From NCBI GenBank assembly GCA_947628375.1, contig CANQZQ010000003.1:1-34345 (forward strand): a DNA stretch of 34,345 bases. Reading direction: 5' to 3'. This DNA comes from an uncultured Bacilli bacterium. GTDB lineage: Bacteria; Bacillota_I; Bacilli_A; RF39; UBA660. Of the stretch, positions 1-34,345 are shown in pieces (within the stretch, counting starts at the first letter, position 1; each line of letters starts with the position of its first letter). The notes beneath the pieces are model-generated. The model saw nothing but the letters and a program-made list of their open reading frames with translations. It searched no databases and had not been told where the DNA came from. Both the position numbers and the translations under genes were made by a program.

Positions 1-70
1 ACTGTTTTTAAAATTTTGAGTGTTTTCTCTTTTATTTTAGAAAAAATTTATTTTCCCACATCTAGTTTAC

Positions 71-480
71 TACATCTCAATAAACGTGAATCTTGCTAAG
101 TATAAAGAGAAGTGGTATGATAAAGTTATCAAAGGAAGCAAAGAAAATATATATTTAGTAACATTAAGTGCTAATGAAGAAGAGTTAGGAAAATAAAAGA
201 GAATTGTCATGAAAAGGTAGTAAAGGAGACGATCGATAAAGTGTTTGAATTAAATGAAGATGGAACAATAACTAGATTGGTATCATATGAAGATGAACAA
301 AAGTGGCTTATCAAAAGAGGAAAAGAATTAGCTAAAGAAGCAGGAATAAAAGAAGGTATTAAAGAAAATCAAATGAATACTGCTAAAAAGTTACTATTAA
401 GAGGAATGGAAATAAAAGAAGTAAGTGAAATAACAAACTTAAAAGAAGAAGAAATAATAAAGATTCAAAAAGAATTATAA
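71..480 (+). pseudogene. Rpn-family (PD-(D/E)XK nuclease/putative transposase) 3' remnant; 241-480 remains open as a 79-aa C-terminal ORF
   Basis: Frame from 71 reads YISINVNLAKYKEKWYDK...ANEEELGK*, shifts near 190-198 to IKENCHEKVVKETIDKVFELNED and ends in the Rpn-type tail EAGIKEGIKENQMNTAKKLLLRGMEIKEVSEITNLKEEEI. Upstream in-frame TAG at 38-40; no nuclease domain. Confidence 0.65.
93..121 (+). promoter_or_regulatory. sigmaA-type promoter inside the Rpn remnant
   Basis: TTGCTA (93-98), 17 bp, TATGAT (116-121) with extended -10 TG. Confidence 0.55.
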
Positions 481-534
481 TTATTTCTTTTTAATTTAAT
501 TAAATAATGTTACAATAAATAAAAGTGATGTAGT

Positions 535-1680
535 ATGAAGAAATTAATTAAATTATTAAAAGATAAAGAGTTAAATTATTTAAATCAAATAAATGATTTT
601 ATTGATCCAACCTGTATTTATTTACCAAAAGATAATAATTATCAAGTTAATGATTATATCTATAAGAATACTTTTATTAATAATATTCCTTCTTCTATAT
701 CTGGTAAAATTGCTAAAATAGAAAAAAGAAAATTTAATAATGAAGATATTTTTTGTTATCAAATAATAAATGATTTTAAAGAAAATGCGAAAAATAAAAT
801 TCGTAAAAAAAGTCCTAAAAACAAAGAAGAATTAATGAATTATTTAGATTTATTTCATTTAACAGAAATTATAAATAAAATAAATGAAAAAGGAAACTTA
901 AATAACATTGTCGTTTGTGCAGTCGATGAAGAATGCTATTCATTTAATGAATTCATTAGTTTATCTAATTATTATAATGAAATAATCACGACTCTTAATC
1001 ATTTACTTGAAATTTGTGTTATTAATAATGGATTTATAGCTACTAAAAATACCGATAGTGGAAGTATTAAAAAAGTTAAATCCATCTTAGGTACTTATCC
1101 TAATATCAAAATGAAACTTTTACCAGATCTATATTTAATAAGTTATGAGGAATATTTATGCTCTTATCTCAATATCAAAAAAGAAGAAACATTAATATTT
1201 AATACTAATGAAATTTTAATATTATATAATGCTTTATTTAAAAATAGAGTTTTAAATGAAAAAATAATTACCATCAGTGGTAACAATATTGCCAAATCTT
1301 TAATTATTAAAACAAGAATAGGGACTCCTTTAAAAGAAATAATTGATAAGTTTATTGAAATTAAAGATAATAATTATAATATTTTTATTAATGGTATTTA
1401 TGTGGGGTATCAAGTCACTAGCTTTTCGGATGTCATTATTTCTCCTTCAATTCATACAATTATAATAAATAAATTAGTAATAGAAGAAGAAACTGAATGC
1501 CTTAACTGTGGAGCATGTTTTAAAATATGCCCAGTTAATATCAATGTTAAGAAATGCTATTTTGAAAAAATGCTTAGTAAAAAATGTTTAGGCTGTGGTT
1601 TATGTAATTATATATGTCCTGCTAATTTAAAACTAAAAGAAGTAATAAAGGATGGTGCTTATGAAGAAAAAAACAACTAA
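535..1680 (+). CDS. rnfC: Divergent RnfC-like 2x[4Fe-4S] protein
   Basis: C-terminal CLNCGACFKICP and CLGCGLCNYICP; SSISGKI and ITISGNNI...TRIGTPL match RnfC layout; adjacent RnfD-like gene. Confidence 0.65.
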   Translation: MKKLIKLLKDKELNYLNQINDFIDPTCIYLPKDNNYQVNDYIYKNTFINNIPSSISGKIAKIEKRKFNNEDIFCYQIINDFKENAKNKIRKKSPKNKEELMNYLDLFHLTEIINKINEKGNLNNIVVCAVDEECYSFNEFISLSNYYNEIITTLNHLLEICVINNGFIATKNTDSGSIKKVKSILGTYPNIKMKLLPDLYLISYEEYLCSYLNIKKEETLIFNTNEILILYNALFKNRVLNEKIITISGNNIAKSLIIKTRIGTPLKEIIDKFIEIKDNNYNIFINGIYVGYQVTSFSDVIISPSIHTIIINKLVIEEETECLNCGACFKICPVNINVKKCYFEKMLSKKCLGCGLCNYICPANLKLKEVIKDGAYEEKNN

Positions 1681-2503
1681 AGATATCGTTATTATTAATA
1701 TAATACTTTTAATTCCTTTAATTATTTATGGCATTTTTAAAAATGGTTATCTCTTATATGAAAGAAATTTAATTCCTTTTTATATAATTTTTAAACCATT
1801 ATATTTGACTATTATTAGTATTCTTATTAAATTTTTTTTTGATTTTATTACTACTAAAAAAATAAATGTTAATTATAACCTTTTATATATGATTTTAATA
1901 AGTATGATTATGCCATATAATATTAATATATTAGTATATATAATAACTCTAATAATTACTTATTTGCTTACTAGTTTATTAGAAACTAAGTTTAAATTTA
2001 ATAAAGTAGCACTAATTTATTTAATTATAATTTTAATAAATTCTATCTTTAATGGTTTAACTTTTCAAAATCCCTTAGAAAGTACTGCTTCTTTTAATTT
2101 TTCTTTTTTAGATTTACTTATGGGTAGATGTATCGGAGGAATATCATCAACTAGTATTATCTTTAGTTTACTTGCTTATACTTTATTAATAAATTCTTAT
2201 TATTATAAAAAAGATATGCCTTTATTTATTAACATTTCTTACCTTTTCTTATCTTTCATTTTTTATTTAATTACTCATAATAGTGATATTCTACTAAATA
2301 GTGAACTTATTTTTGCTAGTATTTTTATTGCCCCATTACCCAAATATTCACCCTATAAAGTAAAAGGCCAAGTAATTGAAGGCATATTAATAGGAATTAT
2401 TTCTTTTATCATATCTATCTTATTTAATAAAGTAATAAGTATTTATATATCTATCTTTTTAGTATCTTTACTTGCAAATTTATCTTTAAAAAAAAATAAC
2501 TAA
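1661..2503 (+). CDS. rnfD: Divergent RnfD-like membrane protein (alternative start 1652)
   Basis: Polytopic hydrophobic protein; DLLMGRCIGGISSTS resembles RnfD LFLG..PGSIGETS; FIAPLPKYSP resembles FMATDPVTSP; AAGGA 8 nt before ATG 1661. Confidence 0.6.
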   Translation: MKKKTTKDIVIINIILLIPLIIYGIFKNGYLLYERNLIPFYIIFKPLYLTIISILIKFFFDFITTKKINVNYNLLYMILISMIMPYNINILVYIITLIITYLLTSLLETKFKFNKVALIYLIIILINSIFNGLTFQNPLESTASFNFSFLDLLMGRCIGGISSTSIIFSLLAYTLLINSYYYKKDMPLFINISYLFLSFIFYLITHNSDILLNSELIFASIFIAPLPKYSPYKVKGQVIEGILIGIISFIISILFNKVISIYISIFLVSLLANLSLKKNN

Positions 2504-2520
2504 ATTCCTTAAATTTTATT

Positions 2521-2540
2521 TGCCTTTTTAGGCATTTTTT
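2521..2540 (+). terminator. Intrinsic terminator after rnfD-like gene, overlapping a sigmaA promoter (TTGCCT 2520-2525, TATAAT 2543-2548)
   Basis: TGCCT-TTTT-AGGCA followed by T6. Confidence 0.55.
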
Positions 2541-2709
2541 ATTATAATAAATAAATGTTTTAAAAAAAGGGAGTTTTAATATGAAAATTATCAAATTCAA
2601 TTAGATTATAATGGCAAAATTCAAAAAAAATATCAAAAATTCAAAAAATTTTAACGAAAAAAAAGGAAATCGAGGTATAAGCGACAATATATATTATTAG
2701 AGGGGAAAA

Positions 2710-4455
2710 ATGCAAGCAATAAGTGAAGAAAAAATAAAAGAAATAAGAAATAGTGCTGATATTGTTAGTATTATCTCAAATTATATACCATTAAAAATGC
2801 AAGGCAAAAACTACTTTGGTGTCTGTCCATTCCATGATGATCATAATCCAAGTATGTCTGTTTCTAAAGAAAGACAGTTATATAAATGCTTTGTATGTAA
2901 TAAAGGTGGTAATGTTTTTAATTTTGTTAAAGATTATGAAAATATCTCTTATATTGAAGCTGTTGTTAAAGTAGCTAATTTAGTAGGTATTCCTATTACT
3001 TATACATATTCTAAAAAAAATGATGATAAATATAAAGAAGAATATGAAATAATGGATTTTACAACTAATATTTATCAAAATAATTTGAATAGTAAAGAAG
3101 GACTCAAAGCTAAAGAATATTTAGAGAAAAGAAATATTACATCAGATATAATTAAAGAATTTAGAATTGGTTATGCCCTTGATGATAATAAATATTTATA
3201 TAATGTTTTAACGAAAAAGAATTATAATCTAGATAAATTAGACGAACTTGGTTTAGTTAATAAAGATGGTCTTCAAGGGTATGATAAATTTCAAAATCGT
3301 ATTATGATTCCTATAACTAATTTAGATGGTCAAACTGTTGGCTTTACAGGAAGAATTTTTAATGGTGAAGATAGTGCTAAATATATTAATACTAAAGAAA
3401 CAGCTATATATAAGAAAGGTAATATTATATTTAATTATCATAATGCTCTTCCTTATATTAGAGAAGAAAAATGTGCCATTTTAGTTGAAGGCAATATGGA
3501 CGCCATAAGAATGTATTCATCTGGTGTTAAAAATGTTTTAGCTTTAATGGGAACTGCCATTACCAAAGAACAAATTGAAATATTAAAAAAATTAAGAGTT
3601 CCCATTATTCTTATGTTAGATAATGATAATGCGGGGGAAATAGCCACTAATAACATTGGCGATGAATTAATTAAAAATAATATTAAAGTGGAAGTTGTAA
3701 GACTAAAAAGAGCTAAAGATCCCGACGAATACATAGTTTCTTTTGGCATTGAAGCTTTTAAAGACGTAATAAAAAATAGTCAAAGTTACATAGATTATAA
3801 ATTAGAATATTTAAAAAATAATAAAAATTTAAATAATACTATTGAGTTAGTTAATTATATAAAAGATGTTTTAAAAATTTTAGATACATCAGATAATTTA
3901 ACTAAAGAATTAGTGTTAAAAAAAATTAGTAATGAATATAATATCGATTATGATATGTTAAAAAAAGAAGTTACTTTTAAAGAAGAAGTCAAAAAAGAAA
4001 ATCCTTATATTAGTAAAACAAAAAAAGATAAATATAAAGTTTGTGTTAATAATATACTATATTATTTAATGAGTGATAGTAAATATTTGAAAATATTTAA
4101 TAAAAAATTAGGCTTTTTAAAAAACGCTAAAGAAAGAAATTTAGTAACAGAAATTGAATATTATATTGATTTATATGGTAAAATAAATTTAGCGGACTTT
4201 TTAAGTTATGCTGAAAATGTAAAGAGTATTAAAGATATTGTTAATGAAGTAACAACTAGTGTCAGTTTTGATGATTTAGAAGAAGAAACATTTATGGATT
4301 ATTTAAATGTTTTAAATGAATTATTAATGAAAGAAAATATTATAGAAATAAAAGAAAAGATAAATAAGTCAAGTGATATTAATGAACAAATAGAAAATAT
4401 TAATAGACAAATTGATTTAACTAAAAAAATATTAGATGAAAAAAAGGAAGTGTAA
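2710..4455 (+). CDS. dnaG: DNA primase
   Basis: CPFHDD...CFVC zinc finger, KYINTKET, TOPRIM VEGNMD...DNDNAG, KDPDE; upstream of sigA. Confidence 0.97.
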   Translation: MQAISEEKIKEIRNSADIVSIISNYIPLKMQGKNYFGVCPFHDDHNPSMSVSKERQLYKCFVCNKGGNVFNFVKDYENISYIEAVVKVANLVGIPITYTYSKKNDDKYKEEYEIMDFTTNIYQNNLNSKEGLKAKEYLEKRNITSDIIKEFRIGYALDDNKYLYNVLTKKNYNLDKLDELGLVNKDGLQGYDKFQNRIMIPITNLDGQTVGFTGRIFNGEDSAKYINTKETAIYKKGNIIFNYHNALPYIREEKCAILVEGNMDAIRMYSSGVKNVLALMGTAITKEQIEILKKLRVPIILMLDNDNAGEIATNNIGDELIKNNIKVEVVRLKRAKDPDEYIVSFGIEAFKDVIKNSQSYIDYKLEYLKNNKNLNNTIELVNYIKDVLKILDTSDNLTKELVLKKISNEYNIDYDMLKKEVTFKEEVKKENPYISKTKKDKYKVCVNNILYYLMSDSKYLKIFNKKLGFLKNAKERNLVTEIEYYIDLYGKINLADFLSYAENVKSIKDIVNEVTTSVSFDDLEEETFMDYLNVLNELLMKENIIEIKEKINKSSDINEQIENINRQIDLTKKILDEKKEV

Positions 4456-4458
4456 ATA

Positions 4459-5565
4459 ATGTTAGAAATTAAAACATTTGAAGAAAGAAAAGAAGAATTA
4501 ATTAAAAAAGGAGAAGAAAAAGGCTATATAACATTTGAAGAATTAGCGGCCTCTTTAAAAGGATTAGAGATTGATAACGATACTTTAGATGATTTGTATA
4601 ATTCTTTTGTTGATGCTGGAATAAGTGTTATTACAGAAGAAGATGCAGAAAATGGTGGTGGAGATGCCCCAGATTTAATGCATTTAGAAGAAGAGCCAGT
4701 TATTCTTGATGAAGAAGAATTAACTAAAGACGTTAATATAAATGATCCGGTTCGGATGTATTTGAAAGAAATTGGTCGAATAAGTTTGCTTTCTAATGAA
4801 GAAGAAATGAATATTTCTATGCGTATTGCTGATGGTGATGAAGATGCTAAAAGAATTTTAGCTGAAAGTAATTTACGTTTAGTTGTATCTATTGCTAAAA
4901 GATATGTGGGAAGAGGTTTATTATTCCTTGATTTAATTCAAGAAGGTAACATTGGTTTAATGAAAGCAGTTGAAAAATTTGACTATGATAAAGGTTATAA
5001 ATTTTCAACTTATGCCACTTGGTGGATAAGACAAGCTATCACTAGAGCACTAGCAGATCAAGCAAGAACGATAAGAGTGCCAGTTCATATGGTTGAAACT
5101 ATTAATAAAATGGTTCGTGTTCAAAGGCAAATGACCCTTGAGTTAAATAGAGAACCATCTGATGAAGAAATTGCTAAAAAAATGGGGGTTTCAGTCGACA
5201 AAGTAAGAGAGGTTATAAAAATTAGCCAAGAACCAGTATCTTTAGAAACTCCCATTGGGGAAGAAGATGATTCACATTTAGGAGATTTTCTAAAAGATGA
5301 AAGCAGTTTGTCACCAGAAGAATACACGGAAAATGAAATTTTAAAAGAGGAAATAAAAGAGGTTTTACAAACATTACAACCAAGAGAACAAGAAGTACTG
5401 GAACTTAGATTTGGCTTAACTGATGGAACATGTCATACTTTAGAAGATGTTGGTAAACGCTTTAATGTTACAAGAGAAAGAATCAGACAAATTGAAGCAA
5501 AAGCCTTAAGAAAATTACGCCATCCATCAAGAGCTAAGAAATTAAAAGATTTCTTAAATAATTAA
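4459..5565 (+). CDS. sigA: RNA polymerase primary sigma factor SigA/RpoD
   Basis: [61 protein letters not shown]. Confidence 0.98.
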
Positions 5566-5566
5566 A

Positions 5567-6187
5567 ATGAATAGTGAAAGATTAAATAAAATTGCTAGTA
5601 AAATTAGCAAAAATGACATTGTTTTAGACGTTGGTTGTGATCATGGCTATTTAAGTATTATACTTAAAAAAAATAAATTATGTAAAAAAGTCTATGCTAG
5701 CGAAATATCTCAAAATGCTTTAGATAATGCTAAAGCTAATTTTAAAAAAAATCATGTTAAAATAGATATCTTTTTAAGTGATGGATTTAAAAATATTCCT
5801 GTAGAGTTTAATACTGCTGTGATTGCCGGTATGGGTACGCATACTATTTTAAATATTTTAAATCATCCTTCTGCTCCCGAAAAATTAATTCTGGCTAGTA
5901 ATAATGATTATTATTTACTTCGTAAAACTTTAAATGAAATTGGATATAAAATAGTATCAGAAGATGTAGTCTTAGAAAATAATCATTATTATGTTATTCT
6001 TTTATGTATCAAAGCTTATCAAAAATTATCGAGAAAAGAATTGCTTTACGGTATATCTAATAATGAAACATATTATAATTATTTATTAAATGAAAGAAAA
6101 AAGATACTTCCAAAAGTACCTTTATCAAAAAAAATTAAATTAATGAAAGAATGTTATGAATTAAAAGGCCTTATTGAAAAAAAGTAA
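5567..6187 (+). CDS. trmK: tRNA (adenine22-N1) methyltransferase TrmK family
   Basis: LDVGCDHGYL, LSDGF, VIAGMG; conserved position after sigA. Confidence 0.88.
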   Translation: MNSERLNKIASKISKNDIVLDVGCDHGYLSIILKKNKLCKKVYASEISQNALDNAKANFKKNHVKIDIFLSDGFKNIPVEFNTAVIAGMGTHTILNILNHPSAPEKLILASNNDYYLLRKTLNEIGYKIVSEDVVLENNHYYVILLCIKAYQKLSRKELLYGISNNETYYNYLLNERKKILPKVPLSKKIKLMKECYELKGLIEKK

Positions 6188-6458
6188 GTCCTTTTTCATT
6201 TGCATTATTATTAATATTATTTATATTATTAATTTTTTCTTTTATTGGTCCAATATTTTTAGCTGTATTATCCATTACTCTTTTAGTAGTAGTATTGCCA
6301 AATTCTTTTAATAAGCTCATAGCATTTCTTGCACTACTTACTAAAGGCTTTGCTTCTTTATATATGGGAATAACTTGATTAACAACATTTAATGTTTTAG
6401 AAATGCCCCCAATAATTCTTGTTAAAGAAAGTCCACTTCCTATTCTTGGCCCAAACAT
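6171..6458 (-). CDS. YqfQ/VrrA-like small protein
   Basis: ISKTLNVVNQVIPIYKEAKPLV resembles the YqfQ core; AGGTGG Shine-Dalgarno; reverse-strand position downstream of trmK as in Bacillus. Confidence 0.55.
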   Translation of the reverse strand: MFGPRIGSGLSLTRIIGGISKTLNVVNQVIPIYKEAKPLVSSARNAMSLLKEFGNTTTKRVMDNTAKNIGPIKEKINNINNINNNANEKGLTFFQ

Positions 6459-6494
6459 CTAAACCACCTATAATATTTTATGCAAAATTATAAA

Positions 6495-6941
6495 TTATTT
6501 TCTTTTATGAATATTTCTATCATCAGTTAAATATAAAAGATAATCAATAGAAACATTATAATATTTAGCTAAAATTATAAGCTTATTAATAGGTATTTCA
6601 CTATAATCAGATTCATAATGGGAATAGCCTTTACGAGACATATTAAGTATTTTAGCAATATCTTCTTGTAATAAATCTCGATCTTCTCTTATTTCTTTTA
6701 ATCTTATTAAAGAATTATTATTTATTTTTGATTCTTCATATTTATCTTTAATATCAGTTAATTCTAATAAATAATCAACACTAACATTATAAAAAGAAGC
6801 TAGGTTTTTAAGAGTCTCTAACGATATTTTTCTTGCTTCTCTTTCATATTGTGAATAACCAGTTTGGCTCATATTTATTAGATTAGCTAATTCTTTTTGA
6901 CTTAAATTTTTTTCTTTTCTTAAACTCTTTAATCTTTTCAT
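6495..6941 (-). CDS. XRE-family regulator with two tandem HTH domains
   Basis: RLKSLRKEKNLSQKELA...YNVSVDYLLELTD repeated as RLKEIREDRDLLQEDIA...YNVSIDYLLYLTD. Confidence 0.9.
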   Translation of the reverse strand: MKRLKSLRKEKNLSQKELANLINMSQTGYSQYEREARKISLETLKNLASFYNVSVDYLLELTDIKDKYEESKINNNSLIRLKEIREDRDLLQEDIAKILNMSRKGYSHYESDYSEIPINKLIILAKYYNVSIDYLLYLTDDRNIHKRK

Positions 6942-6980
6942 AAATAATCAACTAAAATTTATCATAACCAAAATTATACA

Positions 6981-7009
6981 TTGACTTATGCTCATAATTG
7001 AATTAAAAT
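6981..7009 (+). promoter_or_regulatory. sigmaA promoter of the 739-aa exported protein
   Basis: TTGACT (6981-6986), 17 bp, TAAAAT (7004-7009); SD TAAGGAG at 7041-7047. Confidence 0.75.
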
Positions 7010-7044
7010 ATAAATATATAAAATAACTCATATATGAGCATAAG
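6985..7044. repeat. 12-bp perfect inverted repeat, probable operator pair
   Basis: CTTATGCTCATA (6985-6996) and TATGAGCATAAG (7033-7044); perfect palindrome CTCATATATGAG at 7027-7038. Confidence 0.75.
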
Positions 7045-7055
7045 GAGTAATATCT

Positions 7056-9275
7056 ATGAAGAATAAAAAGAAAACAATAATGTTAATAATGGTAATAACA
7101 ATATCTATGGTATTATTAACATATAATAAGAGTTATTCATATAAAATGAATGATAATGAACCAGAAGAAACAGAAATAGAAAGAAAAGAATTTGGAATAT
7201 ATTTACAAGAAAGTGGAGAAAATTATACAGAAACAGATACATTTCCAATTCAAGGATATTTATTAAATACAACAAAAACAGAATGCCATGAATATGGAAC
7301 TAATAATGTAATACAAAACGCTGTAACCCAAAGTTTAACAAATGGAGTAATAGATGGAAGTATCATAGTAACAAGTCAAAAGAGTATGTATTGTAAAATA
7401 TATTTTGATAAAGATGAGAAACCAACAGTAACTTCATTTAATATAGCAGGTAAAACATCAAGTGGAGATAGTTTAAGTAATGGATTTACATATAATACAG
7501 GAGTATATACAATAAATTGGAATGATGGAGACGTAGCACAATATTGTTTAAGCAATAGTAATAACTCATGTACAGATTGGCATGCATTAAATAAAAGTCA
7601 AAAAACGAGTAAAACCATAACAATAGAGAATAATACATATACAAATACAGAAGGCCCAAAAACAATATATGCATATATAAAAGATAAAGCAAATAATATA
7701 TCAAGTATAACATCTATTTCTACTGCAAATATAACAGTAGATCAAACACCACCCAAAGTAACATTAACATTAACTGGAACTAGTGCTAGTCCATTTGTTG
7801 TTACAAGTGGATATACCCATACAACAAAGGTTAATTATACATCGACTATAACAGAAACAAATCCAGAAAGTTATTGTGTAGGAGAAAATTCATGTAGCAA
7901 TTATAGTGCATCATCTTCAACATCAATAAGAGGTAATACAACGATAGCTAACACAGAAATACTCCATACAGTAATAATAAATGTAAAAGATAAAGCAGGA
8001 AATGTAGGAAGTAAAACTCAATCGATAATATTAGACACACAAAATCCAATAATAACATTAAGTAATGAAAAAGCAACAGAAACAAGTATAACAGTAACAG
8101 TAAATGCAAGTGATACTCATGGCATTGCTGGTATAACATGTACAGCAGTAGGAAATGGTGGAACAAAAACTGGAACATATACAAATAATACATGTATATT
8201 TAGTGATTTAAAAGATGGAACACAATATACAATAACAGGAGAGGCAACTGATGCGTCGGGAAGAAAAGGAACAAGTAATTCAATAAGTGTAACCACTGTA
8301 AAAGTAAAATTAACAAGAGAAAATATTCCAAGCAAATTATTTAATGGAGTTAATCCAAATGGATTAAGCGATAAATTATTAGGTGACATGTACAGGTTTG
8401 TAGGTACGAAAGATACAGTAGATAATTGGATATGCTTTGGATATAATAATATAAATACTGATTGTAAAGCAGAAACAAGTGATTATATGTATAGAATAAT
8501 AGGAATTACTGAAGATGGTCAACTAAAATTAATTAAAAATACAGTTATTAGAGAGGGGACAACTTATAATTATGGATGGTTTGGTAATAATACAGGAGAA
8601 ATAACATGGCCACAATCAGACATATATAAAAGATTAAACGGTCAGATGGCAGGAATTACACAAGGATCTAATGGAAATACCAATTTATTTATAGATAGTA
8701 CTACAAGTAATGTACAATATATAAAATCAAGTGGTACAGAAGAACAAACGAAATGGTATAACAAAATAGATATTAAACATAAGTGGTTATATGGAGGAAT
8801 TTATCATAATTACGTAGGCCAAACTGCTGATAATATATACAAAATAGAGTCAGGTCAATTAGAAACTGTACAATATTATGGAGAAAATCCTAGTAAATGG
8901 GCGGAAAGCATTGAGGCAGCTATAGGATTAATGTATATTAGTGATTATTATTATTCATATGTACCGTACATGGGCGGTGGGACGGATTCATCGAGTGTAA
9001 ATTGTCATGATGCTGGGTGTATTGGTAGCTGGCTTTTTCTAAGTAAAAATGGTGAAGGAATCCAAACAGAGGAGGTGTATGAGTGGACGATGACACGTGA
9101 TGGATTTCCGTCTTCTGATAGCCCGCACGCCCATGTAGTTGGACAGAGTGGGAGAATGTATTACTTCAATCGTGCGTGGTCCGCTTTTGTTCGACCGGCC
9201 TTCTATCTTTACTCTAATATAAAAATAATTGATGGAAGCGGTGTTTCATCAGATCCATTTATAATCGCAGCATAA
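7056..9275 (+). CDS. Exported modular protein: signal/anchor, two Ig-like repeats, FN3-like domain, C-terminal DUF6273/C-type-lectin-like domain
   Basis: Basic+hydrophobic N-terminus; repeats YC...C...KDKANN...DQTPP and YC...C...KDKAGN...DTQNP about 100 aa apart; TETSITV...LKDGTQYTI; C-terminal YRIIGI...IGLMYISDY...EWTMTR...VRPAFYL...DPFII. Confidence 0.75.
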   Translation: MKNKKKTIMLIMVITISMVLLTYNKSYSYKMNDNEPEETEIERKEFGIYLQESGENYTETDTFPIQGYLLNTTKTECHEYGTNNVIQNAVTQSLTNGVIDGSIIVTSQKSMYCKIYFDKDEKPTVTSFNIAGKTSSGDSLSNGFTYNTGVYTINWNDGDVAQYCLSNSNNSCTDWHALNKSQKTSKTITIENNTYTNTEGPKTIYAYIKDKANNISSITSISTANITVDQTPPKVTLTLTGTSASPFVVTSGYTHTTKVNYTSTITETNPESYCVGENSCSNYSASSSTSIRGNTTIANTEILHTVIINVKDKAGNVGSKTQSIILDTQNPIITLSNEKATETSITVTVNASDTHGIAGITCTAVGNGGTKTGTYTNNTCIFSDLKDGTQYTITGEATDASGRKGTSNSISVTTVKVKLTRENIPSKLFNGVNPNGLSDKLLGDMYRFVGTKDTVDNWICFGYNNINTDCKAETSDYMYRIIGITEDGQLKLIKNTVIREGTTYNYGWFGNNTGEITWPQSDIYKRLNGQMAGITQGSNGNTNLFIDSTTSNVQYIKSSGTEEQTKWYNKIDIKHKWLYGGIYHNYVGQTADNIYKIESGQLETVQYYGENPSKWAESIEAAIGLMYISDYYYSYVPYMGGGTDSSSVNCHDAGCIGSWLFLSKNGEGIQTEEVYEWTMTRDGFPSSDSPHAHVVGQSGRMYYFNRAWSAFVRPAFYLYSNIKIIDGSGVSSDPFIIAA

Positions 9276-9323
9276 AAAATCGTCAAGGAAAAGACGTTAA
9301 AACCTTCATAGACTTAATCCTTG

Positions 9324-9347
9324 GGAAGAGAATTATCTCTTCCTTTT
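9324..9347 (+). terminator. Intrinsic terminator
   Basis: GGAAGAGA-ATTA-TCTCTTCC then TTTT. Confidence 0.8.
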
Positions 9348-9395
9348 GATTTATATTTATGCTATAATTTAAAAAGAATAAGAGTAAAGGGTATT

Positions 9396-10865
9396 ATGGA
9401 AAAAAAAGGACAAAATAAAAATATTATTTTTAAATTTTTAGGTAATGTAGTAAATGTTATAATATCTATTTTTTCTTATGCTATTCTTGGAATTAAAGTA
9501 TGTACAATTATTCCTTTAAAAAAACTTTTTAAACATAATAAAGATAATAAAGCATATCATTATAGTCCTAAAACATTAGCTAAATTAAATAAAGAATATG
9601 AAGAACTACTTGAAGATTTGAAAACTGAAGGGGCAACCAGAAGTAAAAAAGTAAATACTTATTATTATAAAGTGCGTTATAAAAATGGCAAAATTAAAAA
9701 AGGTAAAATGAATGGTTTCAGTAAACTTGATATTAATTCATTTTTAGTTAATGAAGGATATACAGTCTATAGTATTAAAACTAATACTTTGATAAATATA
9801 TTAAATAAAGATATTGGTAATAATAGTTTAAAAAATAGTGATTTAGTGTTCTTTTTAACTCAACTATCTACTTATTTAGAGTCTGGGCTACCTTTAAATG
9901 ATGCCATCAAAATATTAGGACGTCAAATGAAAGGAAGCAATTTAAAAAAAGTATTTAAAACTTTATCTTTTGAAATATCTTTAGGTTCTTCCTTTTCAAG
10001 TGCTTTAGAAAAGCTTGATGGGATGTTTCCCACTTTAGTTATAAATATGGTTAGAGCTAGTGAATCAAGTGGAACATTAATCGAAACATTAAAAGATTTA
10101 GCTATCTATTATAAAGAAATAGATGAAACTCATCGTGATACAATTAGTGCTTTAACATATCCTGCTATAGTTAGTGTTTTTGCTATTGGCGTTATTATCT
10201 TTATTCTTACTTTTATTATTCCTGAATTTGTTAAAACTTATAATTCAAGTAATATTGAATTAAATTCTTTTACGCAATTTGTTATTAATTTAAGTAATTA
10301 TTTTGAACAAAATATTTTTAATTTTTTATTCATTGTTATATTTATCGTTTTAATATTTATTATTCTTTATAAAAATGTTAAAGAATTTAAGAAATTTATT
10401 CAAACAATTCTAATGCATTTGCCAATTATTAAAAATGTTATTATTTATAATGAACTGGCGGTTATAACTAAAACTTTTGCTTCTCTTTTAAAAAATAATG
10501 TTTTTATTACTGATAGTATGGATATTTTAGCTAAAATTACTAATAATGAAATTTATAAAGAAATATTAGAAAACACTTATGAAAATGTTACTAAGGGTGA
10601 AAAGATTTCTACAGCTTTTAAAGACCATTGGGCTGTTCCTGAGGTTTGCTATTTTATGATAACAACTGGTGAATCAACAGGGGAATTAGCAGAAATGATG
10701 GAAAGAATAAGTAATTATTATCAAAGCCTACATAAAAGTATTGTTAAAAATTTAAAAACGCTTATTGAACCAATTTTAATTGCTTTTTTAGCTATTGTTG
10801 TTGGCGGTATATTAATTGCTGTTGTAGTACCAATGTTTCAAATGTATGGGGAGATGATGGAATGA
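9396..10865 (+). CDS. pilC: Type IV pilus/T2SS platform protein (PilC/GspF/ComGB family)
   Basis: QLSTYLESGLPL, VRASESSGTL, ALTYP, GESTGELAEMM, LIEPILI...VVPMF (two T2SSF domains). Start moved to ATG 9396 (AAAGGG SD; TGnTATAAT at 9360-9368). Confidence 0.9.
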   Translation: MEKKGQNKNIIFKFLGNVVNVIISIFSYAILGIKVCTIIPLKKLFKHNKDNKAYHYSPKTLAKLNKEYEELLEDLKTEGATRSKKVNTYYYKVRYKNGKIKKGKMNGFSKLDINSFLVNEGYTVYSIKTNTLINILNKDIGNNSLKNSDLVFFLTQLSTYLESGLPLNDAIKILGRQMKGSNLKKVFKTLSFEISLGSSFSSALEKLDGMFPTLVINMVRASESSGTLIETLKDLAIYYKEIDETHRDTISALTYPAIVSVFAIGVIIFILTFIIPEFVKTYNSSNIELNSFTQFVINLSNYFEQNIFNFLFIVIFIVLIFIILYKNVKEFKKFIQTILMHLPIIKNVIIYNELAVITKTFASLLKNNVFITDSMDILAKITNNEIYKEILENTYENVTKGEKISTAFKDHWAVPEVCYFMITTGESTGELAEMMERISNYYQSLHKSIVKNLKTLIEPILIAFLAIVVGGILIAVVVPMFQMYGEMME

Positions 10866-11623
10866 TTTATTTATTAATCTTATTAATTGGAGCCGTTATG
10901 GGTTCTTTCTATTTATGTATAGGGACGAGATTACCTCTTAAAAAAAGCATTTTAGGAAGAAGTGAATGCGATAATTGTCATGAAAAATTAAATTGGTATG
11001 AATTAATACCTATATTTTCTTATTTGTTTTTAAGAGGTAAATGTCATCATTGCCATAAGAAAATCAGCTTTGAATATTTTATTATTGAATTAATGACCTC
11101 TCTTTTATTTTTAGTTGGTTATCTCCATTTTGGTTTAAATATTCAATATTATATTTATTTAGTTATTGTCTCATGTGCTATCGTTATTTTTATTACGGAC
11201 TTTAAATATATGGTTATTTTAGATTCGACTTTAATTATAAGTAGTGTATTAATAATTATTTTAAAATATTTTGAAATAGGTTTTAAAAATACTTTATGGG
11301 CTATCCTTTTTGGTATATGTTTATTTTTTACAATGTATTTAATTAGATTATTTGGGAATTTTTTATTTAAAAGAGAATCTCTTGGGGGCGGAGATATTAA
11401 ATTAGCATTCTTAATTGGTCTTACTATAGGATATCCCATTATTGGCTATGAAATGGGACTAATATGTCTTATCTTTGCGGCTTTTTTAGCTCTTCCATAT
11501 GCCATTGCCGTTTTATATTTAAACAAAAAAAATGAACTACCCTATGGTCCATTTTTAATTGCTTCTTTAGTTATTATGTTTGTCTTTTATGATAAATTTT
11601 ACAATCTATTAGTCTTTTTTTAA
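10862..11623 (+). CDS. pilD: Prepilin peptidase (A24; PilD/ComC)
   Basis: GSF...RLP, RSECDNC...KCHHC, ITDFKY, GGGDIKL, LPYGPFL. Confidence 0.93.
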   Translation: MIYLLILLIGAVMGSFYLCIGTRLPLKKSILGRSECDNCHEKLNWYELIPIFSYLFLRGKCHHCHKKISFEYFIIELMTSLLFLVGYLHFGLNIQYYIYLVIVSCAIVIFITDFKYMVILDSTLIISSVLIIILKYFEIGFKNTLWAILFGICLFFTMYLIRLFGNFLFKRESLGGGDIKLAFLIGLTIGYPIIGYEMGLICLIFAAFLALPYAIAVLYLNKKNELPYGPFLIASLVIMFVFYDKFYNLLVFF

Positions 11624-11721
11624 AGTACTGCAATGATATAAGCTAAAATAGCAGCGATAACACTTAAGATCATAAGAATTAACATAATCCAAACTACTAA
11701 TTTTCTTGTTTTCTTTTTCAT
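11620..11721 (-). CDS. 33-aa single-TM mini-protein (DUF4044/Prli42-like), not in ORF track
   Basis: MKKKTRKLVVWIMLILMILSVIAAILAYIIAVL* preceded by GAAGGGA SD. Confidence 0.7.
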   Translation of the reverse strand: MKKKTRKLVVWIMLILMILSVIAAILAYIIAVL

Positions 11722-11805
11722 AATACATCCCTTCAACATCTAAAAATATATCATACTTTATTCATTTTTAAAAGTCTTTTTGCATAATCTTTAGGGGAGG
11801 ATATT

Positions 11806-12381
11806 ATGCTTAATCTTATAAAGAAGAATAAAAAGTACTTAGTTTTTATGGTTAGTATTGTTTTAATTGGCCTAATAGTGGGCATAATTTACTATTATAT
11901 ACAAAGTAGTAACGTTAAAAATAATATTATTAATATTATATCCACCTATGATAGTTTTAAATATAATGCTATTATTAAAGATTTAATAATTATGTCTTTA
12001 TTATTAATTTCTTCCTTCTTTATTATTGGTCTGCCACTTTCTATATTTTATATATTTTATGAAGGATTCTCAATTGGCTTTTTATTAAGCTTATTTTTTG
12101 CTTCTTTTAAAATTAAAGGAGTTATTTATCTTTTATTATTTCTTTTAATTAATAAAATTATCATCTTTATTTTAATGTTTTTCTTTATCCAAAAAATAAT
12201 TAATATTGCTAGATATATGATTGGTTATATTATCTATAAAAAAGAAGGATTAATTAAAGAAAAAATTATTAAAAATTTTATTTCCAGTTTGTCATATATT
12301 ATTATTGTTTTTTTCCTAAATATCTTTCTTTATTTTTTATCTTCCTTTTTATTTAAAGAATTAGCTTTTTTATTACATTAA
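11806..12381 (+). CDS. spoIIM: Stage II sporulation protein M-like membrane protein
   Basis: IGLPLSIFYIFYEGFSIGF matches the SpoIIM GxP...GF.VGF motif; size and TM pattern fit; strong SD GGGGAGG. Confidence 0.65.
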   Translation: MLNLIKKNKKYLVFMVSIVLIGLIVGIIYYYIQSSNVKNNIINIISTYDSFKYNAIIKDLIIMSLLLISSFFIIGLPLSIFYIFYEGFSIGFLLSLFFASFKIKGVIYLLLFLLINKIIIFILMFFFIQKIINIARYMIGYIIYKKEGLIKEKIIKNFISSLSYIIIVFFLNIFLYFLSSFLFKELAFLLH

Positions 12382-12393
12382 ATGCAAGGTTAC

Positions 12394-12422
12394 TTGCAAA
12401 TGCATATGACATTTGATAAAAT
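12394..12422 (+). promoter_or_regulatory. sigmaA promoter of the ireB operon
   Basis: TTGCAA (12394-12399), 17 bp, TAAAAT (12417-12422), extended TG. Confidence 0.65.
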
Positions 12423-12440
12423 TGAATTGGTGAAGTTCCA

Positions 12441-12683
12441 ATGGATAAAACAAGTATTTTTGATGTTGCTGCTTTAAGGCAAGAATTAATATTAATTACT
12501 TTAAATGAAATAATTGACTCTTTAGAAAAAAAAGGATATAAAGCTGAAAATCAATTAGTTGGTTATCTTTTAACTGGTGATGCGGCTTATATCTCTAATT
12601 ATGAAGGAGCAAGAGAAAAGATTAAATCTTTAAAAAGAGAAGAAATTCTTTTAGCTTTAATCAATTCTTATGAAGGAAAATAA
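12441..12683 (+). CDS. ireB: IreB/ReoM-family regulatory phosphoprotein
   Basis: MDKTSIF, LEKKGY...NQLVGYLLTGDAAYI...GAREKI; precedes ruvX. Confidence 0.88.
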   Translation: MDKTSIFDVAALRQELILITLNEIIDSLEKKGYKAENQLVGYLLTGDAAYISNYEGAREKIKSLKREEILLALINSYEGK

Positions 12684-13114
12684 TGCGAATTTTAGGTTTA
12701 GATTTAGGATTAAAAAGTTTAGGAGTAGCTATTACAGATAAATCCAATACTTTAGTAAGACCCTATAAAGTTATAAAATTTCAATCTGAAGATTATGAGT
12801 ATGCTTTAAATGAAGTAAAAAAAATAGTCGAAGAAGAAGGGATAGATAAAGTAGTTTTAGGCCTTCCCAAAAATATGGATGGTTCCATAGGTTTTGCCGG
12901 AGAAAGAAGTCTTAATTTTCAAAAAATGTTAGAAAATGCTCATATTGAAGTAATTTTAGAAGATGAAAGGCTTACTACTAAAAGTGCTGAAAATATTATT
13001 CATGAGAACAATGAAAATATTAAAAATACTAAATCTAAAATTGACGCTATTGCGGCTTCTATTATTTTAGAATCTTATTTAAGAAGGTGTAGTAATGATA
13101 TTAAGAAATTCTAA
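12683..13114 (+). CDS. ruvX: RuvX/YqgF pre-16S rRNA nuclease
   Basis: MRILGLDLG, VVLGLPKNMDGS, DERLTT, IDAIAASIILESYL. Confidence 0.95.
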   Translation: MRILGLDLGLKSLGVAITDKSNTLVRPYKVIKFQSEDYEYALNEVKKIVEEEGIDKVVLGLPKNMDGSIGFAGERSLNFQKMLENAHIEVILEDERLTTKSAENIIHENNENIKNTKSKIDAIAASIILESYLRRCSNDIKKF

Positions 13115-13301
13115 GGGACAAGAAAGAAATTTTAAAATTCTTTTTAAAATTGAACAAAATAATAATTGCTATTATATTTATGAAGATTATTTAACTAGTC
13201 GTTGTTATGTTGGTAAAAAAGATTGTGATAAATTAAAAAAAATTAATAATGAAGAAATGACACTTATAAAAGCGTTATTAGAAAAGGTAAATGAAGAATG
13301 A
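13095..13301 (+). CDS. Small DUF1292 (YrzB)-like protein
   Basis: Position between ruvX and mltG; F.ILF.IE.NN..Y.IY pattern. Confidence 0.5.
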   Translation: MILRNSKGQERNFKILFKIEQNNNCYYIYEDYLTSRCYVGKKDCDKLKKINNEEMTLIKALLEKVNEE

Positions 13302-14314
13302 AAAAGGTTGTAATCGTTTTAGCTAGTATTATATTAGTTATTGGCCTAATTATTGGCTTATATTTTTATGGTTTAACAGGATTTAAGGAAAAAGATTTAG
13401 TTATTTTTACCGTTAGAAGTGGCGCTAGCAAAAAAGAAGTAATCAATAACTTATATGAAAATAAACTTATTAAAAGCAAGTTTGCTGGTCTTATTTATAT
13501 TTATTTACATGATGATTTAACTGTTTATCCAGGAACATATGAATTATCTAAAGATATGGGCTTAGTAAAAATTCTTAAAAACTTAAGAACAAGTGAAGAA
13601 TATCAAATTACTTTAGTTGAAGGTAAACGTTTTATTGATTATATTGATAAAATATGTGAATTAGGTAATTTTAATAAAGAAGAAGTTTTAGCTAAGTTAA
13701 GTAATGAAGATTATTTAGAAAGTTTAATTGAAAAATATGATTTTTTAGATGAAAGTATTCTAAATAAAGACTTATATTATCCATTAGAAGGTTATTTATT
13801 TCCTGATACATATAATATAACTAAAGGATCATCAATTGAAGCAATAATTGAAAAAATACTTGATAAAACGGAAGATTTATTAGATAATTATAATGCTATG
13901 TTTAAAGAAAGCGATTATAGTTATCATGAAATTTTAACCATAGCTAGCATTATTGAAAATGAGACAATATATAGTGAAGATAGAAGTGTAGTTAGCGAAG
14001 TTATATACAAAAGATTAAATATAAATATGAGTTTAGGAATGGATGTCACAACCTATTATGGGGCAAAGAAAGATTTAAAAGAAGAGCTTACCCAAGAAGA
14101 TATAAATGATGAAAATCCTTATAATACAAGATTATTATCCTTTATTGGGTTACCTGTTGGACCTATTTGTAATCCCGGGGAAGAAAGTATAAAAGCGGCT
14201 TTAGAGCCAAGTGATGATGATTATGTCTATTTCTATGCTGATAAAGATGGTAAACTACATTTTGCTAAAACTTATGCTGAACATCAAAATAATGTAGAAA
14301 AATATAGGTGGTAA
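13298..14314 (+). CDS. mltG: Endolytic transglycosylase MltG
   Basis: LEGYLFPDTY, ASIIENE, NPYNT, GLPVGPICNPG, YFYAD. Confidence 0.94.
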   Translation: MKKVVIVLASIILVIGLIIGLYFYGLTGFKEKDLVIFTVRSGASKKEVINNLYENKLIKSKFAGLIYIYLHDDLTVYPGTYELSKDMGLVKILKNLRTSEEYQITLVEGKRFIDYIDKICELGNFNKEEVLAKLSNEDYLESLIEKYDFLDESILNKDLYYPLEGYLFPDTYNITKGSSIEAIIEKILDKTEDLLDNYNAMFKESDYSYHEILTIASIIENETIYSEDRSVVSEVIYKRLNINMSLGMDVTTYYGAKKDLKEELTQEDINDENPYNTRLLSFIGLPVGPICNPGEESIKAALEPSDDDYVYFYADKDGKLHFAKTYAEHQNNVEKYRW

Positions 14315-14317
14315 ATA

Positions 14318-14914
14318 ATGAAAGATAAAATAATTGAAATGGAAAATTATGCGCAAGAAAAAAATGTTCCGATTATTGAGAAAAAATCGATTGCGTTTAT
14401 AATGAAATATATTAAAGAACATAATGTCAAAAATGTCTTAGAAATTGGTACAGCGATAGGTTATTCAGCTATTTTAATGGCTAGCTGTAAAGAAGATTGT
14501 TTTGTAACCACTATTGAAAGAGATGAAGAAAGATATATGGAAGCTTTAAAAAATGTTAAAGCTTGTGGTTTAGATAAAAAAATCAATGTGGTTTTCCAAG
14601 ACGCTTTAGATGTTAATTTATCAAATGAAATTAAATATGATTTAATTTTTATAGATGCTGCTAAAGCTCAAAACACTAAGCTTTTTGAAAAGTATAAATA
14701 CTTTTTAAAAGATAACGGAACAATAATTACAGATAATTTGAAATTTCATGGTTATGTCGGTAATAGTGATAAAATAGAAAGCAAAAGCTTAAAAAGCCTT
14801 GTTAGTAAAATTGAAGAATATATTGAATTTTTAAAGAATAATCAAGAATTTAAGACTGTTTTCTATGATATTGGTGATGGTCTTTCAGTAAGTAATTGGA
14901 AAAATGAAGAATAA
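14318..14914 (+). CDS. trmR: O-methyltransferase, YrrM/TrmR family
   Basis: VLEIGTAIGYSA, DLIFIDAAKAQ, IITDN, IGDGL; yrrM synteny. Confidence 0.8.
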   Translation: MKDKIIEMENYAQEKNVPIIEKKSIAFIMKYIKEHNVKNVLEIGTAIGYSAILMASCKEDCFVTTIERDEERYMEALKNVKACGLDKKINVVFQDALDVNLSNEIKYDLIFIDAAKAQNTKLFEKYKYFLKDNGTIITDNLKFHGYVGNSDKIESKSLKSLVSKIEEYIEFLKNNQEFKTVFYDIGDGLSVSNWKNEE

Positions 14915-15674
14915 AATAATTATTACAATTAATAATTTGGATGATCGCGATTTTTATCAAAAATTAGGCATTAACAATTTTGCTTATCCTTTAAAGGATT
15001 TTTGCGTTGGCATGCCTAATACTTTTTTAATTACTGAAATTCCCCAAGATAGTTATTTATTTATTAATCGTATTTTAGATAATACAGCCGTTGATAATTT
15101 AAAAAATATTTTAATTTCTAATATTAAGGGAATTATTTTTGATGATTTAGGTGTTTTAGAATTAATTAAAGATTTAAAAATTGAAAAAATTCTTTATTTA
15201 AGCCATTTTAATACTAATAGTGAATCAATAAAAATCTATTTAGAATATGTTGATTCTGTTATTATCTCATCAGATCTTACTAAAGACGAAATAACTTTTA
15301 TAAATAATAATTTTAAAGGTCAATTAACAATTTATGCCCTTGGTTATTTACCTAGTATGTATTCAAGAAGATTGCTTTTAGATAATTATTGTAAATTTTA
15401 TCATATTCCTTATAAAAATCCTTTAATGATTGAAAATACCAATCAAAAATTTTTATTGTATGAAAATGAATATGGAACTGTATTTTATCATTATCCCTTA
15501 TTTAATGGCTTATGTTTAATGGATTTAGATGCTAAATATTATTTTATTAATACATCCTTTTTAACAAAAGAAAATATATTTAAGTTATTAGATGGTACAT
15601 ATAAAGAAGAAACTGATTTAGGATTCTTATATAAAGAAACAATTTATAAACTAAAGGAGGATCAAAATGACTGA
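14904..15674 (+). CDS. Peptidase U32-family small subunit (YrrN-like, tRNA hydroxylation)
   Basis: GIIFDDLG, MYSRRLLL, ENEYGT; between yrrM- and yrrO-like genes. Confidence 0.75.
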   Translation: MKNKIIITINNLDDRDFYQKLGINNFAYPLKDFCVGMPNTFLITEIPQDSYLFINRILDNTAVDNLKNILISNIKGIIFDDLGVLELIKDLKIEKILYLSHFNTNSESIKIYLEYVDSVIISSDLTKDEITFINNNFKGQLTIYALGYLPSMYSRRLLLDNYCKFYHIPYKNPLMIENTNQKFLLYENEYGTVFYHYPLFNGLCLMDLDAKYYFINTSFLTKENIFKLLDGTYKEETDLGFLYKETIYKLKEDQND

Positions 15675-16848
15675 GTTACTTGCTCCGGCTGGTGATTTAG
15701 AAAGACTTAAAATTGCCTTCCTTTATGGAGCTGACGCATGTTATATAGGGGGAAAAGATTATAGTCTAAGAGCTAATGCTAAAAATTTTAGCCTTGATGA
15801 AATAAAAGAAGCGACTATCTTTGCTCATGAGTTACAAAAGAAAATATATGTTACAGTGAATATTGTTTTTCATGATAGTAATTTACCTAATTTAGATTCT
15901 TATTTAAAAAAATTAAAAGAGATTGGTGTAGATGCCGTTATTGTTAGTGATATAGTTGCACTTAAAAAAGCCCAAGAAATAGGATTAGATATTATTTTAT
16001 CTACGCAATCAAGTATTTTAAATTATAGTGCCATTAAATTTTGGCAAGGTTTGGGAGTCAAAAGATTTGTTTTAGGAAGAGAAGCAACAAGAGAAGATAT
16101 AATTAGAATTAAAAAAGAATGTGATGTTCAAATTGAATGTTTTATTCATGGTGCCATGTGTACCAGCATAAGTGGTAAATGTGTTTTATCAAACTATATG
16201 ACTGGAAGAGATTCTAATCGTGGTGGTTGTGCCCAAATTTGTCGTTGGGTTTTTAAAACCGATGGCCCTGATTTTACTTTTATGAGTAAAGACTTAAATA
16301 TGGTGGAATATATCGAAGATATGATAAATATTGGTGTTTCATCTTTTAAAGTAGAAGGAAGAATGCGTTCTATTTATTATATTGCTACAGTCATTTTATG
16401 TTATCGCAAGATTATTGATAAAATTAATAATCATACTTTAACAAAGGAAGATAAAATATATTATCAAAAAGTATTAGACCGAGTTGCCAATCGCGATACG
16501 ATGCCTCAATTTTATCAAAAGTTTCCTGGTGTTAATGAAAGTTACTTTAATGACCGAGTTGAAGTATCTAATCAAGATTTTTTAGGAATAGTTATTTCTT
16601 ATGACAAAGAAAAAAAATTAATTTATTTAGAGCAAAGAAATTATTTTAAAATTGGTGATGTTGTTGAATTTATTGGTCCAAATATGGAACCAATTACATA
16701 TACTATAACTAGTATAATAAATGAAGATCATGAAAATATCGATATTGCTAGACATCCTCAAATGCGCATCTATTTACCATTTGATAAAGATATTTGTCCC
16801 TATGCTATGATGCGTATAAAAATATTTGACAAAAAAGATATTTTATAG
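15667..16848 (+). CDS. Peptidase U32-family protein (YrrO/TrhP-like)
   Basis: ELLAPAG, HGAMCTSISGKC, NRGGCAQICR, FKVEGRMRS. Confidence 0.92.
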   Translation: MTELLAPAGDLERLKIAFLYGADACYIGGKDYSLRANAKNFSLDEIKEATIFAHELQKKIYVTVNIVFHDSNLPNLDSYLKKLKEIGVDAVIVSDIVALKKAQEIGLDIILSTQSSILNYSAIKFWQGLGVKRFVLGREATREDIIRIKKECDVQIECFIHGAMCTSISGKCVLSNYMTGRDSNRGGCAQICRWVFKTDGPDFTFMSKDLNMVEYIEDMINIGVSSFKVEGRMRSIYYIATVILCYRKIIDKINNHTLTKEDKIYYQKVLDRVANRDTMPQFYQKFPGVNESYFNDRVEVSNQDFLGIVISYDKEKKLIYLEQRNYFKIGDVVEFIGPNMEPITYTITSIINEDHENIDIARHPQMRIYLPFDKDICPYAMMRIKIFDKKDIL

Positions 16849-16854
16849 TATCAT
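16826..16854 (+). promoter_or_regulatory. sigmaA promoter of greA
   Basis: TTGACA (16826-16831), 17 bp, TATCAT (16849-16854). Confidence 0.7.
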
Positions 16855-16894
16855 TTTGTACGTTAATTAATATTTAACAAAAGGAGAAATTTAA

Positions 16895-17365
16895 ATGAAA
16901 AAAGAAGATTTTTTCGAACTAACTGCTGAAGGTTATTTAGAGTTAGAAACTGAATTAAATGAACTAAAAAATGTTAAAAGAAAAGAAGTAATTACGGCTT
17001 TAAAAGAAGCAAGAGCGATGGGCGATTTATCAGAAAATGCTGATTATGATGCTGCTCGTAATGATCAAGCTCAAATTGAAGCTAGAATTAAAGAATTAGA
17101 ATATAAATTAGAACATAGTAAAATTGTTGATACCAGTAAAAAAGGTGGTAATATTGGTATTGGTTCTGTTGTTACCGTCAAAGATGAAGATGATGAAGAA
17201 GAAGAATATAAAATGGTTTCTTCAGTTGAATCAGATCCGTTCAATAATAAGATTTCTATTGAATCTCCAATTGGTATGGCTTTAAAAGGTCATAAAGTTG
17301 GTGATGAAGTAACAGTTGAAAGCCCAAATGGTGGCTACAAAATTAAAATCTTAAATGTCGCATAG
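16895..17365 (+). CDS. greA: Transcription elongation factor GreA
   Basis: EARAMGDLSENADYDAA, KISIESPIGMALKG. Confidence 0.97.
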   Translation: MKKEDFFELTAEGYLELETELNELKNVKRKEVITALKEARAMGDLSENADYDAARNDQAQIEARIKELEYKLEHSKIVDTSKKGGNIGIGSVVTVKDEDDEEEEYKMVSSVESDPFNNKISIESPIGMALKGHKVGDEVTVESPNGGYKIKILNVA

Positions 17366-17387
17366 AACATAGTAATATGTTCTTTTT
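17364..17387 (+). terminator. Intrinsic terminator after greA
   Basis: AGAACATA-GTAA-TATGTTCT then TTTT. Confidence 0.75.
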
Positions 17388-17410
17388 AAATAGTTTGCAA
17401 TGTTGTTACT

Positions 17411-17452
17411 ATCAACATAATATGTTGATTTAAAATTTAGTAATGTTATAAT
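17411..17452 (+). promoter_or_regulatory. TA promoter with palindromic operator
   Basis: ATCAACATA-A-TATGTTGAT (17411-17429) overlapping TTGATT (17425-17430); TGnTATAAT at 17444-17452. Confidence 0.7.
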
Positions 17453-17478
17453 GAAATAGATGGAAAGGAAGTGTTAAA

Positions 17479-17766
17479 ATGGCTAGTTATACAACCACGT
17501 TAAATGTTAATGTTGATGCTAAAACTAAAGAAGAAGCCACCAGAATATTAAAAGAATTAGGTCTTAATATGACAACGGCAGTTAATATGTTTTTAGCTCA
17601 AATTGTGAAAAGAAACGGCATTCCTTTTGAGGTAGTAAATAATAAACCAAGTAGAGAAGTAATGAAAGCGCTTAAAGAAGCTGATAATATTATTAAGCAT
17701 CCAGATGATTATCCAAGCTATGATAATAGAGAAGAATTAAAGAAGGCTTTTCTTGATGAAGAATAA
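17479..17766 (+). CDS. dinJ: RelB/DinJ-family antitoxin
   Basis: LNVNVDAKTKEEA...LGLNMTTAVNMFLAQIV..NGIPFEV. Confidence 0.9.
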   Translation: MASYTTTLNVNVDAKTKEEATRILKELGLNMTTAVNMFLAQIVKRNGIPFEVVNNKPSREVMKALKEADNIIKHPDDYPSYDNREELKKAFLDEE

Positions 17767-18050
17767 TATTTCTCCCAACTTTAGTAAAATATAAAAATAA
17801 AGTAAAATTTTCTACTCGGTTTAATAAAAGCTTAAAAAGGGTTTTAAAACAAGGAAAGAATATTGATAAATTATTAGATGTTATTGATTTATTAGCTAAT
17901 GGAGAAGAGTTGCCTTATAAATAATAATCTTTATGTTAATTGTTATGAATGTCATATTTAGCCCGATTGGCTTTTAATATATCGTTATAATTATGATGAA
18001 TTAATATTAGTCTTAGTTAACACAGGAAGTCATAATTATTTATTTAAAAT
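17756..18050 (+). pseudogene. yafQ: YafQ-family mRNA interferase toxin, disrupted
   Basis: KVKFSTRFNKSLKRVLKQGKNIDKLLDVIDLLANGEELPYK* (TAA 17922-17924), then in another frame YECHI*PDWLLIYRY...LVLVNTGSH (TAG 17959-17961). Confidence 0.88.
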
Positions 18051-18130
18051 TTTAGCTTATCTTTTTGGTAAGTTTTTCTATGCAAAAAAATAAACTTATG
18101 CTAAAATAGATTTTATTGAAGGAGATTTTT

Positions 18131-19072
18131 ATGATTGAAACGGTTATAATTAATAGTGAAAAATTAGAGAAAGAATTAGATGATATTCTCCATTATGAGT
18201 TCAAAAATTGTGATATTTATAAAAATGAAGTTTACAATTTTAATTATGAATTAAAAAGATTTTTAAATCCATTTTTAAATCTTCAACTTTATCATGATTA
18301 TAGCATTTCTTTAACTGATCCAAAAATTTATACGGCTGATAAAAAACGAGTATTATGTTTTACTTGCAATAATTTTAATAATGATAGTTCATATATATTT
18401 TATATAGATAATTATATTGGAATGAATGAAGTAACAGTTAAAAGTAAAAATGGTAAAGAAGAAGAGGTTGTTTGGAAATATCAAGTAGAACCTAACATGA
18501 CCTATTTACCTAAAGCTTTATCACTTACTAAATCAGGTGTTAAGAAGTCGGTTGAAATATTAGAAGGAAAAGATGAATATACTATCAATTATCAAAATGG
18601 TAATGATAAAATAATTAAAATTGTTTTATCTAGTGAAGATTTGAGTAAAATATTAAGTTTATATGATTTACAAATATTTATCGCTATTGTAAAAGAAGGT
18701 AGAGATTTTGGCTTTGAATATATGCTTCTTTATCTAATAGATATATGTCAAAAAATAAAAGATAAATTTAATATTAAAATGTTTGAAATGCATTATGATA
18801 AAGAAAGAAATTATTTCTTTAATTATTTAGTTATTAAAGAGGGTAAAATCCAAAGATTTGAACATAAAGTTAATGATTTGGTAACTATTCTTGATGAAAA
18901 TAGTATTTGGCATTATAGTGATGATAATGTTCGAATTGATGCTGATGATAATTTAAATGAAACAGTAAGATTTAAGTCAGGAATTAATAAAAGAATTTTA
19001 GGAAGAAAAATTACAAGAGGTGAACAAAGTATTAAAAGAGTTAGAGATACTTTAACTCACATAATGAAGTAA
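18131..19072 (+). CDS. Hypothetical protein
   Basis: Long ORF; AAGGAG SD before ATG 18131 (in frame with ORF-track TTG 18116); no motif recognised. Confidence 0.7.
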   Translation: MIETVIINSEKLEKELDDILHYEFKNCDIYKNEVYNFNYELKRFLNPFLNLQLYHDYSISLTDPKIYTADKKRVLCFTCNNFNNDSSYIFYIDNYIGMNEVTVKSKNGKEEEVVWKYQVEPNMTYLPKALSLTKSGVKKSVEILEGKDEYTINYQNGNDKIIKIVLSSEDLSKILSLYDLQIFIAIVKEGRDFGFEYMLLYLIDICQKIKDKFNIKMFEMHYDKERNYFFNYLVIKEGKIQRFEHKVNDLVTILDENSIWHYSDDNVRIDADDNLNETVRFKSGINKRILGRKITRGEQSIKRVRDTLTHIMK

Positions 19073-19076
19073 CTTA

Positions 19077-19105
19077 TTGCTAAACAAGGGATTTTATAAT
19101 ATAAT
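19077..19105 (+). promoter_or_regulatory. sigmaA promoter of tig
   Basis: TTGCTA, 17 bp, TATAAT (19100-19105). Confidence 0.7.
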
Positions 19106-19132
19106 AAAGAAGTATTTGAAAGGTGTGAATTA

Positions 19133-20395
19133 ATGAAAAACGTACATGAAATTGAAATTAAACTTGAGGGTGAAAAATGGACTAATTGTTTAGATAATGC
19201 CTTTAAAAAAGCTAATAAAGAGGTTAAAATAGATGGCTTTAGAAAAGGATGCGCTCCTAAAGATGTTTATCTAAAACATTATAAAATTGAATCTTTATAT
19301 AATGACGCTATTCAAGAAGCAATTAATATCGCTTATAAAGAAGTATTAGATGAACATAAATTAACTCCCGTTATTGAACCGGAAGTTAATGTTACTGGTA
19401 TTTCTGATGGCTCTGTTATTTTTAGTTTTAAAATTATTACTAAACCAGAAGTTAAACTATCTTCTTATAAAAATTTAGGTGTTAAAAAAGAAAAAGCTAA
19501 AGTATCAAAAGAAGAATTAAATGAAGAAATTGAACATTTAAGAAGTGAACTAGCAGAAGTAGTAGTTAAAGAAAATGGCGAAGTAGCAAATGGCGATACT
19601 GTTGTTATTGATTTCGATGGTTTTGTTGACGGTAAACCTCTAGATGGTGGTAAGGGTGAAAATTATCCATTGGAAATTGGCTCTCATACTTTTATTCCTG
19701 GCTTTGAAGAAGGACTTATTTCTCATCATACAAATGATGAAGTAGAACTTAATTTGACATTCCCTGAAAATTATGTTGAAGATTTAAAAAATAAACCAGT
19801 TACTTTTAAAGTAAAGATTCATGAAATCAAAGCAAAAGTTTTACCAGAAATTAATGAAGAATTTTATAAAGATTTAGGACTTGAGGTTAAAACCAAAGAA
19901 GAATTTGAGAAAGAAGTAGAAAAAAATATCAAAGCTCATAAAGAAGAACATATTGAAGAAGAGTTTGTCGATAATTTACTTGAAGCCGCTACTAAAAACT
20001 TAGAAGTTGAAATAAATCCTGAAATTATTGATGAAGAAGTACATCGTATGATGGAAGGATATCAAAGACAACTTAAAACTCAAGGTATTGATATGGAACA
20101 ATATTATAAAATTACCGGAACAACTCATGAAGATTTACATAAGCAATTAGAACCTGAAGCCATTAAAAGACTTAAATATCGTTATATAATTGAGACCATT
20201 GCTGATATGGAAAAAATTGACTTTACGGAAAAGGAAGTTAAAGATAAAGCTAAAGAAATGGCTGATAATTATGGTATTAAATTAGAAGAGTTAATTGAAG
20301 CATATGGTACTCTTGATGTTGTTAAATATGATATGCGTATGCATCGTGCTTTAGAAATATTAAAAGAAAGTAATGAAGCTAAAAAAGGTGAGTAA
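19133..20395 (+). CDS. tig: Trigger factor
   Basis: GFRKG ribosome-binding motif; FKBP domain IDFDG...GSHTFIPGFEEGL...TFPENY. Confidence 0.97.
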   Translation: MKNVHEIEIKLEGEKWTNCLDNAFKKANKEVKIDGFRKGCAPKDVYLKHYKIESLYNDAIQEAINIAYKEVLDEHKLTPVIEPEVNVTGISDGSVIFSFKIITKPEVKLSSYKNLGVKKEKAKVSKEELNEEIEHLRSELAEVVVKENGEVANGDTVVIDFDGFVDGKPLDGGKGENYPLEIGSHTFIPGFEEGLISHHTNDEVELNLTFPENYVEDLKNKPVTFKVKIHEIKAKVLPEINEEFYKDLGLEVKTKEEFEKEVEKNIKAHKEEHIEEEFVDNLLEAATKNLEVEINPEIIDEEVHRMMEGYQRQLKTQGIDMEQYYKITGTTHEDLHKQLEPEAIKRLKYRYIIETIADMEKIDFTEKEVKDKAKEMADNYGIKLEELIEAYGTLDVVKYDMRMHRALEILKESNEAKKGE

Positions 20396-20407
20396 TCATC
20401 TTTTTTT
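20381..20407 (+). terminator. Intrinsic terminator after tig
   Basis: AAAAAAGGTGA-GTAA-TCATCTTTTTTT. Confidence 0.7.
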
Positions 20408-20445
20408 CTTATTAAAATCTTTTTTTAAAAATTATCTTTTTTATA

Positions 20446-20474
20446 TTTACAAACTAAAAAATATTTTTTATAAT
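20446..20474 (+). promoter_or_regulatory. sigmaA promoter of lon
   Basis: TTTACA, 17 bp, TATAAT (20469-20474). Confidence 0.6.
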
Positions 20475-20499
20475 AAACCTTGAACTTTGGAGGTGCAAA

Positions 20500-22788
20500 A
20501 TGGACTATACATTACTTGTTATGCTCTTAAAAGATTTAGTGATTTTGCCCTTTCAAGAAATTAAACTTGAATTAAAAGATGAAATAAGTAAAAAGATAAT
20601 TAAACTTAGTAATAAAAAATATAGTGATCGCGTTTTAATAGTATCTCCGATAGCTAGCGATAAAGAAACTTCAGTTGATGATTTACCTAAAGTAGGGGTT
20701 ATTGCTTATATTAAAAGTAAGATTGAACTATCTAATGGTAACTTAAGACTTACTTTAAGAGGTGAAAAAAGAGTTAAAATATTAGAATATCGTTCTTTTA
20801 CTGAAGATATTATTGATGCTCAAATAACTGATATAGTTTTACCTAAACTAGAAGCTACAACAGAAGAAGTAACTAAAAGAAAACTAAAAACAACATTAGA
20901 AGAATATATTTCGACTAACTCTAGTGTTTCTAATAGTATTTTAAAAACTATTAATGAAAATGATGATTTAGGTTTTTTAACTGATGCTATAACTTCTTTT
21001 TTGCCTTTGGATTTTTCTAAAAAACATAATTATATGTTAGAGTTAAATAGTGAAAAAAGAGCCTTGTCTTTAATTAAAGATATCAATATAGAAATAAAAT
21101 ATAATGAATTAGATGAAAAAATATCTAATAATGTCGAAATTCGTTTAACGAAAGAACAAGAGGAATATTATTTAAAAGAAAAACTAAAAGAAATTGAAAA
21201 TGCTTTAAATATTAAAGAAAGCGAATTAGAAGATATTAATAAATACTTAGATATTCTAAATAATTTAAAATTATCTTCAAAAACTCATGAAAAACTTTTA
21301 AATGAGATAGATAAATTAAAAAGAATTCCTAAAACATCACCAGAATATGGAGTAATAGTTAGTTATTTAGAATGGGTTTTATCTCTTCCATGGCAAAATG
21401 AAAGTACTGAAAACTTAAATGTTAAAACAGTTTTAAATCATTTAAATAAAAGCCATTATGGTCTTTACTTGATTAAAGAAAGAATTGAAGATTATGTTAA
21501 TGCCAAAAATATTAATGAAGAAATTGCTAACCCCATTATTTGTCTAGTAGGTCCACCAGGTATTGGTAAAACCACTATTTCTAAATCAATTGCGGAAGCA
21601 TTAAATAGAGAATTTGCTAAAATAAGTGTTGGAGGACTAAATGATGCCACTGAATTAGTTGGATCAAGAAGAACTTATTTAGGGGCTCTTCCTGGTAAAA
21701 TAATGCAATCATTAAAAAAATGTGGCACTAATAATCCGGTAATTTTAATTGATGAAGTTGATAAAATGGTTAAAGATTATAAAGGAGATCCCGCTAGTAT
21801 TTTACTTGATGTTTTAGATTCCAATCAAAATAAAAGCTTTGTTGATAATTACATTGAAGAGCCTTTTGACTTAAGCCACGTTTTATTTATTTTAACCGCT
21901 AATAGTGTTGATACTGTTCCCTATACTTTATATGATCGCTTAGAAATTATTAATCTATCTAGTTATACTGTCTTTGAAAAATTAGATATAGCTAAAAAAT
22001 ATCTTTTACCTAAAATATATGCTGATTTTAAAATCACCAAAAAGTTAATAATGAAAGATGATACTATTATATATTTAATTAATAATTATACAAAAGAAGC
22101 GGGAGTTCGTAACCTTCAAAGAATATTAAAAACTTTAGTTACTAAAGTTATCTCTAGCAAAAAAGAAAGCTTAACTATTACTAATGAAGATCTTAAAAAA
22201 TATTTAAAAGAACCAATAAATGAAATTAAATTAAATAAAAAAGAACTACCGGGGATAGTTAATGCTTTAGCTTATACTAACTTAGGAGGAGTCGCTTTAA
22301 CGGTTGAAGCCTCAGTATATAATGGTGAAGAAAAAGTGATTACTACCGGTTCTTTAGGTGATGTCTTAAAAGAAAGTGTTTATGTTGCCTCCTCTTTTAT
22401 TAAAGAAAGCGATTATGTTAATAGTACTGCTTTTTATAATAGAACAATTCATATTCATATCCCCGATAATGCCAGTAAAAAAGAAGGCCCATCTTGTGGC
22501 ATTGCAATTACGACGGCCATTTTATCAGTTATTTTAAATGTTAAAATAGATCCGTTAGTTGCTTTTAGTGGAGAAATTAGTTTAAAAGGTAATATCTTAC
22601 CTATTGGGGGTCTAAAAGAAAAACTAATCGCAGCTTATAATAACGGAATTAAAAAAGTCTATATTCCTGAAGATAATAGTAATGATTTACTTGAGGTCCC
22701 TAAACAAATAATTGATAATTTAGAAATTAAATTAGTTAATAATTATGATACTATTTATAAAGATTTATTTAAAAATAATATAGCTTAA
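20500..22788 (+). CDS. lon: ATP-dependent protease La
   Basis: GPPGIGKT, RRTYLGALPGKI, LIDEVDK, catalytic KEGPSCG and IGGLKEK. Confidence 0.96.
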   Translation: MDYTLLVMLLKDLVILPFQEIKLELKDEISKKIIKLSNKKYSDRVLIVSPIASDKETSVDDLPKVGVIAYIKSKIELSNGNLRLTLRGEKRVKILEYRSFTEDIIDAQITDIVLPKLEATTEEVTKRKLKTTLEEYISTNSSVSNSILKTINENDDLGFLTDAITSFLPLDFSKKHNYMLELNSEKRALSLIKDINIEIKYNELDEKISNNVEIRLTKEQEEYYLKEKLKEIENALNIKESELEDINKYLDILNNLKLSSKTHEKLLNEIDKLKRIPKTSPEYGVIVSYLEWVLSLPWQNESTENLNVKTVLNHLNKSHYGLYLIKERIEDYVNAKNINEEIANPIICLVGPPGIGKTTISKSIAEALNREFAKISVGGLNDATELVGSRRTYLGALPGKIMQSLKKCGTNNPVILIDEVDKMVKDYKGDPASILLDVLDSNQNKSFVDNYIEEPFDLSHVLFILTANSVDTVPYTLYDRLEIINLSSYTVFEKLDIAKKYLLPKIYADFKITKKLIMKDDTIIYLINNYTKEAGVRNLQRILKTLVTKVISSKKESLTITNEDLKKYLKEPINEIKLNKKELPGIVNALAYTNLGGVALTVEASVYNGEEKVITTGSLGDVLKESVYVASSFIKESDYVNSTAFYNRTIHIHIPDNASKKEGPSCGIAITTAILSVILNVKIDPLVAFSGEISLKGNILPIGGLKEKLIAAYNNGIKKVYIPEDNSNDLLEVPKQIIDNLEIKLVNNYDTIYKDLFKNNIA

Positions 22789-22804
22789 GTTATATTATTT
22801 TTTT
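22771..22804 (+). terminator. AT-rich hairpin terminator at end of lon
   Basis: AAAAATAATATAGC-TTAA-GTTATATTATTTTT(TT). Confidence 0.55.
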
Positions 22805-22836
22805 AATTAACATATTATTTTTTAGGAGATGATAAT

Positions 22837-23595
22837 ATGTATGTAAAAATACCTTTTGAAAGTATTATTGACTTTAAAACAAATATCTCAGAAATAACAA
22901 AAATGTCTTTAGAACACGATTATAATATCTCAGAAGGCTTAGTTTTAGGTAATTTCTATGTAAGTGGGGAATACAAGACTCATGAAGTAAGTGTTAATAC
23001 TGAACCTTTTAAATATACTTTACCATTTACCGTAGAATTAAGAGAGGATATTAAAAAGGATACTTTAGAATTCAATATTGAAGATTTTTCTTATGAAATT
23101 ACTGATAAAACTAATTTAAAAGTTAATATTGAATATTCATTAAAAGCTTTAGTTAATGAAGAAGAAGTTTTTGAAAGAGTTAATGAAGAAGAGTTAAATA
23201 GTGAATTAGAATTTATTGATGAATTTTTAAATCAAGAAAAAATTAATGAAGAAGAAGGGGAGAATGATGATGAAAGAATTAATGAAGAAAGTGAAAATGT
23301 GGTTTCAAAAAATGAAGAAGAAACTAAAGAAATAGCTTTAGAAGAAAGTAAAGATTTAAAAGAAGAGGAAAAAGAAGAAAGATTAGGAGAAACCGAAGAA
23401 AAAACAATAATGGAAACAATTAAAGATAGTGATGATACATTTGTTACATATCATGTTCATATTGCTAAAGAAAATGAAACTTTAGAAACAATTGCTAATT
23501 TTTATAGTGTACCAAGTAGTATTATAACTGAGTATAATAATTGTGATTCAGTCTCAACTGGCGATAAAGTTTTAATACCTAAAATCGATGAATAA
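22837..23595 (+). CDS. spoVID: SpoVID-like LysM protein
   Basis: N-terminal GNFYVSGEY...IEDFSYEI, Glu-rich linker, C-terminal LysM (VHIAKENETLETIA...GDKVLIP); followed by ysxE-like gene. Confidence 0.65.
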   Translation: MYVKIPFESIIDFKTNISEITKMSLEHDYNISEGLVLGNFYVSGEYKTHEVSVNTEPFKYTLPFTVELREDIKKDTLEFNIEDFSYEITDKTNLKVNIEYSLKALVNEEEVFERVNEEELNSELEFIDEFLNQEKINEEEGENDDERINEESENVVSKNEEETKEIALEESKDLKEEEKEERLGETEEKTIMETIKDSDDTFVTYHVHIAKENETLETIANFYSVPSSIITEYNNCDSVSTGDKVLIPKIDE

Positions 23596-24481
23596 ATTAG
23601 AAAGCTTAAAATCATTATATAAACCATATCGTTATACTATTAAAGGAAAATGTACAATTTTAGAAACTACAAGTGGTAATTTTGTCGTTAAGAAAAAACC
23701 AAAAAATAAAGACTTAAATAGTATTTTTAATTATTTAAAAAGTCGTGGGTTTAATAATTTTCCAGAATGTTTTTCATCTTTTAATAGTCGTGATGATGAT
23801 ATCGTTTATGAATACATTGAAGATAATGAAATAATTAACCCTAATAAATGCGAAGATTTAATTTCTTTGGTGGCCCTTTTACATTCTAAAACTTCTTATA
23901 ATAAAGAAGTAAGAGAAGAAACCTATCAAGAAATATATGAAAATATTGATAATAATATTGCTTATTTAAAAAGTTATTATTTAAAGTATTATGATTTATT
24001 TTTAAAAAGTATTTACCCGTCCCCCAAAGAATATGAATTTTTAAGAAATTATTCTAAAATCAATGCAGCTTTAGATTTTTCTAAAAGAGAGTTAGATGAT
24101 TGGTTTAATTTAGTCAAGGATAAAAAAAGTGAAAGAATATCTTTAGTTCATAATAATTTAAGCCTAGATCATTATTTAATTAATGATAAAGAATATTTAA
24201 TAAGTTGGGATAATGCTAAATTTGATACGCCAATCTTAGATTTATATAATCTATATCAAAATAACTTTTGGGATTTAGAATTTAGTAGTATTTATAAAAA
24301 ATATTTGTTAACTTCTCCTTTATCTAATGAGGAGCAAAAATTATTTTTTATTTTAATAAGTTTAGTCCCCGAGATTAATTTTGATGGTTCGGAATTTGAA
24401 GTATGTAAAGAGATGCGTAAAAAAATAGATTATATTTATAAAACTGAGGACTTTTTAAAAGAATATTATCAAAATGAGTAA
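23588..24481 (+). CDS. ysxE: YsxE/CotS-family kinase-like spore coat protein
   Basis: VALLHSKT, LVHNNLSLDHYL, YLISWDNAKFDTPILDL; spoVID-ysxE synteny. Confidence 0.7.
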   Translation: MNKLESLKSLYKPYRYTIKGKCTILETTSGNFVVKKKPKNKDLNSIFNYLKSRGFNNFPECFSSFNSRDDDIVYEYIEDNEIINPNKCEDLISLVALLHSKTSYNKEVREETYQEIYENIDNNIAYLKSYYLKYYDLFLKSIYPSPKEYEFLRNYSKINAALDFSKRELDDWFNLVKDKKSERISLVHNNLSLDHYLINDKEYLISWDNAKFDTPILDLYNLYQNNFWDLEFSSIYKKYLLTSPLSNEEQKLFFILISLVPEINFDGSEFEVCKEMRKKIDYIYKTEDFLKEYYQNE

Positions 24482-24486
24482 ATGAT

Positions 24487-24660
24487 TTAAAACCAAACAA
24501 TTCTGCTTATACAAGCAAAGAGTAAAAGTATTTCTACAAATAAAATAAAAATATTATATCTAAATGGCAAAATAAAAGTTATAATTAATTGATAAAAAAT
24601 TAAAATACATAAACCAATGGCACAAAAAATATAAAATGTTGGATTAGGCCTTTTAGGCAT
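24487..24660 (-). CDS. 57-aa two-TM small membrane protein
   Basis: MPKRPNPTFYIFCAIGLCILIF...; AGGTGAT SD upstream of ATG at 24660. Confidence 0.55.
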   Translation of the reverse strand: MPKRPNPTFYIFCAIGLCILIFYQLIITFILPFRYNIFILFVEILLLFACISRIVWF

Positions 24661-24662
24661 AG

Positions 24663-24700
24663 ATATCACCTATAATAATATATTATTGGTGATATTTTTT
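24663..24700 (+). terminator. Hairpin with T-tract on + strand; covers the SD of the minus-strand small gene
   Basis: ATATCACC (24663-24670) / GGTGATAT (24688-24695), inner AATAATA/TATTATT, T run to 24700. Confidence 0.55.
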
Positions 24701-24772
24701 GTGCAAAACTATTTAAAAAGATAAAAAAATATGATAATATAAAAGTAATAGAAAAATAGAAAGAGGATAGTT

Positions 24773-26363
24773 ATGGAAAGACAAAATATTGTTCGCTCGG
24801 GGGGGGGTATTAAAAAGTAAATTAAAAGTTTTATGGGCCGTAATACTCGTAACACTTTTAATTGGAAGCCTGGGAATAAGTTATGCTTATTTTAATGCAG
24901 TAGATAGTAATAAAAGAACAGCAAATGTTATTTTAAAAGGTAAGACAGGATGTATAGATGTAAGCTTAACTGAAAACGAAGTAGAATTGCAATATAATTA
25001 TCCAATAACAGATGAATATGCCATAGATAATGTTAAACCAATAACAATAACAATAAAAAATAATTGTAGTACAGATGATGTCGATTATAGTTTAGTAATA
25101 ACAACATTATCAAATTATGAAGATGAAGATGAAAATAATCCAAATATACCAGCCAGTAAAATAAAGACAAAGATTGATAAGAATAATGAAACATTAATAG
25201 AAACTAATTTTTTAAATGAAATAAATAAATTAAAAGATAATACAACAACCAAGACATTAATAGATAACAAATTAAATAATATGAATGAGACAAAAGGATA
25301 TAGTCATAAAAATACATATGTAATAGATAAAGAAAAGATAACAAAAAATGATACAATAACATATGAGATATATATGTGGATAGATTACAATGAAGGGGGT
25401 ATAAATAATTCAACCAAGGGAAAGACATTTAAAAATATAATAAGTGTAGTAGTAAATAATCCAGAGGACAGTGTAAAAGCAGGAGTTGAACTAAATGCAA
25501 TGGAATATGTACTTGCTCAAAAACCAAATGGGCTAAGTGAAAAGCTACTAGGAGACATGTATAGATTTGTTGGGACTAAAGCAGATGTAAATAATTATAT
25601 ATGTTTTGGAACAACAAATAAAGATGAATGTACTGAGACAAGTGATTATATGTACAGAATAATAGGAATAACACAAGATGGAAAAATGAAGTTAATTAAA
25701 AATACAGCTATAAGGGAGGAAACCTTATATCAATATTACTGGCATAGTGACTTGAGAGCTGGAGCGACGTGGGAAGATTCTGATATATTTAAAAGATTGA
25801 ATGGTAATGATGTTAATCAATCTGGATCCTCTAATTTATTTATAGATAGTAAAACGAGTAATGTACAATATATAACGACTGGAAACAATTGGTATAACAA
25901 GATAGAGGACCACACCTGGAAATATGGTGATGTACCGAGTATAGATACTGATGCTGATAGTGTATATAGTATAGAGAGTAAGTTTGCTGATGTCATTCAA
26001 GCAAAGGTTGGATTAATATATGTAAGTGATTATTACTATTCGTATAGTATTTCGGGAAAAGATTCATCAGATACAAATTGCAATTACGCTGATCATTCTG
26101 TGAGATGTATTAATAGTTGGATGCATATAAGTAATAATGGAAAAACTGATGATTATCAAGTTGAATGGACAATGGATCGATTTGGTAAAAACTACAATTT
26201 TAATTACGTGACATATTTCATATCTGATAACGGAAGTGCTAGTGCTAATGAAAATGTATTGTACTCCAATGACTCCGTTCGCCCGGTCTTCTATCTGAAC
26301 TCTGATATTACATTATCTGGAGGGATTGGTAGTTTATCAGATCCATTTATAGTTGAAAAATAA
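24773..26363 (+). CDS. Exported protein with SipW-type signal and C-terminal DUF6273/C-lectin-like domain; out of frame at a G9 tract (putative phase-OFF)
   Basis: AGAGGA SD + ATG 24773 reads MERQNIVRSGGGIKK*; G8 would fuse it to the long frame (529 aa). LGISYAYF; C-terminal domain paralogous to 7056-9275. Confidence 0.8.
24799..24807 (+). repeat. G9 homopolymer (slipped-strand switch)
   Basis: cgctcGGGGGGGGGtatt; longest G run I saw in the window. Confidence 0.9.
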
Positions 26364-26375
26364 GTAATTTATTAT

Positions 26376-26408
26376 AAAAATAGTTTTGAAATAGGAAACT
26401 ATTTTTTT
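26376..26408 (+). terminator. Intrinsic terminator
   Basis: AAAAATAGTTT ... AAACTATTTTTTT. Confidence 0.6.
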
Positions 26409-26438
26409 AAATTTAAAAAATTAAAAAATTTTTAAAAA

Positions 26439-26466
26439 TTAGCACTCATATATTGACAAGTGCTAA
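26439..26466. promoter_or_regulatory. CIRCE-like element 1 (10-nt spacer) over the -35
   Basis: TTAGCACTC-N10-AAGTGCTAA. Confidence 0.75.
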
Positions 26467-26481
26467 GCATAATATTATAAT
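26453..26481 (+). promoter_or_regulatory. Consensus sigmaA promoter of the hrcA operon
   Basis: TTGACA (26453-26458), 17 bp, TATAAT (26476-26481). Confidence 0.9.
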
Positions 26482-26485
26482 GATA

Positions 26486-26512
26486 TTAGCATTCAAAAAA
26501 GAGGAGTGCTAA
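26486..26512. promoter_or_regulatory. CIRCE element 2
   Basis: TTAGCATTC-N9-GAGTGCTAA. Confidence 0.92.
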
Positions 26513-26534
26513 TATTAAGAAAGCGGGTGATATA

Positions 26535-27537
26535 TTGATAATGGATGATCGTAAAAAAGCATTACTTAAAGAAATAGTTGAAACTTACGTTAAAACTGTT
26601 AAGCCTGTGGGTAGTAATTCTTTGTGCAAAAAGTTAAAATGTTCAAGCGCAACCATAAGAAATGAAATGGTTATGTTAGAAAATATGGGATATATCGAAA
26701 AAAATCATATCTCCAGTGGCCGAATACCCAGTGAAAAAGGTTATAAATATTATGTAGAACATTTAATGAAGCCTAAAGATTTAACTGGTGAAGATATGTT
26801 AAAACTTCAAACAATATTTTCTAATCATGATTTAAAAGTTAATGACGCTGTTACTAAATGTATGGAAATAATTAGTGATTTAACAAATTATACTTCCGTA
26901 GTATTAGGTAAAAGTAGCAGTGATAATTTACTTAAGCAAATTAATATAATTGCTTTAGATGAAGAAAGAATAGTTGCAGTAGTTTGTACTGATAAAGGAG
27001 TTGTGGAAAACAAACAATTTATCTTAGAAAAAAATACCGATATTAATGAAATAGTTAAAACTGGGGAAATGATTAATAAAATGTTAGTAGGTACCCCAAT
27101 TGATAAAGTATCAGAAAAACTCGAATTTGAAATAAAACCAATTATTGCCAAGAAGATTAAAGATTATGAAACAGTTTATAATATTTTCTATGATGCTTTT
27201 AATGATTTTTTACATCATAATACCAATATTCATGTATCAGGCCGTGTCAATCTACTAAAAGAACCAGAATATGATGATGCCACAAGTATCAAAAGAATAG
27301 CTTCAAAATTAGAAGATGATTCTTTTAAAGAAATGGTAAGTAAAATTGATGGTGGCGAAGATTTAAAAATTTATATCGGCGAAGAAAGCAACTTTGATGA
27401 TAATGTTACGGTTATAAAACGCAAATATAAATCTAATGGTGAAGAAGGAACAATTGCCATTATTGGTCCAAAGAGAATGGAATATGAGAGAGTTGTTTCC
27501 CTTCTAAATTATATGGTAGATAAGATAGAGGAAAAAG

Positions 27538-27554
<17 letters not shown>
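26535..27554 (+). CDS. hrcA: Heat-inducible transcription repressor HrcA (start may be ATG 26541)
   Basis: PVGS, SSATIRNEM, HISSGRIPSEKGYKYYV, IIGPKRMEY. Confidence 0.96.
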
Positions 27555-29893
<2,339 letters not shown>

Positions 29894-29895
29894 TA

Positions 29896-29923
29896 AAAGG
29901 AAGAGAAATAATCCTCTTCTTTT
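29896..29923 (+). terminator. Terminator/attenuating hairpin after dnaK
   Basis: AAAGGAAGAG ... CTCTTCTTTT. Confidence 0.7.
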
Positions 29924-29941
29924 GCTGTTAGGAAAGGTAAT

Positions 29942-31744
29942 ATGGCAAAAAATAGAGAAGAATTTAATGATAAATATAAGTGGAATACTAAAGATATTTA
30001 TAAAAGTGATGAACTTTGTTTAAAAGATATTAAATACTTAGAAAAAAAGATTAAAGAATATCGAAAATTTAAGGATCATATATTAGATAGCAGTGATAAT
30101 TTATTAAAATTATTAGAGCTTGATACTAATATAGGTATTAAATTAGAACAAGTATTTATTTATGCTCATATCAATAATGATGCTGATACTTTAAATCAAA
30201 GTTATCAAGAATTATTTGGCCAAGCTAAAAATTTATACAGTAAATATTTAGAAGAATCTGCTTATATTGTTCCCGAACTTTTAAAAAGTGATGAAAAAAT
30301 AGTTTTAAATTATATAAAAGAAAATAAGAGCCTAAAAGAATATAGTCGAGTTTTAAAAAATATTTATAGAACAAAAAAACATGTTCTAAGTAGTGAAGTT
30401 GAAGCTTCATTAGGGGCATTTGCTAAATTAATGGATGCCCCTGATGAAATTATGTCTTCGATGTCTGATAGTGATTTTAGATTTGATAATATAGTAGTAG
30501 ATGGTAAGAGTGTTGAACTTACTGAAAGCAATTATTCTGTTTTTATCAGAAGTAATGATAGAGAAGTAAGAAAGCAAGCTTTTGAATCCCTATATAAAAC
30601 TTATAGTAGTTTTAAAACTACCATTGCCACCATTTTACGTAATGAAGTTGAAAAAAGTGTGGCTAATGCCAAAATTAGAAAATATAAAAATACTTTAGAG
30701 GCATCTTTATTTCATGATGAAATAAAGCCTCAAGTTTACCATAATTTAATTAATTCTGTCCATAATAATTTAGAAACTTTATATAAATATTGGCGTTTAA
30801 AGAAAAAATTATTAAATATTAAAGATTTACATTTATATGATACTTATGCTGAACTTGAAACTAAAGATAATGGTAAAAAATATACTTTTGAAGAAGCTAG
30901 AGATTTAGTTTTAGAAATTGTTAAACCTTTAGGTGATAACTATGTAAAAGATTTAACTACTTCTTTTACTAATGGTTGGATTGATTCATGTAATAATAAA
31001 GGTAAAAGGGGAGGAGCTTATTGTACAGCTTGTTATAGTACTCATCCTTATGTTTTATTAAGCTTTGAAGGAAATTTAAATGATGTTTCTACATTAGCTC
31101 ATGAACTTGGTCATGCGATGCATTATTACTATGCTATAAAAAATCAAAGTTATGTTGATTATGGCTATAGTATATTTGTTGCTGAAGTGGCAAGTCAAGT
31201 TAATGAAATCCTTTTATCTCGTTATTTAATGGATCATACTAATGATAAAAATGAAAAACTAAAAATTATTGATGATTTGCTTCAAAAATATAAAGCTAGT
31301 ATTTTTAGACAAACTATGTTTGCTGAATTTGAGCTTTACATTCATGAATATGCTGAGGCTGGTGGTATTTTAACTAGTGATGTCATGAATAATAAATATT
31401 ATGAATTAAATAAGCTTTATTTTGGCAAAGATGTGATAGTAGATGATGAAATTAAATATGAATGGGAAAGAATACCACATTTTTATATGAATTATTATGT
31501 ATATCAATATGCAACTGGTTTTGCTGCAGCGATTAATATTGCCAATAAAATTTATGAAGGCGATGAAAAAGCGCAAAAAGATTATCTAGCTTTCTTAAAA
31601 TTAGGTTGTACTAAAAATCCAATTGATTCTTTAAAATTAGCTGGTGTTGATATGGAAAGCGAAGAAGTCATGAATTATGCTATAAAATTTATGGAAAAGC
31701 TTATAAAGGAATATGATAAACTACAAGGAAGTGAAAAATATTGA
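29942..31744 (+). CDS. pepF: Oligoendopeptidase F (M3B)
   Basis: [42 protein letters not shown]. Confidence 0.95.
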
Positions 31745-32874
31745 ATAAAAAAGATTATTATGAAATACTTGGTGTTTCAAAAAATGCAACAGATGAAGAA
31801 ATTAAAAGAGCCTTTAGAGTTTTAGCTAAAAAATACCATCCTGATGTTAATAAAGAAGAAGGAGCAGCTGAAAAGTTTAAAGAAATAGGTGAAGCTTATG
31901 CCGTTTTATCTGATAAAAATAAAAGAGCTCAATATGATCAATTTGGTCATGCAGCTTTTGAAAATGGCGGTCCATCTTCGGGATTTGATATGGGTGATAT
32001 TGATCTTGAAGACATATTATCGGACCTTTTTGGTGGCAGTTTCAGAGGTGGCTTTAGTAGTTTTACTGATGCCTTTACTGGCTTTGGTGGCGGAAGAAGA
32101 ACTTCCAGGGCAACCCGTGGCGAAGACTTAATAATGCGCATTAAATTATCTTTTGAAGAAGCTATCAATGGCTGTAAAAAAGATATTAAAGTAAATGTCA
32201 ACGAAGAGTGTAGTGAATGTCAAGGTAAGGGCGGCCATGGCGAAGTTAAATGTCCAACTTGTAATGGTCTTGGCGTAATTAAAGAAGAGCAAAGAAGTCT
32301 TTTTGGAATTATGCAAACTCAAAAAACTTGTCCTGAATGTCGCGGCTCTGGTAGAACTTTTAAGGAAATATGTAACTCTTGTGGTGGAACTGGGAGAGTT
32401 AGAAAAAATAAGACTTTAGAAGTTGATATACCTGCTGGTGTCTTTAGTGGTAGCCAATTAAGATTATCAGGTAAAGGAGGTGCTGGTATAAATGGTGGTG
32501 CTAATGGCGATTTATATTTAGAATTTGAAGTAGAAGAACATGAATTCTTTGAAAGAGAAAATAATGATATATATCTAGAAGTTCCAATTACCATCACTGA
32601 TGCTGCTTTAGGCTGTAGAAAAGAAATTCCCACTTTAACTGGTAACGGCTATATTGAAATTAAACCAGGAACCCAAAATTATACTAAATTAAAATTAAAA
32701 GGCAAGGGAGTAAAAGCAATAAATAGCAATAGTTATGGCGATATGTATGTAGTTATCAATATTATAACTCCAACAAAACTTACTAAAAAACAAAAAGATT
32801 TATTAGAGGAATTAAGTAAAACTGATTTAGATAGTGAGCCAGAATTTAAAGAATTTAATAAAGCCTTAAAATAA
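31741..32874 (+). CDS. dnaJ: Chaperone DnaJ
   Basis: [13 protein letters not shown] region, four CxxCxGxG repeats; TTG start overlapping pepF TGA. Confidence 0.97.
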
Positions 32875-32880
32875 AAGAAA

Positions 32881-32916
32881 CTTATTTTTACTAGCTAAGT
32901 AAAGATAAGCTTTTTT
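32881..32916 (+). terminator. Intrinsic terminator after dnaJ
   Basis: CTTATTTTTAC ... GTAAAGATAAG then CTTTTTT. Confidence 0.65.
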
Positions 32917-32946
32917 ATTGATCTTATCGCTAGTACCTAGAAAAAA

Positions 32947-32975
32947 TTGACAATATTTTTAACTTTTAATATAAT
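32947..32975 (+). promoter_or_regulatory. Consensus sigmaA promoter
   Basis: TTGACA (32947-32952), 17 bp, TATAAT (32970-32975). Confidence 0.85.
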
Positions 32976-32996
32976 GTATATAAAGGTTGTGCGAAA

Positions 32997-34235
32997 ATGA
33001 AAGAACCTATTCTAGTTAAATTAAAAATGAAAAAAAGATATAAATCAATACTGGCTATTTTAGGAATTTTAATATTAACTATCTTAGTAGTAGGAATTAT
33101 CTATCTTTTTTATGATAAAGTTTTAAATGTGCCTGTGGAAGTAAATGGTGTTTTATCAATTAATTACGTTGATGGTAAAAAAATAAATACTGATTCAAAA
33201 AAAACTATTAAGTTTTCTGTAACTAATGAAAGTGATAATGTTGCTTACTATTATTTATCTTTTAATAATATTAATGGAAAAGGAAGTTATAGTCTTAATT
33301 ATAATGATTCAGTTATTATGGAAGGTAGTTTAGATGAAGAAAATACCTCTACTAATTATATAAGCCTTGATGCTAAAGAAACTAAAGATTATATTTTAAA
33401 AGTTAATGCTGATAATAAAATAAAAGGAAATATTAATGTAGAAATACCAAGTGGTACTATTTTTACTTTTGCAGATACTATACTTAAAAATACTCCTCCA
33501 GTAAACAATTCTATAACTAAGGTTGGTGAGGAAGCCGCTACTAAAGACGAAGGATTAATTAAATCTAGCGATGATTTAGGAATTTCTTATTATTATCGTG
33601 GTAATGTAGTCAATAATTATGTTAATTTTGCCGATAAAACTTGGCGGATTGTAAGAATTAATGGTGATGGTACAACTAGATTAGTTTTAGATGATGCCAT
33701 TAATGATGTTGGTAGTTACTATACTGATGAAGATGAATCTTTTGAATTTAAAAATGTTAGTATGTCATCTTTTTTAAGTGATTGGTTTCAAAATAATTTA
33801 AAAGAAAAAGAAAAATATATAGCTAATACTAAATTTTGCAGTGATATTGTTAAAGATAATGCCAATAATTATATAGCTTATACAAGAATAATGACTAATA
33901 AAATTCCAACTCTTAATTGTTTAGGTGAATTATTTAGTAGTAATATTGGTCTTTTAACTATCGACGAAGTAATTTTAGCTGGTGCATCTCCAATTAATAG
34001 TAATAATAGTTTTTATCTTTATAATAGTTCTCTTAATGAACCGTGGTACACCATGAGTGGTGCAAAAGGAAATGATAAAAATATTTATATGTTTATGATT
34101 GGCACAAATGGCAGTGTAGTTACTAATGTTGAAGGAAATTTATATCGCAAAGTAAGACCCGTAATTAATTTAATAAAAAATATTGAAGTTTCTGGCGATG
34201 GTACTAAAACAAATCCATATACAATTATAGAATAA
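32997..34235 (+). CDS. Membrane-anchored protein with C-terminal DUF6273/C-lectin-like domain (distant paralog of 7056-9275 and 24773-26363)
   Basis: N-terminal TM; YYYRG..NNYVNF...WRIVRINGDG, IGLLTIDE, WYTMS, VRPVINL, GDGTKTNPY. Confidence 0.75.
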   Translation: MKEPILVKLKMKKRYKSILAILGILILTILVVGIIYLFYDKVLNVPVEVNGVLSINYVDGKKINTDSKKTIKFSVTNESDNVAYYYLSFNNINGKGSYSLNYNDSVIMEGSLDEENTSTNYISLDAKETKDYILKVNADNKIKGNINVEIPSGTIFTFADTILKNTPPVNNSITKVGEEAATKDEGLIKSSDDLGISYYYRGNVVNNYVNFADKTWRIVRINGDGTTRLVLDDAINDVGSYYTDEDESFEFKNVSMSSFLSDWFQNNLKEKEKYIANTKFCSDIVKDNANNYIAYTRIMTNKIPTLNCLGELFSSNIGLLTIDEVILAGASPINSNNSFYLYNSSLNEPWYTMSGAKGNDKNIYMFMIGTNGSVVTNVEGNLYRKVRPVINLIKNIEVSGDGTKTNPYTIIE

Positions 34236-34253
34236 AAGCCTTTGGGCTTTTTT
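34234..34253 (+). terminator. Intrinsic terminator
   Basis: AAAAGCC-TTTG-GGCTTTTTT. Confidence 0.85.
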
Positions 34254-34345
34254 AATTCATAAAAATCAGATTGAATTAAATTAGAAATTCCCGAAGGTAA
34301 TAAAAAAATGAATTATAGAAGTAAAATCCCATATTAATTGGGATT

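Follow-up and report, generated by a model that had tools for sequence, protein, structure and literature searches.

Ancient paralogs of a predicted C-type-lectin-like surface domain with a DGR-type variable region: synonymous saturation probably explained by age

The window, a 34,345-nt stretch of one contig from an uncultured Bacilli bacterium (1.3-Mb assembly in 122 contigs, 90% complete; genome GC 26%), carries two genes that end in the same C-terminal domain; all features described here lie on the forward strand. According to the ORF list and its translation, gene P0001 (7056..9275) encodes 739 aa with a hydrophobic N-terminal anchor, Ig-like modules and a lectin-like C-terminal domain, the Pfam matches to Big_3_3 and Big_13 being weak and under their cut-offs. 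Identity and codon comparisons mark out an N-terminal module (7056..8330) with extreme A-ending codon usage, common to ten paralogs at 61–76% amino acid identity. The ~314-aa C-terminal domain (8331..9272) includes the 19-codon family motif PNGLSDKLLGDMYRFVGTK (8355..8411), whose residues are invariant across the family, and a 102-nt equivalent of a variable region (VR; 9096..9197, aa 681–714; A.18, GC.52) that has the length and register of the TR described below and lies at the C-terminal end of the lectin-like fold. The gene is followed by a conserved 3' tail (9281..9353), consisting of a small hairpin, an unpaired stretch and a terminator-like hairpin, which is found after 19 of 22 family genes. 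Gene P0002 (24789..26363; 524 aa) has an N-terminus unrelated to that of P0001, and the domain is fused to at least two unrelated N-termini. Sequence comparison places its domain at 25500–26360, the second copy of the motif at 25524..25580 and a 108-nt VR-equivalent of decayed look (A.31, GC.37) at 26178..26285; the conserved 3' tail is absent after this gene.

An AF2 model of the domain (pLDDT 90.6, pTM.92; Foldseek search, E 2.2e-7) matched the N-terminal domain of the Thomasclavelia ramosa IgA peptidase (9qa6) best, with a VIA-align Z of 15.4 and an rmsd of 3.7 over 219 aa at 15% identity. Structural superposition on other CTLDs gave Z of ~4–6, among them Lcl (8q4e, Z 6.3) and Treponema denticola TvpA (PDB 2y3c; Z 5.1, 141 aa); a Z near 5 alone is weak, and the IgA peptidase match is far higher. 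According to its authors (PMC12237041), the T. ramosa domain has a C-type-lectin-like core enlarged by sizeable added segments and is roughly double a typical CTLD in size. The model therefore suggests that the domain studied here adopts an enlarged C-type-lectin-like fold and forms the putative ligand-binding part of a surface protein. The T. ramosa domain is N-terminal in a protease, whereas the domain here is C-terminal in an Ig-repeat surface protein and DGR-associated; the excerpted account of the former (PMC12237041) describes no DGR association.

The genome holds about 23 copies of the domain, 12 copies being truncated at contig ends. It was found in 24 of the 24 congeners searched, with up to 72 matches in one of them, and in none of 16 genomes from other genera; a quick tree groups the copies by species. 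Twenty copies from the genome matched no Pfam family at E ≤ 1, DUF6273 (PF19789) included, Pfam and NCBIfam searches with the domain returned no family, and a PDB sequence-profile search gave 0 hits. A distant homologue, P0035 (E 2e-30 to the query domain), carries DUF6273 at 492–645 (32.6 bits); such distant homologues bear DUF6273 in their C-terminal ~150 residues, and its link to our domain is transitive only, by way of them.

The initial annotation had read the two window copies as nearly identical in protein but saturated at synonymous sites. In the stretch on which this reading was built (8355–8411 versus 25524–25580, both PNGLS(D/E)KLLGDMYRFVGTK), 18 of 19 residues are indeed identical and 12 of these 18 codons differ synonymously, many by codons that are rare in core genes (GGG.08, CTA.07, AAG.11, AGG.06, ACG.06 and AGC.06 of their amino acid). 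The near-identity does not extend to the domain, which is 45% identical (141/314, BLASTP). For this hand-picked stretch, full saturation would give 7.3 differences with the codon usage of core genes (P = 0.011 for the 12 observed) and 9.0 with that of the domain itself (P = 0.098). A global alignment of the two domains gives 145 identical residues in 277 aligned codons, and 51 of these 145 codons differ, against 54.9 or 67.4 expected at full saturation. The synonymous sites of the domain are saturated, not beyond saturation. The conserved DNA islands are real, for example 8682–8724 versus 25833–25875 (93% over 43 nt). The synonymous differences track degeneracy (2-fold 16/59, 3-fold 3/15, 4-fold 18/34, 6-fold 14/28), which accounts for much of the island-and-loop pattern.

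In trans to the window genes, contig C37 carries a TR–MutS-like–bAvd–RT cassette. Its TR, which we located through an Asn-rich frame beside the RT, is rich in Asn codons. The adjoining RT matches RVT_1 with 70 bits and has the motifs YMDD and IGNMTSQ, which we take to be marks of DGR RTs; its frame is broken by a shift in an A-run, ~45 aa before the end of its orthologues, which occur in 24 of 42 genus genomes, this one counted. The bAvd protein falls below the cut-offs of both PF22296 (E 3e-8, 34.5 bits; cut-off 40 bits) and NCBIfam NF033474 DivGenRetAVD (E 3e-9), and the MutS_I protein exceeds its own (31.2 versus 20.6 bits). Congeners show the cis order target–TR–MSL–Avd–RT. BLASTN of 8900–9275 against the genome and against C37 did not recover the TR, because its adenine sites are too dense. 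Two short words, TCATAGAC and TTGGGAAGA, are common to the downstream flank of the TR and the gene tails, possibly by chance.

Ungapped comparison with the C37 TR reveals four paralogs in which changes concentrate at adenines: C36 (A changed 20/37, non-A 8/68), C15_3138 (24/37, 11/68), C81 (25/37, 13/68) and C53 (23/37, 16/68). For all four this TR is the best template genome-wide, and TR adenines have changed to G 37, T 33 and C 22 times. In the congener G023, TR2 and VR1 form a perfect pair (A changed 14/27, non-A 0/72). The window copies behave differently from these targets. The P0001 VR-equivalent differs from the TR at 27/37 adenines and at 36/68 other bases, which is not the pattern of a DGR target, and its best non-self place in a genome-wide template scan was merely an A-rich stretch with 16 non-A mismatches; in P0002, 28/65 non-A positions have changed. 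Neither copy matches any TR in the 90%-complete assembly, and they thus either were targets once or are served by a TR that the assembly lacks. In its low A and high GC content the P0001 segment equals the TR-matching VRs even though it has no template, an observation for which decay is not obviously the right explanation. Homology ends at TCGGTTCGCCCG in the TR and in the VRs that match it; the predicted boundary elements of the window genes are TTTGTTCGACCG in P0001 (9186..9197), a degenerate copy with 3/12 bases different by eye, and TCCGTTCGCCCG in P0002 (1/12 different). Public reads (four runs from one sample, as short Logan contigs) included none spanning 9016–9183. Judged by these alignments, hypermutation appears documented for the ~100-nt VR only.

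This arrangement resembles known systems. As in Treponema denticola TvpA, a C-type-lectin fold carries the VR-equivalent at its C-terminal end, and as in the T. denticola DGR, for which seven remote targets are reported in the part of the survey covered here (PMC5758913), one RT/TR is shared by several non-adjacent paralogous surface proteins. The domain has no detectable sequence relation to TvpA and is about twice as large, and the family is much larger than the Treponema set, with about 23 copies, most of them without a TR match. The combination of a small MutS-domain-I protein with Avd and RT is that of the MSL-containing DGRs, the Legionella DGR among them; in the text excerpted from the same survey, MSL occurs in 16 of 372 DGRs and always with avd (Wu et al. 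2018, NAR; PMC5758913). Compared with described MSL DGRs, the cassette order here is TR–MSL–Avd–RT, the RT frame is broken, and the host belongs to an uncultured gut genus (genome size about 1 Mb, 26% GC).

The synonymous composition of the domain is unusual, as had been anticipated. Before the VR, it has roughly double the GC3 of core genes and N-terminal modules: all-codon GC3 is.19–.32 in the domain, against a core mean of.127 (maximum.241 over 593 ORFs), and lies at.08–.17 in the N-terminal modules to which these domains are joined. In the N-terminal module of P0001 4-fold A3 is.755, whereas core genes average.315 and have a 99th percentile of.52. For the same gene pairs dS is several-fold higher in the domain than in the N-terminal module, and dN is likewise higher. 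The synonymous-different fraction is.146 in the modules, whose own codon usage would give roughly.27 at saturation, and.452 in the domain, where about.465 is expected; the modules are only about half saturated. The shift is also not purely adenine-directed, as the initial annotation had noticed, since C/(C+T) at 2-fold sites rises from.066 to.185.

A recent import of the domain from a higher-GC donor, not yet ameliorated, would fit the fact that the GC3 of many copies exceeds that of all 593 core ORFs. This reading is largely refuted, and we consider it very improbable, by the presence of the domain in all 24 congeners searched and in none of the 16 genomes from other genera, by the grouping of copies by species, by the low GC and A-richness of copies in other species, and by the synonymous saturation of the paralogs, which should have removed an imported signal.

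Instead, we favour, with a probability of roughly 0.6, a reading in which the lectin-like paralogs are old, the DGR varies the VR only, and the raised GC3 is mostly decayed codon bias. The two window copies would be ancient paralogs, whose synonymous sites ancient paralogy and time alone would saturate, while purifying selection would keep the conserved motifs; the islands would be conserved residues with 2-fold or strongly preferred A/T-ending codons. The sole part with a dedicated mutator would be the ~102-nt VR (9096–9197) as the DGR target site, where, by analogy with the known DGR mechanism, reverse transcription of the TR RNA would introduce errors at adenines and its cDNA product would replace the VR up to the GC-rich boundary element. 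Raised GC3 and lowered A3 would mostly reflect decay of the family's A-ending bias in old, diverged domain segments, and the N-terminal modules may be younger, recombined or homogenised copies that retain it. That bias should decay in one half of a gene only rests on this presumed module recombination, of which no event was observed.

Several results speak for age rather than for the elevated mutation across the whole domain that had been proposed. Copies 45% identical are simply old. Across 20 copies, which are not phylogenetically independent, greater divergence goes with higher 4-fold GC (rho.70) and lower A3 (rho -.82), and GC3 climbs with protein divergence, with the TR-matching copies among the lowest; no such relation to domain divergence is seen for N-terminal GC3 (rho.15, n = 11). 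In base composition (A.35, C.11, G.18, T.36) the hypervariable columns do not differ significantly from non-coding DNA, which has A.377, C.122, G.121 and T.380 (chi2 P =.064). The raised GC3 is absent from 13 copies of ten other congeneric species, active-looking targets included (domain 4-fold GC.10, A.71). Other features count against decay: the nine most diverged copies depart from the composition of non-coding sequence (chi2 P = 1e-5), G-ending codons exceed the prediction of decay towards it (4-fold G.147–.18 versus.121), and the raised GC3 is shared with the sister species G005 (.22 over 16 copies). Codon homozygosity per conserved column showed site-to-site heterogeneity only (mean excess.066).

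In an alternative reading, the whole domain in the species and its sister would receive an extra, partly adenine-directed error-prone input, of which selection would purge most amino-acid changes and leave the synonymous ones, for example from long DGR-RT cDNA made on target mRNA or from error-prone repair near the homing site. The 4-fold composition of the domain is best fitted by 49% N-terminal-like plus 51% VR-like sequence (residual.015), more closely than by N-terminal-like plus non-coding sequence (residual.054). A3 drops in two steps, one where the domain begins and one over the ~90 codons that precede the VR; the better fit of the mixture and the second drop also weigh against decay. 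The domain's dS and dN are both raised, and the TR-adenine spectrum given above resembles its gains of G and T. We nevertheless regard such an input as unlikely. The near-tripling of C/(C+T) is impossible by sense-strand adenine mutagenesis, TR-matching copies are low in GC3, and G023 has its perfect TR/VR pair, yet the rest of its domain has a 4-fold GC of only.07–.08. TR/VR homology spans only about 100 nt, the RT frame is broken, and recent polarised changes are alike in the N-terminal module and the domain. More doubtful still is the specific version in which the DGR, or repair coupled to it, occasionally rewrites far beyond the 100-nt VR in these two species, which could proceed through long error-prone cDNAs primed in the conserved 3' tail of target mRNAs. 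Were this 'leaky' DGR true, synonymous sites would drift towards VR composition in a 3'-to-5' gradient across the lectin domain, and whole-domain divergence and paralog birth-and-death would be driven by the DGR. A domain-wide hypermutator, had it held, would have been a new mutational mechanism, which the evidence does not favour.

Recombination between paralogs, also suggested initially, is supported at the level of modules: N-terminal and domain identities are incongruent, as in C42 and C28, which are 76% identical in the N-terminal module and 35% in the domain. For the window pair, a run-length (GENECONV-like) permutation test gave P =.09. Among 190 pairs, 69 fell below P =.05 where 9.5 would be expected, in a test that is confounded by the clustering of conserved sites. 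The module incongruence, this excess of pairs and the predominance of A>G and T>C among polarised synonymous changes would suit a GC-biased gene conversion that lifts GC3 among paralogous domains, with the islands as recombination anchors. We find this improbable: the N-terminal modules are more similar and should convert more readily, yet have the lowest GC3, and the least diverged domain copies are lower in GC3 than diverged ones. The relatives available for orthologue comparison are other species, at best about 66–70% identical in DNA. Polarised changes ran W>S 33 and S>W 13 in the domain and 71 versus 24 in the N-terminal modules. As module and domain show the same excess, for which parsimony applied to diverged, AT-rich sequences is probably responsible, polarised flux does not discriminate between the readings.

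What emerges here is an unannotated, genus-wide family of large surface domains, predicted to be C-type-lectin-like and without a Pfam match, that takes up a sizeable share of ~1-Mb gut genomes. Gene order and TR/VR comparison point to its coupling to an MSL-type DGR predicted to act in cis, and probably also in trans on several paralogs, which would add a gut bacterium with a reduced genome to the known cases in which a DGR diversifies adhesin-like proteins. The contrast within single genes between A-biased modules and an unbiased domain may be usable for studying the decay of codon bias or the reach of DGR mutagenesis.

Two genes in the window, P0001 (7056-9275, plus strand, 739 aa) and P0002 (24789-26363, plus strand, 524 aa), have unrelated N-termini and homologous lectin-like C-terminal domains of ~310 residues with 45% identity (141/314, E 2e-64). 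The initial annotation had described this domain as nearly identical in protein and synonymously saturated. At 45% identity, the former description therefore fits one 19-residue motif rather than the domain: PNGLSDKLLGDMYRFVGTK (8355-8411) and PNGLSEKLLGDMYRFVGTK (25524-25580) share 18 of 19 residues, with synonymous differences in 12 of these 18 codons, and the G/C-ending codons involved are indeed rare in core genes (.06-.11 of their amino acid). Over the whole domain pair, 145 of 277 aligned codons encode an identical residue and 51 of these differ synonymously, where 54.9 differences would be expected at full saturation with core codon usage and 67.4 with that of the domain itself. The 12 differences in the picked 19 codons, against 7.3 expected under core usage (P =.011) or 9.0 under own usage (P =.098), should be read as the upper tail of a selection made after the fact. 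Synonymous differences track degeneracy (2-fold 16/59, 4-fold 18/34, 6-fold 14/28); the motif contains many G, L, S, R, V and T, and N, D, Y, F, Q and I predominate in the conserved DNA islands, encoded by the preferred A/T-ending codons. As a whole, the initial observation is partly confirmed.

Domain copies occur at 23 places in the genome (tblastn; 1.30-Mb assembly, 25.7% GC, 122 contigs), 12 of them cut by contig ends. No copy from this genome has a sequence match to Pfam, NCBIfam or PDB; DUF6273 is present at the corresponding end of some distant homologues. An AlphaFold model based on 20 copies, all from this genome, is confident (pLDDT 90.6, pTM.92). The structure that matches it best is the IgA peptidase N-terminal domain from Thomasclavelia ramosa (9qa6; Z 15.4, rmsd 3.7 Å, 219 residues; Foldseek E 2e-7), which its authors (PMC12237041) describe as double the usual size, with large additions to a C-type-lectin-like core. 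Ordinary CTLDs rank next at Z 4-6, among them Legionella Lcl and the variable protein TvpA of a diversity-generating retroelement (DGR). The window itself consists of housekeeping DNA (dnaG, rpoD, lon, tig, dnaK operon). Directly 3' of P0001 lie a T2SS-F/PilC-like gene and a prepilin peptidase (A24; 9321-11623), and a prepilin N-methylation motif is present in P0070, which is distantly homologous to the domain; together these hint at a tie of the family to a type IV filament.

GC content climbs to.45 around 8900-9200, and the family alignment contains a hypervariable block just upstream of an invariant VRPVFYL, with the length and register of a DGR template repeat (TR). The genome's one reverse transcriptase (RT; RVT_1, 70 bits) is on contig C37, where a bAvd-like protein, a MutS-domain-I protein and an Asn-codon-rich 102-nt TR ending in TCGGTTCGCCCG lie upstream on the same strand, matching the MutS-like protein (MSL)-plus-Avd DGR architecture of Wu et al. 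2018 (PMC5758913). In ungapped comparisons with this TR, the variable regions (VRs) of four copies had changed at 20/37 A and 8/68 non-A sites (C36), 24/37 and 11/68 (C15_3138), 25/37 and 13/68 (C81) and 23/37 and 16/68 (C53), and a genome scan returned it as their best template. P0001 had changed at 27/37 and 36/68 sites, with no template found for its VR-equivalent in the genome-wide scan, and P0002 resembles it (non-A 28/65). The P0001 VR-equivalent (9096-9197; A.18, GC.52) is A-poor and GC-rich as in TR-matching VRs, and that of P0002 (26178-26285; A.31, GC.37) looks decayed; both window copies are either former DGR targets or orphans whose TR is unassembled. In congeners the order is the canonical cis one, target-TR-MSL-Avd-RT, and one TR/VR pair in the congener G023 is perfect (A changed 14/27, non-A 0/72), which makes the system a classical DGR that is specific for adenine and acts on about 100 nt. 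The proposed mutational mechanism is thus borne out for the ~100-nt VR, not for the rest of the domain.

The C37 RT frame shifts within an A-run about 45 residues short of the orthologues' end (L009 = G000:C37:8499-11952, about 1387-1300, minus strand), and the +2 frame beyond is homologous to the orthologues' C-terminus; slippage, an error in the assembly or a genuine frameshift could each account for this. With non-A mismatches to the TR also present in every VR of this genome, current DGR activity here is doubtful. A ~55-nt GC-rich stretch (CCCTGGGTGC...GGTC), cut by the contig end, lies in AT-rich DNA just upstream of the TR (L009 3394-3454, minus strand). In three genomes a conserved small ORF of 98-110 aa, without a Pfam match, directly follows the RT (L009 1000-1296, minus; L055 5881-6195, plus; L056 1702-2034, minus) and may be an additional cassette gene. 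G023 (L055 = G023:C26:12000-24000) carries two tandem TRs (about 2750-2863 and 3715-3824) upstream of a single MSL-Avd-RT set; at non-A sites TR2 is a perfect match to the adjacent VR, and TR1 matches neither VR. A conserved ~75-nt tail follows 19 of the 22 family copies examined, P0001 included (9281-9353), and is absent after P0002, C97 and C10; the words TCATAGAC and TTGGGAAGA, common to it and the TR downstream flank on C37, may be chance.

GC3 over all codons is.19-.32 in the pre-VR domain and.23-.66 in the VR, compared with a mean of.127 (sd.027, max.241) in 593 core ORFs and.08-.17 in the family's N-terminal modules. Third bases at 4-fold sites (A, C, G, T) are.47,.10,.15,.28 in the pre-VR domain,.19,.18,.25,.38 in the VR,.31,.09,.06,.54 in core and.755,.04,.05,.15 in the N-terminal modules. 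The initial suspicion about the domain's synonymous composition is partly right. The true outlier against core is the set of N-terminal modules: A3 is.755 in those of P0001 (7056-8330) and nine other paralogs, versus a core mean of.315 and 99th percentile of.52, a bias that could stem from homogenisation, from expression at a very high level or from a recent spread. A3 drops stepwise at the domain boundary and further in the last ~90 codons upstream of the VR. The shift is not specific to adenine: at 2-fold sites, C/(C+T) is.185 versus.066, and all G- and C-ending codons are two- to four-fold commoner in the domain. The sister species G005 has likewise raised domain GC3 (.22 over 16 copies).

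Elevated mutation across the whole ~300-aa domain, as initially proposed, is disfavoured by the differing ages of the two gene halves, by GC3 tracking copy divergence, by low values in TR-matching copies and by congener domains without raised GC. Across 20 phylogenetically non-independent copies, 4-fold GC rises (rho.70) and A3 falls (rho -.82) with protein divergence, while N-terminal GC3 shows no such trend (rho.15); in a quick tree, terminal branch length gives the same trend for this genome and for G005, again among non-independent copies. Domain GC3 in the TR-matching copies is among the lowest, and the G023 targets adjoining the perfect pair have 4-fold GC of.07-.08; the activity of a DGR does not by itself spill over into the domain. 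A higher-GC donor is very unlikely as the source of the domain, given that the family is present in 24/24 congeners searched (2-72 matches each) and in 0/16 genomes of the class that belong to other families, that 13 copies from ten other congeneric species (the G023 targets included, one further copy left out by a filter) have domain 4-fold GC.10 and A.71, and given the quick tree of family copies. Hypervariable domain columns (A.35, C.11, G.18, T.36) do not differ significantly (P =.064) from non-coding DNA (A.377, C.122, G.121, T.380); thus, the 'GC enrichment' is mostly the loss of a preference for A/T-ending codons and not a drive to higher GC. This loss does not explain the excess of G-ending codons over non-coding expectation, the nine most diverged copies, which are unlike non-coding composition (P = 1e-5), the better fit of a 49:51 N-terminal-like and VR-like mixture (residual.015, versus.054 for N-terminal-like plus non-coding), or the raised GC3 in G005. 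A minor, partly adenine-directed mutational input to the domain is improbable, and gene conversion behind its composition is more improbable still.

Ten paralogs share a ~430-aa N-terminal module, which is 61-76% identical (domain 31-70%), with dS.23-.40 (domain.64 to not computable), dN.16-.30 (domain.24-.81) and dN/dS of about 0.7. Similarities are incongruent between C42 and C28 (76% N-terminal versus 35% domain) and the domain occurs behind unrelated N-termini; the gene halves therefore differ in age. The congeners G003 and G019 (about 1.1-1.4 Mb) have 72 and 67 domain-profile matches, so that a single family takes up an unusually large part of a reduced genome. A large family of targets with an enlarged C-type-lectin-like fold, together with an MSL-type DGR, in an uncultured gut genus is of a kind already known; the instance is new.

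What the first reader, a model, noticed from the sequence alone, without database searches (positions are those of the whole stretch)
24762..24820. Poly-G phase-variation switch, captured in the OFF state
Seen: SD AGAGGA, ATG 24773, then G9 (24799-24807) gives MERQNIVRSGGGIKK* (TAA 24818-24820). G8 or G11 puts the ATG in frame with the signal peptide and the intact downstream ORF. The ORF-track TTG 24789 has no well-spaced SD. G9 in such AT-rich DNA is unlikely by chance. Established: homopolymer slippage drives ON/OFF switching of surface genes. Inference: ON/OFF switching layered on a sequence-diversified tip, i.e. an antigenic/adhesin variation repertoire.
Basis: partly seen in the sequence, partly recalled or inferred. 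Interest (0 to 1): 0.82.

Follow-up and report, generated by a model that had tools for sequence, protein, structure and literature searches.

The report
Poly-G frameshift switch on surface gene
A run of nine G's at the very start of a surface-protein gene in an uncultured gut bacterium looks like a classic slippage-driven on/off switch, one of many such switches in this bacterial genus, though switching itself was not observed.

Summary
G9 lies at 24799-24807. SD AGAGGA and ATG 24773 give a 15-codon dead end (TAA 24818-20). G8 or G11 joins that ATG to the intact ORF ending at 26363.

G/C runs of 8 or more are far beyond chance in this 25.7% GC genome: 5 in 1.3 Mb, each in or just before the 5' part of an ORF.

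A paralog on another contig has the same leader with G8 and is in frame. The same promoter-SD-ATG-polyG cassette recurs in other species of the genus. Of 17 copies whose frame can be read, 2 are ON, 14 are one G too long and 1 is two too long. In all, 38 of 42 genus genomes carry G8+ tracts.

The protein has an N-terminal membrane helix, a tentatively TasA-like domain, and a variable C-terminal lectin-like domain resembling the N-terminal domain of an IgA peptidase.

Best reading: a slipped-strand phase-variation switch, assembled in an OFF or at most weak state. At G9 only an SD-less TTG is in frame.

Tract-length variation in reads could not be tested.

This is a known kind of switch in a new lineage. 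Interest is moderate.

The parts
24732..24740 (+). Extended -10-like element TGATAATAT (TG 24732-33, TAATAT 24735-40). It marks the start of the stretch shared with the paralog and with another species.
   Evidence: Read. These columns are invariant in the 5-sequence alignment. The promoter scan found no canonical -35/-10 pair on the + strand, so the promoter role is inferred.
24762..24767 (+). Shine-Dalgarno-like AGAGGA, 5 nt before ATG 24773
   Evidence: GAGG word 6 nt from the ATG. Invariant.
24773..24820 (+). Leader reading frame from the SD-served ATG. At G9 it gives 15 codons and then TAA 24818-24820.
24789..24791 (+). TTG, the only start codon in frame with the long ORF at G9. It has no SD word upstream.
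24799..24807 (+). G9 homopolymer, the proposed slippage tract
   Evidence: The paralog G000:C97 has G8 at the same place.
24789..26363 (+). Long ORF (524 aa from TTG; 529 aa from ATG 24773 if the tract were G8): the switched gene
   Evidence: Homologs are listed.
24810..24893 (+). N-terminal hydrophobic helix (residues 8-29) followed by S-Y-A-Y-F (residues 31-35): signal or anchor segment
   Evidence: Predicted helix. Y32 and A33 are conserved. A similar segment occurs in the G000:C49 proteins.
24948..25457 (+). N-terminal beta-sandwich domain (residues 54-223), tentatively TasA-like
   Evidence: The best structural match in both searches is the TasA fibre 8aur_A: Z 7.6 and Z 7.2, rmsd 3.9 over 138 residues. 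Both are below the Z 8 caution line.
25491..26360 (+). C-terminal domain (residues 235-524) shared by the paralog family. It resembles the N-terminal domain of the Thomasclavelia ramosa IgA peptidase, which has a C-type-lectin-like core.
   Evidence: Match to 9qa6 residues 32-304: Z 16.4, rmsd 3.3 over 213 residues and Foldseek E 5.2e-6. The domain description comes from passages of PMC12237041.

Best explanation
The G9 run is a hypermutable tract that gains or loses a G by slipped-strand mispairing during replication. It sits 26 nt after the ribosome-binding-site-served ATG and directly before the membrane helix of a surface protein, so its length sets the reading frame:
- G8 or G11: the full protein is made from ATG 24773 (ON).
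- G9, as assembled: the ATG frame dies after 15 codons. Only an SD-less TTG is in frame (OFF or weak).
- G10: no start codon at all (OFF).

The gene is one of two copies in this genome that carry the same promoter-leader-polyG cassette in front of a conserved N-terminal module and a diverged C-terminal lectin-like module. The other copy is in the ON length.

Shown: the anatomy, the frames, the excess of such tracts, and length differences among near-identical cassettes.

Inferred: that the length changes within a population, and that this turns the protein on and off.
For: 1. Frames and start signals are as stated.

2. Only 5 G/C runs of 8 or more occur in 1.3 Mb. All lie in or just before the 5' part of an ORF:
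- this gene;
- its paralog G000:C97 (G8, ATG in frame, 573 aa);
- two G9 runs inside TTGACA-N19-TATAAT upstream of two tandem 228- and 231-aa genes that share the hydrophobic helix plus AYF segment;
- one in-frame run near the start of a 193-aa ORF.

3. From the -10-like element to the tract, the sequence is almost invariant between the two paralogs and three copies in another species, G031. Downstream sequence diverges.

4. Coding-type cassettes were found in 6 genus genomes whose frame can be read (G000, G031, G061, G063, G064, G030). Of 17 readable copies, 2 are ON, 14 are ON+1 and 1 is ON+2. In G030, one leader family shows G9 (ON), G10 x4 and G11.

5. OFF copies in G064 and G030 have no alternative in-frame start. 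They are therefore truly untranslatable as assembled.

6. In G023, 16 cassettes of one type differ at 1.7% of flank sites, yet 46% of pairs differ in tract length.

7. G8+ tracts occur in 38 of 42 genus genomes.

8. In C. jejuni, G8 tracts switch ON-to-OFF mainly by +1 insertion (11:1 and 24:1). G8-to-G9 is faster than G9-to-G8 (6.9 against 2.1 x 10^-4), and the modal length is G9 (PMC3401435: abstract, section 15). By analogy this would explain the excess of ON+1 copies.
Against: - No read-level data exist. Only Logan contigs of four runs of one sample could be laid. Contigs cross the tract in 3 of the 4 runs, and all of these carry G8 plus A at 24817. None shows G9. Nothing here demonstrates heterogeneity at this locus.
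- 14 of 17 copies sit at exactly ON+1. An RNA-level or ribosomal recoding mechanism, or a systematic assembly bias, would also predict that.
- MutS and MutL are both present, so there is no mismatch-repair defect to boost slippage. That is unlike C. jejuni as I recall it, so the analogy is imperfect.
- At G9 the long ORF is open from TTG 24789. The same -10-nt TTG occurs in a second leader family (G061, G063).
- No expression data of any kind.
Confidence: 0.7

Rival explanations
1. RNA-level or ribosomal recoding. The DNA stays at G9, and a fraction of transcripts lose a G by polymerase slippage, or ribosomes shift +1 on the G run. The gene is then expressed constantly at a low, set level rather than switched.
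For: - 14 of 17 readable copies in six genomes sit at exactly ON+1, in two leader families with different ON lengths (G8 and G9).
- A run of GGG codons allows re-pairing in any frame. This is my inference from the sequence.
Against: - In-frame copies exist (G000:C97, G030 L106), as does an ON+2 copy.
- Non-coding tracts of the same length range occur upstream of genes, where recoding has no meaning.
- No stimulatory element was looked for or seen.
- A tRNA-Gly(CCC) gene is present, so GGG is not an obviously hungry codon.
- Length varies between near-identical cassettes at the DNA level.
Confidence: 0.1
2. No switch at this locus. G9 is the stable working length, the protein starts at TTG 24789, and the upstream ATG frame is a short leader peptide or is irrelevant.
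For: - The gene caller behind the protein collection took the 524-aa TTG form (P0001).
- TTG is in frame at G9 here, in G031, and in the unrelated G061/G063 leader.
- G9 is the commonest length among coding-type copies.
Against: - TTG 24789 has no SD word, while the ATG 16 nt upstream has one. The SD-ATG pair is invariant across copies.
- G064 and G030 copies at the modal length have no in-frame start at all.
- Under this reading the G8 paralog would be the broken copy, although it has a perfect SD-ATG frame of 573 aa.
Confidence: 0.07
3. Assembly or sequencing artefact. The true tract is G8, as in the paralog, and the extra G comes from miscalling or from assembling a repeat shared by two paralogs.
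For: - The Logan contigs that cross the tract, from 3 of 4 runs, all have G8 with A at 24817. One of them (X2 record 10, 24732-25024) otherwise matches the window's gene rather than the paralog (compared).
- The genome is a 122-contig draft.
- Contigs of related genomes often end at such tracts.
Against: - The two paralogs share exactly 31 bases (24818-24848) after the linked difference, by my count. As I recall, Logan contigs use 31-letter words, so a contig path can hop between paralogs. The output itself warns that contigs drop rarer variants.
- G9 with the same frame offset appears in separately assembled genomes of at least four other species.
- Long ORFs across the window are intact, so homopolymer errors are not general.
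Confidence: 0.08
4. A decaying gene: a one-off frameshift mutation in a pseudogene that happens to lie in a G run.
For: A close relative (L116, DnaK 90% identical) has no gene at all between the 297-aa ORF and hrcA, so the gene is dispensable.
Against: - The 524-codon frame downstream has no further stop.
- The predicted fold is confident (mean pLDDT 80).
- The same 'defect' recurs at the same tract in many copies and species.
Confidence: 0.03

Closest known systems
Poly-G/C contingency genes of Campylobacter jejuni
   Same: - G8-G11 tracts lie in the 5' part of genes in an AT-rich genome.
- There are many loci per genome.
- The modal length is G9, and G8 tracts have a +1 insertion bias (PMC3401435: abstract; section 15).
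- Here the tracts are G8-G9 in G000, and 14 of 17 copies in the genus are at ON+1.
   Different: - This is an uncultured, small-genome gut member of the Bacilli. The closest named records are MAGs titled 'uncultured Bacilli bacterium'.
- MutS and MutL are present.
- The switched genes are secreted or anchored proteins with TasA-like and lectin-like domains, not glycan-modifying enzymes. That comparison is recalled, not tested.
- No switching rates have been measured.
Phase-variable genes with start codons in more than one frame
   Same: Two start codons lie in different frames upstream of the repeat. Three repeat states therefore give strong, weak or no translation. Here ATG is in frame at G8, TTG at G9 and nothing at G10.
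   Different: - The repeat here is a mononucleotide run, not a tetranucleotide.
- Use of the TTG is unproven, and it lacks an SD.
Homopolymer tracts upstream of the -10 region in Mycoplasma surface lipoprotein genes
   Same: A multigene family of surface proteins in a small AT-rich genome has a homopolymer in the promoter region. In G000:C49 the arrangement is TTGACA-N19 (containing G9)-TATAAT. G023 has 31 upstream cassettes.
   Different: - The tract in the finding is coding, not in a promoter.
- The run is G, not A.
- In G023 the TTGACT-to-TAATAT distance is only 10-11 nt, which does not fit a normal spacer.
TasA fibres of Bacillus subtilis and the N-terminal domain of the Thomasclavelia ramosa IgA peptidase
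   Same: - The N-domain's best structural match is the TasA fibre (Z 7.2-7.6).
- A SipW-type signal peptidase is encoded in the genome (TIGR02228, 90.3 bits). SipW processes TasA (PMC9674648, passages).
- The C-domain matches the IgAse N-terminal domain at Z 16.4. That domain has a C-type-lectin-like core (PMC12237041, passages).
   Different: - No Pfam, NCBIfam or PDB sequence-level match.
- The TasA match is below Z 8.
- No peptidase domain is present.
- The IgAse N-terminal domain is dispensable for IgA cleavage and its role is unknown, so it implies no IgA function here.

Membership tests
Slipped-strand (simple-sequence-repeat) phase-variable gene | Homopolymer run longer than composition allows | tested here: met
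   G9 at 24799-24807. The genome has 5 G/C runs of 8 or more, against a count that falls to 0-1 at length 7.
Slipped-strand (simple-sequence-repeat) phase-variable gene | The run lies between a functional start and the body of an intact ORF, so that a change of one unit shifts the frame | tested here: met
   The SD-ATG lies 26 nt upstream. The ATG frame is open at G8 and G11 only, and both other frames stop within 5 codons of the tract.
Slipped-strand (simple-sequence-repeat) phase-variable gene | Run length differs between copies or strains while the flanks stay the same | tested here: met
   - G8 in paralog G000:C97 against G9 here, with an identical leader.
- G9, G10 and G11 within one leader family in G030.
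- In G023, 16 cassettes differ at 1.7% of flank sites but 46% of pairs differ in length.
- Not shown for alleles of this very locus.
Slipped-strand (simple-sequence-repeat) phase-variable gene | Length heterogeneity within one population (reads) or a measured switching rate | tested here: inconclusive
   Only contigs of 4 runs of one sample were available. Those crossing the tract show G8 with the paralog-type base at 24817, and none shows G9.
Slipped-strand (simple-sequence-repeat) phase-variable gene | Protein level follows tract length | not testable with these tools
   No RNA or protein data were available. The organism is known only from metagenome assemblies.
Programmed frameshift or transcriptional-slippage gene | The out-of-frame arrangement is conserved among relatives | tested here: inconclusive
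   14 of 17 readable copies are at ON+1, but 2 are in frame and 1 is at ON+2.
Programmed frameshift or transcriptional-slippage gene | A stimulatory element (slow codon, upstream SD-like site, downstream structure) beside the slippery run | not tested
   No search was made. A tRNA-Gly(CCC) gene is present.
TasA/camelysin-type secreted fibre proteins | Sequence match to the family model | tested here: not met
   No Pfam or NCBIfam family at E up to 0.1 covers the N-domain. It is therefore not filed as a member.
TasA/camelysin-type secreted fibre proteins | Jellyroll fold like TasA, with a cognate SipW-type peptidase in the genome | tested here: inconclusive
   - TasA fibre is the top match but only at Z 7.2-7.6.
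- TIGR02228 peptidase is present at G000:C5.
- That the AYF motif is a SipW signal is recalled, not tested.
IgA-peptidase N-terminal (C-type-lectin-like) domain | Shared fold over most of the domain | tested here: met
   Z 16.4, rmsd 3.3, 213 residues aligned: model 235-524 against 9qa6 32-304.
IgA-peptidase N-terminal (C-type-lectin-like) domain | Structural zinc ligands (D78, H90, C126 in IgAse, per PMC12237041) | not tested
   The residue-level alignment was not inspected. There is no sequence-level PDB match.

The most novel reading that the evidence does not exclude
The genus carries a modular, portable 'poly-G expression cassette' system. One short G run is used in at least three ways:
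- in the coding leader;
- directly upstream of a -10 hexamer, with a -35-like TTGACT only 10-11 nt away, which does not fit a normal sigma-70 spacer;
- in 5' untranslated leaders ahead of terminator-like hairpins.

These govern dozens of surface-protein genes per 1-Mb genome. The strong excess of ON+1 copies could mean that part of the control acts at the RNA level (polymerase slippage on G9/G10) rather than only by DNA mutation. That would be a graded, rather than all-or-none, homopolymer switch.
Probability: 0.15. Interest if true: 0.75.

Novelty: new member of a known kind. Interest (0 to 1): 0.48.

Why it matters
Homopolymer phase variation is textbook for Campylobacter, Neisseria, Helicobacter and mycoplasmas. 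My searches found no account of it for these uncultured, small-genome gut Bacilli: searches gave nothing relevant, and none of the 12 listed of the 19 papers concerns this lineage.

If real, the switch means these commensals run a stochastic surface repertoire. Most of the genus carries such tracts (38 of 42 genomes), with up to about 30 per genome in the two genomes counted (31 in G023, 24 in G030). The genes under their control encode fibre-like and lectin-like proteins.

That bears on how such bacteria persist under immune and phage pressure. It also has a practical side. Gene callers mis-start or split these genes, and assemblies break at them, so metagenome catalogues systematically misdescribe this part of the proteome.

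Tried and rejected
- **Reads.** The look-up of sequencing runs gave 4 runs of one sample, kept as contigs only. Laying them showed no contig with G9. Window-specific contigs stop at 24761, where the stretch shared with the paralog begins. No tract-length distribution could be obtained, and both caps are used.
- **Metagenome pattern scans.** Scans for this leader and for the G061-type leader with any tract length gave 0 hits each.
- **The search for related loci with the protein** in genome contigs found no relative.
- **Family libraries.** Pfam and NCBIfam gave no family for the gene. Pfam and PHROGs gave nothing usable for the G000:C49 and G000:C1 ORFs, so I do not call the C1 region a prophage. 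The PDB sequence profile search gave 0 hits.
- **Promoter scan** found no canonical sigma-70 pair on the + strand before the gene.
- **Synteny.** None of the 45 DnaK-anchored loci of relatives that I scanned (L115-L159, of 80 fetched) has a G/C run of 7 or more. The one relative that holds both flanking genes, L116, lacks the gene.
- **Earlier scan notes:** nothing shown.
- **Mismatch-repair loss** as the cause of instability is rejected, because MutS and MutL are present.
- **Supplementary files** of the papers were not opened.

Full report
**The observation**

AGAGGA lies at 24762-24767, ATG at 24773 and G9 at 24799-24807. The ATG frame reads MERQNIVRSGGGIKK and ends at TAA 24818-24820. The only long ORF here runs from TTG 24789 to 26363 (524 aa), one base to the right of the ATG frame.

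A length series computed on the window gave these frames:

| Tract length | ATG 24773 frame | TTG 24789 frame |
|---|---|---|
| G6 | closed | open |
| G7 | closed | closed |
| G8 | open (529 aa) | closed |
| G9 | closed | open (524 aa) |
| G10 | closed | closed |
| G11 | open (530 aa) | closed |
| G12 | closed | open |
| G13 | closed | closed |

The locus therefore has three states, not two.

**Start signals**

Among ORFs of at least 200 codons in this genome whose first start is ATG, 393 of 572 have an SD word 3-12 nt upstream. ATG 24773 has GAGG at 6 nt, and TTG 24789 has none. The stretch TGATAATAT at 24732-24740 looks like an extended -10 element. The simple promoter scan found no canonical pair on this strand, so the promoter is inferred.

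**Chance**

The window is contig C3 of a 1,296,776-base, 122-contig draft with 25.7% GC. G-run counts fall 129, 11, 0 for lengths 5, 6, 7, then rise to 1 (G8) and 3 (G9). C-run counts fall 110, 7, 1, then show one C9.

The five long runs are:
- this tract;
- G8 in G000:C97;
- two G9 runs in G000:C49;
- one C9 in G000:C1.

All lie in or just before the 5' part of an ORF.
- The C97 run follows the same leader, and its ATG is in frame with a 573-aa product.
- The two C49 runs sit inside TTGACA-N19-TATAAT, upstream of two tandem genes of 228 and 231 aa. Their hydrophobic helix and AYF segment resemble those of the window's protein (E 1e-4 over 47 residues).
- The C1 run is in frame, about 30 codons into a 193-aa ORF of unknown family.

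**The cassette in paralogs and other species**

An alignment of the window, C97 and three copies from another species (G031) shows near-invariance from the -10-like element to the tract. Downstream sequence diverges.

Similar cassettes (promoter-like AT-rich box, SD, ATG, 8-17 codons, poly-G, then a hydrophobic helix) occur in G061 (3 copies), G063 (2), G064 (2), G005 (1) and, with a different leader, G030 (7).

The frame can be read in 17 copies:

| State | Copies | Which |
|---|---|---|
| ON | 2 | G000:C97 (G8); G030 L106 (G9) |
| ON+1 | 14 | the window; G031 x2; G061 x3; G063 x2; G064 x2; G030 x4 |
| ON+2 | 1 | G030 L110 |

Three copies cannot be read. Two end at a contig edge, and one (G005) has only a 25-codon frame after the tract.

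In G064 and G030 the OFF copies have no in-frame start at all. The TTG seen here is therefore not a general escape route.

**The genus**

G8+ runs occur in 38 of 42 genomes of the genus.

I read through all 31 tracts of G023 (21 G8, 10 G9). Every one is non-coding. In most, the tract lies between TTGACT(T/C)C and TAATAT, about 42 nt before an SD-ATG. Among the 16 cassettes of the commonest type, flanks differ at 1.7% of sites, yet 46% of pairs differ in tract length. The tract is by far the most changeable site.

G030 has 24 tracts (G9 x2, G10 x16, G11 x4, G14 x2). I fetched 20 of the 24. Seven are of the coding type, including the G14 copy at a contig end. The rest lie in untranslated leaders ahead of a terminator-like hairpin.

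Outside the genus, G9+ runs are patchy: 46 of 121 sampled genomes of the class.

The N-terminal domain of the protein was found in 36 of 36 other genomes of the genus searched. It was found in 0 of 24 genomes outside it.

**Reads**

Only four runs, all of one sample, hold the stretch, and they are kept as assembled contigs. Laid on 23600-26400, the contigs specific to the window's upstream flank stop at 24761. That is where the sequence shared with C97 begins.

Contigs cross the tract in three of the four runs. All have one G fewer and A at 24817, as in C97. One of them (X2, 24732-25024) otherwise agrees with the window and not with C97, which differs at several more sites.

There are two possible explanations. 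It may be a real G8 form of the window's gene. Or it may be a path through the 31 identical bases (24818-24848) that the paralogs share. I cannot tell which, so I count this as no evidence either way.

**The protein**

There is no Pfam or NCBIfam family. tblastn found 22 further stretches in this genome that match the C-terminal ~280 residues, and one that matches the N-terminal domain only. Most full-length copies start MKNKKNTIMLIM and have no poly-G.

The AlphaFold model has mean pLDDT 80.1.
- Residues 235-524 match the N-terminal domain of the Thomasclavelia ramosa IgA peptidase (9qa6, Z 16.4, rmsd 3.3 over 213 residues; Foldseek E 5.2e-6). Passages of PMC12237041 describe that domain as having a C-type-lectin-like core. 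They report it as not needed for IgA cleavage.
- Residues 54-223 match the TasA fibre best, both in the whole model (Z 7.6) and as a separately predicted domain searched without Foldseek (Z 7.2). Both values are below the level at which a match is safe.
- A SipW-type signal peptidase is encoded at G000:C5 (TIGR02228, 90.3 bits). [quoted passage not shown]

The two poly-G-led paralogs are 84-96% identical over residues 51-250 and 36-56% over 251-524. This is a conserved stalk with a diversified tip.

A close relative, L116, has no gene between the 297-aa ORF and hrcA, so the gene is accessory.

**Mechanism**

I favour a DNA-level slipped-strand switch (0.70). The G8 state gives full translation from ATG 24773. 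The assembled G9 state gives none, or a trickle from the SD-less TTG. G10 gives none.

The excess of ON+1 copies fits what was measured for C. jejuni poly-G tracts. There, G8 tracts leave ON mostly by +1 insertion (11:1 and 24:1). G8-to-G9 runs at 6.9 and G9-to-G8 at 2.1 x 10^-4 per division, and the modal length is G9 (PMC3401435: abstract; section 15). A consensus assembly of a mixed population would then show the majority OFF length at most loci.

This is an analogy, not a measurement. Unlike C. jejuni as I recall it, this genome keeps MutS and MutL.

The rivals and my weights for them:
- RNA-level slippage or a +1 ribosomal shift on the G run (0.10). This would also predict ON+1.
- A fixed G9 with TTG initiation (0.07).
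- An assembly error (0.08).
- Simple decay (0.03).

**Comparison and novelty**

The locus works like the poly-G contingency genes of C. jejuni. In having starts in two frames, it also resembles the multi-start lic genes of Haemophilus, which I recall but did not read here.

It meets the sequence-level criteria of a simple-sequence-repeat phase-variable gene. The population-level and expression criteria remain untested.

My full-text searches found no description of such tracts in this lineage. I rate it a new member of a known kind. The wider pattern in the genus is the more interesting part, especially the non-canonical upstream arrangement and the ON+1 excess.

**Limits**

- No raw reads, no RNA and no protein data.
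- Related genomes are draft assemblies from metagenomes.
- Only three genomes were read tract by tract.
- Supplementary files of the cited papers were not seen.

Noticed in passing
G000:C49:4998-5006 and 6088-6096 (locus L196): Two G9 runs each sit inside TTGACA-N19-TATAAT, upstream of two tandem genes of 228 and 231 aa. These genes share the hydrophobic helix and the T-F-A-Y-F segment. They look like promoter-spacer switches, and G7 would give a 17-nt spacer.
   Followed up: partly
G000:C1:3007-3015 (locus L197, minus strand): A C9 run (G9 on the gene strand) lies in frame about 30 codons into a 193-aa ORF of unknown family. The ORF sits among serine/threonine-rich ORFs. Pfam and PHROGs gave nothing usable.
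   Followed up: partly
G023, 31 places (loci L064-L094): All 31 G8/G9 runs lie in one kind of upstream cassette, about 42 nt before an SD-ATG; in most it reads TTGACT(T/C)C-Gn-TAATAT. The -35-like and -10-like hexamers are only 10-11 nt apart, which does not fit a normal promoter spacer. How the tract acts there is unexplained.
   Followed up: partly
G030, e.g. loci L098, L099, L104, L112: G9-G11 runs lie in untranslated leaders. Each is preceded by a CT-rich stretch and followed, about 45 nt later, by a terminator-like hairpin and then an SD-ATG. This is possibly a tract-dependent attenuator. Structure was not examined.
   Followed up: no
window 6495-6941 (-) and 7056-9275 (+): A second family member (739 aa, MKNKK-type start, no poly-G) is paired with a divergent 148-aa protein that gives two HTH_3 matched stretches (Pfam HTH_3, E 5e-33). 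Other family copies in the genome each show their own short repeat around the promoter. This suggests copy-specific repressors as a second mode of control.
   Followed up: partly
window 24482-26534, compared with locus L116: In a close relative (DnaK 90% identical), the 297-aa ORF and hrcA are about 330 nt apart with no gene between them. The poly-G-led gene therefore looks like an insertion, or a loss in the relative.
   Followed up: partly
G000:C5:20448-20924 (locus L195): A SipW-type (archaeal-type) signal peptidase I gene (250 aa) lies next to a 239-aa membrane protein of unknown family. It could be the processing enzyme for the AYF-type proteins.
   Followed up: no
Contig ends in G023, G030 and G031: Many contigs of related genomes begin or end within about 20-130 nt of a poly-G run, for example at positions 15-22. 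The repeated cassettes evidently break short-read assemblies.
   Followed up: no
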